DNA of 64,000 bases. Origin: a virus (Duplodnaviria; Caudoviricetes). The stretch spans positions 1 through 64,000 of the IMG/VR virus record IMGVR_UViG_3300009701_000005; one strand, 5' to 3'. Shown here piece after piece: positions 1 to 64,000 of this stretch; within the stretch, counting starts at the first letter, position 1, and each line of letters opens with the position of its first letter. Under the pieces are notes generated by a model. That model worked only from the letters and a program-made list of their open reading frames with translations. It ran no database searches and was not told the origin of the DNA. The translations under genes and the position numbers were made by a program.

Positions 1-43
1 AAATAGATAGGTGTATATATATTTTTTTTTGAAAATTGGAAAA

Positions 44-215
44 CAGGACAAATTTACCTCTTTCCTTAATAGAATCAAGCACTTAAGCTATTTTAGAAAT
101 TGGACAGAACTGGACAGGATGACCTAAGTCTTTGATTTATAAGGATATTTTGATTTTTGCAGTTGGACACGCTTTTGCCAAAGATAGGGGAAAAGGGGGA
201 ATTTTAGGACAGTTA
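44..215 (+). repeat. Five dispersed GGACA motifs in non-coding DNA upstream of the polymerase gene
   Basis: caGGACA, ttGGACA, ctGGACA, ttGGACA, taGGACA within ~170 nt. Confidence 0.5.
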
Positions 216-244
216 GGGTGATTTCTGGGGAAATTTGTTGTTGG

Positions 245-273
245 TTCAATAATTAAGTTGTTTTTGATATAAC
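245..273 (+). promoter_or_regulatory. Phage promoter TTCAAT-N17-TATAAC
   Basis: Matches motif recurring 11-12 times in the window. Confidence 0.65.
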
Positions 274-334
274 TAAATTGCTGAAAGGAAATTATTCTTT
301 AGCGCATAAAAATTATAAAAAAGGAAATATTTTA

Positions 335-1597
335 ATGGCGTCGAAAACAAGCGACCTACCACTGAACGAGTTGTATGAGAAAAAAATTACAAAATCCGTA
401 GAGGTGGCAATTCAGAGTAAAGAAGATTTTTCGCAGATCTCTCCCTCGTACTGTGAGCGAGTTTGTAAGCTTAAATGTAAGAGACCTGAGAAAGTTTCGT
501 TATTAAAAGGTAAAGTTGATATACTTATCATCCAAGATCACGCAATGCCTCGTGGTAGATTTGATAGGACCGAAGATGCATCAGAGCTTATTCAACGTAG
601 AATCATAGACTTTATCTGCGAGAAAGCGGGGTTCGGGGGGTTAACCTATAGAACAGTTAATCTGTTGAAATGCTTTCCCGATACAGTAGACACCCCTAAA
701 GGTAAATCTCCAACCATTGCCATATTGCAGAAATGTAAACCTTATTTGATGGAAGAGATCAGGGCCTCTGAGCCTAAGGTTATTATCAGCCTATCAACGG
801 CTGTAACAAAAACTCTCGGGTATACAAAATTCTCCAACACTAATAATAGAGGAGAAATCGTAGGGGGTAACGTGGTAATTACCTTGCACCCTAGAGTTCT
901 TACTATGATACGTCAGAACGCGTCAGGCAAGATGTGGGGTAGTGATTACTTTGGAGTTATTCTCAGGGATTTCAAAAAGGCTGCCAGGATTGCACGTGGA
1001 GAATTGAAAATTATCCCACTAGAAGAAGCCTTGGAATTGCAAAGAGCAAACATCAAGGTTTGTGCTTCTTTAGAAGAAGTGGCGACAATGGTTGAGCAAA
1101 TCAACTCCCTTCCCGAAAACCAACTGATATCATTCGATACCGAAACTACCGGGCTGGATCCCATGGATAAAGATGCGAGAATTCTATGCGCACAATTCGG
1201 ATGGAGAGACGTTACTATAGATAAAATTGTATCCGTAGTCGTACCTTTATGGCATAGGGATAACACCGCCTATGATCCTGATGTAGCCTGGAAAATGCTA
1301 GTCCCACTGTTGCTAAGCCCACACATACTTAAAGTAACCCAGAACGGGAAATTCGATTATCTATATGTATACCATACTACTGGTGTACGTATGCAGGGCT
1401 GGGAACTAGATGTAATGCTGATGAACCATGCTTTATCTAGTGGAGAGCAAGGGTGTTACGGTTTGAAATCTGCCATTTGGGATTTTGCCCCAGAGTTAGG
1501 CATTGGCGGATACGAGAACTTATTACCTAAGTTAACAAAAACAAAAGATATAGAAGAAGACTCTGAAGAAAAGGAAGAGGAAGAAGATGGCGACTGA
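335..1597 (+). CDS. Family A DNA polymerase N-terminal piece: UDG-like domain plus 3'-5' exonuclease motifs I and II
   Basis: Cys cluster CERVCKLKC, NLLKCFP and LHP motif (family 4 UDG-like); Exo I SFDTETTGLDP, Exo II QNGKFDY; ATG 335 with aagga SD preferred over TTG 278. Confidence 0.85.
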   Translation: MASKTSDLPLNELYEKKITKSVEVAIQSKEDFSQISPSYCERVCKLKCKRPEKVSLLKGKVDILIIQDHAMPRGRFDRTEDASELIQRRIIDFICEKAGFGGLTYRTVNLLKCFPDTVDTPKGKSPTIAILQKCKPYLMEEIRASEPKVIISLSTAVTKTLGYTKFSNTNNRGEIVGGNVVITLHPRVLTMIRQNASGKMWGSDYFGVILRDFKKAARIARGELKIIPLEEALELQRANIKVCASLEEVATMVEQINSLPENQLISFDTETTGLDPMDKDARILCAQFGWRDVTIDKIVSVVVPLWHRDNTAYDPDVAWKMLVPLLLSPHILKVTQNGKFDYLYVYHTTGVRMQGWELDVMLMNHALSSGEQGCYGLKSAIWDFAPELGIGGYENLLPKLTKTKDIEEDSEEKEEEEDGD

Positions 1598-2033
1598 CGT
1601 TAAATTGATTGATGAATCTTTAAAGTTTGTATGGGCCTACATGCTGGAAGTGGGTATTATTACTAATGGTGAATGGGAATACTATGGCGGCGGATATAAA
1701 CGTGTTATCACCGATGGTAAAAGTGATTTAACTTCTGTAATGAGTGGGGAATATTACGCTAAAGACATTCTTAAGAACAAGTTAAAAGCATTTGGTATAG
1801 ACTGGTATCACACTAAATCTCCACAGTCTTCGATGAAATCTGAGTTTACAGATACGTTTCATCCTGCAAGAGAAGTTGAAACTTTGCTAGGTACATTGGT
1901 ATTAAACGATGGAACTAGTTACCAGATTGGGGTAGATCATTCTGAACAACGATTTTCTGATTACGTAAAGTATCTGAGCCAATTGGCTAAGGATAAAGAA
2001 CGGGTAAAAGAAATACTGGGGGAAGTGGTATGA
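1587..2033 (+). CDS. Hypothetical protein between the polymerase halves
   Basis: 148-aa ORF overlapping both neighbours. Confidence 0.75.
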   Translation: MATDVKLIDESLKFVWAYMLEVGIITNGEWEYYGGGYKRVITDGKSDLTSVMSGEYYAKDILKNKLKAFGIDWYHTKSPQSSMKSEFTDTFHPAREVETLLGTLVLNDGTSYQIGVDHSEQRFSDYVKYLSQLAKDKERVKEILGEVV

Positions 2034-2305
2034 CCGACGCAATACTCCCTAAAGGCACGTTAAAGAGAATCCACGTTAATCAGCATAATATACGTGCAAA
2101 TGCTTTTCACCAAAATACAGACTTGCCGGTATTCAGTATTAAAACCTCCAAAGGTAATATTGCTGCAAATTCGGTTACAATCCTAGGCCCCAATGTTCTT
2201 CAGTACTTACTAGACAAACCCCTTAGCTGCGGAGCCAAAGTTTGGATTAAAACCAAGGAGGCGGTAGTATATGAATTATCAGAACAACAAGGATTAGATA
2301 TTTAA
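2030..2305 (+). CDS. Conserved-looking phage hypothetical protein (KRIHVNQH...PLSCGAKVWI)
   Basis: 91-aa ORF, ATGA overlap. Confidence 0.75.
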   Translation: MTDAILPKGTLKRIHVNQHNIRANAFHQNTDLPVFSIKTSKGNIAANSVTILGPNVLQYLLDKPLSCGAKVWIKTKEAVVYELSEQQGLDI

Positions 2306-2306
2306 T

Positions 2307-3905
2307 ATGGCAGCAGCGGTTAAAACTAAAACAACAAAAGCCGAAACTCCGATATACCGTACGTACGAAGATTTCCCATCTGAGGACTTGTATTTTTATG
2401 CAGGCCTCGATTGCATTGCAACTAGCACAGTACTATCAGCAATCTTTCCCCGGCTTTTAGAAGAACCTTATCATAGGAAAACTGGCCTTAAAGGGGAACC
2501 TGTAGTTAGCAGGGCGAAGTCTATTCTTGAGACCAACGAGGAGATTACCAAACCGGCTTTGGAGTATATCCTCGATATGGAAATCAATGGCATCAAGTAT
2601 GACATTGAAAAAAACCAAGAAATTTCTCGGAGAATGGTAGCAGAAATTGCCGCATTAGATGTGGAGATTTTCAAAGTAGTACCTGAAGGACTGAACCTGG
2701 ATTCAGGTACAGAAGTAGCAAAATTCCTTTATGTAACACAAGGCTTAACCCCTCCGTCGTTTACTGCTAATAATGAACCTAGCACCGATGGTGAAGCTTT
2801 ATTAACTCTGGCAGGATTGAACCCTCTCAATCCTCCAGCAGATTACAAAACTCCAGACCCGGAGAAACAATACTTGGCTTACATGGCCAAGCGTAAAGAT
2901 ATTAATTCAACGCATAACACTTTTGTAAAGACGTATGTTGAAGACTTTGTTAAGAGGGATGGCCGCATACACCCCAGTTATAATCTTCATGGCACTAGCG
3001 GGTTTAGGATTAGTGGAGACTCTCCTAATCTTACTCAGTTACCCAGACCTAAGCACGGGTATAATATTCGTGACTGCTATGTAGTAGAAAAAGGGTATTG
3101 TTTTATAGCATTTGACTTCTCAAGTGCTGAAGTGAAGATTCTAGGTGCCCTATGTGGCGATTTTGAAATGCTTAGAGCAATTAAAGAAGGACTTGATTTT
3201 CATAGCTTTTCGGCTAGTAGTATGCTAGGAGTACCTTACGGAGATTACATGAAGGTACTAGAAGATAAACAGGACGAGAAATTTAAAGAGTATAAGCATT
3301 ATCGGCAAGTAGCAAAAGTGTTGACTTTCTCCATATTATATGGATCATCTGCCGGCGGCATAGCCATGCAGTTGAATGTAACAAAAGAAGAAGCTCAGCG
3401 GTTGATGGATATGTACTTCAACGCCTATCCCGGCATGAAGACTTTCATTGACAACGCTCATAACGAAGCAATCTGGAATCAACGCGTTATTACCCCATTT
3501 GGGCAACGCAAACAACAATACGGTACTTTCTCTTGCTTCAAACGTACGGCGGCATATAACGCAGCTTTACGCAATTCTAGCAATGTTTTAGTACAGAGCA
3601 CTACCTCAACTTTAGGTTTAATTGTATTCTCCCGTCTTAATCAAGCCCTAAAGAAACTCGACCCTCGTTGCAAGGCTATTTGCACGGTCTACGATTCTGC
3701 AGAGTTTGAAGTCCCCGTAGAGCTAGCAGCTCAAGCAATTGAGATTTGTTATTACTACCTCAATGACTACCCACAGACTATATTTCCTTGGTTAAAGCTA
3801 AGTATTGGCTGTGAGGGGGAGTGTGGAAAGTCTTGGGGGCAAGTCAAAGGAGTACACCGAGGAGTCTCTCAGGAAGAACTTGAAAAACTGCTAAGTTCCA
3901 TATAA
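2307..3905 (+). CDS. polA: Family A DNA polymerase C-terminal piece: Exo III plus polymerase domain
   Basis: YAGLD (Exo III), HPSYNLHGTSGFRISGDSPNLTQLPR, motif A DFSSAE, motif B RQVAKVLTFSILYG, motif C VYDS. Confidence 0.92.
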   Translation: MAAAVKTKTTKAETPIYRTYEDFPSEDLYFYAGLDCIATSTVLSAIFPRLLEEPYHRKTGLKGEPVVSRAKSILETNEEITKPALEYILDMEINGIKYDIEKNQEISRRMVAEIAALDVEIFKVVPEGLNLDSGTEVAKFLYVTQGLTPPSFTANNEPSTDGEALLTLAGLNPLNPPADYKTPDPEKQYLAYMAKRKDINSTHNTFVKTYVEDFVKRDGRIHPSYNLHGTSGFRISGDSPNLTQLPRPKHGYNIRDCYVVEKGYCFIAFDFSSAEVKILGALCGDFEMLRAIKEGLDFHSFSASSMLGVPYGDYMKVLEDKQDEKFKEYKHYRQVAKVLTFSILYGSSAGGIAMQLNVTKEEAQRLMDMYFNAYPGMKTFIDNAHNEAIWNQRVITPFGQRKQQYGTFSCFKRTAAYNAALRNSSNVLVQSTTSTLGLIVFSRLNQALKKLDPRCKAICTVYDSAEFEVPVELAAQAIEICYYYLNDYPQTIFPWLKLSIGCEGECGKSWGQVKGVHRGVSQEELEKLLSSI

Positions 3906-3959
3906 CACTCAACCCACCGTCCCTATTATAGGGCATTAAACCAAAACAGGAGTATAAGT

Positions 3960-4232
3960 ATGTCTACCTATATCACTAAATTTCAACGTCAATCCGCAAT
4001 CAGCAGAGTTGATTCTATCGCTAATGAACTAATTCACAGTATTAATTCTAAAGGAAAAAACGTTGCGGCAAGTATCGCTTACGTAAGAAAGCATCAAGCT
4101 CAAGTTGCCGATTATTTTACCTATACTCCTGTTCCAAGTTTTCTGGTGGAATTAAGCAAATTTGAATTGAACATGTGCAATGACCTTAACATTGCATACC
4201 AACGAATCATCTCACCAACTGTAGGGCAATAA
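3960..4232 (+). CDS. Hypothetical protein
   Basis: ORF with aggag SD. Confidence 0.75.
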   Translation: MSTYITKFQRQSAISRVDSIANELIHSINSKGKNVAASIAYVRKHQAQVADYFTYTPVPSFLVELSKFELNMCNDLNIAYQRIISPTVGQ

Positions 4233-4236
4233 TAAA

Positions 4237-4698
4237 ATGAACCAAACTCAACGTAAATACGCTATTCAACGCATCAACGAGCTCTTCTTTGCAAAGTCCC
4301 GGGAGATTCGCTCCCTCTTTCAAGCGGATCCTAAGAATCAATTGCCTGCGGTAGCTTGGCGTAATCCCCCTGCAGACATTGAAATTATCAAAGTATTGTG
4401 TGGAAAACCTAGTAAAGCCACTCTTAAGACCGACGCGCAACTTCTAAAAGAATACTCCAATTACCAAACTCCAGGGCGTATAAGATTGCAAGACTTGTGT
4501 GAACTTCAAGATCCTAAAGAAAAGGCTGAATTGGAGAAACAACAAACGGCAGTAAATGCTCGTCGTAAGGTTATGGAGGATAAAATTCTTGACTTACAAA
4601 AAAAGGCCGATGAATCTAAAGACGCTATTATGCTATCCGATGAGGCTGAGGCCTTGAAGGCTATCGCAGCATTTACCAAAATTCTGGAAAGTGCGTAA
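4237..4698 (+). CDS. Hypothetical protein, coiled-coil C-terminus
   Basis: ORF in operon context. Confidence 0.75.
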   Translation: MNQTQRKYAIQRINELFFAKSREIRSLFQADPKNQLPAVAWRNPPADIEIIKVLCGKPSKATLKTDAQLLKEYSNYQTPGRIRLQDLCELQDPKEKAELEKQQTAVNARRKVMEDKILDLQKKADESKDAIMLSDEAEALKAIAAFTKILESA

Positions 4699-5447
4699 TG
4701 TCAAATTTTCTAGTAACCATTACCGGGGCGGATGACGAGGTTGACCCAGTATTCCTCTCTATGATGAGTAAAGAGTACCCATTTGTTGAGTGGGGGGTTC
4801 TATTCAGCGAAACTCAGCCTGACACTAGGCGCTACCCTTCCAAACGTTGGCGAGAAGCTCTGTACGCCGAAACTATGACTGCTCAGCACCCCATTAGTCT
4901 TAGTGCCCATATTTGTGGCCGTATGACTAATACAATTTTGGAGAAGAGATCTACTCTGGTAACAGAAGTAGATTTGTTTTACCGTCGAGTTCAGTTCAAT
5001 AGAACTAACGACGGAAATCAAAAGGAGTTGATGGATTATATTAGCAATACTTCTACTCAATGTATCCTGCCCTGCAATAAGAGCACTAAAAGCGTACTTC
5101 AATCTTTGACCCCAGAAATATATCAGAAAACATCAATTCTATTTGATGCTTCTGGCGGTAATGGCATTGAAGTTGAAACTTGGCCTTCTCACGATGATAA
5201 CTTTTTTCGTTGTGGGTATGCTGGAGGCATTAAGCTTGGCAATATAGAAAAGCACTTAACTACTCTGACTTCTCGCTATGGGACTAAGCCTTTCTGGATT
5301 GATTTGGAGAGTGGGGCCAGGGATCTACAAAATGACTTTTGCCCAACAGAAGTGGAGAATCTCTTAAAAGTAGCAGCACGATTCCATGTAATGACAAAAG
5401 ATCGTGTGGTTCAAGTGCCCGTTAAAAGTTCAATAATTTTAACATAA
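4698..5447 (+). CDS. TIM-barrel protein, phosphoribosylanthranilate-isomerase (TrpF)-like phage family
   Basis: VTITGAD, EWGVL, RYP, LSAHICG, LFDASGGNG, GYAGGI, WIDLESG motifs. Confidence 0.6.
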   Translation: MSNFLVTITGADDEVDPVFLSMMSKEYPFVEWGVLFSETQPDTRRYPSKRWREALYAETMTAQHPISLSAHICGRMTNTILEKRSTLVTEVDLFYRRVQFNRTNDGNQKELMDYISNTSTQCILPCNKSTKSVLQSLTPEIYQKTSILFDASGGNGIEVETWPSHDDNFFRCGYAGGIKLGNIEKHLTTLTSRYGTKPFWIDLESGARDLQNDFCPTEVENLLKVAARFHVMTKDRVVQVPVKSSIILT

Positions 5448-5457
5448 TTGGTATAAT
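5429..5457 (+). promoter_or_regulatory. Phage promoter TTCAAT-N17-TATAAT
   Basis: Recurring motif with TGG before -10. Confidence 0.75.
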
Positions 5458-5470
5458 AAACCTGTAGTAA

Positions 5471-5606
5471 TAAACCTTATCGTATTTATGTAATGCGGTA
5501 CGATTACTGAGAAGTGATACATTTCTCTTTAGTTTTCTCGGCTCTTACACAGCCCACAGGGCTGCTCCGATGCCGAGCAGGCCAATGGCCACGAGGATAA
5601 GGTTTA
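5471..5606 (+). ncRNA. Putative multi-hairpin ncRNA or 5' leader
   Basis: 11-bp closing stem 5471-5481/5596-5606 enclosing five hairpins, just downstream of a promoter. Confidence 0.55.
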
Positions 5607-5635
5607 ATTAACTAAAGAAATAATTGGAGGAAGAA

Positions 5636-5995
5636 ATGAAAGAAGGATTGATATTATCTTCGCTTGCAGAAGTAATTGAAGATGAGGTAAAAGATTCAGA
5701 AGGTAAGATTGTACGGCAAGATCTTTCCTTTTTAAATGATTTTTCAGGGTCAGATTCCGTAGAAGATAATTACGGTAGATCCAAATGGGTGAAGACTCGT
5801 AAATGCTACTGCCCCAGTAACGCTGAAACGGATTGCCGTTTTCATAGCCCAGAAAAAGCTGGTTGGGAAAAATGCCCCCATAGCCCCGATCCAAAAATGA
5901 AATTTCCTCCAAAGGGATTTTGGTTATGGGCTCGAAATCCTATGTATGGAAAACCTCTTACAGAAGATGAGAAGGCAGAATTGGAAGCGGCGTAA
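5636..5995 (+). CDS. Hypothetical protein with Cys/His motifs
   Basis: GGAGG SD before ATG 5636. Confidence 0.7.
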   Translation: MKEGLILSSLAEVIEDEVKDSEGKIVRQDLSFLNDFSGSDSVEDNYGRSKWVKTRKCYCPSNAETDCRFHSPEKAGWEKCPHSPDPKMKFPPKGFWLWARNPMYGKPLTEDEKAELEAA

Positions 5996-6109
5996 ATGCC
6001 TATATTCTGGTGGGTAATTTTAATTGTAGTAGTTATAATTATAGGATTTTGGCTTGAAATATTGCCGGACCTTTTCTTGGTAATTATTACTTCTATCCTG
6101 GATGACTGA
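5996..6109 (+). CDS. Small membrane protein (37 aa)
   Basis: ATG directly after upstream TAA; one hydrophobic helix. Confidence 0.55.
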   Translation: MPIFWWVILIVVVIIIGFWLEILPDLFLVIITSILDD

Positions 6110-6258
6110 GTAATACGTAAGAACACTAGAGTTACCACATTGGCTCGGTGCCCCGGTAAATGTGGCGTTGGACTAAGGAGCCCGGATGATGAGCAGAGAC
6201 TCCTTTAGGGAAGAAAATTTGGTTGAATTCGAATTTTCTTTTTTAGCATCAAGAGATT

Positions 6259-6286
6259 TTGACTTTTAGATTATGCGTGATATACT
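6259..6286 (+). promoter_or_regulatory. Sigma70-like promoter TTGACT-N16-TATACT
   Basis: Near-consensus boxes upstream of endonuclease gene. Confidence 0.5.
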
Positions 6287-6317
6287 TTACCTCTCATAGA
6301 GAAGGTTTAGATCGCAG

Positions 6318-7070
6318 ATGTCTACATCAGAAAACAATACTAATAACAGCAAAGATATTGTAGTTACAACTACAAAGGGGTATGTAGGAGAAGTCTGGGG
6401 TAATTTGAAGATAGTTAGAAGAATTAGCTTAAAAGCCCCTAAGAAGCAAGTCATACTGTACGTCAAGTGTAATTGTGGAAATCCTAACGAGTTTAAAACT
6501 AGACTATCAATACTTAATGGGGAAGTAGGATACTTGGGAAGTTGCGGGTGTAAAGATAATGATCCTGAGTATATTGAACGTAATAAACAAGGATGGTTTG
6601 TCAAAGCTTTTAACGATGCTAAGAATAGAGATAGCAGGAAAGATCGAGGGGAGATAGGTATTGAGATAAGTGACATAGCGGAATTGTATGAATCCACCGA
6701 TGGACATTGTTCTAAGACTGGCAAGAAGTTTAGATTCTATAGCGTCAAAGAAAAAGCTGATGACCAACCCTCCTTAGATAGAATTGACTCTTCCAAAGGG
6801 TATACCAAAGGTAACATACAAATAACGTGTTGGGAATACAACAGGAAAAAGGGAGATTCTACGGATGCGCAACATGAGCAACATTGCCTAGATGTTTTGT
6901 CAACCAAAGGATACCAGATTGTTCATCCGAGATTCAAAAGTCTTTCACTCCCACCACTGAAGCCTTTACAAGCTCAATTAAAATTGAACTTCCTCACTAG
7001 AATTAAACTTACCTGGGCGGAATTAATCGATACTTTCAGGTTTCATCAAACACGATACGGATACGCGTAA
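6318..7070 (+). CDS. HNH/His-Me finger homing endonuclease-like protein
   Basis: N-terminal CNCGN...SCGC module; PSLDRIDSSKGYTKGNIQITCWEYNRKKG nuclease motif. Confidence 0.75.
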   Translation: MSTSENNTNNSKDIVVTTTKGYVGEVWGNLKIVRRISLKAPKKQVILYVKCNCGNPNEFKTRLSILNGEVGYLGSCGCKDNDPEYIERNKQGWFVKAFNDAKNRDSRKDRGEIGIEISDIAELYESTDGHCSKTGKKFRFYSVKEKADDQPSLDRIDSSKGYTKGNIQITCWEYNRKKGDSTDAQHEQHCLDVLSTKGYQIVHPRFKSLSLPPLKPLQAQLKLNFLTRIKLTWAELIDTFRFHQTRYGYA

Positions 7071-7306
7071 TGACTATTTCACAAACAAGAACAACAGACT
7101 ATGTTCAGACAGATTTGTCTGGGCAAAAGTTCGGAGATTTAACAGCAGTAAATCTTTCCAGAGTAACTTCAGAAATGCCTTATAAATCCTTTTGGAACTG
7201 TAAGTGTATTTGCGGAAAGACAAAAGAAGTAACTACTTTTCACCTTAAATCTGGTATCACTAAAAATTGCGGATGCAAACCTCATGAACACAAATCAACT
7301 GCTTAA
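7070..7306 (+). CDS. Stand-alone endonuclease-associated Cys module
   Basis: DLSGQKFGDLTA...WNCKCICG...LKSGITKNCGC; no nuclease domain. Confidence 0.65.
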   Translation: MTISQTRTTDYVQTDLSGQKFGDLTAVNLSRVTSEMPYKSFWNCKCICGKTKEVTTFHLKSGITKNCGCKPHEHKSTA

Positions 7307-7628
7307 TTGGCTAAAAAATAATCTTATCGGTAAAGACATTACTAAGATGTCTCCTGAACAGGCAAAAATGAAACTGGTAGCAATTCAGACTTTACTAGAA
7401 GTAACTTTACAAGAACACAGAGAAGAAGAGAATATAAAAGAAGAAAGGCCTATTAGCCCCCCGCCTATCCCCCTTAAAGGCGTAGGCGCACCTATTAAAG
7501 TTAGAGATGATATTAAAGAGGGGTGGAGACAATTGGAAGAAGAAATGAAAAAAAGACGGATTAAAAATCCCCCATATACATTACTTTCAAGTATTCCTTT
7601 AGATATGCAATTTATGGAGTCTGAATGA
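7284..7628 (+). CDS. Hypothetical protein
   Basis: ORF overlapping neighbours. Confidence 0.65.
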   Translation: MNTNQLLNWLKNNLIGKDITKMSPEQAKMKLVAIQTLLEVTLQEHREEENIKEERPISPPPIPLKGVGAPIKVRDDIKEGWRQLEEEMKKRRIKNPPYTLLSSIPLDMQFMESE

Positions 7629-8155
7629 AGAAATACTATTTAGGCATCGATCCTGGTAAAGTAAATCTTGGGCTTGCAATCATTTCATACGATGCCGAAA
7701 CCAAGAAAACCGCGTATGTATTTTCAACTGTACTAGTTCCTAATTCCTATAAGAATCCAGTACTATTCACAAAAGAAATAACTAATCTAATAGGGGCTCA
7801 CACAGACGGGCACTTATCGGGAGTAGGTATTGAACGTTTTGTGTCTTTTGATGATAAGTTTACTAAAGACGCGGAGTTCATTGTACAATTGATAGGATCT
7901 CTTGTATTCTATTTCTTGAACTATTGGAGTCTTGGGCCTGTAATGGTTCGTAGTGTGGAATGGAAACAGGCGCTAGTAAAACACTTATTCAAGACAAAAG
8001 GGTTTGACAATCCTAGCACTAGTCTTGATAAGAAATTTTCAATTGCGGCTGCAAAAGCATGTTTAGATGAAGGCGCCCCTGAGTTCAAGGAAGACCACAC
8101 TGCTGATGCTATTTGTCTTGCATACACTTCATTAATGAAAGACATTTCGGCATGA
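7625..8155 (+). CDS. ruvC: RuvC-like Holliday junction resolvase
   Basis: LGIDPG, IERF, DHTADAICLA acidic catalytic motifs. Confidence 0.8.
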   Translation: MKKYYLGIDPGKVNLGLAIISYDAETKKTAYVFSTVLVPNSYKNPVLFTKEITNLIGAHTDGHLSGVGIERFVSFDDKFTKDAEFIVQLIGSLVFYFLNYWSLGPVMVRSVEWKQALVKHLFKTKGFDNPSTSLDKKFSIAAAKACLDEGAPEFKEDHTADAICLAYTSLMKDISA

Positions 8156-8577
8156 ATAATTTCGAAAAAGAGCTTGAAAGTTTAAAAGAGGAAGCGAGAG
8201 ATAGTATCAATGAGTCTATTGAGGTTTTGAAAAATAAGTATGAACGGTACAAAGATTACGAAATAAATGTTGATATCGATATCTATTGGAACGAATGGGA
8301 TGAATGGGCTAAATCCTCAAAGGAGGTAAAAGTAGAAACTCCCTCAGAACCAGAACCTATCGATGTAAACGCTTCAGTAGAAAAAGCATTGAGTCAACTA
8401 GGGCCCCAAGACGTTTTCATTCTTCCAGAGCAGTTTTATGAAGAATGTTCTAATGAACTGAAATTGAAATTAGGGGCATTACAAATGGAAAAGAGAATCA
8501 TCTACTTTAAGAAGGGTGTTCTATATAATGCATCTCTTCTTTCTACTGGACATGCGGGAGCGTTCAGTGGCTTCTAA
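8152..8577 (+). CDS. Hypothetical acidic protein
   Basis: ATGA overlap with ruvC. Confidence 0.7.
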   Translation: MNNFEKELESLKEEARDSINESIEVLKNKYERYKDYEINVDIDIYWNEWDEWAKSSKEVKVETPSEPEPIDVNASVEKALSQLGPQDVFILPEQFYEECSNELKLKLGALQMEKRIIYFKKGVLYNASLLSTGHAGAFSGF

Positions 8578-8827
8578 AAAAGGAAATGACTTAATTTTAG
8601 TAAAGCTTTCCGATTGGCAAGGGTTGTATATAAACAACACTTTATGGGGAGAGCAGCACCGTTTGATCTTGGAAGATGTTTTAAGCGAATTAGCTAAACT
8701 GGGAACAAGCATTACATCTTTTAGACTTTTCAACGTCGAAGATGAAAAGAATTTTGAAGAAAAGTTGGGATATTTTTTCCCGAAAAGCTTTACAGATCTT
8801 CAAAATACGGTTAAACTAATTACATGA
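8567..8827 (+). CDS. Hypothetical protein
   Basis: GTG start with gggag SD. Confidence 0.6.
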   Translation: MASKKGNDLILVKLSDWQGLYINNTLWGEQHRLILEDVLSELAKLGTSITSFRLFNVEDEKNFEEKLGYFFPKSFTDLQNTVKLIT

Positions 8828-8964
8828 GCACTTTAATTCTGAAATCCTGCAATTCTTTTAATAATAACTTTGGTCAGCAGGCCAAAGCGTATTCCTATTG
8901 GAATTCAAAATTGGTCAGGGTTTCATGAGAGCATATTAATAATTCGTAGTTATCTCCTTGAATG

Positions 8965-8990
8965 AAAGCCCTGGTAAATCCGGGGTTTTT
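8965..8990 (+). terminator. Intrinsic terminator
   Basis: aaagccctgg-taaat-ccggggtttt then T tract. Confidence 0.65.
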
Positions 8991-9142
8991 GTTTTTAAGG
9001 GCTTTAATATTAAAGCACTCAAATAAAATTAATCAAACTTAATTTAGATTCAAAAAAATCGTATGCTACAAATAGGTTTTGGCAAACATGAAGGTAAACT
9101 ATTTGCCAGAGTTGATTTGTGGTTTTTTGGTATTAGGATTTC

Positions 9143-9868
9143 CTAATCTATAACCAATGGGTGAGTTGGGCAATTGGTCGGCCCGTCAGTCTGTAAAACT
9201 GATTCCCTAACGGGACGTGAAAATTCGAATTTTTCCTCACCCATCACTTCTTTCAGAGATGGGGCTACAACCAGGTACCCCTGGTACTTTAGAACATCTT
9301 CGCACAGCTTTAAGAACTCTGGTATAAGTAAATCGCTTTTAGCCCTATTAACTTCGGCGCTTAAAATGCCGCAATTAGATAGATCATTAACGCCTCCTTT
9401 GCTAGAGGGTACTATATGATCTAACTCCCAGCTTCGAGTATTTTGTATATCTATAGGTCTGCCTGATAAATAGCAAACAGGGTTATCCCCAATCTTTTCT
9501 TGTAATTGTTTAGGTGTGAAATTTAACTGGGATGCAGGCATATTTTTAATTTCGTTAGTTTTGTGGAAACTTCTTATTTTGAGATAGATATTTTTATCCA
9601 AAAAACTTTTTACGCTTCTCTTTTCTTTATTAATAGGATAAGAATAAAAGGGTATAGATTTTCTATATAAAAAATGTTCAATTTTGGGAATAAAAGGATC
9701 TGATTTTCTTCGTTTTTGCCTCCTGACAGAAGACTTCTTTTTTTGACCAAAACCTACGTGGTAAGATATAGTTCCTTTTGAACATCCAACTATTTCCGAA
9801 ATTTTGTTATAAGAAAAACCTAACTCACGTAATTCTAGTATTTTTTGCTTTTTTGTTTTTTCGTCCAT
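9143..9868 (-). CDS. HNH homing endonuclease with N-terminal helix-turn-helix
   Basis: ILELRELGFSYNKISEIVGCSKGTISYH; ELDHIVPSSKGGVNDLSNC...VNRAKSD; lone - strand gene. Confidence 0.85.
   Translation of the reverse strand: MDEKTKKQKILELRELGFSYNKISEIVGCSKGTISYHVGFGQKKKSSVRRQKRRKSDPFIPKIEHFLYRKSIPFYSYPINKEKRSVKSFLDKNIYLKIRSFHKTNEIKNMPASQLNFTPKQLQEKIGDNPVCYLSGRPIDIQNTRSWELDHIVPSSKGGVNDLSNCGILSAEVNRAKSDLLIPEFLKLCEDVLKYQGYLVVAPSLKEVMGEEKFEFSRPVRESVLQTDGPTNCPTHPLVID
9159..9243 (+). tRNA. tRNA-Tyr(GTA), no encoded CCA
   Basis: Acceptor GGGTGAG/CTCACCC, anticodon arm TCAGT-CTGTAAA-ACTGA, long V arm, TTCGAAT loop; followed by TCA. Confidence 0.85.
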
Positions 9869-9914
9869 ATCGATATATTATACAATATTTTTGATAGGAT
9901 AGAAACTAACAAAT

Positions 9915-9944
9915 TGCAATAAACCCCCTCATTTTTGGTATAAG
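9915..9944 (+). promoter_or_regulatory. Phage promoter variant TGCAAT-N18-TATAAG
   Basis: Recurring motif. Confidence 0.65.
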
Positions 9945-9979
9945 TATAGTACCATAAACTTATCTGAGGTGATGGAATC

Positions 9980-10735
9980 ATGGCTGCAACAAAGAACCCT
10001 GGAACCAGTACAACTAGCCATAGACCTAAAAGGAATTCAAAGTTGGGCAGTTCTATAAGCCAAGCTTTGAAAAAGGCTCAAAGCTCTATGGATTCAAATC
10101 CCCCCTCACTCCCTGCTGTAAAACGTAAGCCTGCCGCAATACCAGCGTCGGCTACGATAACAGTAGCAACAATAATAACAAAGCCAGTGGTTCCTCTGCC
10201 GCCAGTTGAGTCTATGGAAGGTGCTGTAATAGTGGAGGAAGATCTGACTAACCCCCTAGAGTCGTTTAATATACCCAGCTTTTCTCGATTGCACTTGGAC
10301 GAGGATATGTTAAGCATCTCCTTGAACTTGGAAGATCAAGAAATGAAGGTGTTGGAATCTGTGGAGGAACCGGAATCTTCTCAAACCAAACCGATTATCG
10401 ATGAAGAGGCACGTATGGGAACAAACGGCTCTGAAGACGAAAATGGGGATGACGATGACCGGTTGGAGCAATTGACTAGAAGTAATAGCAATATCCATCT
10501 GATTGTCGATCATACAGCTGAATTAGAGGCAGAAGCTGCCCGCCAATCTGAGGAAAAACTTCTTACCGTAATGAGGGCTTACATGCAAAATACCAACAAC
10601 CAGACTAACTCCGCCGTTGATCAGAATAAATCCCTGTTCGGCGAATGGGATTACAAGGCTAAGGTCGGAGCAAGCATATTAGGGACTGTAACCGTAGCAG
10701 GGGTATTTATATTCCTGTTGGTAAACCGTTCCTAG
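9980..10735 (+). CDS. Disordered protein with C-terminal transmembrane anchor
   Basis: S/P/K-rich then acidic low complexity; ASILGTVTVAGVFIFLLV near C-terminus; own promoter, SD and terminator. Confidence 0.75.
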   Translation: MAATKNPGTSTTSHRPKRNSKLGSSISQALKKAQSSMDSNPPSLPAVKRKPAAIPASATITVATIITKPVVPLPPVESMEGAVIVEEDLTNPLESFNIPSFSRLHLDEDMLSISLNLEDQEMKVLESVEEPESSQTKPIIDEEARMGTNGSEDENGDDDDRLEQLTRSNSNIHLIVDHTAELEAEAARQSEEKLLTVMRAYMQNTNNQTNSAVDQNKSLFGEWDYKAKVGASILGTVTVAGVFIFLLVNRS

Positions 10736-10755
10736 TACTTCAGTAACAGGTAGTA

Positions 10756-10789
10756 AAGAGCCCTTCCTAAAAAGGTTGGGCTTTTCTTT
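10756..10789 (+). terminator. Intrinsic terminator
   Basis: aaagagccc...gggcttttcttt. Confidence 0.6.
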
Positions 10790-10861
10790 TAGTGAAAATT
10801 TACGAATATGAAATATGAAAACAGATCCAAACAACGCTTGTGGTAATTCTGAAGAGAGAGA

Positions 10862-11137
10862 TTGATATGGGCTTTTATACATGACTTTTTAGCTCATCCA
10901 ATTATGGCCATAACTCTATGGGGTAAATGGGCTTTAGCGTTTCACGATTATACTTCTAATAGAGCGTGGCCTCGTGTTATAATGAAGCCTGCTAATGATA
11001 TTTACAAAATTAAGCATCCAAATGTAAATCATATTTTTGTAACGAAGGCTAATTCTAAAGAAGAAGCAGAAGTTAAAGCATATGATTGGTTCAAGAGTTT
11101 AGAAATTCAATTAGGCGGTAATTTTATATTGGAATAA
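10862..11137 (+). CDS. Hypothetical protein (WAFIHDFLAHP...AWPR), possibly frameshifted from ATG 10815
   Basis: TTG start overlapping TGA of a 16-codon upstream ORF. Confidence 0.55.
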   Translation: MIWAFIHDFLAHPIMAITLWGKWALAFHDYTSNRAWPRVIMKPANDIYKIKHPNVNHIFVTKANSKEEAEVKAYDWFKSLEIQLGGNFILE

Positions 11138-11142
11138 TTAAA

Positions 11143-11841
11143 ATGAAAAAATTGTTTTTAGCCGTAGCGTTAAGTGCAGTATTTAGCAATGCTTTCGCAC
11201 AAGAAGTAAAAGTTGATTTCGGAGTAACTAAGTTTACTCAAGTATCAAACGGTAATTGGTATCAAGAAGGCTTTCCTTATACCCTAAGACTGACTTCTCC
11301 AACAGCATCGATTAAGATCTTCACTGACAAAGGAGAGAGTGGCTGGCAATATGGCCTAGGATTCGATTATATGGGCCGTGTGACCTCCGATGCGATGGTT
11401 CTGGACTCAGATGCCAACTACAACGCAAACAGTCCTACGCACTGCAATGGACCTTGTGGACCCCTTTCTCATATGCAGGGTCAAGGAACTATTCCGAGTG
11501 CTTTTTTAGCTGCACGTAAGAATTATAGTACTTGGTTTTATGAAGTAGAAGGATACGCAACTCGCCCTAATTATGAGAATACTAATTATGACTGGTATGG
11601 TGGACCTAATAATTCTGTAGGACCTTTAGTATCTCATATTGACCATCAAGTTAAGACTACTTATGGATTAGGGCTGGCATTAGGATATAGACTTACCGGG
11701 GCTGATAGTGTAATGTTTAAACTGATTCCTACTGAGGCTAAGAATTCGCAATCAGATCCCCTCGCACCTTCTGGCACGGCTTATTACAAGGCTGTGTATG
11801 ATAAGGAATCGTTCAGTATTGTTTTGGAGCATTCATTCTAA
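11143..11841 (+). CDS. Secreted outer-membrane beta-barrel-like protein
   Basis: Signal peptide MKKLFLAVALSAVFSNAFA, alternating aromatic strands, C-terminal Phe (SIVLEHSF). Confidence 0.65.
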   Translation: MKKLFLAVALSAVFSNAFAQEVKVDFGVTKFTQVSNGNWYQEGFPYTLRLTSPTASIKIFTDKGESGWQYGLGFDYMGRVTSDAMVLDSDANYNANSPTHCNGPCGPLSHMQGQGTIPSAFLAARKNYSTWFYEVEGYATRPNYENTNYDWYGGPNNSVGPLVSHIDHQVKTTYGLGLALGYRLTGADSVMFKLIPTEAKNSQSDPLAPSGTAYYKAVYDKESFSIVLEHSF

Positions 11842-12140
11842 TGGTTAAGATAGATCAAGAATACTACGCAGTTAAAGATGTTAATGGCATGCTACTTAAA
11901 GGTAGAGGCAGCAGTACCAATGGACTATATAGTAGTGAAAGCAAAGCTTTGAGCCATATAAACAAGAATATCAAGTTTTACGAGAGATGGTTGGAGCAAG
12001 CAAAAGGTAGGCTGGAAAAAGCAACTGACAGGCAGGAAAAAATCAATTATTATAAACAGATACAGAATTATAATGCAGTTCTTTGGGAATTGCGATCCCA
12101 TAAACTGATTAAGATTAAGGTTGTAGAGGTGGGGACGTGA
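11841..12140 (+). CDS. Hypothetical protein
   Basis: TAATG overlap. Confidence 0.7.
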   Translation: MVKIDQEYYAVKDVNGMLLKGRGSSTNGLYSSESKALSHINKNIKFYERWLEQAKGRLEKATDRQEKINYYKQIQNYNAVLWELRSHKLIKIKVVEVGT

Positions 12141-12496
12141 CTATAACGTTACCAACATTAGCCGAACGTGCTCTTGGATTTAGGTTTGAGACTATAGCCG
12201 ACTGGTCGATAGATACTTTATCTGTTCAGTCAGAAATATCCTATATGAGTAAAGAACAAGCCTCGAAGTTGACTGCGGAAGATCTACGTAATTCAATGGA
12301 TTATTATTTCCAAGCTAAAAAAAAGATCGAAGTTTTACTGAATAGCCAATTAAATAGCTTAGCCACCTCAGAAATTTACCATCAAGAATTCGGAGTATCT
12401 GAAGTAAGTAAGCGTATAAGTTCTTGTAGGAACTATATAGATTCTTATAATAAAACTCTTCAAATGCTAGGTGAAGAATTAGATAAGCGTTTTTAG
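12137..12496 (+). CDS. Hypothetical protein
   Basis: GTGA overlap. Confidence 0.7.
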   Translation: MTITLPTLAERALGFRFETIADWSIDTLSVQSEISYMSKEQASKLTAEDLRNSMDYYFQAKKKIEVLLNSQLNSLATSEIYHQEFGVSEVSKRISSCRNYIDSYNKTLQMLGEELDKRF

Positions 12497-12507
12497 AACG
12501 TAAATTT

Positions 12508-12774
12508 ATGAAAATGGAAAAAGTAGTACATTGTAAAAAAGGGCACCATGATGTTTACATAGGTAGGCCTTCCAAATGGGGCAATCCGTTCATCATAGGT
12601 AAAGATGGTACTAGAGAAGAAGTTATACGAAAGTACGAGAATTATATACTTGGATTTCCAGAATTGCTTGAACAATTATCTGAATTGAAAGGCAAAGTTC
12701 TAGGATGTTGGTGTAGACCTGAGGCATGCCACGGGGATGTATTAATTAAATTAGTGGCTGAAAGAGTCAAATGA
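12508..12774 (+). CDS. DUF4326 family protein
   Basis: DVYIGRPSKWGNPF...LKGKVLGCWCRPEACHGDVL. Confidence 0.85.
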   Translation: MKMEKVVHCKKGHHDVYIGRPSKWGNPFIIGKDGTREEVIRKYENYILGFPELLEQLSELKGKVLGCWCRPEACHGDVLIKLVAERVK

Positions 12775-12950
12775 GTTATAATTATATAGGATCTAAGCTT
12801 GAAAAAGTCAAAGAGATGACTGAAGAAGAGTTTGAACAAGCTACAGAGAAAGCTTTAGAAGAAGGATTACCCCATCTAACCTCTTGTTGTAAAAAAGAAG
12901 TTAGAGATATGGGTGGAGGCTGTTTATCTTGTGGAGATCCCTGTTTTTAA
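12771..12950 (+). CDS. Small Cys-rich hypothetical protein (59 aa)
   Basis: ATGA overlap; CC and CLSC motifs. Confidence 0.6.
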   Translation: MSYNYIGSKLEKVKEMTEEEFEQATEKALEEGLPHLTSCCKKEVRDMGGGCLSCGDPCF

Positions 12951-12962
12951 AAGGAAAATAAA

Positions 12963-13643
12963 ATGAAACGAACTATTGAAATACGAGCTGCAGAAGGTGG
13001 CGAAGACGCAAAATTATTTGCAACAGATTTAGGCAAGGCCTATCAGAAATATTTCACTAGTATCGGCTGAAGGAATCAGGTCTCCAGTCAACGTGGAATA
13101 GATTACGTAATACATGTTGAAGGGGAAGACCTTTCAAGTTTAGATGGGGAAGCTGGCGGCCATCGCGTTCAACGCATACCTCCCACGGAACGAAATGGAC
13201 GAGTTCATACAAGTACTGTAACAGTTGCAGTTATAGATTCAAGTATTAAATGTAATACGCTCGCAGATAGTCGAGAAGAAAGTGACTTCAAAATCGAATG
13301 GTATAGCGGCACTGGTTGTGGAGGACAGTACCGAAATAAGCATCAAAATAGCTGTAGATTGACGCATATTCCAACCGGATTAGAGCAAACAGCTCAGACT
13401 AGAAGCAGAACTAACAGTTATAACTTAGCCAAAACAGAGTTATTAAAAAGATTGGATGAGCTTGTTTTTAGTCAAAATAGCAGTAAAACGGCTGAGAACA
13501 GAAAGAAGCAGGTAGGAAGCGGAATGCGTGGAGATAAAATACGAACCTATAGATTCCAGGATGATACTTGTACTGACCACCTTACTGGTAAATCAGCCCC
13601 CTGTTCTCAGATTATGAAAGGTAAGTTCAACTTATTAAGGTAA
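12963..13643 (+). CDS. prfA: Class I peptide chain release factor, RF1-type, lacking domain 1, with in-frame TGA at 13068-13070
   Basis: IEIRAAEGGEDAKLFA...IG*...EAGGHRVQRIPPTERNGRVHTSTVTVAV...GTGCGGQ...THIPTG...DKIRTY, all one frame from ATG 12963. Confidence 0.88.
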
Positions 13644-13644
13644 T

Positions 13645-13844
13645 ATGGTAATGCTAAAAGAGACTAGAGAAACCCAAATTTATACCTCTGAAACTGGATG
13701 GATTAATGTTCATTGGGAACAATTGGAAAAGGGGATATAATTCGTATGAGAGAAGCTGATACTGAAGATTGGGAAGAACCCTTTATTATGACCCAAGACC
13801 CCTTTTTAAAGGTAGATAATAAATTAAGTATCAAAGGACTATAA
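13645..13844 (+). pseudogene. Small ORF broken by an apparent -1 frameshift near 13730
   Basis: Frame from ATG 13645 stops at 13740; the -1 frame continues plausibly (GDIIRMRE...) to TAA 13844 abutting next ATG. Confidence 0.45.
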
Positions 13845-13845
13845 T

Positions 13846-14112
13846 ATGGCTTTAGAATTGACACAGGAAGATCTTGATAAGATCAATATGGCTAATCAAT
13901 TGGAAAATGCCTTTGAACAAATCAAGTTAATGCATCAAGATAAAATTAACGAATTACTAAATGGTATCTGTACTAGAGTAGGGCCTGACGCTACTTTTGA
14001 TGAATTAAAGGAATTTGCAAGTAAATTACCGCCGGGATTTTACAGGGCTGAAATGTACGATTTAGCTAATCAACGCAAAGAAGCTGAAGAATGGGCAAGT
14101 GAACATTATTAA
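13846..14112 (+). CDS. Hypothetical protein
   Basis: ORF with aagga SD. Confidence 0.7.
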   Translation: MALELTQEDLDKINMANQLENAFEQIKLMHQDKINELLNGICTRVGPDATFDELKEFASKLPPGFYRAEMYDLANQRKEAEEWASEHY

Positions 14113-14124
14113 CGGGGGATTAGC

Positions 14125-15180
14125 ATGGGCGGCAACGCGCTTAAACATTTAGGCACTACTCGTAAAAGCAGTGATGAATACTTCAGTATAGCTGCAGACG
14201 TAAAAAGTAAACTGAGGCAGGCATTCTCTGGTGTTACGGTAATGCTTATAGATTCCTACTCTGAAAAAGAATCGTTCGGGGATATTGATATTCTTATCAG
14301 TAAGGATCCTTTGCCCGCAAATTGGCTCGACGTAATTAAGGCGGAGTTTAAACCTCAAGAAATCATTGATAATTTAGTAGTATCTTTTGATTATAAAGGT
14401 ATTCAGGTAGATCTAATCCCGACGCCTATGCATGAGATGAATATAGCCTTTACCTATTATTCATTTAATGATTTAGGGAACCTCATCGGGAGAATAGCCC
14501 ATAAGATGGGGCTGAAATACGGCCATAACGGCTTGTGGAAAGTTCTACGAGAAGACACTAGGGTAATAGCAAACATACTAGTATCCGATGAGCCTAAGGA
14601 AATTTTCAAATTCTTAGGCTACAATTATGAACGGTTTAATGAGGGCTTTGACACTTTAGAGGATATTTTTGTATTCGCGGCTTCAACGCCTTATTTTCAT
14701 AGAGATATCTTTCAGTTGGATAATATGAATCACGTAAGTAGGGTTAGAGATGCAAAGCGCCCAACTTACACGGCATTTTTGAAATGGATTGAAGATAAAC
14801 CTGAGTTAGATAAGTATACTTGGTATCCATATTCCGATCAAATGCTAGAGTCCTCTGAAAAGGAAGCTGTGAAATATGAATGGCTTCAAAAGGGGTTGTC
14901 TACTTTTCCAGATTTCAAGACTAAATACAACATAGCAATTCGGGAAGATGCGTTAAATCTGAAATTCAAGAAGAAGTGGAACGGAAAACTCATTGGAGAA
15001 GTTACCGGTTATACTGGTAAAAAATTGGGTTTTCTAGTAAAATGGTTAACTGACCCTAGTCCATCGTTTCGGGATAAGATACTGGAAATGACAGAAGTAG
15101 AGATTAAGGACATGATTTTCAAAAGTCTTCCTATTTATGAATCTATTTGGCTAGGTACGGAAGGCGAGAAAGTGAAGTAA
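14125..15180 (+). CDS. Pol beta-superfamily nucleotidyltransferase-like protein
   Basis: MGGNAL, KESFGDIDIL (GDxD), QVDLI, YYSFNDLGNLIGR. Confidence 0.7.
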   Translation: MGGNALKHLGTTRKSSDEYFSIAADVKSKLRQAFSGVTVMLIDSYSEKESFGDIDILISKDPLPANWLDVIKAEFKPQEIIDNLVVSFDYKGIQVDLIPTPMHEMNIAFTYYSFNDLGNLIGRIAHKMGLKYGHNGLWKVLREDTRVIANILVSDEPKEIFKFLGYNYERFNEGFDTLEDIFVFAASTPYFHRDIFQLDNMNHVSRVRDAKRPTYTAFLKWIEDKPELDKYTWYPYSDQMLESSEKEAVKYEWLQKGLSTFPDFKTKYNIAIREDALNLKFKKKWNGKLIGEVTGYTGKKLGFLVKWLTDPSPSFRDKILEMTEVEIKDMIFKSLPIYESIWLGTEGEKVK

Positions 15181-15259
15181 AATCTTCACACCTTGCCATT
15201 TCACCGATAAATTGCGAACTTGTGGTATAAGAGTATTACAAATAAAGCATAGGTTGAAA

Positions 15260-15538
15260 ATGGAAGATAAAACCATAACTGAAGTAATAGGGGCTATTCT
15301 CTCTATATTATGTTTAGGGTCAATTGTTTTACTGGTTGTTTTATGTTTACGTTCTTGTGATAAAACTAGACAAGAACCACTTTCAGTATTTGACAAATAC
15401 CTATTGGAACATAAATGCGAACCTTTTAGTGTAGAACCAACTGGTAATAAAGTTTATTGTGGTAAAAGTTGCATGAGAGATGAACTTAGACATGATTATC
15501 TATGTGAAAATGGTAAGCATTTAATAAAGGTAGATTGA
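15260..15538 (+). CDS. Membrane-anchored hypothetical protein
   Basis: N-terminal TM helix. Confidence 0.65.
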   Translation: MEDKTITEVIGAILSILCLGSIVLLVVLCLRSCDKTRQEPLSVFDKYLLEHKCEPFSVEPTGNKVYCGKSCMRDELRHDYLCENGKHLIKVD

Positions 15539-15666
15539 TGAACTTTAAACGTAAGAAATCCAAACGGAATGTCAAATGCACTATTTGTACAAAATTCCGC
15601 TGGTTAGGTAATACCAAAGGCAAACGCCGCATCTCCGATCAACGTAAAATGCAGGAGGCGGAATGA
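15538..15666 (+). CDS. Small basic protein MNFKRKKSKRNVKCTICT (42 aa)
   Basis: TGATG overlap, CxxC. Confidence 0.6.
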   Translation: MNFKRKKSKRNVKCTICTKFRWLGNTKGKRRISDQRKMQEAE

Positions 15667-15833
15667 ATATTATTGAACGTCACCCTATAGCGATGAAAAA
15701 TTTAAGGCATACTATTAAATCACTTGGCCAGTCGACTAAGTTAACTGCTGAGCAATTAAAATGTAGCGGTTTTTCTTTTGAAGCAGCCCATTACTTAGTA
15801 ACAGGGTATCTTCCCAGGAAATGGACTACATAA
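15663..15833 (+). CDS. Small hypothetical protein (56 aa)
   Basis: ATGA overlap, fills gap. Confidence 0.55.
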   Translation: MNIIERHPIAMKNLRHTIKSLGQSTKLTAEQLKCSGFSFEAAHYLVTGYLPRKWTT

Positions 15834-15834
15834 A

Positions 15835-16374
15835 ATGGCAGGTAGTCCTAATGTATTCCTTATTTCAGATACTCATTTTAGACACGCAGGATCAGTAAAG
15901 TGGTTGGAACCAGATGGTTCTAAGACTCGTGAATTCGAAACTTCTGACGAGGTAGACGAATTGATGATTAAAAATTGGAATAAAACAGTTAAGCCTGTAG
16001 ATAAAGTGTATCATCTAGGGGATGTGTCAATGGGTACTAACTCAGCAGTTTCCGAAATTCTTAAACAATTGAACGGCACCAAAGTACTGATTAAAGGCAA
16101 TCATGATATCGGTAAATTGTCATGGTATGCTGAACATTTCAAAGATGTGAGGGGTAGTTGGCAATTAGGGGATTATGTATTGACCCACATTCCAGTTCAC
16201 CCCGGTTCTTTGTTTAGATGGCCTAAGGGTAATTTACATGGACACTACCACAAAAATCGTGTAAAATTAGAATCTGGTGAAATTGATCCACGCTACATTT
16301 GTATGAGCGTAGAGCAAATTAATTACACTCCTTATCCATTTGAAGGACTTAAAAACTTAACACCGCGGGTATAG
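15835..16374 (+). CDS. Calcineurin-like metallophosphoesterase
   Basis: SDTHF, HLGD, KGNHD, THIP, HGHYH motifs. Confidence 0.88.
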   Translation: MAGSPNVFLISDTHFRHAGSVKWLEPDGSKTREFETSDEVDELMIKNWNKTVKPVDKVYHLGDVSMGTNSAVSEILKQLNGTKVLIKGNHDIGKLSWYAEHFKDVRGSWQLGDYVLTHIPVHPGSLFRWPKGNLHGHYHKNRVKLESGEIDPRYICMSVEQINYTPYPFEGLKNLTPRV

Positions 16375-16437
16375 CACAACTGGTTAGTGCAACTGCCTTC
16401 CAAGCAGAAGATATCAGATCATACCTGATTACTCGCT
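16365..16437 (+). tRNA. tRNA-Gly(TCC) with atypical T-loop ATCATAC, no CCA
   Basis: Acceptor GCGGGTA/TACTCGC, D arm GCAC/GTGC, loop CTTCCAA, U73. Confidence 0.75.
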
Positions 16438-16458
16438 CTCTCCCTCCAAATTAACAGT

Positions 16459-16484
16459 AACGGCTAAAAGATTAGCCGTTTTTT
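16459..16484 (+). terminator. Intrinsic terminator
   Basis: aacggctaa-aaga-ttagccgtttttt. Confidence 0.75.
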
Positions 16485-16497
16485 CTTTTAGTGACCT

Positions 16498-16941
16498 ATG
16501 AATATTGCAGAAAGAATTGAAGCTTTCGATAAACTCAAACCTGAACTTAAAAAGGAATTTGAGGAATACGTACGTAATAAAACTATTCCGTTGGATGAAC
16601 GCTGGAAGGTATATCTAAAATCCGGTGGTCAATTTAGCCGTACAGAAAGTAGTATATACCACGGATTGGATTTTATCTTCGGAGAGAGTATTGATAGTAA
16701 TGGCTACGTCCGCAAGCATCTCTGGCACGAAGACGAACAATACGATAGATACCGAACTTTAAGCATGGTTGACGTGGTGAGTATGTTTAAAGGTCAAATA
16801 GCTTACATAGCAGAAGGTAAGATCGATAAATATAGTAAGTATTTAACGGAATATCAATGTTTCAAAGAACCAGATATCCTTTATAGAGTTAAAGAACAAA
16901 TCTTGGAAGATAATATCTGGGCATTCGTGTTTGATTGGTGA
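16498..16941 (+). CDS. Hypothetical protein
   Basis: 147-aa ORF. Confidence 0.75.
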   Translation: MNIAERIEAFDKLKPELKKEFEEYVRNKTIPLDERWKVYLKSGGQFSRTESSIYHGLDFIFGESIDSNGYVRKHLWHEDEQYDRYRTLSMVDVVSMFKGQIAYIAEGKIDKYSKYLTEYQCFKEPDILYRVKEQILEDNIWAFVFDW

Positions 16942-16948
16942 GATAAAA

Positions 16949-17380
16949 ATGGGTGATAATTTAATTTATAAAACCAAATTTGCAATAGGAGACTGGTCCT
17001 ATGACGATCATGGCCGATCCGACTGGTTTCTAGTAAGTAGTAATAAAACTGTTGAACAATTACGGGAAGCGCATTTCAAGGCTAAAGAGGTAATAGGTTT
17101 TGATCCGGGAGCGATGTGTGGGAGCTATGAGGAATATAGTCTTTCAAAAGAGCACATTGAAAAGCTAAAGGCGGCAGGAGTATCTTTAGAAATAGATGGG
17201 ACGCCCGAAGCGCCCTCTACCACTTACTTATTAATACTTTGGCTGGAATGCCTACGTGTAGCAGAGCCGGACTTGTTGTACATAATCCACGATGATGATG
17301 AGGTTCCTACTATGCATTTTTACGGGGTGGATGAAAAAGGTAGGTATGTGAATGTTCCAGGGTATGGGCTGTTATCATGA
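16949..17380 (+). CDS. Hypothetical protein
   Basis: ATG 16949 after ggtgag SD. Confidence 0.75.
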   Translation: MGDNLIYKTKFAIGDWSYDDHGRSDWFLVSSNKTVEQLREAHFKAKEVIGFDPGAMCGSYEEYSLSKEHIEKLKAAGVSLEIDGTPEAPSTTYLLILWLECLRVAEPDLLYIIHDDDEVPTMHFYGVDEKGRYVNVPGYGLLS

Positions 17381-17643
17381 TCGACGTAGCCGGAACAGTT
17401 ATTCAGGAAGGTGACATAGTTGCCGTTACTAGAGTAGGATGCCCCGAATTAAGAATGGCAGTAGTAATTGGATTTTCTGCTCAAAAGGTTAGGGTGAGAT
17501 TAGATCCTCCGTATGACTATTATGAGAAGAAAAATGAAAAGAATAAGATTGCTACCAAATTTAGTAATCAGGTAGCAGTAGTTGTAATCAAGCATCGGGG
17601 TAAATTGACAACAACTGGTAACAAAAAGGCGAAGCTCAAATGA
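17377..17643 (+). CDS. Hypothetical SH3/KOW-like protein
   Basis: IDVAGTVIQEGDIVAV pattern. Confidence 0.65.
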   Translation: MIDVAGTVIQEGDIVAVTRVGCPELRMAVVIGFSAQKVRVRLDPPYDYYEKKNEKNKIATKFSNQVAVVVIKHRGKLTTTGNKKAKLK

Positions 17644-17954
17644 GTAAAGCAAAACGTGAACTTCAACTTAAACAAGAAGAAGATCGGCGAGAAAGAGAAT
17701 CTCAGCATAGAATACATAGAGAACGGGAACGTTTTCGAAAAGCGTTATATGACACCATGAACGGCTCTGCTCGTCGTGCAGCAATAATGGAGTGGCTAAC
17801 CAAAGAATATTCCTCCGGTCTAGTAGTAAATCGCAGATACCACCTGCAAGTCAAAGAGGATAGGGATCTTCAGAGGTTAATTAAAGAAGGTAAATTAAAG
17901 TTGACCAGAAATGGCCGACGTTATTCTAAAATTTCGTATTTAGTAAAGGCATAA
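17640..17954 (+). CDS. Hypothetical basic protein
   Basis: ATGA overlap. Confidence 0.7.
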   Translation: MSKAKRELQLKQEEDRRERESQHRIHRERERFRKALYDTMNGSARRAAIMEWLTKEYSSGLVVNRRYHLQVKEDRDLQRLIKEGKLKLTRNGRRYSKISYLVKA

Positions 17955-17955
17955 A

Positions 17956-18348
17956 ATGATTTCAGCTAATCAACGCAGTGTAAATGTAAACAGGCTCCAA
18001 CTTTTGGAATGCTTGAAAAAGAACCTGGAAATCCATAAGAAGGATTACCAAGAAGCTCTCGTAGGATATAAGATCAAGCTAGAAGCCGATTTGGCAGGTG
18101 CGCTAAAAAGACTATCTATGTTGAAGGAGACCGAGTTAGAAGGATTCAATGTATAATTTGATCATCCCGTAAGTTATGAAAATTCATATGTAGACGTAAT
18201 TGAAATGATGGAAATGTCTGTAGATGAAAATATCAATCTCGACAGCCAATCCTTCAAAGCTTTTGTGAAAAACGAATGGGCATGGTCTTATAACTTTGCT
18301 AAGACTACAACGCTGTACAAATCTTTTGCTGCAAGTTCAGCGGGGTAA
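17956..18348 (+). pseudogene. Phage hypothetical gene interrupted by in-frame TAA at 18154-18156
   Basis: Same frame stays open for 63 more codons (FDHPVSYENSY...MSVDENI...EWAW) to TAA 18348. Confidence 0.6.
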
Positions 18349-18361
18349 TTGGAGAAATCAA

Positions 18362-18787
18362 TTGAGCCAGCTTAAATTAGCAGTAGTTGATACTAAATCT
18401 ACGAGAGTTTCAAGTTATACTGGTAGAGTTAATACCGGTATTTTCAAATTAGAGATAGATCAAAATACTACTCCTGAAGGTCTTAGAGAAACGATAGAGG
18501 AAATTCGTACTACTTCAAATGGGGAAGCGGAAAAACCTGTCGAGACCAGAGGAACAGAGCAAGGTCCTCATTACGGGCCAAGTTGCAATTTAGGCTGGCC
18601 CGATGGAATTCCCGCCCCAGTATTTCACAGTAATTTCAAATTCCCAGAAAGTGGATCTAAGGAATTGGGGATTATATCTAAAAACTTCGCTCAATACCTT
18701 GCCCAAAAAACAGTCGAGAATAGCCATTCCTTAGCCAAAACACCAGAGACCGTAGAAAAGGATGAAGAAAATGACAACGAACTTTAA
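18362..18787 (+). CDS. Hypothetical protein
   Basis: TTG start after ggaga SD. Confidence 0.6.
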   Translation: MSQLKLAVVDTKSTRVSSYTGRVNTGIFKLEIDQNTTPEGLRETIEEIRTTSNGEAEKPVETRGTEQGPHYGPSCNLGWPDGIPAPVFHSNFKFPESGSKELGIISKNFAQYLAQKTVENSHSLAKTPETVEKDEENDNEL

Positions 18788-18977
18788 ATTAAATGTAACA
18801 CATATTATGCCGGGAACTCATATCGAAGTAACTCCTATCGATCCGGTTACGGGGGTGCCTTACCCAGAAACTTACGTGAAAAAGGTTACACAAAAAGGAG
18901 TAGCGGAAATTGATTTTATGATTCATGACCAGATGGCTTTGGTTATTTCTGAAGTTAAGAATGAACCGACAGCTTAA
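18771..18977 (+). CDS. Hypothetical protein
   Basis: ORF overlapping upstream gene. Confidence 0.6.
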   Translation: MTTNFKLNVTHIMPGTHIEVTPIDPVTGVPYPETYVKKVTQKGVAEIDFMIHDQMALVISEVKNEPTA

Positions 18978-18980
18978 TTT

Positions 18981-19010
18981 GTCATAAACTCCCCCTATAT
19001 TTGGTATAAG
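18981..19010 (+). promoter_or_regulatory. Phage promoter (TTGGTATAAG; weak -35)
   Basis: Extended -10 matches recurring motif. Confidence 0.55.
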
Positions 19011-19062
19011 ATAATTGAGTTAGAAGTACTTAACTTTTCTATTAACCAATTAGGGGGATGTC

Positions 19063-19509
19063 ATGAAATACATCAAAGGTGATCTGTTGGCAATGGCTCG
19101 CAATGGGGATTTCAATGCTATCGTTCATGGCTGCAACTGTTTTCATACCATGGGTGGAGGCATTGCCGCGCAAGTCAAGAGGCAATTCCCAGAAGCATAT
19201 CAAGCAGACCTCAAAACCCGCCTAGGGGATAAGAGGAAAGTAGGGACGTATTCTCTCGCAAAACTGGATAACGGCGTCGTAATCATCAACGCTTACACTC
19301 AGTATGACACGAGTTCAGGCGAAGACGTATTCGAATATGAAGGATTTCAAAAGATTCTGAATCAATTGAAAGAGTTGAAAGAGCACGGTATTAAAACCAT
19401 AGGTTTTCCACTTATCGGTTGTGGTTTAGCTGGTGGTAACAGGGATCGCATCATGAAAATGATCGAAGATACTCTCGGAGATCGAGCAACAATCGTAGAA
19501 TTCGGATAA
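19063..19509 (+). CDS. Macro-domain (ADP-ribose-binding/hydrolase) protein
   Basis: IKGDL, AIVHGCNCFHTMGGGIA, FPLIGCGLAGG. Confidence 0.88.
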   Translation: MKYIKGDLLAMARNGDFNAIVHGCNCFHTMGGGIAAQVKRQFPEAYQADLKTRLGDKRKVGTYSLAKLDNGVVIINAYTQYDTSSGEDVFEYEGFQKILNQLKELKEHGIKTIGFPLIGCGLAGGNRDRIMKMIEDTLGDRATIVEFG

Positions 19510-19676
19510 TGGAACCAAAATCGAACTGTCCAAACTGTTTGAATAACCCTTCCGGTAACATAACTCCAGAGGGGCTATTTGAAGCTATTAAACATGGGGA
19601 TCAGGCCCATCAGGATTGGTTGCGTGAAGCTATACAATCATTCTGGAAGGGTCTCCCTATTCCTAAGCAAACTTAA
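19509..19676 (+). CDS. Small hypothetical protein (55 aa)
   Basis: TAATG overlap. Confidence 0.55.
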   Translation: MEPKSNCPNCLNNPSGNITPEGLFEAIKHGDQAHQDWLREAIQSFWKGLPIPKQT

Positions 19677-19685
19677 AAGGTAGTT

Positions 19686-19847
19686 ATGGAAATTACTGAA
19701 CTGCCCTACGAATACATTCCCAAATTTGTCGTATCTGTAGATGATGTATTTACAACATTGTGGAATACCTTACCCTGGGAACGCAGGGAAGGGACTCCCC
19801 GCATTAGTTTAACTTTTAGAGGGTACGCACTGGTACAACCAATTTAA
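19686..19847 (+). CDS. Small hypothetical protein (53 aa)
   Basis: aaggt SD, open frame. Confidence 0.5.
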   Translation: MEITELPYEYIPKFVVSVDDVFTTLWNTLPWERREGTPRISLTFRGYALVQPI

Positions 19848-19859
19848 TGGAGAAATGAA

Positions 19860-20405
19860 TTGGCTAATGCCTTAAAAATTGAAATAACCTTTGGGGAGTT
19901 TATAAAATCTGCGAAACCTAAGGAGGTAAAGGGGATAAAAGATGGAAAGTTGAGATATGATGTTTTATCTGTAAAAGAAGTATTATCTCAACTGGAGACT
20001 CAGTATTTAAAATCTCCCAGTAGACAGGTGGTAGAAATAGGCGAGGGATACAAGGTAAAATTTAGACTTAAACTCTTGACATTTTTGAAAAAAGGTTGTT
20101 TTTGCTATAAATGTAATCTCAAAGGTGAATATTTTGCTATAGAAAGAGATCAGATACACGCTTTAGATGAACCTAGATATTTTCAATTAAATATGTATAA
20201 TGGGGACGTTTTATTTACCCATGACCACATAAAAGCAAGGTGTTTCGGCGGGGTAGACGATATAGGTAATACTTGCACGATGTGTACTGATTGTAACAGC
20301 AAAAAAGCTGAATTTGAAGGCCTACACTTTAATCGGCTCAAATCCCTTGTTAAATATGAAATTGCTTTGGATAAATTAAGAGATAAGTACAAATGCAAAC
20401 CTTAG
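19860..20405 (+). CDS. HNH endonuclease-domain protein
   Basis: CYKC...THDHIKARCFGGVDDIGNTCTMCTDCNSKK. Confidence 0.75.
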   Translation: MANALKIEITFGEFIKSAKPKEVKGIKDGKLRYDVLSVKEVLSQLETQYLKSPSRQVVEIGEGYKVKFRLKLLTFLKKGCFCYKCNLKGEYFAIERDQIHALDEPRYFQLNMYNGDVLFTHDHIKARCFGGVDDIGNTCTMCTDCNSKKAEFEGLHFNRLKSLVKYEIALDKLRDKYKCKP

Positions 20406-20406
20406 A

Positions 20407-20435
20407 TTCAACATCTTCAGGTATTTTGGTATAAT
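20407..20435 (+). promoter_or_regulatory. Phage promoter TTCAAC-N17-TATAAT
   Basis: Recurring motif. Confidence 0.75.
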
Positions 20436-20570
20436 ATATCTGTGGTATGATTTAGGTTAACTTGCAATGTAACAACTTTATATCCCCCTTCTAATCAAAG
20501 AGGGATTTTTTTAGCTTGCAAAAATTTTTGCATTGCATTAAAATATGTACTCTACCTGGAGATAACATAA

Positions 20571-21110
20571 ATGAGTAGCATAACTGATCTAGCTCAACTG
20601 CTACGAAATGATAAGAGAAGCGAAGATGACTTACTAAAGGAAGTTCTTCGTGCAGAGCTAGAAATAGAAAAGCAATTACGTAAACGAGATTTGATTTTAG
20701 AATTTCTCGTGACAATCGGCGAAAAAACAATTAAAATAAAAGAACAAGGAGATTTTACAATGTCAAACCAATTACAAGACAATCAAGAAGTAGTTCTAAC
20801 CGCGACCGTTCTGGATTCAGAAGGTAAGCCCGCAACTCTAGTTGCTACCCCTGTTTGGACAGGTTCTGATCCAACTGTTGCTACTTTGACTGCCAATGGC
20901 CTTACCGCTACCGTAGTTCCAGTCAGCACTGGTGCTTTTACGGTAACGTTTAGCGTGGATGGCGTTACGGCAACTTTTGAATTGACAGTTACAGGTGGTC
21001 CAGCAGCTACTGCAACTATCACTATGGGCACTCCAACTGCAATTCCTGCGCCAACCCCGGCCTCGGCTGCTCCCGCAGAACCAACTGAGCCAACTGCTAC
21101 TTCGAGTTAA
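20571..21110 (+). CDS. Ig-like domain protein with probable second in-frame start at 20760
   Basis: LTATVLD...VWTGSDPTVATLTANGLTATV Ig-like strands; internal aaggag SD; P/T-rich tail. Confidence 0.65.
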   Translation: MSSITDLAQLLRNDKRSEDDLLKEVLRAELEIEKQLRKRDLILEFLVTIGEKTIKIKEQGDFTMSNQLQDNQEVVLTATVLDSEGKPATLVATPVWTGSDPTVATLTANGLTATVVPVSTGAFTVTFSVDGVTATFELTVTGGPAATATITMGTPTAIPAPTPASAAPAEPTEPTATSS

Positions 21111-21143
21111 GAATTAATAAATAGCTTCACAAGAGCTAAAACC

Positions 21144-21178
21144 GAGCCCACAGTAGTCAAAAGCTCTGTGGGTTTTTT
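21144..21178 (+). terminator. Intrinsic terminator
   Basis: gagcccacag...ctgtgggtttttt. Confidence 0.7.
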
Positions 21179-21199
21179 AATACCTAAAAATTTGAAACC

Positions 21200-21472
21200 A
21201 TGATAGACATATTCAATACTTGCTGGGAACTTGGCTTTATAATCGTAATGCTGCTGAATATTAAAAGACTATATCTGGATAGAGATGTTAAGGGCGTCAG
21301 CGTACCTGGATTAACTTATGGATTAAGATATGCTATTTTCTGGTGCTACTTCTGCTTTACTTTGCACCAACCCTTTTCTTGTATAGCAGGTATAGTGTAT
21401 TCAACATTAAATGCTATTTGGATTGGCATGATGTTTTACTTTAAATATAAATCGAAAACCTCAACTTCCTAG
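21200..21472 (+). CDS. Small 3-TM membrane protein, PQ-loop/SemiSWEET-like
   Basis: LLNIKRLYLDRDVKGVS after TM1; three hydrophobic segments. Confidence 0.55.
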   Translation: MIDIFNTCWELGFIIVMLLNIKRLYLDRDVKGVSVPGLTYGLRYAIFWCYFCFTLHQPFSCIAGIVYSTLNAIWIGMMFYFKYKSKTSTS

Positions 21473-21478
21473 ATCTCA

Positions 21479-21508
21479 CTCAATTACCCCTCCTAAATTT
21501 GGTATAAG
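21479..21508 (+). promoter_or_regulatory. Phage promoter CTCAAT-N18-TATAAG
   Basis: Recurring motif. Confidence 0.65.
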
Positions 21509-21536
21509 ACAGATACAATAACTACGGGAGTTGTAA

Positions 21537-21848
21537 ATGTCATATGAAACCCAAAGCTCTGGTCTTGCTAAGTATACCTTGCAAAACATAGGGTTAAGAA
21601 ACGCCATGTGGCCCCACGTCTTTACTGAACCTGTTGATAACGAACTGAAAACGCTTAAAGTAGGCGACATAGTAACCCTCAAATTTGACAATGAAAAACT
21701 ACCAGTTAAGATCACTTCCCTAGAAAAGCTTGGGAAATTAACTGGTCGGGTTTTAACCCCGTCAACTACTATACTTAATCTTGGCGAAGGCCACGAGGTT
21801 GTATTTGTACGCGACAACATCTTATCAATATCCGAAAGAACTCTATGA
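21537..21848 (+). CDS. Hypothetical protein
   Basis: ORF with gggag SD. Confidence 0.7.
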   Translation: MSYETQSSGLAKYTLQNIGLRNAMWPHVFTEPVDNELKTLKVGDIVTLKFDNEKLPVKITSLEKLGKLTGRVLTPSTTILNLGEGHEVVFVRDNILSISERTL

Positions 21849-22060
21849 ACGGACCTACGCCTAAAAATCCAAACAAGAATCGCAAACCCGTCAGGGATCT
21901 CCCCTGGCATGGAGAAGCTTTGGAGAATGGGGTCAAGAAGAAAGTTCTTCCAGATGGCAAAGTCGAATATTCTGGACAGGGCATTATCAAAATGCCAGAT
22001 GGCAGTACTTGGATAGCAACCGGAGTAGGTGCCCATATAACCTTTGAGGAACAAAAGTAA
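21845..22060 (+). CDS. Hypothetical protein
   Basis: ATGA overlap. Confidence 0.65.
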   Translation: MNGPTPKNPNKNRKPVRDLPWHGEALENGVKKKVLPDGKVEYSGQGIIKMPDGSTWIATGVGAHITFEEQK

Positions 22061-22061
22061 T

Positions 22062-22091
22062 TTCAATAATTCCAATTCAAATTGGTATAAG
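22062..22091 (+). promoter_or_regulatory. Phage promoter TTCAAT-N18-TATAAG
   Basis: Recurring motif. Confidence 0.75.
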
Positions 22092-22139
22092 GGGAGTGTA
22101 ATGAAAATTACACTTCTTCTTTAGTCAACGGGAGTTTTC

Positions 22140-22352
22140 ATGTCTGCGCCAAAAAATAAGAAACAATCTTCGTCTCCTGCACAAGTTGGTCAAACAGGTC
22201 AAATCCATAACGTGCTTGTTGGCGGAAACAGCATCGGTTTGACCCCGGACAGAGCCACTGCCGAATCCTGGGCTCGCAGCAGTATGAGTAATCTTAAGGT
22301 TCAAATCCATACTGTAAATCATACTATCGATCCAAAGTATTTTCAGGATTGA
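22140..22352 (+). CDS. Hypothetical protein
   Basis: gggag SD. Confidence 0.7.
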   Translation: MSAPKNKKQSSSPAQVGQTGQIHNVLVGGNSIGLTPDRATAESWARSSMSNLKVQIHTVNHTIDPKYFQD

Positions 22353-22588
22353 TTTTTTTGAGAAAAGCAGATAGTGAGGTGGGCCCTAGTTTAAGGGCAG
22401 CAATTAAACATACTGACCTCGCCGCAGCATCCTCTAAAAGCCTCTAAACGGGCCTCAGAGGCATTCTCTCCTTACGGCTGGCCTTACCCCCAGCCCAAGT
22501 ACTATAGAGCCTTCTAGGCCTTCCTAGAGCGTTCTAAAGGGTAAGAAATTGGCCGTACGACATTCTAGACCTCGTACACTGTGGCCCA

Positions 22589-22658
22589 AAGCAAATAGCA
22601 TAGTGGTTAATGCATAGGGGAGTGCCCAAAGACTCAGGTTCGAATCCTGATTTGCTTT
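22589..22658 (+). tRNA. tRNA-like element with shortened, non-canonical anticodon arm
   Basis: Acceptor AAGCAAA/TTTGCTT, D arm GCAT-AGTGGTTA-ATGC, T arm TCAGG-TTCGAAT-CCTGA; anticodon arm TAGGGGAGTGCCCA only 14 nt. Confidence 0.65.
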
Positions 22659-22807
22659 GTATGATTATTACAATGAAACCAGTAATTCAGTTGGTAGAAG
22701 TGCTGCCGATCCAGAGTCTTCCTCCTCTCGGTGAAGTGGCTATGTCGCTGGTTCGAGCCCAGCCTGGTTTCCCCCTCCTCTCTCATTTTCTCAACAGGAG
22801 TATTAAC

Positions 22808-22996
22808 ATGGCTAACTTTCAAAACAAGCATTTCGTTCAAGTCAAAGCGGACAACGGTGAATTCGTTGATTTGTACGGTCCCTATGACAGCAGTGACATT
22901 TGCAAACGTAAGCTCCACGAAGTTAAAGACAAAGTTCATAATGCTGGCGGCAAGAAGTTTGAATTCAAACGCGGCTGGCATGAAGTAGAGGCTTAA
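22808..22996 (+). CDS. Small hypothetical protein (62 aa)
   Basis: caggag SD before ATG 22808. Confidence 0.7.
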   Translation: MANFQNKHFVQVKADNGEFVDLYGPYDSSDICKRKLHEVKDKVHNAGGKKFEFKRGWHEVEA

Positions 22997-22997
22997 T

Positions 22998-23273
22998 ATG
23001 TCTTTTATCGAAAATAGAATCGATACTAGAGAAGGGTTGGATAACGCCCCTTTTCAAGTCGGGGAAAAGATTGAGATAGCAGAAGGAGTGTTCACAGAAG
23101 GCTCAATTTTTACCTGTTACGAAATTGATGCTTACGGAATGGCGGATGTGAATTACAATTACACTGCATTTCTACAAGAGGAAGACTCTGGGAAATGCAT
23201 TAGAGTTGTGTTTAACACTTTGAAATTCAAACCGGTACAGGAGCCGACTTTATGGGGTTTATTCGGAAGATAA
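22998..23273 (+). CDS. Hypothetical protein, paralogue 1 (GVFTEGSI)
   Basis: Motif shared with next two ORFs. Confidence 0.7.
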   Translation: MSFIENRIDTREGLDNAPFQVGEKIEIAEGVFTEGSIFTCYEIDAYGMADVNYNYTAFLQEEDSGKCIRVVFNTLKFKPVQEPTLWGLFGR

Positions 23274-23521
23274 AACCTATTGATCCAAGAAAGTTGGATC
23301 TCAATGATAAGGTGCGTTTGTCTGAGGATGTGGATACTGATGATGGAACTTTTACTAAAGGTTCTATCATGGTTTGCACGGACATATTCTATTCAAAAAA
23401 TTCTGATCAAGATAGTCATGCAGTATTCAGAGACGTGGAGTCTATAGAGGATTTAATAGTATATTTCTCCAGTATACCCCGTGTTATGACTACTTGCGGT
23501 AACGAGGGGGATAAATTTTGA
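23252..23521 (+). CDS. Hypothetical protein, paralogue 2 (GTFTKGSI)
   Basis: Shared motif. Confidence 0.7.
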   Translation: MGFIRKIKPIDPRKLDLNDKVRLSEDVDTDDGTFTKGSIMVCTDIFYSKNSDQDSHAVFRDVESIEDLIVYFSSIPRVMTTCGNEGDKF

Positions 23522-24000
23522 CTTTCGTACCTCATCCAAAAAACCCTTTTAATGAAGCAGAGAAAGGGGGTCAGAAAATTCGTTTGAAAAAAGATATCAC
23601 TACCACCAAAGGAACTTTTCTAACCGGAAGCATATTGACGTATGTAAGACCCCTTACCATCCGCGGTAGAACCCTTGGGGACCGTGGCTTAGTTTTTAAA
23701 GATGATGAATCTGGGGAGGAAGTTCTTATACGTCGACACAATTTCCCAGAGGATGTGGAGCTTATCAAAATGCCTGAAAATAAGCCCAGAAGAGTTTTGT
23801 ATTACAATCATAAACCTCTTACGCTAGATGGTAGCCCCGATGTTCCCCGAGGGCAATTCTTCGAGATGGTAGGAGTTTTGCATCTTGGAATAGGGGAACG
23901 CTTCACGCTAATCCCTTTAAGTGGGGATTTTGATATGAAGGTAACGAAGCAATTCCTCGAAGAAAATTTCACTCAAGTTCAAGATATTCTTGTTCAATAA
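23518..24000 (+). CDS. Hypothetical protein, paralogue 3 (GTFLTGSI) with extra C-terminal domain
   Basis: Shared motif. Confidence 0.7.
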   Translation: MTFVPHPKNPFNEAEKGGQKIRLKKDITTTKGTFLTGSILTYVRPLTIRGRTLGDRGLVFKDDESGEEVLIRRHNFPEDVELIKMPENKPRRVLYYNHKPLTLDGSPDVPRGQFFEMVGVLHLGIGERFTLIPLSGDFDMKVTKQFLEENFTQVQDILVQ

Positions 24001-24022
24001 CTCTCCCTACTCTTGGTATAAG
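23993..24022 (+). promoter_or_regulatory. Phage promoter TTCAAT-N18-TATAAG
   Basis: Recurring motif. Confidence 0.75.
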
Positions 24023-24104
24023 TAAGTTGTAGGGACTCTACAAGTGAACGCGAAAGCGGTCTATTTCAACCTTTGAGTTCCAAAACTTTTAGCCGGGAGA
24101 TAGA

Positions 24105-24497
24105 ATGGAACAATTGTCAGGTCAAGAGATTTACAACACGGTGCTGTTTAAACTCCGTGAGCAAAAGGTACAGTCGTATTCCCATTGCCTTGAGGGCTAC
24201 TCTTGTCTGTATAGGGGGCCAAATGGGGTTAAATGTGCCCTAGGCCACCTGATCAACGATGAGGAATACGTACCTGAAATGGAGGGCAAATCTGCCGATT
24301 GCTTAGCAAGAGAATCCTTTATGCCAAAAAGGTTATTACCTTATCTTGGGCTAATCGCCGGTCTTCAAACCGCTCATGATGATTGCATGCCTCGGTCAAC
24401 CCAGGGCAGTATGGACTTATGGGAACAAGGAATGAAGAATATTGCTGAACAGTTCCGCCTGGTCTACACCCCACCACAAACTAATAATAAGGAGTAA
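24105..24497 (+). CDS. Hypothetical protein (CLYRGPNGVKCALG)
   Basis: gggag SD. Confidence 0.75.
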   Translation: MEQLSGQEIYNTVLFKLREQKVQSYSHCLEGYSCLYRGPNGVKCALGHLINDEEYVPEMEGKSADCLARESFMPKRLLPYLGLIAGLQTAHDDCMPRSTQGSMDLWEQGMKNIAEQFRLVYTPPQTNNKE

Positions 24498-24499
24498 GT

Positions 24500-24787
24500 A
24501 TGTCAACAATTCAAACACTGAACGATGCGGAACGTAATGCACCGAAGAAAAGCCCTTTCAAGAGTTCCGACTCTGCCAAGGCTCGTATGGCACGTATTGG
24601 TAAGACTAAAAAGGATCGTGCTCGCGGTGCAGCCCATAAGAATGAGCAAAATCGTCAAGCCCGCGCTGCTTGGCAAAATGATTCGAAATCGACTTTCCCC
24701 ACATCGTCCTGTAACGGCAAGAAAAACCGTTATCAGGTTACTGGTAAGGACGGTCAAACTGTTTACGTTAGAGAGAAGCGTAAATGA
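24500..24787 (+). CDS. Basic hypothetical protein
   Basis: aaggag SD. Confidence 0.7.
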   Translation: MSTIQTLNDAERNAPKKSPFKSSDSAKARMARIGKTKKDRARGAAHKNEQNRQARAAWQNDSKSTFPTSSCNGKKNRYQVTGKDGQTVYVREKRK

Positions 24788-25086
24788 AGTACTTCAAAGC
24801 CCTGAATGCATTCATGGTAATAGCGGGGGCTATAGTTGTTTATGGGGCGAGTTATGATATTCTTCAACCCCAATCCTGCATAGCTAATCAGCAAGAAATA
24901 AGCGTTAAAACACAAAGAGTTATACTCCGTTCCAGCAATGGTGATATAATGTCAGTTTGGACCTCCAGAGGCAATGTTATAAGAAAAGGGGATGAGTATG
25001 TTTTTCTGGATAATGAAAGTGGTAAACGTGTTAACATTGACCTTAAAACTGGTGGAGGTGTTGTTCTGGTAATTGTAGATTTGTAA
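24784..25086 (+). CDS. Membrane-anchored hypothetical protein
   Basis: N-terminal TM. Confidence 0.65.
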   Translation: MKYFKALNAFMVIAGAIVVYGASYDILQPQSCIANQQEISVKTQRVILRSSNGDIMSVWTSRGNVIRKGDEYVFLDNESGKRVNIDLKTGGGVVLVIVDL

Positions 25087-25100
25087 TAGTAATAAACATC

Positions 25101-25176
25101 GGCTCGTCAGCTCACTTTATGAGAGCAATCAACTCATAATTGATAGGGGAGGGAGAATAACCCTCACGAGTCACCA
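25101..25176 (+). tRNA. tRNA(CAT) Met/Ile2 with atypical D- and T-loops, CCA encoded
   Basis: Acceptor GGCTCGT/ACGAGTC, anticodon arm ATCAA-CTCATAA-TTGAT, T arm GAGGG-AGAATAA-CCCTC, ACCA end. Confidence 0.75.
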
Positions 25177-25206
25177 AATCCCCAATAAAATAAGAGGTTA
25201 CACCTC

Positions 25207-25536
25207 ATGACAAGAAAATACCTGGCTGCAATCGTGGCACTATCATTGATCCTGGTATCGTGCTCACCAGCCCCTACCCCTCCGCCTCAACAGACTTACG
25301 TCGAACAGTCTCAACCAGTTCCGGCACCTCAAACTGTTGTCGTAGCACCTCCTTCGCAAGTTCAAACAGTCGTGGTTCACGACCATGACAATTCTGGACT
25401 GGTTACGGGAATGTTGATTGGTAGCGCTTTGAGCACAGGCAGAACTACCGTTGTTCACCATACGGTAATAGTTCCTGCTAGACCTGTGTACGTAGCTCCT
25501 CGCAGGGTTTATGTAGTAACTCGGTTACGTAAGTAA
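25207..25536 (+). CDS. Putative lipoprotein, P/V-rich
   Basis: Lipobox LVSC. Confidence 0.65.
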   Translation: MTRKYLAAIVALSLILVSCSPAPTPPPQQTYVEQSQPVPAPQTVVVAPPSQVQTVVVHDHDNSGLVTGMLIGSALSTGRTTVVHHTVIVPARPVYVAPRRVYVVTRLRK

Positions 25537-25604
25537 ATCTCCTGGTGGTAAATGTAACTGTGCCTTGAGTTCAAGGTGATCCTTTCGAAAGACTCCTAAT
25601 AGAC

Positions 25605-25633
25605 TTGACACAATTTCATGTTTGTAGTAGAAT
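25605..25633 (+). promoter_or_regulatory. Sigma70 consensus-like promoter TTGACA-N17-TAGAAT
   Basis: Perfect -35, 5/6 -10; upstream of tRNA-Leu. Confidence 0.75.
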
Positions 25634-25711
25634 ATGAAATCTGCACTAAACAAAGTCCTTATCCAGAACTTTCTCCGTGGTTACAGCGGACTTCTTGGTA
25701 AGGCACTTTTT

Positions 25712-25796
25712 GGGACTGTGGCGAAATTGGCAGCCGCATCAGGTTTAAGCCCTGACGCCGCAAGGCGTACCGGTTCGAATCCGGTCAGTCCTACCA
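25712..25796 (+). tRNA. tRNA-Leu(TAA)
   Basis: Canonical type II cloverleaf, loop TTTAAGC, V arm CGCC-GCAA-GGCG, ACCA end. Confidence 0.92.
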
Positions 25797-25831
25797 TTTA
25801 TCCAACAATCATTCGATGTATCGAGGTTCAA

Positions 25832-26101
25832 ATGAAACTCATCACCAAGGCAATTCTTACCGGCGTAATTCTCAGTGCTGGTGCCGTAGTTGAAAAGCTA
25901 TTAACTCCAGCAGCAGCATTAATATCCAATAAGACGACAGTTTCACAGTTGGATAATAGTGATGCAGCCTACCTAGCAGTAACCTACCTTGGTAACGGGT
26001 CTGTTCTAGTAAACATCCTTGTTACTGCCGTGGCTTCTTTCTTAATAGTCCGGGTTTGGACTCGTAAATCTAAAAAGGTTGACAAAAATGAAGATCAGTA
26101 A
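25832..26101 (+). CDS. Two-TM membrane protein (SPFH operon partner)
   Basis: gaggt SD before ATG 25832; two hydrophobic helices. Confidence 0.7.
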   Translation: MKLITKAILTGVILSAGAVVEKLLTPAAALISNKTTVSQLDNSDAAYLAVTYLGNGSVLVNILVTAVASFLIVRVWTRKSKKVDKNEDQ

Positions 26102-27026
26102 AATTCGTTTCCTCATGGCCGCGGCAGTTCTTTTCACAACACTTTTGGCAGGATGTACTCAGCCAAAAGCCGTTGATGAAATCAAGATCATCGGCCCTTC
26201 TGACACAGCCTTTCTGGTTGCTTTGGATGGCGACACGCTGAAGAACCAAAACAGCATGAAGTCCGCTGAGTTCCTGGAATCGGCCAAGATCAGTGCAAAA
26301 CGCGTTTTGATCCCTCACAAGATCATCAACACTTGCCCTGACTGTAACGCATGGGATTACAGCCATTACCTGGACGTTCCAACTGCTCAATTGTTCACAG
26401 TTAGCCGTGCCCCAGTGGCAAGGTCTTGGACAAGTTCAGCAACGACAGGCACAAGTGTAAAGAACGAAGCTTTCTCGGTTGAATCCAATGAATCCATCGA
26501 TTTTGATATCGGTGCAACAATTATCGCTCACGTAGCAGAAGCTGACACGGCAAAGTTCCTATACTTGCATTCGGGAAGTCAACTGGAAACAGTGATCGAC
26601 GGTCAAGTGCGTAACTACGTTTCGTCAATCTTGTCCCGTGAAATGGGCTCCCATAACATTGACTGGGATCGTCAAAATAAGAATGCTGTGTTCACTACGG
26701 CTTTCAACGAAACCAAGACCTTCTTTGCAGCACAAGGCATTACAATTGACAGCCTTGGTTTTACTGAAGGCATGACTTACCATGACGCGGCAATTCAAAA
26801 AGCCATCAATGCTAAGTTTGCTGCTGACATGAACGTGCAAATTGCAGAAAAGACTCTGGAAGCGGCCAATCAATACGCCCAGGCCAAAGACGCAGTTAAG
26901 GTTCAGCAAGATATCGAGAATCGTAAGCGTGAACTCGATTTACAAGCAGCGGCTATTGCCCGTTGGGATGGAAAATTGCCGACTACCAATGCAACAAGTT
27001 CATTACCATTCTTGAACTTGAAGTAA
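26088..27026 (+). CDS. SPFH/Band 7 domain lipoprotein
   Basis: Lipobox LAGC, SPFH-like core (GITIDSLGF), coiled-coil, RWDGKLP tail. Confidence 0.7.
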   Translation: MKISKIRFLMAAAVLFTTLLAGCTQPKAVDEIKIIGPSDTAFLVALDGDTLKNQNSMKSAEFLESAKISAKRVLIPHKIINTCPDCNAWDYSHYLDVPTAQLFTVSRAPVARSWTSSATTGTSVKNEAFSVESNESIDFDIGATIIAHVAEADTAKFLYLHSGSQLETVIDGQVRNYVSSILSREMGSHNIDWDRQNKNAVFTTAFNETKTFFAAQGITIDSLGFTEGMTYHDAAIQKAINAKFAADMNVQIAEKTLEAANQYAQAKDAVKVQQDIENRKRELDLQAAAIARWDGKLPTTNATSSLPFLNLK

Positions 27027-27073
27027 ATGTAGTTCGTTCAGCTAATCAACTAACAACCAAAGCGAGGTCCTTT

Positions 27074-27280
27074 ATGCTTAGGAAAAGGCCCAGGTTTAAA
27101 AGTAGGTCTGGCACCGAGGGGCGCTCTAGATCAAGATCTGGAAAATTTTTTGGAAGAACCTATAACGGCAGCACGTCTAAAGATATCAGCATTTCTTCTT
27201 CGGGATGGAGCGTTGCCGGCTGGGGACGTTTTGTAAGTCATAGCGGTGCCCCCAGTAACACTTATTCCTCATCGGGGTAA
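27074..27280 (+). CDS. Ser/Arg/Gly-rich peptide 1
   Basis: gaggt SD; MLRKRPRFKSRSGTEGRSRSRSG...SSSG. Confidence 0.65.
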   Translation: MLRKRPRFKSRSGTEGRSRSRSGKFFGRTYNGSTSKDISISSSGWSVAGWGRFVSHSGAPSNTYSSSG

Positions 27281-27285
27281 CGGAT

Positions 27286-27498
27286 ATGACCGTGTCTAGA
27301 TATAGGCGAAACTACGTACGAAAATCCAAATCTGGTATGTGGAATAGGACGTATTCCATCTCCAGTATTATATGGAAAACGGTTAGTGGGGGACCACGAG
27401 GGCACGGTACCTCAACTTCGAATTTCTTCACTTACACCACTTCAGGGCGATACTCTCGAGGGATGTCCTTTCTGAGATCTGGAGATAATGCACTATGA
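27286..27498 (+). CDS. Ser/Arg/Gly-rich peptide 2
   Basis: RKSKSG, SISS, TTSGRYSRG. Confidence 0.65.
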   Translation: MTVSRYRRNYVRKSKSGMWNRTYSISSIIWKTVSGGPRGHGTSTSNFFTYTTSGRYSRGMSFLRSGDNAL

Positions 27499-27725
27499 TT
27501 CCTAAACACAGAAGAGATTACGCCAAGAGTCAATCTGGGGTCAGAACTTACAATATAGGCTATCAATATACCTTGGCAGGTTCTGGAATGCTCATGAGGA
27601 TGAGGTCAGAATCTGGTGAAAAACTCCCCGGGCGCATAGCGTGTCGTTATGTGTCAAGATCCGGGAGCCGCAGTAAGCACCTCACTCTTTCAGGTACATT
27701 TGATCAATTTGTTTCCTGGAGGTAG
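27495..27725 (+). CDS. Ser/Arg/Gly-rich peptide 3
   Basis: ATGA overlap; KSQSG, RSESG, SRSGSRS. Confidence 0.65.
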   Translation: MIPKHRRDYAKSQSGVRTYNIGYQYTLAGSGMLMRMRSESGEKLPGRIACRYVSRSGSRSKHLTLSGTFDQFVSWR

Positions 27726-27730
27726 CGGAC

Positions 27731-27964
27731 ATGCTAAACAGATTTAGAAAAATGCATGGCCTAAATAGAACCTTGAGCGGGCAGAGATCGAAAAAGTATT
27801 CCAAATCTGGTGGACTTTCCAAATACATTTCCAGTAGCGGAAAACCTACCTCCTTTAATTCCCTGTCAGGCCTCATCAATAAAGCAGTATCTAGGTCCGG
27901 CGAAATCAGGGATAGGTACTACTCTTATTGTGGAAGACTAGGCCACGTTAAACAAGTTCAATAA
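27731..27964 (+). CDS. Ser/Arg/Gly-rich peptide 4
   Basis: ggaggt SD; TLSG, SKSG, SSSG, SLSG, SRSG. Confidence 0.65.
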   Translation: MLNRFRKMHGLNRTLSGQRSKKYSKSGGLSKYISSSGKPTSFNSLSGLINKAVSRSGEIRDRYYSYCGRLGHVKQVQ

Positions 27965-27973
27965 GGATTTTCC

Positions 27974-28147
27974 ATGTTGAATAAGATTCAAAGTACGCGT
28001 AGTAGAGGCCGATCTTGTATTCATCCTCAGCCCAGGGGAATTAGTAACAAATCATTATCTGGGCAAGGCAATGCAGCCGTATCCCGCAGAGGATTAATAC
28101 CTACAAAAGGATATTCTTTTGGGTATCTATCCCTCTCGGGGGGCTAA
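27974..28147 (+). CDS. Ser/Arg/Gly-rich peptide 5 (57 aa, absent from ORF track)
   Basis: aagga SD; MLNKIQSTRSRGRS...SLSG...SLSGG. Confidence 0.6.
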   Translation: MLNKIQSTRSRGRSCIHPQPRGISNKSLSGQGNAAVSRRGLIPTKGYSFGYLSLSGG

Positions 28148-28266
28148 TTATAGAGCGGCCTCAATGTCAGGCCCAAGAAGTTTTACAAATTCCCGTTTAT
28201 AGTATTTCTAGCAGTCCCAACCGGGCAAATGCCCTTCTCTAACCTAAATTAAATTGGAGCAATACC

Positions 28267-28578
28267 ATGTTGAAAGCACCTCCTCAAGCACAAGTCATTG
28301 ATGTTCCTAACGAAGGCTACATCAAATTTCTCAACAAGCAAGTCGAAATTCGTTGCAATGTCTACATTTACACCGGCATTCTGACGGGTGTAAATGAAAA
28401 GATTCTCGAGTTGGAAAACCCTGCAATCGTATACGAAACTGGCCCTCACGGCGACTCCAAGTACAAGGATGTGCAAGGCATTCCAGGGCCAACGTTCATC
28501 AATATGGGCTTGATCGAATCGGCTAGTTTGTCGTTTAAGACCTACGAGCCATTCAAGGCCAAGCCCGTTGCTCTGTAA
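28267..28578 (+). CDS. Sm/LSm-fold protein
   Basis: FLNKQVEIRCNVYIYTGILTGVNEKILELEN matches Sm1-motif pattern; ggag SD. Confidence 0.6.
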   Translation: MLKAPPQAQVIDVPNEGYIKFLNKQVEIRCNVYIYTGILTGVNEKILELENPAIVYETGPHGDSKYKDVQGIPGPTFINMGLIESASLSFKTYEPFKAKPVAL

Positions 28579-28581
28579 CAT

Positions 28582-28806
28582 ATGGCCATGTTAACCAAAC
28601 GAGCTACGTTGCTAATGTGGAGGTCCTTTTCTGGAATTCACTCTAAGAAATTTAGTGAGACAGAGGGTAAGCTAGGTAGATGTGCGCACTCTACCTCTGG
28701 TCAAGGGGACATATATACCTCTCATACGCGTAAATCTGTTAGCGGCGGGACCCCCTCCACCTACCCAAGGGTTGGCGCAGCTTGGTCTAGTAGACGTAGA
28801 GGATAA
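28582..28806 (+). CDS. Ser/Arg/Gly-rich peptide 6
   Basis: RSFSG, STSG, SVSGG, WSSRRRG. Confidence 0.6.
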   Translation: MAMLTKRATLLMWRSFSGIHSKKFSETEGKLGRCAHSTSGQGDIYTSHTRKSVSGGTPSTYPRVGAAWSSRRRG

Positions 28807-28823
28807 TAAAGAAAGGTAGTAAA

Positions 28824-29042
28824 ATGGGTCAAGCAAATCAACGGGGGACGCCCGAACAACGTCGAAACTTGGCAATTGCCAAGAAGGCTGAGGCACCTGC
28901 TAGCATTCCTCCTGCCACAGTTCGTCACTTGAAGGCACAAGAAATTGCCAGTTGGAATTTGGCAGTGGATAAGAAGAAGCAGGCCAAGGCAAGTCTTCAA
29001 ATCGGCAGTAATATTGCCAAGAAAAAACCAGCATTATCGTAG
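28824..29042 (+). CDS. Basic hypothetical protein (MGQANQRGT)
   Basis: aaggt SD. Confidence 0.7.
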   Translation: MGQANQRGTPEQRRNLAIAKKAEAPASIPPATVRHLKAQEIASWNLAVDKKKQAKASLQIGSNIAKKKPALS

Positions 29043-29069
29043 TAACAACTAACCCATAATGGAGTAAGT

Positions 29070-29402
29070 ATGACGGACACAAGGAAGTTTTGGGCAATCT
29101 CTAATACAGCAATCGTTGCTGGCGTAAAAACCGAACTCAAAATTCAACGGAAGGGATTGAACTCGGCCGCGGGCGTTGACGAAACAAAGACGTCACCGGA
29201 CCAATGGCCTTACCGAGTCATTAAAGGCCCTGACCATCCGAGTATCAAGCCTTTCTTTCGGGAAATTGTAATTCACTCTCTGTTCCGTGTGGGAAAGAAG
29301 GTGTTCAAGAAGCTGAACGTTTTTGAAGCTGTAGATACCAATCCAGAGGGCCTCCCGATACCACAACGTTTTGAAGCAGAAGATCAGTTTCAATTGGCGT
29401 AA
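29070..29402 (+). CDS. Hypothetical protein
   Basis: ggag SD. Confidence 0.7.
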   Translation: MTDTRKFWAISNTAIVAGVKTELKIQRKGLNSAAGVDETKTSPDQWPYRVIKGPDHPSIKPFFREIVIHSLFRVGKKVFKKLNVFEAVDTNPEGLPIPQRFEAEDQFQLA

Positions 29403-29413
29403 ATTGAAGTAAA

Positions 29414-29488
29414 GGGAACGTGATGGAATTGGTAGACATGCCGGGGTTGTACTCGGCCTTACAGGTTCGAAGCCTGTCGTTCCCTCCA
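29414..29488 (+). tRNA. tRNA-like element with 6-nt anticodon loop (isotype undetermined), CCA encoded
   Basis: Acceptor GGGAACG/CGTTCCC, D arm ATG-GAATTGGTAGA-CAT, stem CCGGG/CTCGG around GTTGTA, T arm ACAGG-TTCGAAG-CCTGT. Confidence 0.7.
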
Positions 29489-29491
29489 GAT

Positions 29492-29521
29492 TTCAATTTT
29501 TGTAATTGTAATTGGTATAAG
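29492..29521 (+). promoter_or_regulatory. Phage promoter TTCAAT-N18-TATAAG
   Basis: Recurring motif; precedes long non-coding region. Confidence 0.75.
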
Positions 29522-29526
29522 AGTTT

Positions 29527-30049
29527 TGTAGAGTAGGTAGCTTATTGTTACCGATATCTACATGTAGAAAAGAGATCATCCCCTCTCTATTTCTACCCTT
29601 TGTGAAGTACAGGCAATTCACAAATGTAAAGTCGGGTTACCGACTGCCAGATTTCTCAGTTCTTAAATGAACAAAGCTCAGGTGCATTCGGCATAGAGTT
29701 TAGAGAAGTCTACTGTTGATGACATGGTAGTTCATCCTACAGTCCCTTTAAATCGCCGCGCACGACCCTTGGCAGATAACATCGCAGCAGTAGGGTCACC
29801 CTCTACGTTCTACAGTTCGTAGAGATTTTCTTAAGTCCACACATAACCCTGACGAGGGAGTTGAGATGCTGCCTTTCACCTAGCTACTTAATTGAATAGA
29901 GCCACTGGGGGCTCTTAAATAGCACCAGATTTATGATCGCAAGAGGATCTGTTCGGCACTTCGGTGGCAGATTAACAGTTGATGGAAATCGTTCCTCAGC
30001 TAATTTGGACTCAGGGGTTGATGCCAGAAATGGAATACACATCAACCCT
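29527..30049 (+). ncRNA. Candidate large structured ncRNA (~520 nt)
   Basis: No ORF of 60 aa or more; at least five clean hairpins; promoter upstream; flanked by tRNA-like genes. Confidence 0.55.
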
Positions 30050-30070
30050 TGTTTTATGTAGAGGACTTAA

Positions 30071-30147
30071 CACCACAGTATCTCAACGGGCTTCTACCCC
30101 GTAGCCGAGTAATTGGATCAATGGGAGTTCGAGTCTCTCCTGTGGTG
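30071..30147 (+). tRNA. D-armless tRNA-Arg(TCT)-like element with long variable arm
   Basis: CACCACAG/CTGTGGTG, anticodon arm ACGGG-CTTCTAC-CCCGT, T arm GGGAG-TTCGAGT-CTCTC; only 7 nt where D arm should be. Confidence 0.6.
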
Positions 30148-30189
30148 CTAAGTTTTTTATAATCCTTCTTCTAATATTCCGAGAGTAAA

Positions 30190-30957
30190 ATGGCTAAACT
30201 TCACGAACTCCTAGCAGCAGAAAAAACAGTTCTGGCTCAATCCGCTAAACTGTTCACAGAAACGACGGCTAAACTTGGTAAGTCTCACTTTTGGGAAGGG
30301 TTCAACAAGACCCTGACTCTGGTGGCCGACAGCCCGACCAAGGCTGCAATTGAAGAAGCGGCAAAAGAAGTTAAACTCCTGCCTACAAATGTTGCAGATA
30401 CTTTGGCGTATTTCGTCAACTTTTGGTCAAAATCAGAAGACCTGCTGTTTTCCAAAAATGTCAGCAATCAGTTTGCAAAAGCTGATATAATTGTTAACGG
30501 AATCGTTTTGGTCACGGATGTTCCCGTTGACGAGTTGATGGGTCTTGAGCATCGCCTGGAAGGTTTGCGTCAAATGTTGGCACAAATGCCGACTCTGGAT
30601 GCAAGTAAGACTTGGAGCAAGGCCGAAGACCTGGGGCCTAATATTTGGCGCTCAGAGCCTGAAGTAACAATCAAGACTGACAAGACAGTGGACGCGGTAG
30701 TATTGTATCCAGCAACTGACAAATTCCCTGCCCAGGTGAAGGAATTCAGCAAGGATATTACCATCGGATCTTTTAAGTTGATCCGTACCTCTGGCGCGGT
30801 TACCTCGGTTGCTAAATCAGACATATTGAGCAATGTTGACAACCTCATCATGGAAGTCAAAAAAGCGCGTACAAGAGCGAATGACATTGAAGCAAAATCC
30901 CGTCAAATCGGCAAGACTTTGATGGATTTCATCCTTGCACCGTTGTCTGCGGAGTAA
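30190..30957 (+). CDS. Conserved-looking hypothetical protein (MAKLHELLAAE), helical/coiled-coil
   Basis: 255-aa ORF directly upstream of permuted tRNA-like RNA. Confidence 0.8.
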   Translation: MAKLHELLAAEKTVLAQSAKLFTETTAKLGKSHFWEGFNKTLTLVADSPTKAAIEEAAKEVKLLPTNVADTLAYFVNFWSKSEDLLFSKNVSNQFAKADIIVNGIVLVTDVPVDELMGLEHRLEGLRQMLAQMPTLDASKTWSKAEDLGPNIWRSEPEVTIKTDKTVDAVVLYPATDKFPAQVKEFSKDITIGSFKLIRTSGAVTSVAKSDILSNVDNLIMEVKKARTRANDIEAKSRQIGKTLMDFILAPLSAE

Positions 30958-31024
30958 AGAATTGGGTTAGTACAAGTTAGTGGTGCGTCATTGTAGTTGT
31001 AATCCCTGATTAACAATAACTAGT

Positions 31025-31200
31025 TGAATTTGCGCAAGCGTATTGGTTCGAATCCAGTCTTCCCGATTGAAAACACAAGATCTGAAAATATGTATACGGC
31101 CCTTGGGTCCGCCGTTTTAAATTCAGATTTGAGAGAAAAGGCCCTGCTCTTTCAGGTGCTTTCAATCGGGAAGTGCCGAAATTGGTAGACGGAAAATTCA
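31025..31200 (+). ncRNA. Circularly permuted type II tRNA-like module 1
   Basis: Order: anticodon 3' strand, V arm, T arm, acceptor 3', insert, acceptor 5', D arm, anticodon 5' strand; all stems pair. Confidence 0.8.
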
Positions 31201-31302
31201 TATACTATTTTGAAGATCAGGCTTTATTATCATCGTTATCGTATTGCCACTATTCGTTGATAATAAGGGTCCTGCATATCGTGTTCGGAGTATATTAAAA
31301 AA

Positions 31303-31433
31303 TCAATGGGTCTCCAGTTCGAATCTGGAACGCCCTTTTAGACCTCCAGACCTTTAACACGCATTACACAAGTTAAAGGGTAATATTTTGCTAGGGGTCT
31401 AAGAGGGCGGTAGCTCAGGGGTAGAGCAATTGA
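31303..31433 (+). ncRNA. Circularly permuted type I tRNA-like module 2
   Basis: TCAAT-GGGTC-TCCAG/TTCGAAT/CTGGA-ACGCCCT...AGGGCGG-TA-GCTC/GAGC-A-ATTGA. Confidence 0.8.
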
Positions 31434-31545
31434 CTATAGTCATCATTATTAAATACTGGTGAAACACGAATGTGGGATGTGTCGAAAGCACGAAGAAGCC
31501 CAGACTAGTCAGGTATGACGGCCTGGGTTCTTTCATTCAAACGCA

Positions 31546-31673
31546 AGGTTAGGCTTCTTATAGTACCTGCTTCATGCACAGAGTCGCAAGAGACAAGTGC
31601 AGTCATGCGTCAACATGGCAAAGGGCCTTTGACGGGGTCTTGATCGAAGCAGGTACTATAAGAGGCAAAACCT
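31546..31673 (+). ncRNA. Long-stem structured element (21-bp inverted repeat around a branched core)
   Basis: 31553-31573 pairs with 31646-31666 (one G-U); outer AGGTT/AACCT. Confidence 0.6.
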
Positions 31674-31694
31674 AATTTTCAATTGGGGAATCCA

Positions 31695-32015
31695 ATGAAT
31701 TACATGACAAACTTTAAACGTATTCTTATTTTTTTAGTAACTTTAACCGTTGCTAGTTGTGCAATGGAACCCCAACCAGCTTTTGCTATTACCGGTAACT
31801 GGTACTCTGAGCCCGGTTATAAATTTGTACCTTATTGTAATGTCCGTTTAGGAGATACCGATCTTATCAATACTAACCAGATTGTTGGTATAAGCATTGT
31901 GAAAACGACTGTTATAATATCGTTGAAAGACCGGGCTCATACAATAATATTCAAGAATCAACAAAAAGCCTTTGAATGGGTGCAGGAATTGTTAGATGGA
32001 AAGAAATGTACCTAA
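31695..32015 (+). CDS. Secreted/membrane hypothetical protein
   Basis: N-terminal hydrophobic signal. Confidence 0.6.
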   Translation: MNYMTNFKRILIFLVTLTVASCAMEPQPAFAITGNWYSEPGYKFVPYCNVRLGDTDLINTNQIVGISIVKTTVIISLKDRAHTIIFKNQQKAFEWVQELLDGKKCT

Positions 32016-32184
32016 GCCGAAATGCACCAAACTCCACTTGATCCTAGTAAGTAAAGGGTCTAGTGGAAGTTCTGGTAGGCATCTTACTATCAAAAGTAAG
32101 CACAAGATTAAGAAGATAATGAAGCAGTTACATAAAAAGGGGTTTTACGAAGTATAAACTACTTCGTAATTTTTAGGGTAGAAA

Positions 32185-32739
32185 ATGACAATACTAACTA
32201 TAGATGAACAAGTCCAATTCACTACAGAATGGTGGACTAAGCTCTGTAAAGACGATGAGAAAATGGTTAAATGGCTGCAGAAACTATACCATACAGAGCT
32301 TGATGGATTTGTAGATTGGGGCGGTTTAGAAGACGCCTTTAGTTACCAAATTACAGATAGGACTAGAGCCATTCTCACTAACATCGCTAATGATGAACTA
32401 AAGCATAGCGGTATCATAAAGGAATTATTGTATGATAGAGGCTATTCCACTATTGACAATGTGCCTAAGAGTCAGTACTGGGACCAAATGAATACTAACA
32501 TAGTAGATTTAAATACTGCATGTGCAGTAAATTACTATGGAGAAGCCCTCGCCGCCTTTAGGTTCGAAGTATTAGTGGAACATCCAGATACTCCTAGAGA
32601 TATTAAGAATGCTTTGGAAATCATTCTTCCTGATGAGCAGTTTCATAGAGAGACTTTGAAACGATTGGCTGGAAATGAAGCACTTGCTAAACTACGAGAA
32701 AAACATGATCAAGCGATGGCTAATCTACGTAGAAATTAA
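32185..32739 (+). CDS. Ferritin-like di-iron protein
   Basis: Two ExxH motifs (DELKH, DEQFH) in four-helix spacing. Confidence 0.7.
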   Translation: MTILTIDEQVQFTTEWWTKLCKDDEKMVKWLQKLYHTELDGFVDWGGLEDAFSYQITDRTRAILTNIANDELKHSGIIKELLYDRGYSTIDNVPKSQYWDQMNTNIVDLNTACAVNYYGEALAAFRFEVLVEHPDTPRDIKNALEIILPDEQFHRETLKRLAGNEALAKLREKHDQAMANLRRN

Positions 32740-32756
32740 CATAAAAGAACTAGAAA

Positions 32757-33080
32757 ATGCATAAAGAATTTATCCACATTGGAACAGTAGAAGATCAAGC
32801 AATTGAAGAGGCTGCTGAACTTATTTTAGCTATTCAAAAAGCCAAACGCTTTGGTTGGTATAGCCGTTATAAAGAAGAAGACCTGCTCAATTATCAACAG
32901 GTATTGAATGAGTTGAATGATTGTAAGGTAAAATTTGAACGGTTACAACAATACCTTTTGACGACAATTCAAGGGTCGGGTTTAGAATATACGACCAATA
33001 CTGGAACAGCCGTAGATCCAAATCAAAAAGAATTAGCTACAGAAACTATTTTGAAGATTGAAGGGAGTTTGTATGAGTAA
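32757..33080 (+). CDS. MazG-like NTP pyrophosphohydrolase
   Basis: AIEEAAELILAIQKAKRFG...ELND. Confidence 0.65.
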   Translation: MHKEFIHIGTVEDQAIEEAAELILAIQKAKRFGWYSRYKEEDLLNYQQVLNELNDCKVKFERLQQYLLTTIQGSGLEYTTNTGTAVDPNQKELATETILKIEGSLYE

Positions 33081-34149
33081 TTATGAGAATTTAGGGTGGC
33101 CTTCTGCCAAAGTTATTAAAAAGAGTACCTATATAACCTTCAATGCAGATGGTACAATTAAGTACAACACTATTTGCACCTTTGAACTTCATTACCCCCG
33201 TTTAGTATTGTGTGAATTCAATACTCATCGGGCGTTCAGTAGAAACGCGGCTTCTAGCCGAGCCATACCATTTGTTAAAATGGTTGAGCAACTGAATGGC
33301 CGGCCGGTACGCTTTGGCGTTAACAAGGCAGGTATGGCTGACGGCGGCCCCCATGATGCCTTAGTGAAAATGCCAGGTACTAACGTTGATGTAACCCCTG
33401 AAGAATTATGGGAGAAGGCCCGAGATAACGCCGTTGAGTATGCAAGTGCATTGAACGATGCAGGCTACCATAAACAAGTAGTAAACCGTCTGACGGAGCC
33501 TTTCCAGATGATCAAGGCTATTGTCACCTCTACTGAATGGGACAATTTCTTTTGGCTAAGATATGATGAAGCTGCTGACCCTACGTTGCAAGAGTTGGCT
33601 AAGGAAATGCTTAAGGCTTATCTGGAAACTCCTGCTAAGTTACTTGGTAGCGGAGAATGGCATTTACCTTTTGTGCATACCTGTCGGGAAAATGACGTAC
33701 AGAAATTCTATATCAACGACCCCGAAGATGGAAGTGTACGTATTTACTTGAGTTTAGAAGAGGCTCAGAAGGTTTCGGCAGCAAGATGTGCAGCTGTTTC
33801 TTTCCGCCGAGTAGATTACACTCTGGAGAAATCTGTAGAAGTTTACAACAAATTGGTAGGTGCTGAACGTAAACACGCATCTGCATTTGAGCATCAAGCA
33901 AAGGTTCCCGAAGACGACGGTGCTATTAATGTTAAATGGGATCCTCAAACCTGGGAACCAGGTATTAGCCACGTAGATCGTCATGGTAACTTGTGGTCTG
34001 GTAATTTCAAAGGTTGGGTACAATTCCGTAAATTGATCCCAGGTGAAAACTATACAGAGTTCGATTACGACGCCCAATTACCTACATTATTCCCCGAAGA
34101 AGCTTTGGTTGAACCGGAACCTGAGCCTCAAGAATATTTGATAACTTAG
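33073..34149 (+). CDS. thyX: Flavin-dependent thymidylate synthase
   Basis: EFNTHRAFSRNAASSRAIP and HASAFEHQA motifs. Confidence 0.88.
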   Translation: MSNYENLGWPSAKVIKKSTYITFNADGTIKYNTICTFELHYPRLVLCEFNTHRAFSRNAASSRAIPFVKMVEQLNGRPVRFGVNKAGMADGGPHDALVKMPGTNVDVTPEELWEKARDNAVEYASALNDAGYHKQVVNRLTEPFQMIKAIVTSTEWDNFFWLRYDEAADPTLQELAKEMLKAYLETPAKLLGSGEWHLPFVHTCRENDVQKFYINDPEDGSVRIYLSLEEAQKVSAARCAAVSFRRVDYTLEKSVEVYNKLVGAERKHASAFEHQAKVPEDDGAINVKWDPQTWEPGISHVDRHGNLWSGNFKGWVQFRKLIPGENYTEFDYDAQLPTLFPEEALVEPEPEPQEYLIT

Positions 34150-34254
34150 ACAGGCTAACTTTACTCTGTAAGTAACCTCTGCTAAAATTAAAAATGAGGG
34201 GTGAAGGAAATTGATTTTACCCTTCATTTATACTTTAGATAAAGGAAAAACAAT

Positions 34255-34458
34255 ATGTCAAGCTTTGATAAAAATTATCCAAATCGTAAGGATCACGTAG
34301 TACAATACTACGATCATCGTGCTGAAACACCGTCCTGCCGTAATCACGGTAATTGCGAGAAATGCAAGGGTAATAGAACTTTTAATAAGGCTAAGTTAAA
34401 AGCAATAGCTGAAAGTGATATGAAGGAGCTTGACACCTTAGCGGTAACAGGTCTATAA
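34255..34458 (+). CDS. Small Cys-containing hypothetical protein
   Basis: CRNHGNCEKC; aagga SD. Confidence 0.65.
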   Translation: MSSFDKNYPNRKDHVVQYYDHRAETPSCRNHGNCEKCKGNRTFNKAKLKAIAESDMKELDTLAVTGL

Positions 34459-34465
34459 TTAACTC

Positions 34466-34783
34466 ATGACCTCTTCAAAAGATATTTCCAACACCCATTG
34501 CCCTCACGGGCATCTTAACGATGATGTAGCTAGGCTTGGTAAAAAGGGCTGCACACCTTGTTATGACGAAGCTATGACTATTCTTGCTAAATCTACGGTC
34601 GTAGGGCATTTGTTAAGAATGTTGTGGGATATCTTTAACTTTGAGTTTATATCGGCTTTTGGAGATCTGTATTTGGCATATATGAGATTGACTAGAAGTG
34701 GTTGTTATGATCCAGAAGGTAAAGACGAAACAAATTTTTACGCTTCAGGACATTTGGAGAGGCCGGAGAAGAAGAAAAAGTAG
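34466..34783 (+). CDS. Hypothetical protein
   Basis: 105-aa ORF. Confidence 0.65.
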   Translation: MTSSKDISNTHCPHGHLNDDVARLGKKGCTPCYDEAMTILAKSTVVGHLLRMLWDIFNFEFISAFGDLYLAYMRLTRSGCYDPEGKDETNFYASGHLERPEKKKK

Positions 34784-34818
34784 TATTGTAAGTAGTTGCA
34801 CATAGTAGTCCCTTTCTT

Positions 34819-34839
34819 CCCAGCTTCGGCTGGGTTTTT
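34819..34839 (+). terminator. Intrinsic terminator
   Basis: cccagc-TTCG-gctggg-ttttt. Confidence 0.8.
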
Positions 34840-34860
34840 ATTTATGTATCGAGAAACGTA

Positions 34861-35301
34861 ATGTCATTGTTAAATAAGATCAAAGAGGCTTCTACAGAAG
34901 CTAGATTTAAAGCAATTCAAGATAAAACTAAATGTGGCCTAGCCTTAGTTTTGACTACTCTGTATGCTGAAGCTGCTAGAGTGGGCAAAGACAGGGGTAA
35001 TCGAGATAGTACTGACGAAGAAGTAATAGCTGTTATCAAGAAAAACATTGCAGGTGCTGAAGAGTGTTTAAAAGTAGCTCAGCACAAAGAAAAGTACGAA
35101 TTTGAAATAGAAGTCCTTTCAACTCTTTTACCTAAGCAACTCACGGAAGAGGAATTGAAGGCTAAAGTAAATGAGCTTATTGCTGAAGGCGTTAAAAATC
35201 TTGGACTAATCATGAAACATTTCAAAGAAAAATACGCAGGGCTGTATGACGGTAATAAGTTGTCAGGTATTGTTAAGCAAGAACTTTTCAATATTTCATA
35301 A
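34861..35301 (+). CDS. GatB/YqeY domain protein
   Basis: STDEEVIAVIKK, EIEVLSTLLPKQLTEEEL, LGLIMK. Confidence 0.82.
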   Translation: MSLLNKIKEASTEARFKAIQDKTKCGLALVLTTLYAEAARVGKDRGNRDSTDEEVIAVIKKNIAGAEECLKVAQHKEKYEFEIEVLSTLLPKQLTEEELKAKVNELIAEGVKNLGLIMKHFKEKYAGLYDGNKLSGIVKQELFNIS

Positions 35302-35315
35302 ATCCTTGGTATAAG
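35287..35315 (+). promoter_or_regulatory. Phage promoter TTCAAT-N17-TATAAG
   Basis: Recurring motif. Confidence 0.75.
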
Positions 35316-35390
35316 GTTGTTGCAGGGATAAATGCCTGTTTCTTTAGCTAAAGCAACACACATAACAAATTAAAATTAAAAGAGAAAATA

Positions 35391-35651
35391 ATGAGTAGCT
35401 TCAATTTGGTCAAAATGGGACATATTTTTGTTCAGAATGTGGTTAAACTGCAATATGCAGTCGGCTTGAATCAGCGTGATTTCGCAGCACATATTGGTGT
35501 TAGTGAATCTACTCTTCGCCGTATTCAACGTCACCACCTTCAAAAACTTGGCTACAGTCCACAATTCGGAACTACTGCCAAAGCGGCACTATTTGCTGGA
35601 GTATCAGTTGACGATTTGATGAAGACACGTCTCAATTTCGTTAAGCAATAA
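35391..35651 (+). CDS. XRE-family helix-turn-helix protein
   Basis: GLNQRDFAAHIGVSESTLRRI. Confidence 0.75.
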   Translation: MSSFNLVKMGHIFVQNVVKLQYAVGLNQRDFAAHIGVSESTLRRIQRHHLQKLGYSPQFGTTAKAALFAGVSVDDLMKTRLNFVKQ

Positions 35652-35697
35652 AGTAGTAGCGGTAAACTTGTAACGTTAATTTCACGGGAGAACATCG

Positions 35698-35910
35698 ATG
35701 AAGATAGGTGCAGAGATTATTAACGTAACGGAATATGAAGAAGGTTTTGCAATTCTTCAAGACAACGCAGGAAAATTTTTATACACCAAAGACAATCCAA
35801 ACCCAATTCCATTACCGGATTGGGAAGAACAGGACCTTATAACAAAGGCCTGGTTTGGCAATAAAAATCCCTGTGCCTTGTTGCAAAGCAGGTCAGCTAT
35901 GTTGACTTAA
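35698..35910 (+). CDS. Hypothetical protein
   Basis: gggag SD. Confidence 0.6.
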   Translation: MKIGAEIINVTEYEEGFAILQDNAGKFLYTKDNPNPIPLPDWEEQDLITKAWFGNKNPCALLQSRSAMLT

Positions 35911-37046
35911 GAAAGTATTAGGGTTCGGAGCCACCCTTTCAGAAGGCTCCCACGAGATCAGTATTTAGTATAAAACTAATGAAGGCAGCAACTTCCTTCT
36001 TTAATTTTCTCCCAGATGGTGAGTAGAACCAGTGGACTTCCACGGATCCTGGCTGGAGCTGCAGCTGAACTAGTATTGTGCCGGCGGCCAGGCGCTCCAA
36101 CGAATCATCGAGTGACTCGTAATTTGTATTGGATTGAGACTCCCTTCAATCCTTCATGACTTAATGTATTAAGACCTTCTTTGCTATCGAAAATGAGATT
36201 GTAGAACGGTCGGCCAATTGTAACAATTGGCATAACGTCCCCTCGGCCGGTGGCCAAGGAAAAGAAAAGGACATGAATCTAGAGTCCTCAGGTGGGACCA
36301 TTTAAAGCCCTTTAAATGAATCCTGGATCCTGGAGACGTAACGCGCATGAGATTAAGTTAAATACCTTTAGTATTCATAGCAAGGCATTAAATTTGCAAC
36401 TGATTAGATACTTTTCAGTGTATACTTGTTATACTGCGTGACATCGCTCCGGCAACAAAGTCCTGACTACGCTTATCGCTTCGTTCAGGACTTTGCGGCC
36501 GACGCTCTGTCACTCCCGTATAACCAGGAGATGGGGGTGAGCCCATCGAGTAAAGGTATAGTTTTAAGTTTTAAGCTTTAGTATTTTGAAGTCAGAAGTC
36601 AGTCGCGCTGACTGGGAATTAGTTACTTTTTCCTAACATTTTGTGCTACGCACGTACCAAAGTGGTATTAGGCGGAGACGACAGGGCACCAGAATTATAA
36701 GTATACCTTACTTATAATAATTTAGGATCCGCGGGCCCAGTACACGTCTCCCAGATGCCACGAGTAAAGCTTATAGTTGTTGCGATTCAAGTTTTAGTAT
36801 CATTGTTGTATTAGTATCAGTGAATAGTTACTGTTCACACATATTATAGCCTTTTCAAGGAGTTCTCGTCTCCGATTGTCGACTCGAACCCTTTGCAAGG
36901 CCTACGGACTGGGGATGACATCTCCACGAGTAAAACTTGAAAATTTGATTATTAATACCCAGGGTTAATGCGAAATCGGTACGCAATTGAAGATATAAAA
37001 AATCTTTTCAATCACCCTGTTTTTTTAGTTTTTAAAAGGATATAAA
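35911..37046. other. Long (~1.1 kb) non-coding, inverted-repeat-rich region
   Basis: No ORF of 60 aa or more in track; several hairpins; repeated CCACGAGTAAA. Confidence 0.6.
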
Positions 37047-37355
37047 TTGAATCTTAGTCTTGACTATGACGATACGTACACTCGGGATCCTTCTGCTTGG
37101 GATGAATTTATTGAGCTGATGCGACGTAAAGGTCATAAAGTTTATTTAGTAACTTGGCGAAAGCCTGGAGAATCTGCAGAGGTCTATTTGCAATTACAAA
37201 ATAAAGTAGATGGCATTTATTGTACCAGCAGAGTGGCTAAAGAGAAATATATGTATTCCCAAGGCATTAGGATAGATGTATGGATTGATGACATGCCTTT
37301 CACGATTTTGGAGAGCCAAACTCCTATAATTACTTTTGGCGGACAAAGCAGTTAA
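37047..37355 (+). CDS. HAD-superfamily phosphatase-like protein
   Basis: LDYDDT (motif I), VTWR, WIDD. Confidence 0.7.
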   Translation: MNLSLDYDDTYTRDPSAWDEFIELMRRKGHKVYLVTWRKPGESAEVYLQLQNKVDGIYCTSRVAKEKYMYSQGIRIDVWIDDMPFTILESQTPIITFGGQSS

Positions 37356-37387
37356 AATATTATATAATACAAGGAAAATATTAACAC

Positions 37388-37567
37388 ATGATCAACTTTA
37401 ACATTTCAATTGACCCGACTAACGCTGCTGCAGCAACCTGGGCTACAGGACTGATTAGCGCTATTGCTGCGTATTGTACAGCTAACCCAGTAGGCGGGAC
37501 CGGAGCAGGTACAAATACAGGTACTACAACCCCGACCCCTACTCCGTCAAATAACCCTTTGCTATAA
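37388..37567 (+). CDS. Small Ala/Thr/Gly-rich protein (59 aa)
   Basis: aagga SD; open frame abutting next gene. Confidence 0.55.
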   Translation: MINFNISIDPTNAAAATWATGLISAIAAYCTANPVGGTGAGTNTGTTTPTPTPSNNPLL

Positions 37568-37568
37568 T

Positions 37569-37898
37569 ATGAAATCTATAATTGCTCTTTCATCATTAGT
37601 TCTTTTAACTGGATGCGTCAACTTATACGCAGGCATATCTCAATATGAGATTAAACCGTTCAAAGACGAAACGGGGACTGAAATTTGCTGCATGGTAAAC
37701 GTAATATCCGGCAAAAATGAAGGGGCGGTTACGGCACATATCCAAAAGAATGGGGATACTTTTGTAATTGATTTAAAAGAAAGTCAAATAAACTCGGCAG
37801 CAAGTATTACAGCTGCAACAAGTTCAGTTTCAGATGTGGCAAAAGCAGTAGATGATACTGCAATAACAGTTCAACAAATAACCAAGAAAGTTCCATAA
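37569..37898 (+). CDS. Putative lipoprotein
   Basis: Lipobox LTGC. Confidence 0.7.
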   Translation: MKSIIALSSLVLLTGCVNLYAGISQYEIKPFKDETGTEICCMVNVISGKNEGAVTAHIQKNGDTFVIDLKESQINSAASITAATSSVSDVAKAVDDTAITVQQITKKVP

Positions 37899-37900
37899 AA

Positions 37901-38413
37901 ATGACTATCAAGAAAACACTTTTAGTTTTGGCAACAATGATCGGCCTAGCAGCCTGCACAACCCCTGTAACTATTAACGGTACCCCTCAAACCCCTGCAC
38001 AAATCGCAGCTATTGTTTGTCCTATCGTTAATTCCGATTTGGCGGCTTTGCAACAGTTAACTGACATTTCTGCATCCGACAAGGCGGCAATTCAAACTAA
38101 GCTACAGCCAATTGTAACCGCAGCTTGTGCTGCAACAGGTACTGTGAATATTAGCAATCTGCAGTCCTTGGCAACTACTGGCTACCCAGTAGCACAATCC
38201 TTGATTCAAAATTCCAGTTTGAATGCTGCGGATAAGAGCAATGCCTTGATTGCATTGAATTTGCTCAATGGCACATTACAGGCAGTATTGGCAGCAGACC
38301 CCGCCGCAAACGTTGTTATTGTTCCAACCCCTGCCGCAACATCGGCTTCGTTGGCGACACCTTTGGTTCCTACAACTCCTGGTGTGACAGCGGCCCCTTC
38401 GACAAGTAAGTAA
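37901..38413 (+). CDS. Putative lipoprotein
   Basis: Lipobox LAAC, A/T/P-rich tail. Confidence 0.7.
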   Translation: MTIKKTLLVLATMIGLAACTTPVTINGTPQTPAQIAAIVCPIVNSDLAALQQLTDISASDKAAIQTKLQPIVTAACAATGTVNISNLQSLATTGYPVAQSLIQNSSLNAADKSNALIALNLLNGTLQAVLAADPAANVVIVPTPAATSASLATPLVPTTPGVTAAPSTSK

Positions 38414-38415
38414 TC

Positions 38416-39108
38416 ATGATACCTAACACCGATGCTGCATGGTTGGCCTGCATTGCTATTTATGACCCTATAACTCCGAATATTTTTGACCAGATTCTGC
38501 GTGTTGAAGATGATGTCATAGGATTAAAAGTGGTAGGAGACGATATCGTCATCTGCATTGCAGGATCAGAAACTAAAGCCATGTGGAAAGATAATTTGGA
38601 GATTTTCCCAGTTGACAATCCGGTGTTAGGTAAAATGCACAGTGGCTTCTTTAAGCCTGCTCAAGCTATTTATGAGCAAGTGAAACCGTTGATATGGTGT
38701 AAAAATATAGTAATCACGGGGCATTCAAGAGGAGCAGCTATAGCCGGATGTTTAGCTGCTCTTTTTAACTTAGATTCGATGATAGTGTCTCAACTGTTCT
38801 TATTTGAATGCCCTAAGTTTTGCTACCAGAAAGGCGCGGACTTCCTAGCAGCCAGATTAGCCGATAAAATGATAGGCCAAGTCTTGTCTACTATAAACGG
38901 AGAAGATGCAGTTCCTTTCGTTCCAGACATTATAGGATTCGACTACGTTCCTCCTTTTTTAGCCAGGGTGGATTTACAGCAACCCCCAGGTTCTTTTAGG
39001 AAAGATATTGATCCTATAGAATGGCATCTTGGGGGAACTATATACGAGGGTGTCAAAAAGCTATGGCCGGGCGAAAAATCCGTAGTTAATAATTCAACCA
39101 TAGCCTAA
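38416..39108 (+). CDS. Class 3 lipase-like alpha/beta hydrolase
   Basis: IAGSE, MHSGF, GHSRG nucleophile elbow, DAVP, late His. Confidence 0.8.
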   Translation: MIPNTDAAWLACIAIYDPITPNIFDQILRVEDDVIGLKVVGDDIVICIAGSETKAMWKDNLEIFPVDNPVLGKMHSGFFKPAQAIYEQVKPLIWCKNIVITGHSRGAAIAGCLAALFNLDSMIVSQLFLFECPKFCYQKGADFLAARLADKMIGQVLSTINGEDAVPFVPDIIGFDYVPPFLARVDLQQPPGSFRKDIDPIEWHLGGTIYEGVKKLWPGEKSVVNNSTIA

Positions 39109-39121
39109 TTTTTGGTATAAG
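39093..39121 (+). promoter_or_regulatory. Phage promoter TTCAAC-N17-TATAAG
   Basis: Recurring motif. Confidence 0.75.
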
Positions 39122-39208
39122 TAATGTAGAGGAGCCATGTTTTTACATGGCTTTTTATTTTGTAAGAAGTATATAAGCGGGGAATGGGTAATGCAAACGG
39201 GGTAGTCT

Positions 39209-39427
39209 ATGAATACAACTCAAAAACAAAAACCGGTACACACGCAGGCGCTTATTGATCAGCAAGAATTCGAGGCGTCAACTAGAACAGCTAAAAAATG
39301 GCTGGAACACATTGTCAATGATGTGAATTGGCCTGAATCTGAAAGGTCTTCGGCTCGAATCCTATTGAAGAAAATTCAAGATAAGGATAAAGAGTTAGCC
39401 GCTATCAAAGCTCAAACGGTTCATTAG
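39209..39427 (+). CDS. Hypothetical protein
   Basis: 72-aa ORF. Confidence 0.6.
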   Translation: MNTTQKQKPVHTQALIDQQEFEASTRTAKKWLEHIVNDVNWPESERSSARILLKKIQDKDKELAAIKAQTVH

Positions 39428-39561
39428 TAAGAGGGGTGTAACATGCGAGCATTTTTCTACGGTGTTAATTTGATGTTGTTGTTGGCAATTGCAGTGACTG
39501 CCTCTGCTGTCGAAGAGGCTTATGATAAATATCAATTCAAACGCAAGCTAAGGAGAATCAA

Positions 39562-39963
39562 ATGATTATCACAGCAAGTCAAATGGGCTGGACGGTTATG
39601 GGCATCGTGGCCTTTATGGTTATCGCCTCGTTGTATATAGTGGCAACAGCGAAAGTAAGGGATTTTGACGCCCCAGATACTCTTCTAGGAGAGATGAGGG
39701 AACCTGGGGGTATCTCCGCCCCTACTGAGTTTACTCCACAAGAAATAGAGTTTCTCAAGGAATATGCTAGAATTCGAGGTAAGACTTTCAATCCCGGAAT
39801 TATGAACCGATATCAAATTGATCTTTATAAAGAATTGTATAAGCTCGAAGACGATATCTGCAACGAAAGGTTGGGTCGAGGATACTGGTTCTGTCAAAAT
39901 ACTCCAACCCAAGTGTTGCAAAAACGCAATCTGGAAATTCAACGGGAACTAGGCTTGCTATGA
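39562..39963 (+). CDS. Membrane-anchored hypothetical protein
   Basis: N-terminal TM, aaggag SD. Confidence 0.7.
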   Translation: MIITASQMGWTVMGIVAFMVIASLYIVATAKVRDFDAPDTLLGEMREPGGISAPTEFTPQEIEFLKEYARIRGKTFNPGIMNRYQIDLYKELYKLEDDICNERLGRGYWFCQNTPTQVLQKRNLEIQRELGLL

Positions 39964-40256
39964 GCATTCTTTGCAAATTATTAGGTCATAAGCCTTTCAG
40001 GTATGACAGGAACGAAACTTCTCCTCACCTATACATTCAGGATATCAATGCACGAGAATGCGAAAAGAAAGATCTGGCAATTTCCTTCAATTCTCTATGT
40101 GAAAGATGTGCGGAAAATTACGTAGTTGGCCACGCCCTCTTTCATAGTGTGGACTTCCGAATGACGGAATATATCAAAGAAAACCCGGATTCCTTTTTAA
40201 AAGAATCTGAAAAAGATAAGTTCCCCCCAATTTTGCCGGAATTATTAGGGAACTAA
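39960..40256 (+). CDS. Hypothetical protein (CKLLGH motif)
   Basis: ATGA overlap. Confidence 0.65.
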   Translation: MSILCKLLGHKPFRYDRNETSPHLYIQDINARECEKKDLAISFNSLCERCAENYVVGHALFHSVDFRMTEYIKENPDSFLKESEKDKFPPILPELLGN

Positions 40257-40425
40257 CCCGTCGTGTTCAAACTTTTCAAATTCTGCTATCATAGATGGTC
40301 TCGATGGGGCTTCTTGTATTATTCCAATTCCATAGAGAGATTTATAAAGGCAAAATACTGTGAAAAATGTGGGGCAGTGAGGAAGGAGTGTCGCGGAACT
40401 TTATCAAAATCCTAGGGAGTAGATA

Positions 40426-40614
40426 ATGTTTAACGTCTTGGAGATAGCTGAATCAGAGCCTTTGACCAGAGAACATTACGAAAGTACTATTCGTGATCTA
40501 CGTTTGAAAGTTGGAATTCTGGAGCGTGAACTTAGTGAACTGAAGGGGCAGCCTGGATTAGGTTTCTGTCAGAAATCTAAGAAAACCCCTTTCAATGTAC
40601 CTAATGAGCTTTAA
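40426..40614 (+). CDS. Hypothetical protein
   Basis: gggag SD. Confidence 0.6.
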   Translation: MFNVLEIAESEPLTREHYESTIRDLRLKVGILERELSELKGQPGLGFCQKSKKTPFNVPNEL

Positions 40615-40663
40615 AATAGAAACACAGGGGCCGCAGAGCCCCATTTTTACCTGGGAGAAATAA

Positions 40664-41263
40664 ATGAATTGGTTTCAAAAACTATTGGTTTGGATTGGCG
40701 GAATTAACGTACAGGAAGTAAAACAAGTGGAATCACAAATAAAACAACAAGCGGACGAAGTCTTTACAGATGTTGACGCTTTGAAACAAAATGCAATTAA
40801 TGTCGTAACAGCACCTACTGAAGAGAACGTAGTTACGGCCAAGGTATCGGCTCAAAAAACCGTTAAGGATTTGGCTGAGATTCGTTCAGACATCGAAACT
40901 CAATTGGCTACAGACCCTAATCTTGCAGGGATTCACAAATTCATAGAAACTGTTAGCAATCTCCCTCGTGTTAAAGACACTGAGGCTAAGTTTTTAGCTG
41001 CGGCGGATTTCCTGAAGATGGATGGTCAAACTCTGGCCGCGTCGGGTCAGGATTTTATCTCTACTCTGAATAAACTTGTAACTGATACTAGTAATGGTGC
41101 CACAGACAGCATGGCTGGGGATATTCAGCAATTGGAGAAAGATTTAGCTACTGCCAAGCAAAAACTTGCGGATCAACTAACTACGATCCGTTCTGCCGGC
41201 TCAGCTATTCGTGATGAATTCTCTGTTATTCTACAAGGCATTCAAACACATATTAAGTCATAA
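40664..41263 (+). CDS. Coiled-coil hypothetical protein
   Basis: gggag SD; helical. Confidence 0.75.
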   Translation: MNWFQKLLVWIGGINVQEVKQVESQIKQQADEVFTDVDALKQNAINVVTAPTEENVVTAKVSAQKTVKDLAEIRSDIETQLATDPNLAGIHKFIETVSNLPRVKDTEAKFLAAADFLKMDGQTLAASGQDFISTLNKLVTDTSNGATDSMAGDIQQLEKDLATAKQKLADQLTTIRSAGSAIRDEFSVILQGIQTHIKS

Positions 41264-41284
41264 AACTTGCCTTAAGGGGTAAAA

Positions 41285-41548
41285 ATGATTTATTGGTTTA
41301 AACTGTTTTTCAAACGATTTTTCCATATCCATGATTATGGGTATTGGGAGATTATTAAAAGCGGTCCTGTAGTAGATACGGAAACTGGCAAGATTGTAGG
41401 TAATTACCATGATATTAGGCGTGTTTGCAAAGATGGTTGGCGTTGGTTTATTCGCCTTTCTAGAAATACGGATAGGCAGAAGAGCATGACCAATGAGTTA
41501 CGTAAACAAGTTCAGGTGTATTTGGAATATCCAAAAGCAGGATGGTAA
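41285..41548 (+). CDS. Hypothetical protein
   Basis: 87-aa ORF. Confidence 0.6.
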   Translation: MIYWFKLFFKRFFHIHDYGYWEIIKSGPVVDTETGKIVGNYHDIRRVCKDGWRWFIRLSRNTDRQKSMTNELRKQVQVYLEYPKAGW

Positions 41549-41574
41549 GTATTACCAAGAGAAAGGGTAGGGGT

Positions 41575-41603
41575 TTCAACAACCCTTTCTTTTTTGGTAC
41601 AAG
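41575..41603 (+). promoter_or_regulatory. Phage promoter variant TTCAAC-N17-TACAAG
   Basis: Recurring motif with one mismatch. Confidence 0.6.
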
Positions 41604-41625
41604 AGAATTAGGAGGTATCTCTATC

Positions 41626-41832
41626 ATGAAGTTCAAAACGATAACAACGAAAGTTATAAAGTTGAATGAATTATCTCAAGCAGTACTTGACGAGATATGG
41701 CCAAAAGGTGAACCTCTTTTTTGGGTAAAAGTGCCTAAAAGCATCAAAGAAGTCGAGAATAATCCAGAGTGGAATAACGTTTGCAAAGAAGCAGACTTCT
41801 CTCCTGGAGAGTATATTCTTATAGAAAAATAA
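41626..41832 (+). CDS. Hypothetical protein, paralogue of next ORF
   Basis: ggaggt SD before ATG 41626. Confidence 0.65.
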   Translation: MKFKTITTKVIKLNELSQAVLDEIWPKGEPLFWVKVPKSIKEVENNPEWNNVCKEADFSPGEYILIEK

Positions 41833-41838
41833 CGATAA

Positions 41839-42054
41839 ATGACAAAACGCGAACGCAGATTTTTAAGCTTTAAGGATTTCCCTAAGGAGCTTCAGGATGA
41901 ACTTGTTCCAGATGATGGGGATAAGCCATATTTATTTCTTGTCCTATTTGTACCTAAAGAGGGTAGAGTAGATGAGAAAAGGCCTATATGGTCAAAATAT
42001 TGTTTAGACAATGATTTCATTCCTGGTGAAGATGTGTTCGCGGATTTTAATTAA
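41839..42054 (+). CDS. Hypothetical protein, paralogue of previous ORF
   Basis: Shared W..(V/Y)C...DF.PGE. Confidence 0.65.
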   Translation: MTKRERRFLSFKDFPKELQDELVPDDGDKPYLFLVLFVPKEGRVDEKRPIWSKYCLDNDFIPGEDVFADFN

Positions 42055-42074
42055 ATGTTGAATAGAAAGTAGAG

Positions 42075-42962
42075 ATGAGTAAAACATATATTTTATACCA
42101 TTCTCATTGCCTTGATGGTTCGGGAGCACGTTATGCAGCATGGGCGAAATTTAAAAACAATGCTGAATACATTCCCGTAAATTACAACCAACCTGTTCCC
42201 GAGTTAGAGCCAAATTCCAAAATTTTCATCCTGGATTTCAGCTACCCTAGGAACGTTTTAGAGGGCCTACAAGCCTCTGGACACAGTATCACAATACTAG
42301 ACCACCATAAGACCGCAGAAGAGGCTCTAAGGGGCTTCCCCGGAGCTTATTTCAATATGCAAAAAAGCGGAGCGGTTTTGTCGTGGGAGTTCTTCCACCC
42401 CAACACAGAAGTGCCTAAACTGTTACTGCATATCCAAGATCGGGATTTGTGGAAGTTTAACATTCCTGGAACTAAAGAAATAAACATGGCTATTCCTCTT
42501 ATGGAAGGGGATATGCTACTATGGAACGACGTTGTTATAGCTGATAAAGGGGCAAAATTACCGGCAGAACCTCTGTGGACCCTTGATAAGCTAGAGGCGG
42601 CAGGCACCGTTCTGGAGCAATCGAATCAGCAAAAAATCAAAGCAGCACTTAAATCCAAGATTAAGATAATCAAGTTCCTTGGGTACGAAATTGGAATTTG
42701 TAACACGGGGGAACTCAGCTCAGAAATATGTAATGCTATTTGTGAAAGCAAGGATTTGAACGTAGATTTTGCTGCTACGTACTGTATCACTCCAAAAGAT
42801 GAAATACTGTTCTCTTTACGTTCGGTAGGGGTAATGGATGTATCCAAAATTGCACAACGATTTGGGGGCGGGGGCCATCAAAACGCTAGCGGATTCAAAA
42901 CAGATTTACCAACTCTTATAAAAATTCTAGCAGGGGAATTGGGTGAAGTGTCAGCATTGTGA
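42075..42962 (+). CDS. DHH/DHHA1 phosphoesterase
   Basis: YHSHCLDG, ILDF, LDHH, SLRS, GGGGHQNASG. Confidence 0.88.
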   Translation: MSKTYILYHSHCLDGSGARYAAWAKFKNNAEYIPVNYNQPVPELEPNSKIFILDFSYPRNVLEGLQASGHSITILDHHKTAEEALRGFPGAYFNMQKSGAVLSWEFFHPNTEVPKLLLHIQDRDLWKFNIPGTKEINMAIPLMEGDMLLWNDVVIADKGAKLPAEPLWTLDKLEAAGTVLEQSNQQKIKAALKSKIKIIKFLGYEIGICNTGELSSEICNAICESKDLNVDFAATYCITPKDEILFSLRSVGVMDVSKIAQRFGGGGHQNASGFKTDLPTLIKILAGELGEVSAL

Positions 42963-43140
42963 TAGCAGCGAAGAGGGTTTAGCGTACCGTAAGTATTCAT
43001 GCTATTATTGTAAGGATACTGGGCAAGAAATACAACGAGCTATTGTAAGAGAAATAACGGTTAAGCCGTTACAATTGAAATTGAGAAATAGACTAAAAGA
43101 ATTATTAGAACAACATGACAGAAAAACACGAACAATTTGA
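42943..43140 (+). CDS. Small Zn-finger-like protein
   Basis: CQHC...CYYC. Confidence 0.55.
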   Translation: MKCQHCDSSEEGLAYRKYSCYYCKDTGQEIQRAIVREITVKPLQLKLRNRLKELLEQHDRKTRTI

Positions 43141-43675
43141 AAAACAACCACTAATTTTTGGGCAACTTAGCTGTGGTATGCCAGGTCTTAATGCGCGTTG
43201 GACCCCCTCCGATATGCACCAGGAATGTTTTTCTACGCAGAAATGGGATACTGACTGGGATCTAAATCGTAGAGTTCCAGGCACTTCAGACTTCCCTATT
43301 TTTAATGAGGATAAGACTCCTCTCAGCGATATTATCAAAACTGCCATCGAAAAAGCGGTTATTACAAAAACCGCCTTAGATCCCGAACCAGCACATACTT
43401 TCCTTGAAGAAGCTGTAACTACGATGAAGGCCCGTGCTGCTCTCCGTGACAAGGTGGAGGAGGGGGAGCGTAGTATGGCAACTATCGTCAGGGTTTTCAA
43501 TGCTCTCACCGGGTTAGAATTGACAGAAGCAGAAGGCTGGAGCTTCATGATCATTTTAAAGATGGTGCGAGGCCAACAAGGCTCTTATAACCGTGATGAT
43601 TATGTGGATATGGGTGCGTACGCAGCTTTGCTGGGGGAATGTGAAAGCAGTAATGCTGCCAGGAGAAAAACGTGA
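43115..43675 (+). CDS. DUF6378-like protein
   Basis: FNALTG...GWSFMIILKMVR...DDYVDMGAYAAL. Confidence 0.7.
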   Translation: MTEKHEQFEKQPLIFGQLSCGMPGLNARWTPSDMHQECFSTQKWDTDWDLNRRVPGTSDFPIFNEDKTPLSDIIKTAIEKAVITKTALDPEPAHTFLEEAVTTMKARAALRDKVEEGERSMATIVRVFNALTGLELTEAEGWSFMIILKMVRGQQGSYNRDDYVDMGAYAALLGECESSNAARRKT

Positions 43676-43841
43676 GAGGTGATCCTAATTGGCGAGAGCA
43701 TCTCAGCGTTGGCAGCATAGTCATAGCAGGAAATAACGATCATGCCTTCGTCGTAACAGCCATTGATGGTGATACGGTTACGGTCCGTCCCTAGGACGAT
43801 GAAGATGCAGATACTTTTCAAGTTAACATATCGGATTTGAA

Positions 43842-44180
43842 ATGATAAACGAAAACCTAAATGTTGTATACGAACCCTTTATCCCGGGAGTAACATTCGA
43901 CTCAAGACCTATAGAAAATCTGGGTCAAAACGTTTCCGGTATTAACAGAAATATCTTCCCTAAAGCCCCTTTTTCGGAAGTGAAATGGCGTTTGGAAAAT
44001 ATCCTGGTCGAAGCTAAAAGATCCCTGGACGTTTTAACATTACACAACCGTATTGTCGGTAAACAGCACCTAGCTTTGAATAAGTTAGGAATGCTCATTA
44101 TTGACATCAAAGCCACACTGGCCTCTATCGAAGAACAAGTACAAAAGGAACTAACTAATGACAACGCTAACACAATCTAA
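43842..44180 (+). CDS. Hypothetical protein
   Basis: 112-aa ORF. Confidence 0.65.
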   Translation: MINENLNVVYEPFIPGVTFDSRPIENLGQNVSGINRNIFPKAPFSEVKWRLENILVEAKRSLDVLTLHNRIVGKQHLALNKLGMLIIDIKATLASIEEQVQKELTNDNANTI

Positions 44181-44895
44181 ATTTGAAGAAATGGTGGCTA
44201 TGCAAGAAGCCATGAACAGTAGGGTCATTAAAGACTGGCGTAGTCAAAATTATGCCTGGAAAGATGCTATCTGGACCGAGGCTGCAGAGGCTTTTGGCCA
44301 TTTGAAATTTGAATGGTGGAAGAATCAAGGTAGTCCTATTAACTACGAAGCCGTTAAACTGGAATTGATAGATATTTGGCATTTCCTCTTAAGTGAGATT
44401 ATGTCCAAAGAAGACTTGATTAAACAGGATAAAGGGTACGATTCCCTTTACAGTTTTGTTAAAGACGTTATTGAATTTTCGGAATCTTTTAATGAATCAC
44501 TGTTTAAATTTGACAAACTTGATTTCCAAAAAAGAGCGCTACGATTTATTGTAGAAGGTGCGGCAGGTCTGGATGGAGAAAAGAGCCCTTCAGGAGGTGT
44601 CGGCCACATACTTGGGGGATTCTATCTTTCGCTCCGTGCTTTTGACGTTTCTTGGGATGACCTATATAAAGGGTATATCGGTAAAAACACTTTGAACCGG
44701 TTCCGACAAGATCATGGATACAAAACAGATACTGCCTCTTACAAATCTACGTGGTATCCAGAAGAAGATAACGATCATTTGACGATTATAGTCAACTCCC
44801 TGGACGTAGATTCACCGTCTTTTAAAGAAGACATTTACGCAAAGCTGGAAGATATTTGGAACTATAAAAATGAACCGAAAAAAGCTGTTGCTTGA
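44158..44895 (+). CDS. dut: Dimeric all-alpha dUTPase
   Basis: EAAEAFGH, WWK, LELIDIWHF, YIGKNTLNRFRQDHGY. Confidence 0.88.
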   Translation: MTTLTQSKFEEMVAMQEAMNSRVIKDWRSQNYAWKDAIWTEAAEAFGHLKFEWWKNQGSPINYEAVKLELIDIWHFLLSEIMSKEDLIKQDKGYDSLYSFVKDVIEFSESFNESLFKFDKLDFQKRALRFIVEGAAGLDGEKSPSGGVGHILGGFYLSLRAFDVSWDDLYKGYIGKNTLNRFRQDHGYKTDTASYKSTWYPEEDNDHLTIIVNSLDVDSPSFKEDIYAKLEDIWNYKNEPKKAVA

Positions 44896-45151
44896 ACTTG
44901 ATGTAGATACTGAATCTCTGTGGAGTGACGATCTTGATGCGGAGGTTTTTATAACAAATTTGACTCACCCTGACCTAGCCGGGTCTTTGAAAATTTCATC
45001 CTCTAGCGAGGTCTTGAACATGAAACACCTGGAACAGTTAAAAAATACTAGTAGTTCCGCAGCTCAACCAAATCTTATTGATGAAATTATGGGTAAGGCG
45101 GGTAAATTAGTTTCTGGCGTTTCAGAATTGAAACAGGTATTAAAGAGTTAG
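44870..45151 (+). CDS. Hypothetical protein
   Basis: Last + strand gene. Confidence 0.65.
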   Translation: MNRKKLLLELDVDTESLWSDDLDAEVFITNLTHPDLAGSLKISSSSEVLNMKHLEQLKNTSSSAAQPNLIDEIMGKAGKLVSGVSELKQVLKS

Positions 45152-45160
45152 CATGATAAG

Positions 45161-45192
45161 AAAGACTTTGCTAGGCTAGGCACAGTCTTTTT
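45161..45192. terminator. Terminator between convergent gene blocks
   Basis: aagact-ttgc...gca-c-agtctt then T tract. Confidence 0.6.
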
Positions 45193-45196
45193 TAGC

Positions 45197-45466
45197 TTAA
45201 TCACTAAGAACATTTGAACTACCGCCGGTAATTACTGCCCCACAACCTGCTACGTCACCCACTCTTAGCACATACTCATCGTTTGTTTTAGTAGCAGATG
45301 AAGTAGAGGTAACTGCAGTAGTGCCGTGGCCTGAAATTGGGCACTGGTGAAGATTGCCAGAAACGCAAATAGCTTCCCCATTAGCTTTCCCTAACCCGGT
45401 GGCTGTTATCATAACCCCTCCATGACTGCTACTATCTCCCAACCGAACCATTCCCAATAACGACAT
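45197..45466 (-). CDS. PAAR-domain tail spike tip protein
   Basis: RLGDSSSHGG, GNLHQCPISGHG, RVGDVAGCGAVI. Confidence 0.88.
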   Translation of the reverse strand: MSLLGMVRLGDSSSHGGVMITATGLGKANGEAICVSGNLHQCPISGHGTTAVTSTSSATKTNDEYVLRVGDVAGCGAVITGGSSNVLSD

Positions 45467-45468
45467 AA

Positions 45469-45933
45469 TTAATCCGAAGTTGAAAGTCCGCCAGCACCCA
45501 AATTGTTAGGGTAGCCAGGGTTGGTAGTGCTGTTGTAAATATCTGGTAATTCTGTATTAGCTAATCTAGTTGAAGAGCGGATAATTGTAAAAAACCCTTT
45601 AGCTAACATAATTCTGGCACTGTTAGGGGCAATTAAAACTAAATTGTATATGCCTTGATGCCAATTAGTGTTTTGAGTATCCGAATACGCTACGTACCAG
45701 TCAATGGTGCCCTGAGCGGCTCCTAGAACTAATCCTCCATCGGGACCACTGGTATATGTGAGTTTTGTACCGGGATCGTTAACGCCTGCATACATGTTGC
45801 GAACTTGTATTTCCGCCCTGTAACCAGTAAGATTCATAGGTAAACTGGTGGAAGGATCATTGTAGATAAATTGAGTAGAGAAATCTGACTCCTCTTGAAT
45901 TTCTACATTAAAGTTTTGTAAATAAAAAGTCAT
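45469..45933 (-). CDS. Baseplate upper-protein-like beta domain
   Basis: PMNLTGYRAEIQVR, GTIDW, GIYNLVLI pattern. Confidence 0.55.
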   Translation of the reverse strand: MTFYLQNFNVEIQEESDFSTQFIYNDPSTSLPMNLTGYRAEIQVRNMYAGVNDPGTKLTYTSGPDGGLVLGAAQGTIDWYVAYSDTQNTNWHQGIYNLVLIAPNSARIMLAKGFFTIIRSSTRLANTELPDIYNSTTNPGYPNNLGAGGLSTSD

Positions 45934-46036
45934 ATTCTTTGTTTTGCCCCTGTTCCACCTAATATAATAAAAGCGATTGCCAAGATTAGATTTCTCATGT
46001 CTTTTGGCAATCGCCTTCGACTTCGTGTTTTATTCA

Positions 46037-46555
46037 TTATTCGTTTGTTGCTTCTGCCGCTGCCATTAGTCTATCCACTTCTGCTTTAGCAACAGCTTCT
46101 CTTTTTTTAGCTTCTTCATAAGTTTTACGGTCTTCTTCGGCTTTTGCTTTAGCCATTTCAAGCTCTTGATATCTGCCCTCAGCAGTGTATCTTTTCAAAG
46201 CTCCGACTACGGCTTTAAACAGATAGTCTTTGGATTTTTGTTCAGGAGGTAGCTCGTCGTAAGGTACGCAACAAGGATGGGTTCTCTTTTCTTCATCTTT
46301 AACATCCCCATAAGTCCAACCTTCTGCTTGTTTAACTGCCAACCACGAATCGTGATTAGCTGATGGAGGGGCTTCAGGATTGTTTAAACAAAATTTAACT
46401 CCTTGTTTAGCAGAGTGTTTTTGCCATTCTGGAGCTGATTCCCAAGTAACTTGACTTACATCTCCAATAGATTCGCAGTAAGATCTATTTACATTATGTG
46501 CAACTCGGGCAACTTCTTCGATAGTCAAATGGATAACAGCATTTTCAGTAGTCAT
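46037..46555 (-). CDS. RyR-domain protein with C-terminal coiled coil
   Basis: HDSWLAVKQAEGWTYG...KRTHPCCVPYDELPPEQKSKD. Confidence 0.8.
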   Translation of the reverse strand: MTTENAVIHLTIEEVARVAHNVNRSYCESIGDVSQVTWESAPEWQKHSAKQGVKFCLNNPEAPPSANHDSWLAVKQAEGWTYGDVKDEEKRTHPCCVPYDELPPEQKSKDYLFKAVVGALKRYTAEGRYQELEMAKAKAEEDRKTYEEAKKREAVAKAEVDRLMAAAEATNE

Positions 46556-46571
46556 TGTAATAGATTCCTTT

Positions 46572-46952
46572 TCATTTTAAGGTACTATTATCTCCTGCCG
46601 CGCCGCTACTGTCAACTCTCTTATTGAAAGTATCTATTCCTTTATTGACAGAATTTAATCCACCCCACAGCCCTGCGTATATACCGAAATACATCTCAGT
46701 TAAACCGTTATGCATTATTAGGTAAATAAAACCGAAACTTGTAACGAGCATTGCTACCAACTGACCTAACTTATAAAGACTAGCCCTATTAGTTACTGGG
46801 TCCATTAGGAAGTCTTTTGCATCAAATAGATTATTGCCTTTATGAGCACGGTAAATAGCCCATAAAAAAACTAGTATCCCCAATAGGAGGAATACTGGGA
46901 GTTTTTCCATAACTGTCAAAGGTGCTAAAAACGCAATTATACTATTAAGCAT
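46572..46952 (-). CDS. Multi-TM membrane protein, holin-like
   Basis: Three hydrophobic segments; adjacent to endolysin. Confidence 0.55.
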   Translation of the reverse strand: MLNSIIAFLAPLTVMEKLPVFLLLGILVFLWAIYRAHKGNNLFDAKDFLMDPVTNRASLYKLGQLVAMLVTSFGFIYLIMHNGLTEMYFGIYAGLWGGLNSVNKGIDTFNKRVDSSGAAGDNSTLK

Positions 46953-47397
46953 TTGCGGAGTCCGGGGTACTAAATTCGCCAGCTTCTGCTAAACGTCTAC
47001 GTAAAAGACCTGCCACTTCCTTGCCGCCAGCATGGTCCCAGACCTGAAATTGCTCAATGCAAGCCTCAAAATTTCCCGCGTTAAGGTCTTTAAGTAAAGT
47101 CGAGGATTCAAAATTACCTTCCCCCAGATTGAATACGAAGTCCACCAGGGCGTTAAATTCGTTTTGGGTAAGCTGGATTGTAACTAAGCGATTGACGGCG
47201 TTTACGGCCGTTTGAACGTCTTCCAGGAGCCATTGATTGGCTTGGTCTTGGGTGCAGGTCATGCCCATGCTGACACCCTTAGTATGGCCATACCCAATAG
47301 TGGGGACGCCTACCGAATCCAAATAGGCTGAAAGACGAAGTCCTTCGAATTGTTCCGTCAGATTTTCACCCGACTGAGTATATTGCATTTCAGTCAT
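46945..47397 (-). CDS. Endolysin, GH24 lysozyme
   Basis: FEGLRLSAYLDSVGVPTIGYGHT; GLLRRRLAE. Confidence 0.92.
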   Translation of the reverse strand: MTEMQYTQSGENLTEQFEGLRLSAYLDSVGVPTIGYGHTKGVSMGMTCTQDQANQWLLEDVQTAVNAVNRLVTIQLTQNEFNALVDFVFNLGEGNFESSTLLKDLNAGNFEACIEQFQVWDHAGGKEVAGLLRRRLAEAGEFSTPDSANA

Positions 47398-47747
47398 GCT
47401 GCTCTTTCTACTGTTTTAGGCTTCCACGTACCTACCCAATATTGGTGAAGGAAATCATGAAGGCTCATGCTTAAACTAAAGACTATTACTGCTAAAAAGA
47501 TAAAATCTATTGATAACGCGCTAGATAGGTATATAGGTAAATCGGATACCATAAGAGTTGCTGATCCTAGAAATCCTATACTTAGCAATGAAAATATATA
47601 CTTACAAAATATATCTACTATCTGCCTAGATCTACAAAGATCTATTGCTGATCCTAGTGAAACACATCCTAGAATAGCAAATGTTGCAAAATCTTTAAAT
47701 AAATTTCCATTACTTAATATGGATATAACGTTAGTTAGAATGCTCAT
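47394..47747 (-). CDS. Three-TM membrane protein (holin/antiholin candidate)
   Basis: Likely start MSILTNV; hydrophobic helices. Confidence 0.6.
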   Translation of the reverse strand: MSILTNVISILSNGNLFKDFATFAILGCVSLGSAIDLCRSRQIVDIFCKYIFSLLSIGFLGSATLMVSDLPIYLSSALSIDFIFLAVIVFSLSMSLHDFLHQYWVGTWKPKTVERAA

Positions 47748-48126
47748 CTTTATTAGAATCCGAGTGTTTAGTTTGTTCAGGCCCAATTGCCCTATCTACT
47801 ATCCTATCCAACGTAGATACTCCACGCTTTTCCAGAAATTGGAAAACGCTTTTTAGTATTGCGACTCCAAAAGTTCCTAAGAACCAAGATAATGCTACAA
47901 CACCTTCTATACCGGTGATGTTAAAACGTTGGGCCAGATAGGGGCCCACGAATATGCTTAATGAAGCCCCTGTTACAGCCATAGATAAAGCGTGTAAAAA
48001 TGTAATTCGCCCTTTATCAGCTAAGGCTAATATGGGCACAATACTTCCGGCGATTCCTGAGAAAATAGACCAGATTTTAGTAGCAGAGAAATATGCTGCT
48101 ACTGAGATAGATGCCGGTTCTGTCAT
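47731..48126 (-). CDS. Holin-like membrane protein
   Basis: Three TM helices, charged C-terminus. Confidence 0.65.
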   Translation of the reverse strand: MTEPASISVAAYFSATKIWSIFSGIAGSIVPILALADKGRITFLHALSMAVTGASLSIFVGPYLAQRFNITGIEGVVALSWFLGTFGVAILKSVFQFLEKRGVSTLDRIVDRAIGPEQTKHSDSNKDEHSN

Positions 48127-48162
48127 TTACTACCCTTTTTCAAAATATACATTTATTTTAAA

Positions 48163-48600
48163 CTAGGCAGGTATTTCCGGCCATACCAAATTCATGGGAT
48201 CCGCCTGTTTCGTAATATCTCTTAATGCTTGAATATATTGTAAAATTGGGACTACGTTTTCCGTAACATTTAACCCTAAAGCGAGCTCGTCATAGTGCCT
48301 CTCAACTCTCCACCGTATTTGGCTTATCAAGTTATTACGGAATTGTCTAACCTCTTGCCAAACCATGTCTTTCAACCCGTTCTTGCAAACATCTATATCA
48401 TCGGCCGATATTCCTACTTCTAAAGCTTGTGGCTCTGTAAGAAATCCTTTATTTACATGGCCTGCCCAGCTCAAGTCGGATAAAGCCTCCCCCATGCCTT
48501 CATTCAAACCTGAGATGTTTTCCCAAGTTTGGGGTAAAGGGCCGATCTGCAAAATTTTCTTTTCTGCTTTATCTATTAAGTAATAAATTGTTTGAGGCAT
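48163..48600 (-). CDS. Tail fibre assembly chaperone
   Basis: VRQFRNNLI...RWRVERH...YIQALRDITKQ...WPEIP. Confidence 0.8.
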   Translation of the reverse strand: MPQTIYYLIDKAEKKILQIGPLPQTWENISGLNEGMGEALSDLSWAGHVNKGFLTEPQALEVGISADDIDVCKNGLKDMVWQEVRQFRNNLISQIRWRVERHYDELALGLNVTENVVPILQYIQALRDITKQADPMNLVWPEIPA

Positions 48601-49388
48601 TAATAGCTCTGTACATTGGTAATGGTTACTGCCCCTCCTGGCGGAACGTTTATAGCAACTCCAGTAGGTGTATAAGAAATAGCTACGGGAGTAGGTTGTA
48701 CCGTAACTCCAGGTTGTCCCCCAGTAGTTCCAGGGAAATTAACCCCAAGCACAGTCACTGAAGAACTAGGAGGTCCAACAACAATTGGGGAATACACTGC
48801 AACCCCAGGCACAATAGGGGTGTAGTAAGGTTCCCCTCCGGTTTGCGGAGAGTATACAGCTTTTGCAGGAGTTACCAAGGTTGAAACGTAAGTTCCCCAA
48901 GTTTCATAGAAATAGAATGTAACTCCCGGATACCTAGAATCTGTAAACGGGGTAATAGGAAACGACTCCAGAGGGGACGGGGTGGAATTAGTTATGTCCT
49001 GACTGGTGTTATAAGTTTCATAAGTATAGGTTAAAGATGGCGGATACGCAAACAACACAAACGGGGAAGTATTAACTCCGTTAACCGCTAAGCTAGGATT
49101 ACGTCCCCATATTTGGTATTGAATACTTACAGTTGTGCTATACACCGCAGGAGTATACGAAATCAATTGTGGAGGAACAATAGGAGTGTACTCTAGATTA
49201 CCTCCTGTTGAAGGAGTAGTGTACAAATACTCTCCCCCGGTATTTGCTCCTCCTGGAGCCCCCGTTCCACCTACTAGAAATTTAGTTTTACCGTAAACGG
49301 GAACATACGTACTATTTGAATAAAAATACACGGTACCCACAGTTGGTGGATTAGTTCTCTCCCTACGTAGAAGTTTTGCAATAGCCAT
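48600..49388 (-). CDS. Tail-fibre-associated P/T/Y-rich protein
   Basis: Position before chaperone; repeated Y(S/T)P motifs. Confidence 0.5.
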   Translation of the reverse strand: MAIAKLLRRERTNPPTVGTVYFYSNSTYVPVYGKTKFLVGGTGAPGGANTGGEYLYTTPSTGGNLEYTPIVPPQLISYTPAVYSTTVSIQYQIWGRNPSLAVNGVNTSPFVLFAYPPSLTYTYETYNTSQDITNSTPSPLESFPITPFTDSRYPGVTFYFYETWGTYVSTLVTPAKAVYSPQTGGEPYYTPIVPGVAVYSPIVVGPPSSSVTVLGVNFPGTTGGQPGVTVQPTPVAISYTPTGVAINVPPGGAVTITNVQSY

Positions 49389-49405
49389 TAAGCCTCCTCT
49401 TCCAA

Positions 49406-50560
49406 TTATTGAGCATTAGCAATAGCTAAGCTCATTACGAACGTAGTACCACCATCATCAGTATACCCAGTCCACACATCCATAGCATTAGCAGTAGTAG
49501 TACGCGGAGGGAGAATGCCTCCGGCATATTTACAATTAGTAGGCCATGCAACAGAATATCCCGGAGTAGAATTATTTACAGTTATAACCGTAAACGAGAA
49601 AATGTTATTACCCGTAGGCACATTGGTAAATGAGAAGGTAGTATTGGCAGCAATAGTAACTTTATAGGCACCTGCTACTGACCAATCTAAAGTAGTGGAA
49701 GCAGTATTAGCGGAAATAGTGTTTTTAACATCTATTTGGTTGACCATAGAAATTTGATTGACTGCTAACAGCCCGGTGGCAGTGCCGTTGTTTACGTTAA
49801 TCTTTGTAGGATCAGATGGGGGTGAAGTGACTTCCGCCAAAATCTGTGTAAACAGAGAATTATTACTTTGTAAGATTTCAAATTGGTCGCCAACGCTAGG
49901 CACAAATGGCAATACTGTTGACCACGAAATAGTGTTTGTAGCCGTAGAACTGACCATACGGCAATACCCAGTACATACCCCAGTTGTAAATTGAATAATG
50001 TATTCCCCGGGAATAGCTGTTCCCAAAGTAGTTCCAGTTGCAGCCGTGATGCTGAACGAAGCCACTCCTGTTATTGTTCCAGTGTATTTAGTGGTAGTAT
50101 GACTTGAAAAACTCCACAAGGAGCTAGTATTTTTGAATGCAATAATGGGGTTGCCGCCATCGTCGTTAGTATGGCAAATATACGAATTAGCATTGCTGAT
50201 TGAAGGTGGGCTTAGCACGTCTACGCTAGAAACATCGTATAAACGATCAATGTACCTTGCAAACCCTGCTAATGTACCAGCAGTAACCCGGCATTCTATA
50301 ACAGCGCCAACTGGAAAACTACTTGGAGAAGTATTCTCTTGAGCCCTTAAAATACCAGAGAAAACATTACCCGAAACAGCAGTAACTGCTATAATTTCAG
50401 TTAAGCCCGCATAGACTAACGTAGCTAAAAAGAATTGGCCGGTTCCCGGGGAAGGAAATCCAACCGAACTTGTTACGGTAATAGAGGTGTCTGTGGAACC
50501 TACAGCATTAGCAACCGTAGTCGAAGCATTATTGGCGTATAATTGTTGATAAATAGTCAT
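49406..50560 (-). CDS. Tail fibre / baseplate protein
   Basis: Beta-rich multi-domain T/S/V protein in tail cluster. Confidence 0.6.
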   Translation of the reverse strand: MTIYQQLYANNASTTVANAVGSTDTSITVTSSVGFPSPGTGQFFLATLVYAGLTEIIAVTAVSGNVFSGILRAQENTSPSSFPVGAVIECRVTAGTLAGFARYIDRLYDVSSVDVLSPPSISNANSYICHTNDDGGNPIIAFKNTSSLWSFSSHTTTKYTGTITGVASFSITAATGTTLGTAIPGEYIIQFTTGVCTGYCRMVSSTATNTISWSTVLPFVPSVGDQFEILQSNNSLFTQILAEVTSPPSDPTKINVNNGTATGLLAVNQISMVNQIDVKNTISANTASTTLDWSVAGAYKVTIAANTTFSFTNVPTGNNIFSFTVITVNNSTPGYSVAWPTNCKYAGGILPPRTTTANAMDVWTGYTDDGGTTFVMSLAIANAQ

Positions 50561-50562
50561 GG

Positions 50563-50931
50563 TTACGTTATGTTAGTTATTGTAGTATTGGTTCCAGCAG
50601 TTTCAAAAGCTGAGCTTAAAGCTTGAACTTCAGCAATTATACAATTTTTGACCTGCGTTAATTTAGAAGAAGGTATATTAGATATTACACCTTTAGTATA
50701 TTTTACAAAACGATTTCCAAATACGGGGGTAACCGGAGTTCCAGAAAAGGTTTGGAATCGTTGGTATTCTTGTAAATTACAAACGCCTTGATATTGTCCT
50801 AATTCTGAAGTACCGGTATTGGTCCAAGTAAAAATATCCCGAGGTAAAGTCCCTCCGGGCAATAAACTAGCAGTTATTTGCCAAGTTCCATCTGATCCTA
50901 TATTTTCTACTATTTGTAATGAACTACTCAT
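50563..50931 (-). CDS. Virion structural protein (putative)
   Basis: Context. Confidence 0.55.
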   Translation of the reverse strand: MSSSLQIVENIGSDGTWQITASLLPGGTLPRDIFTWTNTGTSELGQYQGVCNLQEYQRFQTFSGTPVTPVFGNRFVKYTKGVISNIPSSKLTQVKNCIIAEVQALSSAFETAGTNTTITNIT

Positions 50932-50952
50932 ATACCTCTTTCCTCGTCTCTG

Positions 50953-51432
50953 TTAAGCTATCTGTATAGTCCAGTTAAAGTACAAAGAAAATTCAGAGGT
51001 TTTTGGTATACCCGGAAAAGTCTTGATATTAAACATCAATCCAGAAGTTTTAAACAATCCTGCTTCATTAATAAGTGAGCCATTGCCGGTACCTTCATCC
51101 AGAGTAGCTAAGAAAGTTACGGAGGGCACGGAAGTGTTCGTAGTATACGAAGTTGGTACACTTAATAGGTATGCATACAATGCTGATGCTAAATTAGTAG
51201 GTGATTTAGGATAAAGCCCCGCCGGATCAATTGTTCCGCCAGTTCCTACTTGAAGAGTATTTACCGGATCAGCAGTCAAAGTGTTACTGTAAACCGATTG
51301 TAACACCACATTCTTTGCAGCCAAAGTAATGAGGTTAGGTTCCTCGGTGAAAACAGTTTCCTCAGTACCGTTTTTGTACTTCTTGTATATACTTAAATGG
51401 CCTTTTAAAGGCAGTTTGCTTGTAATTTCCAT
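50953..51432 (-). CDS. Baseplate wedge / tail fibre attachment protein
   Basis: LQVGTGG and INEAGLF motifs. Confidence 0.65.
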   Translation of the reverse strand: MEITSKLPLKGHLSIYKKYKNGTEETVFTEEPNLITLAAKNVVLQSVYSNTLTADPVNTLQVGTGGTIDPAGLYPKSPTNLASALYAYLLSVPTSYTTNTSVPSVTFLATLDEGTGNGSLINEAGLFKTSGLMFNIKTFPGIPKTSEFSLYFNWTIQIA

Positions 51433-51446
51433 GTCTATATTTTAAG

Positions 51447-53693
51447 TTAATTCAATTCCATTTGATGTAGTATAGCAGGTAAATTAGACCCGCGTGTAAA
51501 CGAAGTAGGCGTAGTATTTAAAGTATCTGAATACGGGTTACTAACTACAATAGTTGAATTGAATACCGGACCATCAATTTCATCGCCATCAATTTCTTGA
51601 TCATCTTGAGAATTTCCTGAATATCCTCTGCCTCTAAGCATGTAAAATGGTGATCCCATAGGTCCTAAACCTCGACTAATAGTGGCAGTTAATTGTATAT
51701 TCAAAGGATCGGGATCACTAACAGGTAGATACCAATCTGGTTGAACCAGAAAATTATTCGTCACCCAATACATACCCACAACGTTACCGTAAATACGAAT
51801 TCCCAATATGTAATCTCCAGGATTTACGTAAGAAGAATTTGGAGGAGCCCAACTTCTCCAGGATTGTTGAGGAGGCATAAAGCTATACAGATATTCTACT
51901 TCGGAGCCCCTGAAGAACGCCAATTCAAAATTCTCTGCTAGAGTTTGGCTCGGATTACCGACTCCGTAAACATTAGAGTTAATAGCAAACGAATCGATAG
52001 AATCCGAAGCTGCAGTAGGGTAAAGAAAAGTAAATGACCATTGCGTTAGCGTCGGAGGAGTCAATAATAAACTATTAAATTTACTAGCAATATCTTGTTG
52101 GGTGGTTATATATAAAGGAATAATGCGCAAATTAGCACCCACCCCAGCCATTTGAGCAACACATTGACTAGGGACGCCATCGTAGTTATATGCAAAGTCT
52201 GTAGGATTATTAATACTTCTGTAAAAGCCTACCCGACTACGTAAACCAGTGTATATTTCATTGCCCCGATCCATAACGGTTCTTAGCCAAGCCCGCTCAA
52301 CTTCAGTATTAGTTCTAAATTGACTTACGCCATTAACATATCCCGTTAAAACGCCGCCATTAAAAGAATCTGTTAAACCATTAGTATAGGTATCGGTGCC
52401 ACACAGCCTTGTAACAAACATAGGTACATTCCAACGTAAAAATGAAGGATCTCCTCTGAAAAGAGGGTCTCTAGTATTGTTACGAATCATTCGGCCTATT
52501 GGATCCATTACATTTTCAGTGCGATTTTGCTGCAAGTTCAACGTTACATCTTCACTGAATGTCAGGGTTTCATCATCCTCTACCGTCCATATGTAAATAG
52601 CATATGTATATGTAGGTTTTGCCCTTTGTATAATATTACCGATTTGTTCAAAAAATTGCTGATCTTCAAAAGTAGTAACATTAACATTGACGAGAAACGT
52701 ATGGGTCTTCAAATAATTTCTCATCAAGTAATCGAATTGTGAGCCAGCTAAAGCATAACGACTAGGCTGTCCTGGAGGCAATGAGGGGATGATACTTTCA
52801 GGTATCATGAGGTTAATCCACCAAGCCCCATCACTTTCGTAATCCTGTACGTCAACCCATACCGCCAATTCTTGAGATAAGGTTAGTTGCTGACCTACAG
52901 ATACGATAGGGGTTAGTCCGTATGGGATGATGTACTGGTTCTGGTCAGTAATAACAACATACAAATCCGTCTCAAGATAAGTTTCAATAGCTAATACAGT
53001 TTCAGTTCCCCTAGATAGTGGCAAGCCTAATGCAAGGTTTAACCCCTTGCGCATCAAGTCCAGGGTTGGGCCATTGATGTATAGGTAATACATGCCATAC
53101 ACGAAATTATTAAAAGCCTGTGTAGATTCCTGAGGACTAATACCTATCATGTTCCCGAAATTAGTCGAAATCCACAACTCATCAATTTCTGTATCTACAA
53201 ACCAAAGAGCATATTGCGTAGTTGAACCATCGCTGAGCAAACGACTACTGAAACCATTCGTAGTCATGTTAGCTGCAAAAGTAATTTGATAACGACCGCT
53301 AGAATTTACTGTTAAACCGAAATCTACATTTTGTTCTAGCAGAGTGCTTGGCAGCAAAGGGAGGTTAGCAATGTACCTAGCAGAAACAACGTTCTCAGGC
53401 AGATAATAGGTATTAACCATCCCCGGCACTGCGTCGGTATTATTTATAGTAATAAGGCGAAGTGTTTGACCACAAGTTTCCTGAATATTCTCAAGGCTTA
53501 TATTAGCCGTCATTTGTAAAAATCGGCTATACACTTGAGAGTACATCTGAGTATCGGCTTCGAGCAACAAATTGATTTTGTCACTATCTGCAAACATTAC
53601 GGAAAAGAAATCCGATATGCCATACAGATATGCCATATTTGTGTTATTTTGCCCTATCGGTAAACCTAGGGTTGTGAATGTTGATCGAGCCAT
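51447..53693 (-). CDS. Baseplate wedge protein (putative)
   Basis: 748 aa, follows baseplate J-like gene. Confidence 0.55.
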   Translation of the reverse strand: MARSTFTTLGLPIGQNNTNMAYLYGISDFFSVMFADSDKINLLLEADTQMYSQVYSRFLQMTANISLENIQETCGQTLRLITINNTDAVPGMVNTYYLPENVVSARYIANLPLLPSTLLEQNVDFGLTVNSSGRYQITFAANMTTNGFSSRLLSDGSTTQYALWFVDTEIDELWISTNFGNMIGISPQESTQAFNNFVYGMYYLYINGPTLDLMRKGLNLALGLPLSRGTETVLAIETYLETDLYVVITDQNQYIIPYGLTPIVSVGQQLTLSQELAVWVDVQDYESDGAWWINLMIPESIIPSLPPGQPSRYALAGSQFDYLMRNYLKTHTFLVNVNVTTFEDQQFFEQIGNIIQRAKPTYTYAIYIWTVEDDETLTFSEDVTLNLQQNRTENVMDPIGRMIRNNTRDPLFRGDPSFLRWNVPMFVTRLCGTDTYTNGLTDSFNGGVLTGYVNGVSQFRTNTEVERAWLRTVMDRGNEIYTGLRSRVGFYRSINNPTDFAYNYDGVPSQCVAQMAGVGANLRIIPLYITTQQDIASKFNSLLLTPPTLTQWSFTFLYPTAASDSIDSFAINSNVYGVGNPSQTLAENFELAFFRGSEVEYLYSFMPPQQSWRSWAPPNSSYVNPGDYILGIRIYGNVVGMYWVTNNFLVQPDWYLPVSDPDPLNIQLTATISRGLGPMGSPFYMLRGRGYSGNSQDDQEIDGDEIDGPVFNSTIVVSNPYSDTLNTTPTSFTRGSNLPAILHQMELN

Positions 53694-53701
53694 TTATATT
53701 A

Positions 53702-56110
53702 TTACAAAACTGCGCCTGTGCTAGTATTTATATTTATAGTGCTAGTAGTTACGTTATTCAATAGGAAAATACTGGTTCTATCGTTGGGATCTAGTATATC
53801 TGTAATTGTGCCAGTTTGAGGGGCTAATAAATCTCTTGTATAACAAATATAAGTAACTACTGGTGGATTCTGAATATTTATGATGCCATTATATCTTAAA
53901 TAGGCAACTAAGTCACTCATTATAAATATACTTCCGGGCCCCAGAGTATTTAAATACCCTTGTACAAGTTGAGTAGCTAGTACGCTAGACGGGGCCGTAG
54001 TTTCGTAAGACGCTATATTTACAGTCAAGTAGTAAAAATTAAAACCCCTCGCCAAATAATTAGCACACAATACCCTATTGACCGCATTATTTAAATAGGA
54101 CTGAACATTATCTAGGTACTGGAAATAGTTAATAGTAAAGCTAACTGTACCATTAGCATTGGAGGATCCCATTTCAACAGTAATGTCTTGACTTTGGCTA
54201 AAACCATAATCATACTGAGGCTGCACATTAGTTATAGTCCCTGCCGTACTAGTTCCGCTTACAGTCGTAGGAGTTGTAATAGAAAATTGTCCTTGATTAA
54301 TAATATCGGTTATAACCCAAACGCCATTGAAAGCTGATACGGTCGAATTGCTAATTTGTACAGATCTGCCAAGAGTATATCCATGTAAAGGCAAAGTTAC
54401 TGTAATAGTGTTCCCACTACCTGTAATAGAGGTTACAGTTTTCGTTTGGTTATAAGTATTGAACCAAGTAAAATCTATAGGTGCCGTAGCAGTGATGGTT
54501 CCTAAAACGGCAAAAGTAGAAGATTGTATTGCATTATATGTAAATGTACTACTGCCTACAGTAAGGATGGGGAATGTACCATTAACCAAGTTCACAGATG
54601 CTATCATTGTTCCGCTACCTGAAGATGTAATATTGGCAGGAACCACGTAAGTGAAAGTGTTAATAGTTGTTCCAGTAATAGTAAATTGGCCGTTATATCC
54701 GGTCGGAGTAACTCCGCTAATAGCTACAGTATTACCTACTTGAAAACCGTGATTATTTACAGTTGCTGTAACAGTTAGGCCGGAGCAAGTTATGGAACTT
54801 ATAGTCTGATTTTGTGTAGCACCAGTAACCGTTACGTAATCTCCTACTGAAAAATTATGTGGCACCGAAGTTGTCGCGGTAATTAAATTACCCGTAAAAA
54901 CTATACTAGAAACACTAGAAATGTTATCTAAAGGTATAGTATCCGCACTAGCTCCTCCAGAAATAGGGCTTCTAGAAAAACTAAAAATTGGTCCTGTCAA
55001 GTGAACATTACCGAAGGGATCGGTTTCGACTTGTACAACTGCAGAAGCAATACTATTACCGCAGTATACATCTACTTTGCCTCCGTTATGTATCTGCACC
55101 GGATTATTTACTGCGGTCACAGTAGGTAGATTAATTACAACGCCTTGACTACTAGCTAGAGTAAAGGTAAATTGGGTATTACTCAAAACTGTAATAGTAT
55201 AAGTGCCATTGTACCCAGAAGGATTACATCCAACAATGGCTACTTGTTGACCAGAATAGTATCCATGATTGGCTAGAGTAGCTGTGGCAGTGGTACCTGT
55301 ACTAACCAAGGCTGTTAAGAGTACTGGGGCTGAAGGATTAGACACAGCCATAATCTGGTCACGAACCATTTCTGGATCCCCAAACCCTATTGGCTGAATC
55401 TGGTTCAGATAATTAAACGTCGCCCCTAAATTTGCTAATATGGATGGATTATTAATTAAATTACGTGTCGATATAGAATTACCGGCACGAGTTACAAATT
55501 GGGTATTGCTTTCAGATGCTTGGCTAATAGAAGCTAAGTAATTTATTTCTGCCCGCAGGAAATACGGGTCAAAACTACTGAAATATAGTAAACTTCCCGA
55601 ACTGATATTGTACTGAGTACCTTCGGCAGCAGCAGTAAGTTGGACGTCTATGTACCATTCGCTAGAAGACGAGTCGTAAGTTAACGCAGAAGCTGTATAA
55701 GAAAGATTCGATGACGGGTAGTACAAATTAACGTTATCGGGGGAAAAGAATGTGTTAGTACTGATAGTAACGGGCTTCTGAATAGCAAAATATAAACGAG
55801 CACTGATAACAGCCGGGCTGCCGGTGTTGCGAGTGACAAACCAATTACTCAAAATAGTATTAACTAAATTAGGATCGCTATTATCTGTAATATTGCTTAT
55901 TGCGGCCTGGGAAAAATAATAGTCACTGGCTAATTTTACAGTAGCACATACCAATCCCGCAGGACGTATTAAAGTATCTCTTAGACCCGTTCCTATACGT
56001 AAATCTAAATCAGGATAAGCCGCTTGCAATATTTGCACGGCCATCAGCTCCCCTTCCAACAATTGCTGTTGAGTTGGTTGAATTCCCGGTATAATCGAAT
56101 ATAAATCCAT
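53702..56110 (-). CDS. Baseplate J-like wedge protein with four inserted beta repeats
   Basis: DLRIGTGLRDTLIRP, AAAEGTQYNI, ESNTQFVTR, HNGGKVDVY; follows gp25-like gene. Confidence 0.7.
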   Translation of the reverse strand: MDLYSIIPGIQPTQQQLLEGELMAVQILQAAYPDLDLRIGTGLRDTLIRPAGLVCATVKLASDYYFSQAAISNITDNSDPNLVNTILSNWFVTRNTGSPAVISARLYFAIQKPVTISTNTFFSPDNVNLYYPSSNLSYTASALTYDSSSSEWYIDVQLTAAAEGTQYNISSGSLLYFSSFDPYFLRAEINYLASISQASESNTQFVTRAGNSISTRNLINNPSILANLGATFNYLNQIQPIGFGDPEMVRDQIMAVSNPSAPVLLTALVSTGTTATATLANHGYYSGQQVAIVGCNPSGYNGTYTITVLSNTQFTFTLASSQGVVINLPTVTAVNNPVQIHNGGKVDVYCGNSIASAVVQVETDPFGNVHLTGPIFSFSRSPISGGASADTIPLDNISSVSSIVFTGNLITATTSVPHNFSVGDYVTVTGATQNQTISSITCSGLTVTATVNNHGFQVGNTVAISGVTPTGYNGQFTITGTTINTFTYVVPANITSSGSGTMIASVNLVNGTFPILTVGSSTFTYNAIQSSTFAVLGTITATAPIDFTWFNTYNQTKTVTSITGSGNTITVTLPLHGYTLGRSVQISNSTVSAFNGVWVITDIINQGQFSITTPTTVSGTSTAGTITNVQPQYDYGFSQSQDITVEMGSSNANGTVSFTINYFQYLDNVQSYLNNAVNRVLCANYLARGFNFYYLTVNIASYETTAPSSVLATQLVQGYLNTLGPGSIFIMSDLVAYLRYNGIINIQNPPVVTYICYTRDLLAPQTGTITDILDPNDRTSIFLLNNVTTSTININTSTGAVL

Positions 56111-56150
56111 GTTGCTAGGCTTTCCTTTGATGTGCTTTTATTTTAGCCTT

Positions 56151-56702
56151 TTAGTTGTTGCCGTTCAAAGGCATATCAAGTTGAGGGAATGGTATAGCGA
56201 CTTGGGCAAATGCTCCAGCAACCGTAGTCAAACGTAAATACATCAGTACCGCTTCTTGAGATACGTCCATACCTATGATATCAACCGATTGTAATTGAGA
56301 AGCCAAATCCGTAGAAGCCCCATTTAAAATACCTTTGGTCTGGCTTACAGCACTATTTATCTCTGAAACAAGCTCTGCAGTAAATACAGTATCGTTAGAA
56401 ACTACATTGGCATTCACCGTTAACCGTTGAAAATTAGTTCCTTGGTTAGGGTATAAAACGTTACTGCCAATATCTGTAAACAATATCTTCAGAAATATTT
56501 GCGCAACTTTCTGTATGCCTGTAATCTTCTTAGGGTCATCACCTATTTCAAAAGTCAACATGCTATTAGGGAATCCATCTGGAAAACCTATTAGTAAAAT
56601 ATCATAAGTAGCTCCTGCAGGTAAATTATAATTAGTCCCTAATCTGCTAGCAAAAGTAGGGGTAGCGCCTGCTGATAAACTCTGCATATTAGAAATACTC
56701 AT
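56151..56702 (-). CDS. gp25-like baseplate wedge subunit
   Basis: ITGIQKVAQIFLKILFT...YPNQGT pattern. Confidence 0.6.
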   Translation of the reverse strand: MSISNMQSLSAGATPTFASRLGTNYNLPAGATYDILLIGFPDGFPNSMLTFEIGDDPKKITGIQKVAQIFLKILFTDIGSNVLYPNQGTNFQRLTVNANVVSNDTVFTAELVSEINSAVSQTKGILNGASTDLASQLQSVDIIGMDVSQEAVLMYLRLTTVAGAFAQVAIPFPQLDMPLNGNN

Positions 56703-57094
56703 TGAGGTTCTCCGGTAGTTATGACGCCCATAAGTATACTGTTATAAAAGGCAGACATTGCATTCCAATAATTAGAGTCATTTTGGTAGTCTTGAGAAGC
56801 ATCAGCGTAAAAATTACTTTTAATCTTAGAGCGTAGGGCGAATTCCCGTTGAATAGCTACTACATTATTCACGTTTTCAATAGCTGCTCCATTTTGAAAA
56901 CTTGATGCATCAGAAGCACGAGCCTGGGACATTCCCAATAATTGAGAATATGCTAATAAACTAATAAGGGTAGTTGAACAATTAGGCGGCAAGGTAGCTC
57001 CAGTGGGATCTGACACAAAATTATTCATTGCATCAAAATACGTGGATAGCAGATTATTGTTAGTCTGTGCTTGTGTTAATGTCGGGTCTGCCAT
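56699..57094 (-). CDS. Hypothetical protein in late cluster
   Basis: Overlapping stops/starts. Confidence 0.6.
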   Translation of the reverse strand: MADPTLTQAQTNNNLLSTYFDAMNNFVSDPTGATLPPNCSTTLISLLAYSQLLGMSQARASDASSFQNGAAIENVNNVVAIQREFALRSKIKSNFYADASQDYQNDSNYWNAMSAFYNSILMGVITTGEPQ

Positions 57095-57873
57095 TACATC
57101 AATCCTGAGTCTCTGTTCACCATTTTAATTTTATCTATAAGCTTGGATTTTAAATAATTGAGGCGATTCAAATTGACCCCTAAGCGACGTGACAGTTCAG
57201 TAGAACTTAGAACTTTCGAGTTCTCCAATATAAACTTTTCTTGAGGGTCCAGCTTACTCATTAAATGTTCCATTAATATAACGCTATCGCTAAACTGAGT
57301 TACCTCACTAGGCTTATCCGTACCGGATTCTATTAAGTCGGCATACAGCGAATTCTTAAATTTTATGGTCTTAGGTTTAGACCATCCTAATCTGTTTGCC
57401 AACTCTTCATCAGTAGGTTCCCGGTTTAATTCATCAGTAAGCATAGCTAATTGATGATTGTACTCATTAAATTTCAATTGCATATTTTCTGGCAAGCGAA
57501 CTGCATTCTGAAATTTGTAATTAGTACGCCTAACTCTTTGCAAATACCCTTGAACATGTGTAGACAGAGAAGCTCCTTTAGAAGGATCGTATGTTTGTAT
57601 GGCTTTGAATGCCCATTTTTTAGCTTCAGAAGCTAACGCAACTGTCGGTAAAGTCCCTGATTGACGACGAACTTCAGCGTAAATAGGTCCACTCAGGCTT
57701 TCAATTAAATTACCTAAATTATGTTTGCTTGGGTTAGTTTTCCAAGTTTCGTAGAGCTTTTGATCATTTTCACGAAGACTTTTATAGAACTCTTGTTTTT
57801 CAGCTAGAGTTTTAGCGTGTTCTTCGGGATCAACGATTGAGTTGGCGGTAGAGGAATTAGGGTTATAGTCCAT
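57094..57873 (-). CDS. Sigma70-family RNA polymerase sigma factor
   Basis: Region 2 AIQTYDPSKGASLSTH, region 3 LNREPTDEELANRLGWS, region 4 HTH. Confidence 0.85.
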   Translation of the reverse strand: MDYNPNSSTANSIVDPEEHAKTLAEKQEFYKSLRENDQKLYETWKTNPSKHNLGNLIESLSGPIYAEVRRQSGTLPTVALASEAKKWAFKAIQTYDPSKGASLSTHVQGYLQRVRRTNYKFQNAVRLPENMQLKFNEYNHQLAMLTDELNREPTDEELANRLGWSKPKTIKFKNSLYADLIESGTDKPSEVTQFSDSVILMEHLMSKLDPQEKFILENSKVLSSTELSRRLGVNLNRLNYLKSKLIDKIKMVNRDSGLM

Positions 57874-57894
57874 AGGCTTATTTTAAGATTCTTG

Positions 57895-58131
57895 CTATTT
57901 AAATACAGAGTAATTAGAATAGATAGAATTGACATACCCTATCATGAAAGCTTGTAATTTACTACTGAATTGTTGGTACACGAAACATTGCCCCGCTATA
58001 GATGTGGGCGATATTAATCCTGCCTCACTGATGTTTGCGGGAATGGCTGTAGAACGTGACATTCCAGGTAGGGCACCTGAATTAGCACTTTGCCCCCCGC
58101 CACTTAAAGAAGAAACTGTTGATGTAGTCAT
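57895..58131 (-). CDS. Small hypothetical protein
   Basis: ATGA overlap. Confidence 0.55.
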   Translation of the reverse strand: MTTSTVSSLSGGGQSANSGALPGMSRSTAIPANISEAGLISPTSIAGQCFVYQQFSSKLQAFMIGYVNSIYSNYSVFK

Positions 58132-59009
58132 ACTTGTTTAACTATTATTCCACTATTACTATTAGGTACAGCATTATTCACAAAATCTGATAATTCTTGA
58201 TAATCTAAGAATGGGCTTGCGCCTGGCTCCAATAACGATTGGTTAGTTAATACTTGATTAACATATTGCTGTTGAGTACCGTTATAATTATTAGGAGTCA
58301 TATCTATGAATTTTATCCCAAATCTTGCAGCTATACTTTCTTTACTCTCAATTTGCCTAGCTACTAACGCCAAATTACCCACGCCCGTTGTATTCTTATT
58401 ATTTTCCCCACCATTTGAAGGCTCAACTTGTTGAGGTTGGGTTGTTTGTGTTGCCGTAGTAGAACTTGTGTAATGTCTCCCGGTATTGGCATAAGACCAT
58501 ACTCCCGCAGTTCTGGTGATTGCATTAGCTGTACCGTTAGTGAAATTATACATATCCTGAGGGTATGCTGCACCGACTCCAAATACTGACATATAAAATT
58601 GATCGGCAACAATGATTGCCCTTGGATTATTTATCAGAGTTTGAGCAACGTTGGTAACATCTCCTGAATTGGAATCATAACTGGGGTCAGGAGCTAAACC
58701 ATACATGGTACTATTCTGAGAATCTTGAATAGGTACGCCAGATTGATATGCTGTTGGAGTAGCTGGAACCGCAGTAGAACTTAAAGACGGGGGAGTAGGT
58801 GCCGTCGTGCTAGGTCCAGAAGCGGAAGCGGTTGGCAACGGATTAGTAGGGGAACTTGCAGAAGGAGCCGATGGTATAGGCGTAGTGGCAGCAGTTATAG
58901 GGGATCCGGCAATAACTTGATTTTGTAAAGGCAATCCTTGGGCAATGTCCCCTAGTGGGGCCAACATTGGATTGGCTGAAGATGCTGGAGTTGTAGTAGA
59001 AACACTCAT
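58128..59009 (-). CDS. Virion structural protein with P/S/T/A-rich leader
   Basis: Context; aagga SD. Confidence 0.6.
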   Translation of the reverse strand: MSVSTTTPASSANPMLAPLGDIAQGLPLQNQVIAGSPITAATTPIPSAPSASSPTNPLPTASASGPSTTAPTPPSLSSTAVPATPTAYQSGVPIQDSQNSTMYGLAPDPSYDSNSGDVTNVAQTLINNPRAIIVADQFYMSVFGVGAAYPQDMYNFTNGTANAITRTAGVWSYANTGRHYTSSTTATQTTQPQQVEPSNGGENNKNTTGVGNLALVARQIESKESIAARFGIKFIDMTPNNYNGTQQQYVNQVLTNQSLLEPGASPFLDYQELSDFVNNAVPNSNSGIIVKQV

Positions 59010-59021
59010 TATACGTAATCC

Positions 59022-61343
59022 TTAATGTGTTGCATATGCTGATCCTAAAGGGGCTGGTTGGTCATCTAACGGCACATCGCTATTAGAAGCATTAGTAGTT
59101 CCTCGTTGCACATTGATCATTTTAAGTGCAGTTTGTAACCAGGGAGAAATAGGTTGAGTAAAATAATTACTTAGTTCAGTATAAGAGGTCGCCGACATAA
59201 AACTAATACTTGTTCCTATATTACGGGGAGTAATAGAGTGAGTCACTGATCCACACAAAGCATGAAAACTAGGTTGTTCAGGGCTACGATTGATAATATC
59301 CATCGGGTATCCTGGAACTATATAAGGGTTAAAAATTCCATCTACAGTTCCTGATTTAGATTGAGTTATTTCCTTTGTATAATCATAGTCTGCAGTAGCA
59401 AATAGAATACGTTCAAAATTCTTAATAGCATTTAACTCCTGTGTAGCATAAGGGTTTAAAGAGTCCCTATATTGATTCATATTTGCTGAAGAAGGTGTAG
59501 TGCTATTATTCACGCCAGTATTGGCGTAGCCATACCTGTTAATCCAGGCATCATGCAAATCTATAATGTTCTTATACTCCAAGGTTCCAGCGGTTGGGTA
59601 TAGTTCTTCTTGAACGGAATTGTCCTTAGAATAGCTGCCCACTATTTGTGTAAGCCATTGAGGGAACTGAATCTTCTTATGTTTAATGCCTCTACCTAAT
59701 TCGTATTTACCCATGATACCGTAAGACGGACCGCTAGTTTCTTTCAAGGTCACATTAGAACCATTGGCTACTTTTTGCCCAATAATAGGTATACCTCTGG
59801 CAATAGATTCCCGGATAGATTGAGGTGCTCTGTAATTCAAACGCAATGCTGCAGAATTAGTAATATTAGGGTCTACCGTACATAGAGCCGTAACCCGAGT
59901 CGGGATATCGCTTTCTACTTGATTTACCTGAATACTATGGTACATATTTGGCAATACCACGTTACACAAAGGGGCATAGTAATAAGGCAATTGCGGCTTA
60001 ACAACTGTTTCAACCGCCATACGATTAGCATTGCGCCAAGTTTGGGCGTCGTCCAAATTCATTTTGACAGTAGGGTCTACAGGTACGTCGGCAGGACTTG
60101 CCAAAGTAATAAGGTCGTATTCCAATCCGTAGAAGAAATCATAGAAAAAATTATAGAAATCCATCATCTCATTAGAGAATGTCGATGCCATGGACGCAAT
60201 GTTGGTAGCTAATGCCATCTGGGCCGCCCCTGCAATATCTAAGCGACAAGAGGGGGGTAACATTATCAAACTACCAGACATAGGCTTATCTGGAGGACAG
60301 GTGTTTTTCTTACTATTTTGTATTTGATTCTCTAAAAAATAATGCCCAGATGTTCGGCTAAAAAATTGGAGGCCGTCTTCCGCTAAAGGCATATACATCT
60401 TGGAAAATATCATATTTTGATTAGATATGGAGAATACCTGAATCTTTAGCTGATTCCACATATTCATAATAACTGCTGGCATTCCACTCCACCGATTTTG
60501 AAACTGAGACCATTTCTGAGATAACAAGGTAGGGTCAGCGTTTATAACTTGTGAATTGGTAGGTGCTATCAAATCTTGAGGGGCCGATTGTATTCCGTTT
60601 ATGCCTTTAAGGGCTTGTTGCATGGAATACTGAGAATTAAAATTGAAAGCTTGTACAGTTGCTACTTCAGAATTAGAATCTGTAAAATTAGCTGCTGTCA
60701 TTGCGGCGTTAGCACCGCCTGCACTCCATTCCAGAGTTACTTGCTCTAGTAGGGCGTTCTTGTGTTTACATTCAAATGTTACACTTGATTGGCCCGCCAT
60801 CTGGGATGCTTGATAGGAAACATTAGTAATGTGCCCATTAAATAAAATGCGGTCTCCCCCTAGAATATTATCTGTGAAAAATATATGCACTTTAGGTTGA
60901 TAATATCTAGCTATGTCTACTAATCCAGGCTGATTAGGAATTTCTATCATTGCGGTAGGTACTCTGCCTATTGCCTGAGTTATACTACAATTCACAAAAG
61001 GTACCTGTACCCCCTCGATGTAAACCTTGATGTCCTGATAGGTTACATCCGTGGTATTAAGTCCTGCAGCAGGAGGTAACGGAGTTGTATTAACATTAGT
61101 CACCCCTTCGCCGCCAGAGGTACTAGATGTACTCGCAGACCCACTAGATGGGGCTGTAGAGCTTAAAGCCGGGGCGGCTGGTGGGGTAGTAGCCTGAGGG
61201 GTGGCGGAGGCCGGTAGAGGGCTCGGATTTGTATTCAGCAGGGATGTTAAAGACGTAGCTGGGGGCAGCAAGGATGATCCCGCGCTAGGAACGTTTATTA
61301 AGGGGGCAAATGGGCTTGCCGGGGTTGTAGTGGATAAACTCAT
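59022..61343 (-). CDS. Baseplate hub-like protein with P/S/T/A-rich leader
   Basis: KVYIEGVQVPF...LFNGHIT N-terminal hub-like pattern; C-terminal FNPYIVPGYP. Confidence 0.6.
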   Translation of the reverse strand: MSLSTTTPASPFAPLINVPSAGSSLLPPATSLTSLLNTNPSPLPASATPQATTPPAAPALSSTAPSSGSASTSSTSGGEGVTNVNTTPLPPAAGLNTTDVTYQDIKVYIEGVQVPFVNCSITQAIGRVPTAMIEIPNQPGLVDIARYYQPKVHIFFTDNILGGDRILFNGHITNVSYQASQMAGQSSVTFECKHKNALLEQVTLEWSAGGANAAMTAANFTDSNSEVATVQAFNFNSQYSMQQALKGINGIQSAPQDLIAPTNSQVINADPTLLSQKWSQFQNRWSGMPAVIMNMWNQLKIQVFSISNQNMIFSKMYMPLAEDGLQFFSRTSGHYFLENQIQNSKKNTCPPDKPMSGSLIMLPPSCRLDIAGAAQMALATNIASMASTFSNEMMDFYNFFYDFFYGLEYDLITLASPADVPVDPTVKMNLDDAQTWRNANRMAVETVVKPQLPYYYAPLCNVVLPNMYHSIQVNQVESDIPTRVTALCTVDPNITNSAALRLNYRAPQSIRESIARGIPIIGQKVANGSNVTLKETSGPSYGIMGKYELGRGIKHKKIQFPQWLTQIVGSYSKDNSVQEELYPTAGTLEYKNIIDLHDAWINRYGYANTGVNNSTTPSSANMNQYRDSLNPYATQELNAIKNFERILFATADYDYTKEITQSKSGTVDGIFNPYIVPGYPMDIINRSPEQPSFHALCGSVTHSITPRNIGTSISFMSATSYTELSNYFTQPISPWLQTALKMINVQRGTTNASNSDVPLDDQPAPLGSAYATH

Positions 61344-62203
61344 TAGGTTACGTTGTAGTATATTGTATATAAAGCCAGCATGTACAAAGCTTGTTCTAAT
61401 AGATCAGAAATCTGAGATGCCCAAGCCAAATATTCGGATGGTATTTGACTCATTTTAGATAAACTTTGGTTAACTAATTGTAACCTGTTCTGACTTAAAA
61501 GTGAAGTTAAATACAGAGATCTTATAGGTAAAGGATTGTACGCCAAAGGTTCTAGCCCCAGTAATGATCCCGAGTAAGTAGATGATAGCCATCCTAAAAA
61601 AGACGTGTAGTTTTGAGTTACAAATCTCAACACTATATTTGCAACACTAGTTGGCTCTACTGCTAAGGTGAGTGAATTCCCTATCAAAGTATAGTCAGTA
61701 CCGGGTTTTAATAGCACTCCATTTTTGTAAACATAGTAGTTGCTATAGGTACTTGTATTAGTTACCGTGGCATAGCTAGTAGCCCCTACTATAGTAGCTA
61801 CAATTTCAGCATTAACAAGATACTCCGGGGTTATAGTAACTACATTGTTTACGCTGGGCACTGGTTTAGTAGGATACGTTGCGGAATAGCATTTAGAACA
61901 CACCCCGCCTTTAGCTATGCAACTGTTGGTATGCCTAACTGCTATAGTATAAATACCTTGCTCTAACAAATTTGTTATAGTTGTTTCAGAAAGTACCAAT
62001 CCGGTCGATAGATCTGTTAACCCTTCTGATTGAAAATTAAGTGTTTCAATAGTTCCAAGCGTAGTGCCACAATCAGCCATAGTAACGGGGACACTTGGAT
62101 TAGTTATAAGTTGGGCCAAACTACTTACATTAGGATCTGTAGTTGGGGTGTATTGAAATATATTTTGTAGCAGGAGAGTACCTGCGTAACTTCTCATCGT
62201 CAT
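61343..62203 (-). CDS. Protein with RNA polymerase beta-prime Zn-binding fragment fused to a virion-type beta domain
   Basis: DCGTTLG...VRHTNSCIAKGGVCSKCY; then VYKNGVLLKPGTDYTL. Confidence 0.7.
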   Translation of the reverse strand: MTMRSYAGTLLLQNIFQYTPTTDPNVSSLAQLITNPSVPVTMADCGTTLGTIETLNFQSEGLTDLSTGLVLSETTITNLLEQGIYTIAVRHTNSCIAKGGVCSKCYSATYPTKPVPSVNNVVTITPEYLVNAEIVATIVGATSYATVTNTSTYSNYYVYKNGVLLKPGTDYTLIGNSLTLAVEPTSVANIVLRFVTQNYTSFLGWLSSTYSGSLLGLEPLAYNPLPIRSLYLTSLLSQNRLQLVNQSLSKMSQIPSEYLAWASQISDLLEQALYMLALYTIYYNVT

Positions 62204-63882
62204 ATAGATGCTCCAGAAAGGGCTGTATAGGTACTGCCCGAATTTAATAATGCAGATACGCTGACACCGCTTGAATTTGCAAAATTGAGGGCACTATTAG
62301 GATTCATATTCCCCGTGCTCATTAATCCGCTTATATTAGAGGTTACACTTTGTGGCGCACTTGTAATGCATCCTGAAGTATTTTGTAAAGAACCTATGGT
62401 GGACAATAGGCTGGGGTCAGAAACTCCTGGCACAGCTACAGAAGCCCCCTTACCATTAGCAAGATTAATTATACCAGATGCTTGAGAAGATATACTGGTA
62501 GCACCTGCAACTTGGTTTTGAAGTGCAGTGGGGAAAGTACTGGTAACGCTTGCTGCATTACCTCCAGCAGAAGAGATGAGTTTTGTTAGAGAAGAAACTA
62601 CTCCTACTACTGGGGAGTATAGCCCTGCTTGAATACCTGCCAAATTCGAACTTACAGTAGCGAAAATACTGGTATTAGCACCTGAACTGCTCGAAGTGTT
62701 AACCGTTCCTCCACCAGTACCGATAGAATTAGTGCCTCCGAAAAGAGAATTTGCTAAAGAAGTTATGGCAGGTATAGATCCCTTAACCGATCCCGTCATG
62801 CTTATATTATTAATAATACCTGGCAAAGCACTAGCAGCACCGGAAATACCAGATACTGTTCCAATTGAAGGTATTCCTGCCCCTGTAACTTGAGAACCTA
62901 ATACCCCTACCGACCTCATAGCTTGCGCTAAAGAACTAACAGAAGTAGTAGGATTCTGAATTGCACTCTGCAAATTAGCTATTAGCTTAGTAGAGTTAAC
63001 TACAGATTGAGTAGCAAATTGCGCTGACTGTATTAAATTAGTAGACCCGCTAGACAGAGGTGCTCCCGTTGGTATTACGGGATTTGGAGTAACTGTTTTA
63101 CACAATAGGGTAAATCTAAAAGGGATATCCACGTCACGAGCCGCATTTTGGTTCCATGACATGTTGGTTATAGTTCCAGTAAGTGTTAAGTTAGGGGTGA
63201 CAATTTTAACCAATTCATAATTACGGGCTAGCTGAGATCCCCTCAATGCATTTGCGTACATCTCTATCCATTGCAAAAACCAGTTATTATCCGGGGAATC
63301 TATCAATACTCCCCCAAATTGCATAGATATAGGTTGACGGCCAAAATAGTAAGTTACTTCGGCATCCCCGTATACTTCTTGTACCTGCACTTTTTCATCG
63401 AAAGATCCCCCGATATCCGTAAGCAGGAACGAAGCATATCCAAGAGTTGTACTATTACCATTTATAGCATCGGCCAAAGGGCCGCTAGTATTAGTCCCTA
63501 GAGATGTTGGAGAATACGTAGCAGAAGATAGATGTTGCTGAAGCGAAGTAGACGCGTTACTAGTTAGTAAACGTATGTAAGTGTGCTGACCCCTGTTTCC
63601 GCCCCCGTTCAAAAAGTTAATATTTCTACTACGGGTTGTAAATAGTCTTTCTGTTTGATTAATAGTTGGGGGAATGTACTGGCCCAGGAATTGCCCTGCA
63701 CCAGTGCTATTGGAGATAAGAGGTCCTGCTGCGCCTGTCGAGCCTGAAAGTCCGGCATTAGGCATAGCGGCGTATGCTGCTTGAGAATCTTGGGCAGCAT
63801 TGTATGGGTTATTATTTTGATTGGGTAAAGCGGCGTATGCTGCTTCAGAATCCGCTGCAGTATTAAAACTTGATACGCTCAT
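62200..63882 (-). CDS. Tail/baseplate structural protein
   Basis: EKVQVQEVYGDAEVTYYFGRQP core with low-complexity S/G/A tail. Confidence 0.6.
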   Translation of the reverse strand: MSVSSFNTAADSEAAYAALPNQNNNPYNAAQDSQAAYAAMPNAGLSGSTGAAGPLISNSTGAGQFLGQYIPPTINQTERLFTTRSRNINFLNGGGNRGQHTYIRLLTSNASTSLQQHLSSATYSPTSLGTNTSGPLADAINGNSTTLGYASFLLTDIGGSFDEKVQVQEVYGDAEVTYYFGRQPISMQFGGVLIDSPDNNWFLQWIEMYANALRGSQLARNYELVKIVTPNLTLTGTITNMSWNQNAARDVDIPFRFTLLCKTVTPNPVIPTGAPLSSGSTNLIQSAQFATQSVVNSTKLIANLQSAIQNPTTSVSSLAQAMRSVGVLGSQVTGAGIPSIGTVSGISGAASALPGIINNISMTGSVKGSIPAITSLANSLFGGTNSIGTGGGTVNTSSSSGANTSIFATVSSNLAGIQAGLYSPVVGVVSSLTKLISSAGGNAASVTSTFPTALQNQVAGATSISSQASGIINLANGKGASVAVPGVSDPSLLSTIGSLQNTSGCITSAPQSVTSNISGLMSTGNMNPNSALNFANSSGVSVSALLNSGSTYTALSGASI

Positions 63883-63884
63883 AT

Positions 63885-64000
63885 TTATTGACCTTTAACT
63901 TCAAAATCTACCAGTTGTAAAACTACAACCCCTTCTATAACTTCACGCTGACCTTCTATGCCTCCAAGTTGAGGCGGTACATAAGTTTGGACTCCTCCAG
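63885..64000 (-). CDS. 3' end of upstream late gene (partial, runs off window)
   Basis: Open frame GGVQTYVPPQLGG...VKGQ* two nt before next ATG. Confidence 0.55.
   Translation of the reverse strand, partial: GGVQTYVPPQLGGIEGQREVIEGVVVLQLVDFEVKGQ

Follow-up and report, generated by a model that had tools for sequence, protein, structure and literature searches.

Release factors whose synthesis depends on recoding

Regulated recoding within release-factor genes is a textbook form of translational feedback, and the only bacterial example that we know of is the frameshift in prfB. In the coat/A1 gene of Q-beta, a UGA-A sequence is reportedly read at low frequency as Trp by the normal tRNA-Trp, in work attributed to Weiner and Weber and to Engelberg-Kulka. 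PrfH (RF-H) is a release-factor homologue that lacks domain 1 and is paired with RtcB2.

In bacterial prfB, which encodes RF2, an autoregulatory +1 programmed frameshift occurs at a cassette consisting of a Shine-Dalgarno-like sequence, a spacer of three nucleotides (N3) and CUU UGA C (PMC12421855, PMC5009743). Before the sequence of prfB was determined, autoregulation by read-through had been postulated for RF2; it is listed as unknown in bacteria (PMC5009743). The same 2016 recoding review describes an early same-frame UGA as unknown in RF2 genes, and its UAG counterpart as unknown in RF1 genes, and the only viral case that it cites is a giant-virus release factor (PMC5009743). In a 2025 survey, prfA showed no programmed recoding (PMC12421855). 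The class I release factor gene of Mimivirus and Megavirus needs recoding at internal stops (Jeudy et al. 2012, PMC3521657). In passages that deal with release factors, RF1 genes are described in huge phages (PMC7162821), in TGA-recoded Jade phages (10.1101/2021.08.26.457843) and in Mycobacterium tRNA arrays (PMC5966550), and the RF1 gene of Jade phages is there described as encoded in the standard code (10.1101/2021.08.26.457843).

A phage release-factor gene with an in-frame UGA

We analysed a 64,000-nucleotide stretch of phage DNA (hereafter, the window), which is part of a virus record of 79,125 bp with 40% G+C. On its plus strand lies a frame of 226 codons that encodes a release-factor-like protein and is interrupted by a single UGA. 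The features of the locus are as follows.

12951-12955, plus strand: Shine-Dalgarno-like AAGGA, 7 nt upstream of the ATG at 12963
12963-13643, plus strand: read-through frame, 226 codons with one internal stop, read from the sequence
12963-13067, plus strand: codons 1-35, first strand and helix alpha5 of the codon-reading superdomain
12996-13007, plus strand: GGED tip, within codons 1-35, from the translation
13068-13070, plus strand: in-frame UGA, codon 36, in the context GGC UGA A, at a conserved Trp position
13071-13643, plus strand: codons 37-226 and TAA stop, rest of domain 2/4 and GGQ domain 3
13179-13187, plus strand: PPT tripeptide (residues 73-75), from the translation
13320-13328, plus strand: GGQ motif (residues 120-122), from the translation, invariant in the family

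The frame terminates at the TAA at 13641-13643. A preliminary description of this DNA had noted only a 94-aa fragment in the list of open reading frames; the table 11 list does contain this ORF, beside one of 35 aa, and no others at the locus. No restart codon (ATG, GTG or TTG) occurs within 13071-13358, i.e. in the 96 codons past the UGA. Immediately 5′ of the gene, at 12508-12950, tightly packed genes encode a DUF4326 protein (88 aa, 99 bits) and a 59-aa Cys-rich protein that ends in CGDPCF. A 153-nt contig from an RNA library matches 13447-13599, inside the release-factor gene.

The read-through product resembles RF1 without its first domain

The read-through product matches the Pfam families PCRF (PF03462, 83 bits) and RF-1 (PF00472, 56 bits). 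Among NCBIfam models, it scores 182 bits with RF1 (NF001859 / TIGR00019), which is below the equivalog cut-off of 400 bits, compared with 91 bits for RF2 (TIGR00020) and 42 bits for PrfH (TIGR03072). The match to the RF1 model begins only at position 107 and spans positions 107-332 of 347, so domain 1 is absent; the start Met is common to all homologues. The best sequence matches among solved structures are RF1 proteins (E 1e-38), and in an alignment to RF1 of T. maritima and S. mutans the UGA coincides with the Trp of the RF1 ‘GW’. An AlphaFold2 model of the product (mean pLDDT 80) has a strand at residues 2-11 and a helix at 14-34, and the top matches in a fold search with this model are ribosome-bound RF1 structures (TM 0.78-0.82), with RF2 lower. 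We rejected two other identities. RF2 (prfB) disagrees with both the tripeptide, which is PPT rather than SPF, and the HMM scores given above, while PrfH falls far below its cut-off of 167 bits and its structure (9mor) ranks 50th in the fold search. Judged by its sequence and predicted fold, the product is a short RF1-type class I release factor that comprises domains 2-4 and lacks domain 1. These analyses bear out three claims of the preliminary description, namely that the factor is of RF1 type (PPT, GGQ and the best HMM and fold matches), that domain 1 is missing and that the UGA replaces the Trp of ‘GW’.

With regard to codon reading, the Pro-x-Thr tripeptide reads UAA and UAG according to what Ito et al. 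are said to have reported in 2000. The third-base pocket typical of RF1 is also present, in that the Gln of HRVQR and the Thr of HTS are conserved, and the factor should thus read UAA and UAG. The first base of the stop codon is read by the tip of alpha5. This tip is GGED in every family member and GGEE or GGDE in RF1, so that a universal Glu has become Asp; we assume that RF1 specificity, as predicted from the sequence, is unchanged, although the change from GGxE to GGED leaves some doubt. As residues 1-35 include alpha5, a product started after the UGA would miss part of the decoding site.

The family-wide Glu-to-Asp change could alternatively reflect autoregulation, whereby the short factor itself reads UGA and, when abundant, terminates its own synthesis at codon 36. 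However, the PxT tripeptide, the Gln of HRVQR and the Thr of HTS all match RF1 and not RF2, and both the HMM and fold comparisons rank RF1 above RF2. We therefore consider self-recognition of the UGA possible but rather unlikely; evidence from bacterial relatives that bears on it is given below.

Other phages encode small stand-alone GGQ-domain proteins (IMG/VR contigs L027-L049, e.g. L028:125-436). These have about 110-150 residues where the full frame is readable and are without a codon-reading domain. They carry the WFSGTGAGGQYRNKHQNCCRI motif, as does domain 3 of the short release factors.

Conservation of the UGA

Scans guided by the protein sequence recovered 250 relatives from IMG/VR and over 390 from metagenome contigs. 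The nearest relatives are about 63-66% identical among 377 matches, and the best full-length match is 63.6% identical; among INPHARED phage records there is no close homologue, every match being below 40% identity. All fetched loci that carry the N-terminal motif, 181 in number, collapse to 140 unique gene sequences, which share about 55-63% identity with the copy in the window. All of them have TGA as the aligned codon (181/181 loci, 140/140 unique sequences), far more often than chance would give. We also scanned IMG/VR with the family's N-terminal motif followed by GGN-TGG, and none of the eight matches is a release factor; they arose by chance in unrelated frames. With TGA in place of TGG, the pattern yielded at least 120 matches. 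No homologue has Cys at the UGA position.

Selection was compared on both sides of the stop by pairwise analysis of the family alignment. Codons 1-35 have a pN of 0.20 vs a pS of 0.73, and codons 37-95, in the zero frame, a pN of 0.20 vs a pS of 0.69. Since pS is saturated at about 0.7 and pN is about 0.2 on either side, we conclude that both parts are translated in a single frame and that selection acts on the TGA. The TGA is also kept in two independent assemblies from other samples and studies, one of which has a synonymous change at 13064, 4 nt upstream of the TGA. The best-matching run and two other runs that contain the stretch are recorded as moss metagenomes.

The preliminary description had allowed that homologues might carry TGG, that the downstream sequence might be decayed, or that the TGA might be a sequencing error. 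The results speak against each of these: tabulation of the homologous codon gave TGA throughout, with no TGG homologue, purifying selection continues past the stop, and independent runs retain the TGA. The idea of a pseudogene or sequencing error could draw on the fact that gene callers split the gene, but 140 unique sequences share the same stop without any other defect, and we give this idea almost no credence. As the stop is kept in every relative examined, comparison of the sequences indicates that the UGA is a built-in control point, not damage.

Because gene callers split or truncate them, these short release-factor genes are under-annotated. Database entries from long contigs are fragments of 182-189 residues, and the full-length entries, which come from contigs of about 1 kb, were probably called with code 4.

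Nucleotide context and a downstream hairpin

The preliminary description had placed the UGA in a UGA-A context, and in the window the following base is indeed A. At this +4 position, the 140 sequences have A 112 times, G 17 times, C 11 times and never U, and the preceding codon encodes Gly in 139.

In the main clade of the family, a 13-bp stem starts 12 nt after the UGA. In this stem, 92% of cells are paired vs 31-48% in slid controls, and seven pairs have compensatory changes, with a score that was reached by none of 500 shuffles; the structure was derived from the same related sequences on which covariation was scored. Among 18 windows compared in 32 cluster representatives, the 66-nt window starting from the UGA has the lowest mean folding z (-1.37). 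RNAalifold found no consensus structure across the 32 cluster representatives; a hairpin is supported in the main clade alone. For the window's own copy, the minimum-free-energy fold gives the following.

13081-13126, plus strand: putative bipartite hairpin, 13 bp, 10 nt past the UGA

Here, 13081-13085 and 13088-13095 pair with 13113-13120 and 13122-13126. The hairpin's energy of -17.1 kcal/mol (z -1.94) is equalled by 9 of 200 shuffles, i.e. it marginally beats them, and it stays putative because this copy has no close relative for covariation analysis. The window copy is also without the conserved ACUACCCGCCUGAUA context of the main clade. A small stem that would enclose the UGA (GGY with GCC) has no covariation, and was discarded since a UGA in the ribosomal A site would place the 5′ arm of this stem in the P site.

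Codons 37-45 have less synonymous variation, and the sequence UGA ACU ACC CGC CUG AUA is common to many clusters. In the main clade, ACU ACC CGC CUG AUA is near-invariant directly after the UGA (e.g. L002:4304-4330) and lies 5′ of the covarying hairpin; the rare Ile codon AUA is present in 100 of 105 sequences.

Recoding is local

The preliminary description had stated that TGA is an ordinary stop elsewhere in this DNA, and this holds for the genome, in which 30 of 123 genes end in TGA and the standard code fits. Coding density by greedy ORF tiling is 0.883 under both code 11 and code 4. A genome-wide TGA=Trp code (table 4) was rejected on the grounds of these equal densities, the 30 genes ending in TGA and the lack of any other credible in-frame TGA. 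Only one other long frame has a central TGA, outside the window (67852-70227 of the virus record, minus strand; G000 C1), and here the TGA is the stop of the large terminase gene. The following gene begins 15 codons further on in that frame, such that code 4 mimics a 791-aa fusion. The recoding is local, and the genome uses the standard code.

A search of the rest of the genome for a UGA-reading tRNA, as had been proposed, found none. In searches with ARAGORN, and with Rfam in the case of the genome, a tRNA with a UCA anticodon is absent from the 79-kb genome, from 139 flanks of related genes and from five tRNA arrays, and the window has no tRNA-Trp. Two unusual tRNA genes in the window cannot read UGA.

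29414-29488: tRNA-like gene with a 6-nt anticodon loop, GUUGUA
30072-30147: D-armless tRNA with anticodon UCU

A tRNA-Trp decoder of the Hirsh type was considered and rejected, as position 11-24 is U11-A24 in some array tRNA-Trp genes and C11-G24 in others, including that of Thiobacillus.

These results bear on the proposal that a dedicated decoder reads the UGA, whether this is a suppressor tRNA, a TGA=Trp code that applies genome-wide or to late genes, or hairpin-directed insertion of selenocysteine. TGA-recoded phages carrying RF1 do exist, as the release-factor passages of a preprint describe (Borges et al., 10.1101/2021.08.26.457843), and a hairpin about 12 nt past the UGA recalls the bacterial SECIS element. 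However, the lack of a tRNA(UCA) in the genome, flanks and arrays, the fit of the standard code, the absence of Cys homologues at a position that is Trp in RF1, and the standard code of Thiobacillus and Variovorax, two bacterial carriers of related genes, all disagree with such a decoder, and we consider it very unlikely.

Association with tRNA genes

The release-factor gene of the window is found within a region of dispersed tRNA genes, of which the following are nearest.

9158-9245, plus strand: tRNA-Tyr(GTA), nearest upstream tRNA, found by ARAGORN
16365-16438, plus strand: tRNA-Gly(TCC), nearest downstream tRNA, found by ARAGORN and Rfam

This linkage extends to related genes. tRNA genes on the same strand are present in the fetched flanks at 93 of 139 distinct loci, with no suppressor tRNA among them. 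Five relatives are fragments of 127-147 kb, estimated to be 32-41% complete, with 11-50 tRNA genes each, and in all four relatives whose coordinates were compared the tRNA array ends just upstream of the release-factor gene.

Two further proteins are encoded near the gene in the window, neither of which has a Pfam match. A 351-aa protein (14125-15180) has a GDIDIL motif suggestive of a nucleotidyltransferase. A 232-aa protein (11143-11841) has a signal peptide and a C-terminal Phe; from its sequence it may be an outer-membrane beta-barrel, and the host may accordingly be Gram-negative.

Bacterial relatives

Related short factors were found in four bacterial or plasmid records. Thiobacillus denitrificans DSM 12475 (NZ_AQWL01000017.1, L374:4001-4670) has a PPT-type short factor of 222 residues, whose gene directly follows a tRNA-Trp(CCA) gene inside an array of 30 tRNAs. 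This gene is interrupted by GGGGU-CAU-CUU-UGA-C and continues in the +1 frame, i.e. it contains a canonical prfB-like cassette. At the same place, a Hydrogenophilales metagenome-assembled genome (L363) has GGGGG-CAC-CUU-UGA-C, and its gene is arranged in the same way. In Variovorax megaplasmids, an in-frame GGC UGA C lies at this same site, which is a second one distinct from that of the phages, and the gene is annotated as two ORFs: on plasmid 2 of Variovorax sp. WDL1 (NZ_LR594690.1, L442:4779-5483), a 56-aa hypothetical protein and a ‘peptide chain release factor-like protein’ are together one gene. Its neighbours are ten tRNA genes, an HNH endonuclease gene and a SecB-like gene. Finally, in a contig binned as Rhodospirillales, the UGA is at the site used in phages, in the context CGC UGA A.

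The short factors are monophyletic (100/100) in a maximum-likelihood tree and lie apart from the sampled full-length RF1 proteins. The clade of short factors splits into a subclade with the UGA at the Trp site and a subclade with the second site. As read-through at the Trp site, read-through at the second site and the +1 cassette all occur in one clade, the sequences indicate that UGA gating is a trait of this family that is realised in three ways. The parallel with prfB, which the preliminary description had drawn from the phage gene, is strengthened by bacterial relatives that carry a +1 frameshift cassette of the prfB type.

The relatives lend further weight to the autoregulation described above. 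All three types of gate use UGA, and never UAG or UAA, and one subclade has a complete prfB cassette, whose known logic is self-sensing. Moreover, self-sensing would not depend on the host, as befits a mobile module. It is conceivable, though on balance doubtful, that the short factors borne on tRNA arrays represent a third functional kind of bacterial-type class I factor, with changed codon reading, in which the UGA is self-recognised and an autoregulatory read-through loop results. If so, bacteria would have, in the 3′ hairpin, a first signal for UGA read-through that acts by structure and does not serve selenocysteine.

The relatives also help to assess whether the UGA is simply a fixed attenuator that senses nothing and caps a potentially toxic factor at a few percent. 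Overexpression of release factors is harmful in bacteria (PMC12421855), and an early stop caps output cheaply, with the hairpin and nucleotide context perhaps just setting the level. However, a weak ribosome-binding site or promoter would suffice for this purpose, yet the UGA is kept in 140 divergent sequences, and the UGA gates of the sister subclade differ in both site and mechanism. These two observations indicate that a property specific to UGA matters, and a fixed attenuator seems unlikely to us.

Proposed mechanism

We consider it rather probable that the gene is controlled by programmed UGA read-through that inserts Trp, and that this ties the supply of the factor to how efficiently RF2 stops ribosomes at UGA. 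In the phage clade, the sequences exclude +1 frameshifting, since the frame continues in the zero frame. Because no suppressor tRNA is present, competition between a near-cognate tRNA-Trp and RF2 would be the simplest mechanism.

Under this proposal of Trp-inserting read-through, ribosomes would initiate at 12963 and meet the UGA at codon 36. The majority would probably terminate via host RF2 and release a 35-residue peptide, and a fraction would decode the UGA by the near-cognate tRNA-Trp(CCA), which would restore the ancestral Trp and yield the full 226-residue factor. Read-through would be favoured by a weak termination context (Gly in the P site and, at +4, A in the window's copy and U in no relative), as well as by the early position of the UGA and the RNA hairpin about 10-12 nt downstream. 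Output would then reflect how often the UGA is decoded, relative to termination by RF2, during infection. A shortage of RF2 would lead to more of a factor that reads UAA and UAG, which could assume termination at UAA and free RF2 for UGA.

The insertion of Trp, the competition with RF2 and a homeostatic purpose are what we infer from these features. As the factor, by its sequence, should read UAA and UAG, the gate would report whether RF2 is sufficient rather than the factor's own level. The homeostatic logic is a conjecture, since sensing UGA brings no direct benefit to a factor that does not itself read this codon.

Comparison with known systems

In targeted literature searches, we found no published account of a UGA-gated short phage release factor. 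A same-frame UGA is now seen in RF1-type phage genes (181 loci), and the sister genes in bacterial arrays have a second UGA site or a prfB cassette. These genes offer a natural system for learning how the level of UGA read-through in bacteria depends on RF2 activity, near-cognate tRNA-Trp and a 3′ hairpin, and of what use a release factor without domain 1 is to large phages and mobile tRNA arrays.

The phage gene is like prfB in that an early in-frame UGA interrupts a release-factor gene, such that passage beyond the UGA sets the amount made. There are, however, three differences. The phage gene continues in the zero frame, which corresponds to read-through and not to frameshifting. Its UGA lies in domain 2 at a Trp codon, and not in domain 1. 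Furthermore, the phage factor is of RF1 type and, by sequence, should not read its own gating codon.

The release-factor gene of Mimivirus and Megavirus is similar in being encoded by a virus and in depending on recoding that includes read-through. It is, however, a homologue of the eukaryotic/archaeal-type eRF1 in viruses of amoebae, and involves both frameshifting and read-through, whereas the phage gene encodes a bacterial-type RF1 and has a single UGA read-through. The Q-beta gene likewise has an in-frame UGA followed by A in a host with the standard code, and its read-through product is a minor capsid protein that is extended at the C terminus. In contrast, the UGA of the phage gene comes early and replaces a conserved Trp codon, and the short product probably has no use.

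With the RF1 genes of huge phages, Jade phages and Mycobacterium tRNA arrays, as far as these are described in release-factor passages, the gene shares its location on phages and mobile tRNA arrays; those passages do not report an internal stop for any of them. Lastly, the phage factor resembles PrfH in being without domain 1, but differs from it in that the motifs for reading stop codons are retained.

Follow-up and report, generated by a model that had tools for sequence, protein, structure and literature searches.

Several described proteins combine an Sm fold with basic low-complexity sequence, or are small Sm-like proteins encoded by phages. In eukaryotes, SmB, SmD1 and SmD3 carry Arg-Gly tails and LSm4 carries an RGG tail. 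Bacteria encode Hfq, phages encode Hfq-like proteins (Pfam Phage_Hfq, PF23874), and phage T4 encodes the GoF / MotB.1 / Frd.2 family of early proteins, for which an LSm-like fold is predicted and a role on RNA is suspected (PMC12152347). Alternating or repeated serine units are found in the serine-rich repeat regions of Gram-positive adhesins, whose Ser-x dipeptide repeats are O-glycosylated, and in the Ser-Gly repeats of serglycin. Here we analyzed a locus of an uncultured phage in which six small genes for strongly basic peptides rich in Ser-x-Ser-Gly motifs surround a gene for a small protein predicted to have the Sm fold. The window analyzed corresponds to positions 1 to 64,000 (64,000 nucleotides) of IMG/VR virus record IMGVR_UViG_3300009701_000005 (Duplodnaviria; Caudoviricetes). 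The locus is an unusually diverged copy of a gene pair that is present in hundreds of uncultured phages, and that we did not find described in any of the papers, databases or domain libraries searched; the function of the pair can at present only be inferred.

Six peptide genes around an Sm-like gene

The initial annotation reported five consecutive small basic ORFs and a sixth one flanking an Sm-like gene, and this observation was confirmed: all seven ORFs are present, on the + strand, and are separated by tight junctions (Table 1). GAGG, GGAG, GGAGG or AAGGA motifs are located 6-10 nt before five of the peptide starts. The six peptides (57-77 aa) have pI values of 10.7-11.9 and net charges of +9 to +14.

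Table 1. Features of the locus (positions are those of the window)
Feature	Position	Strand	Product	Observations
P1	27074-27280	+	68 aa, pI 11.9, net charge +11	Leader MLRKRPRFKS, the closest to the relatives' leaders; five S-x-S-G motifs; GAGG 10 nt upstream
P2	27286-27498	+	70 aa, pI 11.5, net charge +11	Stop overlaps the start of P3 by 4 nt (ATGA, 27495-27498)
P3	27495-27725	+	76 aa, pI 10.7, net charge +10	Five SG sites
P4	27731-27964	+	77 aa, pI 10.9, net charge +14	SG at residues 16, 26, 36, 46 and 56, an exact 10-residue spacing; GGAGG 8 nt upstream
P5	27974-28147	+	57 aa as it stands	Cut short by the length of a G6 run at 28138-28143
P5 continuation	28143-28202	+	19 codons in the +1 frame	Contains SMSG; with it P5 would be 75 aa, like its paralogues
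Sm-like gene	28267-28578	+	103 aa, pI 5.8	Predicted Sm/LSm fold; phage family marked by the GxLxGVN and IVYETG motifs
P6	28582-28806	+	74 aa, pI 11.3, net charge +10	Starts 3 nt after the Sm-like stop, the position held by the single peptide gene in most relatives

To test whether the six ORFs could be chance open frames or decaying pseudogenes in a non-coding spacer, we compared the region with shuffled sequences. ATG-ORFs of at least 57 codons cover 98% of positions 27074-28147, whereas the mean coverage in 2000 shuffles was 8.5% and the maximum 64%. The S-x-S-G motif occurs 18 times in the peptides, against 1.9 +/- 1.3 in composition-preserving shuffles (maximum 8 of 5000). The motif is directional: the dipeptide SG occurs 24 times against 10.2 expected, the reverse dipeptide GS only 3 times against 10.2, and S or T sits at position -2 in 22 of the 24 SG dipeptides. 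The residue x is most often R or L and is otherwise varied (S, K, V and T among others). In addition, the glycines have a period of 10 residues (15 pairs at lag 10 against 5.2 expected, z 4.8). No other ORF in the whole 79-kb genome has this signature. Three observations could be taken to favor the chance or pseudogene reading, namely that the gene set behind the protein collection searched held no entry for P4, that P5 is truncated by a homopolymer-length difference, and that the P1 core evolves almost neutrally (see below). However, in view of the shuffling results, of indels that preserve the frame, and of the presence of the same arrangement beside relatives of the Sm-like gene in about 80 loci, we consider this reading very improbable.

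The statement in the initial annotation that the genes are divergent in DNA is correct, as only short repeats such as TCCAAATCTGGT recur. Its proposal of a frameshifted remnant at 28164-28244 is partly right: the remnant is the +1-frame continuation of P5 and does not extend up to 28244. In a roughly 90% identical phage the G6 run has one G fewer (at 28138), which extends the fifth peptide by 19 residues. The region did not reveal a hidden RNA gene: no tRNA and no Rfam family were found in 27000-29000, and RNA folding was no better than shuffles for the first half (z -0.23) and slightly better for the second half (z -2.35). A scan for promoters and terminators found no more sites than in shuffles, and no RNA data set holding the sequence is listed among public runs. 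The phage occurs in moss-associated samples. tRNA genes flank the region at 25712-25796, 29414-29488 and 30072-30147. All three stop codons end long ORFs (TAA 34, TGA 12, TAG 8), and the standard genetic code was therefore kept.

The predicted Sm-fold protein and its relatives

The AF2 model of the 103-aa protein (pLDDT 89.9) has a helix at residues 17-21 followed by strands at 25-30, 34-42, 46-57, 68-79 and 83-88, in agreement with the Sm fold, which consists of an N-terminal helix and a strongly bent five-stranded antiparallel sheet. Foldseek and VIA-align searches placed Sm/LSm chains on top, with an rmsd of about 2 A over 65-73 residues; the top 50 structural matches are all Sm/LSm chains (Z 9.2-10.2), with Z about 10 to archaeal and eukaryotic Sm chains. 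A search of a viral structure library returned only uncharacterised Sm-like phage proteins. The fold is thus predicted with confidence, but it is not detected by sequence profiles. The only profile match was DUF6897 at E 0.017, below its cut-off, Phage_Hfq reached E 0.11 in only 2 of 23 members, there was no LSM (PF01423) hit, the Hfq threshold was not reached, and a PDB profile search found only SmF at E 0.74. No PHROG match was found either.

The protein belongs to a family with 57 close homologues (E 2e-26 to 1e-7 against 56 other proteins, at 44-61% identity), 309 relatives in IMG/VR and 469 representatives at 50% clustering. The pair is almost absent from cultured phages, with 1 unannotated hit among 50,697 GenBank phage records, and among 185,579 species genomes it appears in 11, all of them metagenome bins. 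No DNA match to the locus was found in GenBank phages. Fifteen alignment columns of the family are invariant. Asn43, in loop 3, is invariant, the residue two positions before it is an invariant Gly, and no Arg, Lys or His column is invariant. A canonical uridine pocket comprises an Asn and an aromatic residue in loop 3 and an Arg in loop 5; the lack of an invariant basic residue together with the profile results makes such a pocket doubtful. The family is acidic (median pI 5.2, mean net charge -2.4). Tandem two-domain relatives exist (proteins P0059, P0069 and P0115), as would be expected for a ring former, although they do not show that a ring is formed.

The initial annotation had proposed that homologues without Ser/Arg-rich neighbors would refute its interpretation, and we therefore examined 85 related loci (designated L and a number). 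Nearly every relative with room beside it has a same-strand small ORF next to it, with a basic leader and a (Ser-Gly/Arg/Trp)n tail, and this ORF often overlaps the upstream stop as ATGA; the interpretation was thus not refuted by this test. Under a strict rule, 66 of the 85 loci had a leader-plus-(S-x)n ORF within 300 nt downstream and 5 had one upstream. Most of the loci that failed this rule lacked flanking DNA or had a mis-extended start; L035 carries a 19-aa stub and L052 a diverged copy. Several loci hold 2-4 copies (L015, L039, L045, L046, L048), and peptide genes upstream of the Sm-like gene, as for P1-P5, are found in L015, L023, L047, L058 and L065. Clustering of 986 neighboring ORFs from 89 loci revealed no recurrent family apart from the Sm-like gene. 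A Pfam scan of 139 sampled neighbors showed mostly DNA-metabolism genes, with recombination and nucleotide-metabolism functions (ERF, YqaJ, SSB, dCMP deaminase, thymidylate kinase). Hence, the nearby tRNA- and ncRNA-rich region to which the initial annotation drew attention is not a conserved companion.

Among 207 family proteins the Sm domain is never fused to a Ser-x tail, nor was any informative domain fusion found, and there is thus no Rosetta-stone support for an interaction. We also folded the natural in-frame read-through of the Sm-like gene into P6, reading TAA as Gly and leaving out the peptide rows of the alignment, which were misplaced on the Sm domain. The Sm domain was unchanged, the P6 leader was modelled as a helix (residues 104-122, pLDDT 59-75) and the rest was disordered; as the output gives no contacts, this model says nothing about docking.

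The strongly opposite charges of the two partners, and translational coupling that would fix their stoichiometry, are compatible with the possibility that the peptides are host-directed and cationic, either Arg/Trp-rich toxins active on membranes, ribosomes or the nucleoid, or self-assembling serine-zipper beta fibrils, with the acidic Sm-like protein as a neutralising chaperone or immunity partner until release. In agreement with this, the x positions of the relatives' tails are 43% Gly, 28% Trp and 27% Arg, a make-up typical of membrane- and nucleic-acid-active peptides, serine at every second position gives a two-faced beta strand, and the two genes are never fused. However, the window's peptides contain only 1.7% Trp and yet are maintained, they have no signal peptide or hydrophobic segment, and the module lies among early or middle DNA-metabolism genes rather than lysis genes. 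We consider this possibility unlikely.

Constraint on the translated peptides

The peptides of the window differ from those of the relatives in that they lack the unbroken (Ser-Gly/Arg/Trp)n repeat built from TCN/AGC-NGG hexamers. In the relatives' arrays GGG makes up 94% of Gly codons and AGG plus CGG 97% of Arg codons, against 14-19% and 29% in control genes, whereas the window's peptides use ordinary mixes (GGG 28%). Ser before Gly is coded by TCT, TCC, TCA, TCG, AGC and AGT. A weaker lag-10 and lag-20 glycine signal is also present in 78 relatives' arrays (z 2.7-3.1). The leaders of the window's peptides align with those of relatives, but sequence similarity between the peptides is not statistically significant on its own. 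BLASTP against the relatives' peptides gave E 3.4, and pairwise BLASTP of the peptides was likewise not significant. With a profile built from the relatives' peptides, P3, P4 and P1 ranked 1st, 3rd and 4th among 297 ORFs of the genome, but only weakly (E 0.03-0.8; P3, E 0.029), and no word-sharing homologue of P4 was found. The link to the relatives therefore rests on position beside the orthologous gene, architecture and composition.

Comparison with the roughly 90% identical phage provided evidence on the level at which selection acts. The indel groups inside the peptide ORFs all net 0 or a multiple of 3 (four in sequencing run X3, which contains the 81.6-kb contig of this relative, and one of -3 in run X4). 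P1 has a -1/+1 pair, P2 a 3-nt in-frame deletion (run X4), and P3 three groups (-6; -2 and -1; +2 and +1), and compensating frameshifts restore the frame within 3-6 nt. The indels that break the frame rule lie between genes or in the G6 run. Despite 19% DNA divergence, the P1 variant keeps its leader and its S-x-S-G sites, including all four SG sites that can be compared. In P6 the leader part (28588-28645) occurs twice and is about 97% identical, while the core (28646-28800) is replaced by unalignable sequence. It should be noted that in P1 18 codons carry amino-acid changes and 8 carry silent changes only, which is close to neutral, and part of each core may therefore be dispensable.

These data bear on the alternative that the functional element is nucleic acid and the ORFs are by-products of a repeated DNA or RNA element ((TCN-NGG)n hexamers, G-rich tracts or repeated SD-like GGAG/AGGT), which would be bound by an Sm-like ring or would act on ribosomes or rare NGG-decoding tRNAs. 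In its favor, x codons in 122 relatives' arrays are almost exclusively NGG, positions 3-4 of the hexamer vary freely while the others are fixed, and the second half of the region folds slightly better than shuffles. However, the window has lost the hexamer repeat and the NGG bias but keeps six open frames with a peptide-level motif, leaders with ATG starts and ATGA coupling are conserved across loci, TCN and AGC serine codons both occur, and only 11 of 122 arrays hold a canonical G3 quadruplex motif. Together with the compensating indels and the absence of an Rfam hit, this makes the alternative improbable, although the NGG-only codons of the relatives are left unexplained and hint at an extra nucleotide- or translation-level layer.

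The conserved leaders and variable cores also raise the possibility that the genes encode leader-plus-core precursor peptides. In this view the leader would be a recognition handle, perhaps held by the Sm-like protein, and the serine-rich cores would be modified at the [S/T]-x-S-G serines (phosphorylation, glycosylation, nucleotidylation or dehydration) by host or distant phage enzymes, or would be decoys that soak up a host Ser/Thr-modifying defence enzyme. The extra leader copy in the related phage, the many tandem paralogues and the sharply defined motif, with S or T fixed at -2 and G at +1, fit this view, and a COOH-NH2 ligase, amidoligase and peptidase C26 cassette follows the module in L088 and L090; COOH-NH2 ligase occurs in 4 of the 139 sampled neighbors. 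However, no enzyme family is a regular neighbor, and there is no cleavage motif between leader and core. Moreover, the only constant partner is a protein of about 90 aa with an RNA-binding-type fold and no known catalytic motif, and in most relatives the core is simple low-complexity sequence, unlike known precursor peptides. We regard this view as unlikely.

Interpretation and comparison with described systems

Together, the analysis shows that the locus is a diverged, amplified copy of a self-contained phage gene pair. One partner is an acidic protein of about 90-100 aa with a predicted Sm fold, and the other is one or more small, strongly basic peptides with a short basic leader (M, 3-6 residues, K/R-rich, usually an aromatic residue near position 8-10) and a serine-rich tail. 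In the window six paralogues have evolved into more complex sequences that keep the leader, the directional [S/T]-x-S-G motif and its roughly 10-residue spacing. The frame-preserving indels and the loss of the nucleotide repeat also show that selection acts on the translated peptides and not on a DNA or RNA repeat, the leaders being conserved while the cores change fast. What the module does is inferred, and only tentatively: the Sm-like protein may assemble into a hexameric or heptameric acidic ring that binds the basic peptides through the leader, the repeated S-x-S-G units, or both, and about one unit per protomer would fit 6-8 units per peptide. The loaded ring, or peptides handed over by it, would then coat or remodel RNA or single-stranded DNA during early or middle infection, somewhat as Arg/Gly tails extend eukaryotic Sm rings. 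Exact core sequence would matter little and composition a lot, which would explain repeat expansion, copy-number change and fast core turnover. Our confidence in this account as a whole is only slightly better than even.

The initial annotation had interpreted the locus as a phage LSm ring with a diversified family of RS-like partner or substrate peptides, serving as an RNA chaperone, condensate or anti-defence module, and this interpretation is supported only in part. The predicted fold, the reality and relatedness of the peptide genes, the frameshifted piece after P5 and the Ser/Arg/Gly-rich peptide genes beside homologues are supported, whereas ring formation, RNA binding, binding of the peptides, condensates and counter-defence are conjectural on present evidence. 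A more speculative and rather unlikely possibility, which the data do not exclude, is that each [S/T]-x-S-G unit docks on one protomer, so that one basic peptide would wrap one acidic hexamer or heptamer. This would be a new kind of peptide-loaded Sm particle, and the fast-changing cores and variable copy number would reflect an arms race with a host target, such as a defence system or an RNA or DNA substrate.

The pairing is unusual in that it joins one of the oldest RNA-handling folds to separately encoded, repeat-based micro-proteins, a class that gene callers usually miss. The literature searches found nothing on this pair. Because the window has shed the nucleotide repeat but kept the peptides, it provides a natural experiment that argues for a peptide-level function and narrows the essential features to a leader plus [S/T]-x-S-G at a 10-residue pitch.

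SR proteins contain runs of Arg-Ser dipeptides joined to an RNA-recognition motif, and the comparison with RS-like tracts is loose, as the unit conserved here is [S/T]-x-S-G and no Pfam domain was found in any of the peptides. The serine-rich regions of adhesins and serglycin share with the peptides serine at alternate positions or Ser-Gly units, which are substrates of serine-modifying enzymes; however, those are long secreted or cell-wall proteins with dedicated glycosyltransferase and export genes, whereas the products here are 40-95-aa cytoplasmic basic peptides with no conserved enzyme nearby. The T4 GoF / MotB.1 / Frd.2 proteins are, like the window's protein, uncharacterised early phage proteins with a predicted LSm-like fold and a suspected role on RNA, but they are a different sequence family, are longer and have extra domains (PMC12152347), and no Ser-x peptide partner is described for them. 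Hfq and Phage_Hfq share small size and the Sm fold with the protein, and a feature-based look-alike search placed a Phage_Hfq cluster at 0.81 and an archaeal LSM cluster at 0.85. However, the signature of the family is GxLxGVN...IVYETG...YKDxQ...ESF and not the Hfq Sm2 motif, and Hfq is not known to have a partner peptide gene. Finally, the eukaryotic Sm/LSm proteins with basic tails likewise combine an Sm-fold core (Z about 10 to SmF, SmE/G, LSm and archaeal SmAP chains) with a disordered, basic dipeptide-repeat sequence rich in Arg and Gly. Here, in contrast, the basic sequence is a separate gene product, often present in several copies, with its own conserved leader and with serine at every second position or [S/T]-x-S-G every 10 residues, and the Sm-like core is acidic and lacks detectable LSM or Hfq profile similarity. 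If the proposed ring-peptide association holds, the module would be a bacterial-virus counterpart of Sm cores with basic tails, built from two genes.

Six small peptide genes around an Sm-like gene

The 79,125-bp IMG/VR virus record, of which the window forms the first 64 kb, has inverted terminal repeats. Five back-to-back small ORFs, designated P1 to P5, lie between an SPFH-like lipoprotein gene and a tRNA-rich stretch, and are followed by a 119-nt spacer, an ORF encoding a 103-aa protein and a sixth small ORF, P6. The peptides are 57–77 aa long with pI 10.7–11.9 and a net charge of +9 to +14, whereas the 103-aa protein has a pI of 5.8. Five of the starts are preceded, at a distance of 6–10 nt, by a GAGG, GGAG, GGAGG or AAGGA motif. 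The positions of these and other features mentioned below are listed in the table.

Positions of the features in the window and in loci of relatives of the Sm-like gene (L numbers denote individual loci)
Location	Coordinates	Strand	Feature
Window	26079-27026		Lipoprotein-signal protein; PHROG 200 (lipoprotein, E 5e-11); weak match to SPFH/Band 7 (E 0.0024, below the cut-off)
Window	27074-27280	+	P1
Window	27286-27498	+	P2; overlaps P3 as ATGA
Window	27495-27725	+	P3
Window	27731-27964	+	P4; SG at residues 16, 26, 36, 46 and 56
Window	27974-28147	+	P5
Window	28267-28578	+	103-aa Sm-like protein
Window	28582-28806	+	P6; starts 3 nt after the preceding stop
Window	28249-28581	-	110-codon antisense ORF covering the Sm-like gene
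Window	28635-28801		Region in which run X3 shows an extra peptide gene
Window	29414-29488		tRNA with an abnormal two-base anticodon call (ARAGORN)
Window	30072-30147		Weak tRNA (34.8 bits) called by Rfam alone, not listed by ARAGORN
L008, L016, L017	3244-3513; 1494-1736; 1378-1665		Examples of peptide arrays of relatives (respectively)
L088, L090	4380-6786; 1460-4599		Peptidase C26/GATase, COOH-NH2 ligase and amidoligase_2 cassette
L027	3254-3676		Repeat peptide continuing into a non-repeat C-terminal part of about 80 aa
L069	3278-3712		dCMP-deaminase-like gene open from within the repeat array in another frame; true start probably just after the array
L072, L021	4058-4435; 937-1143		Other low-complexity ORFs near the module: one a 125-codon Arg/Gly-only frame (also open in other frames), one a Gly-Tyr/Ser-Gly-Asp repeat peptide

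To test whether the small ORFs could have arisen by chance we compared them with shuffled sequences. ATG-ORFs of at least 57 codons cover 98% of positions 27074-28147, while in 2000 shuffles the mean was 8.5% and the maximum 64%. The motif S-x-S-G occurs 18 times in 422 residues, against 1.9 expected from composition (maximum 8 in 5000 shuffles). In addition, SG is enriched (24 against 10.2) while GS is depleted (3 against 10.2), and in 22 of the 24 SG dipeptides S or T is located two residues before. Gly-Gly pairs at a distance of exactly 10 residues are three times more frequent than expected (15 against 5.2, z 4.8). No other ORF of the 79-kb genome has this signature. The region contains no tRNA or Rfam family and is not notably structured as RNA. 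The arrangement noted in the initial annotation is therefore more than chance, and we consider it highly improbable that the ORFs are chance open frames.

The 103-aa protein was modelled with AlphaFold2 using 23 family sequences. This gave a confident model (pLDDT 89.9) with an N-terminal helix and five strands. All top matches among solved structures are Sm/LSm chains, with a Foldseek probability of 1.0 and VIA-align Z values of 9.2–10.2 at an rmsd of about 2 A over 65–73 residues, which covers whole Sm chains. By sequence, however, the protein belongs to none of the Pfam LSM or Hfq families; the only match was to DUF6897 at E 0.017, below its cut-off, and Phage_Hfq reached E 0.11 in 2 of 23 members. 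The family signature is GxLxGVN, IVYETG, YKDxQ and ESF. The family is acidic, with a median pI of 5.2 and 96% of members below pI 7, and has no invariant basic residue. The predicted fold is therefore Sm, whereas ring formation and RNA binding are inferences only. The antisense ORF covering the Sm-like gene has similar open counterparts in 15 loci, and is probably a side effect of the codon make-up of the gene rather than a second gene.

A two-gene module in relatives

The initial annotation had proposed that its idea would be refuted if homologues lacked SR-rich neighbours; the opposite was found. The protein has 57 close homologues, 309 relatives in IMG/VR and 469 representatives in a 1.8-billion-protein library. 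We examined 85 loci. Nearly every one with enough flanking DNA has a small same-strand ORF beside the gene, most often directly downstream and overlapping its stop as ATGA. This ORF has a basic leader (for example MIRGKKQKW or MITKQRRFW) followed by serine at every second position, the intervening residues being almost only Gly (43%), Trp (28%) and Arg (27%). Apparent exceptions were contig ends, mis-extended starts, a 19-aa stub (L035) or a diverged copy (L052). Several loci (L015, L023, L039, L045, L046, L047, L048 and L058) have two to four copies, on either side of the Sm-like gene.

Clustering of 986 neighbouring ORFs revealed no other recurrent family, and the surroundings are mostly recombination and nucleotide-metabolism genes, not structural or lysis genes. 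This is a self-contained two-gene module. In L088 and L090, the two closest relatives with long contigs, the peptidase C26/GATase, COOH-NH2 ligase and amidoligase_2 cassette lies 1–2 kb downstream of the module, and COOH-NH2 ligase also occurs in 4 of 139 sampled neighbours. This could be a peptide-modifying system, but it is not a regular companion. The reading that the peptides are modified or decoy precursor peptides is considered unlikely.

The closest relatives of the window, at 56–60% identity of the Sm-like protein, still have the plain repeat peptide, indicating that this phage lineage has diverged. In the arrays of relatives, GGG makes up 94% of Gly codons and AGG or CGG 97% of Arg codons, against 14–19% and about 29%, respectively, in the Sm-like genes and other ORFs of the same loci, and TCC is nearly avoided among the serine codons. 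The arrays are in effect (TCN or AGC)-NGG hexamers, which raises the question whether DNA or RNA is the functional level. The window answers part of this question, because its peptides use ordinary codon mixes (GGG 28%) and the serine before glycine is coded by six different codons, while the leader, the motif and the spacing are nevertheless kept. We regard a repeat acting at the nucleic-acid level as very unlikely, although none of the readings considered explains the NGG-only codons of relatives. A weaker 10- and 20-residue periodicity of Gly and Trp is also present in 78 arrays of relatives (z 2.7–3.1), and hence the decapeptide pitch may be a family property. Homology of the window's peptides to those of relatives is not significant by sequence statistics; it rests on position, architecture and composition.

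Frame conservation and the inferred function

No RNA data set is listed for this phage, and the evidence of translation comes from a close relative. Public sequencing run X3 contains an 81.6-kb contig that is about 90% identical across the region. Inside the peptide ORFs its indels are −1 with +1 six bases later (P1), −6 (P3), −2 with −1 (P3) and +2 with +1 (P3), and a second run, X4, has a −3 (P2). All of these keep the frame. The other X3 and X4 indels are located between genes (27726, 28238) or in a G6 run near the end of P5 (28138). With one G fewer, P5 reads on for 19 codons through 28202, including another SMSG, and reaches 75 aa like its paralogues. This is the real content of what the initial annotation had noted as a possible frameshifted remnant.

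dN/dS could be estimated for P1 alone. Applying the differences to P1 showed that the leader and all four comparable SG sites are kept, while eighteen codons carry amino-acid changes and eight carry silent changes only. P1 differs by about 19%, against 3.4% in the 174 nt before it. Downstream of the Sm-like gene the relative carries an extra peptide gene: the P6 leader occurs twice (about 97% identical), each time followed by sequence that cannot be aligned, and copy number therefore differs even between close relatives. The pattern is thus one of conserved leader, fast-changing core, variable copy number and preserved frame.

Together, the analysis shows that these are real, selected peptide genes with a constant partner of predicted Sm fold. 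What the module does is inferred. Tentatively, and with less than even likelihood, we propose that the acidic protein forms a ring that binds the basic peptides, and that the complex acts on RNA or ssDNA early in infection. The charges would fit this view, at about −14 to −17 per hexamer or heptamer against +9 to +14 per peptide, as would coupled translation, the 6–8 motif units per peptide, the existence of tandem two-domain relatives and the gene neighbourhood. A fold prediction of the Sm-like gene joined to P6 by read-through gave only a moderately confident leader helix and no contact information. An alternative, in which the peptides are host-directed cationic or fibril-forming peptides and the acidic protein is their chaperone, appears unlikely. 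The interpretation offered in the initial annotation is supported in part, for the predicted fold and the peptide neighbours.

Distribution and comparison with a known LSm-like family

The module is nearly absent from cultured phages, with one unannotated hit in 50,697 records, and among species genomes it occurs only in 11 metagenome bins. Literature searches found no description of this pair. We consider the module to be a kind of system not described so far, and this window to be its most diverged form among the loci examined here. The nearest published item is the T4 GoF/MotB.1/Frd.2 LSm-like family (PMC12152347), which is a different sequence family without partner peptides.

What the first reader, a model, noticed from the sequence alone, without database searches (positions are those of the whole stretch)
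31025..31433. Two tandem circularly permuted tRNA mimics in one structured RNA
Seen in sequence, module 1: anticodon-stem 3' strand TGAATTT (31025), V arm GCGCAAGCGT, T arm ATTGG-TTCGAAT-CCAGT, acceptor 3' CTTCCCG-A, ~90-nt insert, acceptor 5' CGGGAAG (31167), Leu-like D arm CCG-AAATTGGTAGA-CGG, then AAATTCA, which pairs with TGAATTT. The acceptor helix extends to a perfect 14 bp (31059-31072/31160-31173). Module 2 repeats the topology as a type I tRNA: TCAAT, GGGTC, TCCAG-TTCGAAT-CTGGA, ACGCCCT, insert, AGGGCGG, TA, GCTC-AGGGGTA-GAGC, A, ATTGA-CT. The linker between the two open anticodon stems is itself a helix (ATATACT/AGTATAT; TTATTATCA/TGATAATAA). Known precedents for the T-acceptor-D order are YrlA-type Y RNAs, permuted tRNA genes (Cyanidioschyzon, Thermofilum) and two-piece tmRNA. 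I see no Ro60 gene here, no adjacent GNCGAA Ro site, no G3-U70 and no CCA, and a tandem pair fits none of these. Inference: a multivalent tRNA-elbow decoy or scaffold, or a precursor cut by RNase P/3' nucleases into two-piece tRNAs.
Basis: partly seen in the sequence, partly recalled or inferred. Interest (0 to 1): 0.92.

Follow-up and report, generated by a model that had tools for sequence, protein, structure and literature searches.

The report
Two-headed tRNA-mimic RNA beside DUF7873
This phage makes a roughly 700-base structured RNA carrying two "inside-out" tRNA look-alikes, one of which gets a genuine tRNA-type CCA tail in environmental RNA; it belongs to a widespread RNA family that I found in neither Rfam nor the papers searched and that sits just behind one conserved protein of unknown function, much as Y RNAs sit beside Ro60.

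Summary

They are not chance or tRNA debris. The same design lies just downstream, on the same strand, of the Pfam DUF7873 gene (here 30190-30957) in about 75 of 100 non-redundant loci from phages and bacteria. The acceptor, T and closing stems covary fully.

Conserved UAUCGU-type boxes and two long-range helices (P1, P2) frame the modules.

CCA follows the discriminator in 46 of 102 modules. In a moss metatranscriptome, one contig joins 31337 (the discriminator of module 2) + non-templated CCA to 30977. This maps a tRNA-type 3' end and the RNA's 5' end.

Best reading: a Ro60-independent, YrlA-like ribonucleoprotein RNA. Module 2 is opened and CCA-tailed, as in M. smegmatis YrlA; module 1 stays closed in this phage. 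Its function is untested.

No Ro60, tmRNA tag or anticodon loop is present, and Rfam has no matching family. This scan noted the same family before on other DNA (e1-2703945). Novelty: new variant of a known kind.

The parts
30190..30957 (+). DUF7873 gene (255 aa), the conserved partner gene immediately upstream of the RNA
   Evidence: Pfam PF25283 E 1.9e-68. 329 homologues; about 50% identity to phage and bacterial members. AF2 model pLDDT 84 with no clear PDB fold match.
30977..30983 (+). Mapped RNA 5' end (30977) and the P1 5' strand TAGTGG (30978-30983)
   Evidence: Head-to-tail joint 31337+CCA -> 30977 in metatranscriptome contig X5. P1 pairs with CCACTA 31247-52. It is predicted by RNAalifold on the 6 closest RNAs and covaries across the family: GAGGC/GCCTC, GTGGGA/TCCCAC, GTGTGAT/ATCACAC and others.
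30984..31003 (+). Box 1, a degenerate CAUCGUUAUCGU-type pyrimidine/A-rich box following P1
   Evidence: Same position as catcgttatcgt-type boxes in relatives. TATCGT is 17.8-fold enriched in family RNAs outside the modules (47 seen against 2.6 expected, 31 loci).
31025..31200 (+). Module 1: permuted Leu-like (class II) tRNA domain. AC-like stem 31025-31/31194-200, V arm 31032-41, T arm 31042-58, acceptor 31059-65/31167-73 extended to 14 bp, 101-nt insert 31066-31166, D arm 31176-92.
   Evidence: Family covariance model hit 27.3 bits, E 4.3e-8. The same Leu-type D arm with discriminator A is seen in more than 20 relatives. The RNA contig covers 31100-31337 without a break at 31167.
31222..31266 (+). 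Linker core: box 2 (31222-46, ..CATCGTTATCGTATTG), P1 3' strand CCACTA (31247-52), box 3 (31253-66)
   Evidence: The word ATCGTATT(G/A)CCAC is conserved in L060, L080, L117-L119 and others. Alignment A4.
31269..31285 (+). P2 5' strand (GTCCTGCAT-A-TCGTGTT), which pairs with 31463-31478
   Evidence: Constrained MFE fold. RNAalifold on the 6 closest RNAs shows compensatory changes. An equivalent linker-to-tail helix is seen in most two-module relatives.
31303..31433 (+). Module 2: permuted class I tRNA domain. AC-like stem 31303-07/31429-33, T arm 31313-29, acceptor 3' strand 31330-36, discriminator T 31337, 66-nt insert 31338-31403, acceptor 5' strand 31404-10, D arm 31413-27.
   Evidence: Family covariance model hit 31.3 bits, E 1.5e-9. 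The RNA contig ends at 31337 followed by non-templated CCA. The extended acceptor helix covaries in A4.
31440..31478 (+). Box 4 (31440-55, TCATCATTATTAAATA) and the P2 3' strand (31463-78)
   Evidence: A catcgttatcgtaa-type box follows module 2 in relatives. P2 pairing.
31496..31532 (+). 3' hairpin with a conserved CAGGUAU loop, followed by a T-rich run
   Evidence: Conserved and covarying in the closest relatives (A4 columns 661-701). Weak terminator-like call at 31509-26.
31546..31674 (+). Long terminal hairpin (..GGCTTCTTATAGTACCTGCTTC / GAAGCAGGTACTATAAGAGGC..) with an inner insertion
   Evidence: A CTTATA...TATAAG hairpin sits at the same place in L115 and L117-L119. No RNA cover was seen here, and that absence is not informative.

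Best explanation
The 740-nt gap behind the DUF7873 gene encodes one structured non-coding RNA, running from 30977 to about 31675. It is built from two copies of a Y-RNA-like unit: a long-range closing helix (P1 or P2), UAUCGU-rich boxes, and a circularly permuted tRNA domain whose anticodon stem runs on into the scaffold instead of ending in an anticodon loop.

The modules keep the nucleotides that form the tRNA elbow, so tRNA enzymes should recognise them. In module 2 the hairpin that caps the acceptor stem is removed: the 3' side is trimmed to the discriminator (31337) and the host CCA-adding enzyme adds CCA. The matching 5' cut by RNase P at 31404 is inferred. The result is a nicked, two-piece tRNA-like head held together by the acceptor stem, the anticodon-like stem and P2. 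Module 1 (Leu-like, 14-bp sealed acceptor) stays closed in this phage.

I infer that DUF7873 binds the box/P1/P2 platform and that the particle presents tRNA-shaped heads to tRNA-binding factors. That would make it a Ro60-independent analogue of the Rsr-YrlA particle, probably acting in tRNA/RNA quality control, repair or counter-defence during infection.

Shown: the conserved structure, the gene-RNA linkage, RNA presence, and the 3' end plus CCA. Inferred: RNase P cleavage, protein binding, and the biological role.
For: Gene-RNA linkage:
- A strict scan finds 102 permuted modules in 72 of 100 non-redundant DUF7873 loci. The covariance model rescues 3 more.
- Density is 100 modules per 95.8 kb downstream on the same strand, against 5 per 97.9 kb upstream and 6 per 95.8 kb on the opposite strand.
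- Loci come from phages of Ralstonia, Klebsiella, Rhizobium, Arthrobacter, Vibrio and Pseudanabaena, from Burkholderiales, Bacteroidota and Planctomycetota genomes, and from uncultured viral contigs.
- Bacterial loci have unrelated cellular neighbours, so gene plus RNA travel as a two-part unit.

Structure:
- Without selecting on acceptor pairing, 64 of 89 T-arm/D-arm pairs have 7/7 acceptor pairs; 0 of 89 reach 6 or more when slid by 4 nt.
- All 12 T-stem and acceptor pairs covary, and 0 of 500 shuffles reach the observed score.
- In the six closest RNAs, 43 of 67 consensus pairs show compensatory changes, including P1, P2 and the extended M2 acceptor. P1 covaries family-wide.
- Box word TATCGT is 17.8-fold enriched.

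Processing:
- CCA occupies positions 74-76 in 46 of 102 modules, and CC in 67 of 102. Chance expectation for CCA is about 1 in 64.
- The X5 RNA contig reads 31100-31337 + CCA + 30977-31045. CCA is not in the DNA, and the DNA runs are collinear.
- Within the 4.5 kb laid, X5 covers only two non-coding stretches and no coding sequence.

Precedent and context:
- M. smegmatis YrlA is cut by RNase P and CCA-tailed in vivo (PMC4201824).
- Rfam YrlA matches M2-type modules of relatives below threshold (33-38 bits, E 1e-6 to 2e-5).
- In relatives, RNA-end-healing genes lie nearby: a CCA-adding-type enzyme plus an RNA ligase (L110) and RtcB (L118).
Against: - No binding, processing or phenotype experiment exists. 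The CCA end rests on one low-depth contig (k-mer depth 3.2) from one metatranscriptome.
- No RNA cover was seen for the predicted second piece (31404 onward). RNase P cleavage is therefore not shown.
- About 20 diverged bacterial DUF7873 loci (Cytophagales and relatives) have no module within 2.5 kb. The pairing is therefore not obligatory.
- In the reverse test, only 5 of 40 permuted Leu-like modules in viral contigs have DUF7873 in the fetched locus. The module type is thus shared with other RNA families, and some of those loci were short.
- The DUF7873 fold gives no hint of RNA binding.
- RNA-repair neighbours were seen in only 2 of the few wide contexts inspected, and this genome has none.
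Confidence: 0.6

Rival explanations
1. A pure closed-acceptor tRNA-elbow decoy or scaffold (S. Typhimurium YrlA type). Both acceptor hairpins stay sealed, the RNA is one piece, and the CCA joint is a library artefact or a minor by-product.
For: - Module 1 has a perfect 14-bp sealed acceptor, and the RNA contig runs across its 5' acceptor boundary.
- Closed long acceptor hairpins also occur in phiRSL1, L011 and L117-L119.
- The CCA evidence is a single contig.
Against: - A joint falling exactly at position 73 of a tRNA-like acceptor, followed by exactly CCA that is absent from the DNA, is very unlikely by chance.
- CCA is encoded at 74-76 in 45% of family modules while the flanking stem positions vary.
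Confidence: 0.15
2. A precursor of chargeable two-piece tRNA-like molecules. Module 1-type heads carry A73 and a Leu-type D arm, which as I recall is what LeuRS needs without an anticodon. The heads would be aminoacylated and used off the ribosome, or as bait for enzymes that act on charged tRNA.
For: - Discriminator A accompanies the Leu-type D arm in the window and in more than 20 relatives. ACCA is encoded in M1 of KpLz-2_45, Mimi, L012-L014, L080 and L100.
- CCA is added on module 2.
- That LeuRS is anticodon-independent is established knowledge, recalled and not tested here.
Against: - In this phage module 1 is sealed and has no CCA.
- Module 2 has no recognisable anticodon-independent identity set (no G3-U70, no long V arm).
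- There are no charging data.
Confidence: 0.12
3. Decaying remains of tandemly duplicated tRNA genes in the phage's tRNA island, with no function of their own.
For: - The region lies among aberrant tRNA-like genes (29414-88 and 30072-147).
- A permuted order is what a tandem duplication would leave.
- The covariance model also hits a tandem-tRNA site at 22623.
Against: - The architecture is conserved across phages of at least six host genera and several bacterial phyla, with full compensatory change.
- It has a fixed position behind one gene.
- It has conserved non-tRNA boxes and P1/P2 helices.
- RNA is present.
Confidence: 0.03
4. A tmRNA-like ribosome-rescue RNA (a two-piece tmRNA analogue), or a natural circular RNA formed by ligating the CCA end to the 5' end.
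For: - Permuted T-acceptor-D order with a CCA end, as in two-piece tmRNA.
- Rfam beta_tmRNA aligns locally to the T arm, acceptor and intervening hairpin of KpLz-2_45 module 2 (24.8 bits).
- A head-to-tail joint is seen in RNA.
- RNA ligase genes lie near some relatives.
Against: - ARAGORN, which detects permuted tmRNA, calls none in the window or in 18 family loci.
- There is no G3-U70 and no tag frame.
- The beta_tmRNA score is far below the gathering score of 84.
- The joint is equally explained by reverse-transcriptase template switching or ligation between abundant molecules.
- This genome has no RNA ligase.
Confidence: 0.05

Closest known systems
YrlA (Y RNA-like A; Rfam RF02553), especially M. 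smegmatis YrlA (Chen et al. 2014, PMC4201824)
   Same: - A protein-partnered ncRNA encoded next to its partner gene.
- A closing helix plus a circularly permuted tRNA-like domain in T arm - acceptor - D arm order, with no anticodon loop.
- The M. smegmatis RNA is cut by RNase P and CCA-tailed in vivo, as module 2 appears to be here.
- M2-type modules of relatives give sub-threshold RF02553 matches.
   Different: - No Ro60/TROVE gene in this complete genome or in 5 other family phage genomes. The partner gene is DUF7873.
- No RF02553 match in the window even at E 10.
- The Ro-binding GNCGAA helix is replaced by UAUCGU boxes with P1/P2.
- There are two modules in tandem, CCA is often encoded, and the acceptor inserts are long (101 and 66 nt).
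Two-piece (circularly permuted) tmRNA of alpha- and beta-proteobacteria and cyanobacteria (Rfam RF01850 beta_tmRNA)
   Same: - A permuted gene order in which the T arm, acceptor 3' strand and CCA precede an intervening hairpin and the acceptor 5' strand.
- The intervening piece is removed to give a CCA end.
- A CAUUC...GAGUG intervening hairpin is shared with a subset of family M2 inserts.
   Different: No tag reading frame, no G3-U70, a full D stem is present, and ARAGORN makes no call. The score is 24.8 against a gathering score of 84, and that is only in a relative.
Permuted tRNA genes (Cyanidioschyzon merolae, green algae, Thermofilum pendens; recalled from the literature)
   Same: The 3' half is encoded before the 5' half, and the acceptor ends are opened by tRNA-processing enzymes.
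   Different: Those yield complete tRNAs with an anticodon loop through a circular intermediate and the splicing endonuclease. Here the anticodon stems continue into P1/P2 and no anticodon loop exists.
The 'novel tRNA-like molecule' proposed as a partner of SPFH/Band-7 scaffolds in RNA-repair systems (Burroughs and Aravind 2016, NAR; recalled from its abstract, paper not held)
   Same: The idea of a Ro-independent tRNA-like ncRNA with another protein partner in an RNA-repair context. This window also encodes a weak SPFH-like protein at 26079-27026.
   Different: DUF7873 shows no profile similarity to that SPFH protein and gives no SPFH fold match. I could not check what RNA that paper describes.

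Membership tests
YrlA / bacterial Y RNA (RF02553) | tRNA-like domain in permuted order (T arm, acceptor-like stem, D arm) closed by a helix formed by the RNA's flanks | tested here: met
YrlA / bacterial Y RNA (RF02553) | Encoded next to, and bound by, a Ro60/Rsr (TROVE) protein | tested here: not met
   No PF05731 match in the 100%-complete 79-kb genome, nor in 5 other phage genomes carrying the family. The host genome is unknown and binding is not testable here.
YrlA / bacterial Y RNA (RF02553) | Reaches the Rfam gathering score (69 bits) | tested here: not met
   No match at E <= 10 in the window. Relatives reach 18.6-37.6 bits.
YrlA / bacterial Y RNA (RF02553) | GNCGAAN0-1G motif in the 5' strand of the Ro-binding helix | tested here: not met
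   The P1 5' strand is UAGUGG followed by box 1. The only GNCGAA-type word (GTCGAAAG 31481-88) is the loop of a small 3' hairpin.
YrlA / bacterial Y RNA (RF02553) | [quoted passage not shown] | tested here: inconclusive
   Non-templated CCA at 31337 in one RNA contig, and CCA encoded in 46 of 102 modules. RNase P cleavage was not observed.
Two-piece tmRNA | Tag-encoding reading frame with resume codon; detected by ARAGORN's permuted-tmRNA search | tested here: not met
   No tmRNA call in the window or in 18 family loci.
Two-piece tmRNA | G3-U70 alanine identity pair in the acceptor stem | tested here: not met
   The 3-70 pair is G-C in both modules.
Permuted tRNA genes (C. merolae type) | The two halves reconstitute a full tRNA with a 7-nt anticodon loop | tested here: not met
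   Both anticodon-like stems continue into longer helices or linkers (31005-31031/31194-31221, P2). No anticodon loop exists.
DUF7873-associated double tRNA-mimic RNA (uncatalogued; scan note e1-2703945) | Lies within about 1 kb downstream of a DUF7873 gene on the same strand | tested here: met
   The gene ends at 30957 and module 1 starts at 31025.
DUF7873-associated double tRNA-mimic RNA (uncatalogued; scan note e1-2703945) | Leu-like module followed by a class I module, framed by UAUCGU boxes and by leader-linker (P1) and linker-tail (P2) helices | tested here: met
   Covariance model built without the window: E 1.5e-9 and 4.3e-8.

The most novel reading that the evidence does not exclude
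DUF7873 and this RNA form a widespread Ro60-independent ribonucleoprotein of phages and bacteria. Its tRNA-shaped heads would be opened, CCA-tailed and, for the Leu-type head (A73 plus a Leu D arm), actually aminoacylated. The particle would then work as a charged tRNA surrogate off the ribosome, or as bait for or sensor of defence enzymes that attack tRNA acceptor ends. That would be a new class of tRNA-derived effector RNA rather than a passive mimic.
Probability: 0.15. Interest if true: 0.85.

Novelty: new variant of a known kind. Interest (0 to 1): 0.7.

Why it matters
Y RNAs with tRNA-like domains have been known only as partners of Ro60. This locus belongs to a second, apparently undescribed system that reuses the same RNA design with a different, very conserved protein. 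That protein has no known fold match and no literature: a full-text search for DUF7873 returned nothing.

The system is common in phage tRNA islands, including cultivable phages such as phiRSL1, the Klebsiella/Serratia jumbo phages, Rhizobium phages and Arthrobacter phage Mimi. It also occurs as a free-standing gene-RNA pair in bacteria.

The RNA-level CCA end shows that host tRNA enzymes treat at least one module as a tRNA. This makes concrete experiments possible on what anticodon-less, CCA-tailed tRNA shapes do during infection. It also flags a blind spot in annotation: tRNA finders and Rfam both miss these RNAs.

Tried and rejected
- blastn of the region against 50,697 phage records found no match.
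- The search for related loci with the single protein found nothing. An alignment was needed.
- Rfam at the gathering and E-value thresholds found nothing in 31000-31700.
- DUF7873 fold: Foldseek against PDB had no hit at E < 1e-3. VIA wide search gave only generic helical matches, best Z 8.4. The PDB profile search and PHROGs found nothing useful. The ESM Atlas returned only DUF7873 clusters.
- DUF7873 as a hidden SPFH protein is rejected: hhalign probability is 0.1%.
- A promoter for the RNA: no convincing sigma-70 site lies upstream of 30977, so I assume co-transcription with the gene and later processing. This is not shown.
- The self-contained linker hairpin is rejected as the conserved fold.
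- tmRNA is rejected.
- The insert-hairpin motif CAUUC..GAGUG as a family-wide processing signal: it is present in only 10 of 60 inserts of 24-45 nt, and only loosely in the window.
- Strict one-to-one pairing of module and DUF7873 is rejected in both directions.
- Parts of the RNA without cover in the RNA runs (31046-31099 and everything after 31337) are not interpreted.
- The paper by Burroughs and Aravind (2016) and the 2020 Ro60 review could not be read.

Full report
**What is there.** The window is part of a complete 79-kb uncultured phage genome with inverted terminal repeats. Genes run on the + strand. Between the stop codon of ORF 30190-30957 and the next ORF (31683) lie about 740 nt without a plausible ORF.

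I re-read the finding base by base and checked each helix by script.
- Module 1 (31025-31200) has a 7-bp anticodon-like stem, a short V arm, a canonical T arm (TTCGAAT loop) and a 7-bp acceptor stem that continues as a perfect 14-bp helix. It has a 101-nt insert and a Leu-type D arm (CCG-AAATTGGTAGA-CGG).
- Module 2 (31303-31433) is a class I version with a 66-nt insert. Its acceptor helix is extended by 8 further pairs.
- ARAGORN and Rfam see neither module.
- The stretch folds 4.4 sd better than shuffles.

**It is a family, tied to one gene.** The upstream ORF is a strong member of Pfam DUF7873 (E 1.9e-68). That protein has hundreds of homologues at about 50% identity. It occurs in 75 GenBank phage records, 47 loci of bacterial genomes and 53 IMG/VR loci.

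A rule-based scan looked for a T arm, then a 7-nt strand, then its complement within 200 nt, followed by U8 and a D arm.
- It finds 102 permuted modules in 72 of 100 non-redundant loci, always downstream on the gene's strand.
- The density is 100 per 95.8 kb there, against 5-6 per about 96 kb upstream or on the other strand.
- A covariance model built from 49 modules of other loci recovers both window modules as top hits (E 1.5e-9 and 4.3e-8). It also rescues 3 of the 23 loci the scan had missed.
- About 20 diverged Cytophagales-type loci truly lack a module within 2.5 kb.

The bacterial loci I inspected have unrelated cellular neighbours. Many phage loci sit inside tRNA arrays.

**Structure is under selection.**
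- When T arms and D arms are paired up without looking at the acceptor, 64 of 89 have 7/7 acceptor pairs. None reaches 6 when the strand is slid by 4 nt.
- All 12 T-stem and acceptor pairs show double changes, far beyond shuffles and slid controls.
- Outside the modules the RNAs share UAUCGU-type boxes: TATCGT is 17.8-fold enriched, in 31 loci.
- The RNAs also share two long-range helices. P1 joins the leader to the middle of the linker. P2 joins the rest of the linker to the tail.
- In the window, P1 is UAGUGG 30978-83 with CCACUA 31247-52. P2 is 31269-85 with 31463-78.
- RNAalifold on the window plus its five closest relatives predicts P1, both modules, P2 and a 3' hairpin with a CAGGUAU loop. 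Compensatory changes occur in 43 of 67 pairs. P1 takes at least ten different complementary sequences across the family.

The unit is therefore closing helix, then boxes, then permuted tRNA domain, used once (44 loci) or twice (26 loci).

**The acceptor ends are meant to be free.** CCA follows the discriminator in 46 of 102 modules, and CC in 67. It is usually base-paired inside the capping hairpin while neighbouring stem positions vary. The window encodes no CCA.

Public runs gave direct evidence. In a moss metatranscriptome (X5), one 310-nt contig reads 31100-31337, then CCA, then 30977-31045.
- Position 31337 is the discriminator after acceptor strand ACGCCCT, and the genome reads TTT there.
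- DNA runs, including an 81.6-kb contig of a 90-95% identical relative, are collinear.
- Within the 4.5 kb laid, X5 covers only this RNA and the neighbouring non-coding stretch 29536-29906. It covers no coding sequence, which argues against DNA carry-over.

A head-to-tail joint can come from a true circle, from ligation, or from reverse-transcriptase template switching between abundant molecules. In each case it marks a 3' end at U73+CCA and a 5' end at 30977, one base before P1.

The same contig runs from inside the module 1 insert through 31167, so module 1 is not cut at its RNase P-type site in that molecule. The evidence is thin: one contig at depth 3.2. The predicted second piece (31404 onward) has no cover, which I do not interpret.

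**Comparison with known classes.**
- *YrlA.* This is the closest class. It has the same permuted tRNA-like domain on a closing helix, and M. smegmatis YrlA is cleaved by RNase P and CCA-tailed in vivo (PMC4201824). M2-type modules of relatives match Rfam YrlA at 33-38 bits against a gathering score of 69; the window does not match. The defining partner is missing: no TROVE gene here or in five other family phage genomes. The GNCGAA helix is replaced by the boxes.
- *Two-piece tmRNA.* It shares the gene order and the CCA end. In a subset of relatives it also shares an intervening-hairpin motif. There is no tag frame, no G3-U70 and no ARAGORN call.
- *Permuted tRNA genes of algae and archaea.* These reconstitute an anticodon loop; these modules cannot.
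- *Other permuted modules.* Permuted Leu-like modules also occur in viral contigs away from DUF7873: 35 of 40 in a pattern scan, and one of five sampled records has a TROVE gene. The module is therefore a reusable building block, not unique to this family.

**The protein.** AlphaFold gives a confident model (pLDDT 84) of long helices packed on a beta-sheet. Neither Foldseek nor an exhaustive structural scan finds more than generic helical matches. Profile searches find nothing, and it is unrelated to the window's SPFH-like protein.

In two relatives, RNA-end-healing genes lie nearby: a CCA-adding-type nucleotidyltransferase plus an RNA ligase and RtcB. This genome has none of these, so the CCA must come from the host.

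**Verdict.** This is a real, expressed member of a conserved RNA family that I found in neither Rfam nor the papers searched. It works like a YrlA-type Y RNA but has a different partner and a tandem build.

Function is inferred, not shown. This scan reported the same family earlier on another genome (note e1-2703945). My tests were run independently and agree with it. They add the P1/P2-box architecture for this subgroup, the encoded-CCA statistic and the RNA-level CCA end.

Noticed in passing
window 29527-30049: A second non-coding stretch between two aberrant tRNA-like genes is covered by a 371-nt metatranscriptome contig (29536-29906, depth 9.8, the highest in the 4.5 kb laid). No Rfam family matches it.
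   Followed up: partly
window 29414-29488: A tRNA-like gene with a Leu-type D arm, only one arm between the D and T arms (6-nt loop, so ARAGORN reports a 2-nt 'anticodon'), and an encoded CCA.
   Followed up: no
window 30072-30147: A D-armless tRNA-like gene (TCT at the anticodon position, long V arm containing AATTGG) 43 nt upstream of the DUF7873 start codon. One cDNA insert from another metatranscriptome (X6) spans 30088-30221, from inside this element into the gene.
   Followed up: partly
L110 2760-6392; L118 2952-3459: In relatives, DUF7873 lies close to a PolyA_pol/CCA-adding-type enzyme and an RNA ligase (PF09414), or to RtcB. This hints at an RNA-end-healing context. None of these genes is in the window's genome.
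   Followed up: partly
L130-L232 (viral contigs): 40 further permuted Leu-like tRNA modules, several of them identical short sealed hairpins (TTGGCCG..CGGCCAA). 35 have no DUF7873 in the fetched locus. One of five sampled records carries a TROVE/Ro60 gene. Other phage tRNA-mimic RNA families evidently share this module.
   Followed up: partly
L003 3570-3632 and other M2 inserts: The hairpin capping the module 2 acceptor in a subset of relatives (..CAUUC..GAGUG..) aligns to the intervening segment of betaproteobacterial two-piece tmRNA (RF01850, 24.8 bits). This may be a shared processing signal.
   Followed up: partly
window 26079-27026: A weak SPFH/Band-7-like ORF (Pfam E 0.0024, below the cut-off) lies 4 kb upstream. 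It is unrelated to DUF7873 by profile comparison.
   Followed up: partly
window 22623-22708: The family covariance model also scores the T arm of tRNA-Thr plus a following D-arm-like element (29.5 bits), with a poor acceptor helix. This is a tandem-tRNA false positive of the kind Chen et al. warned about.
   Followed up: no
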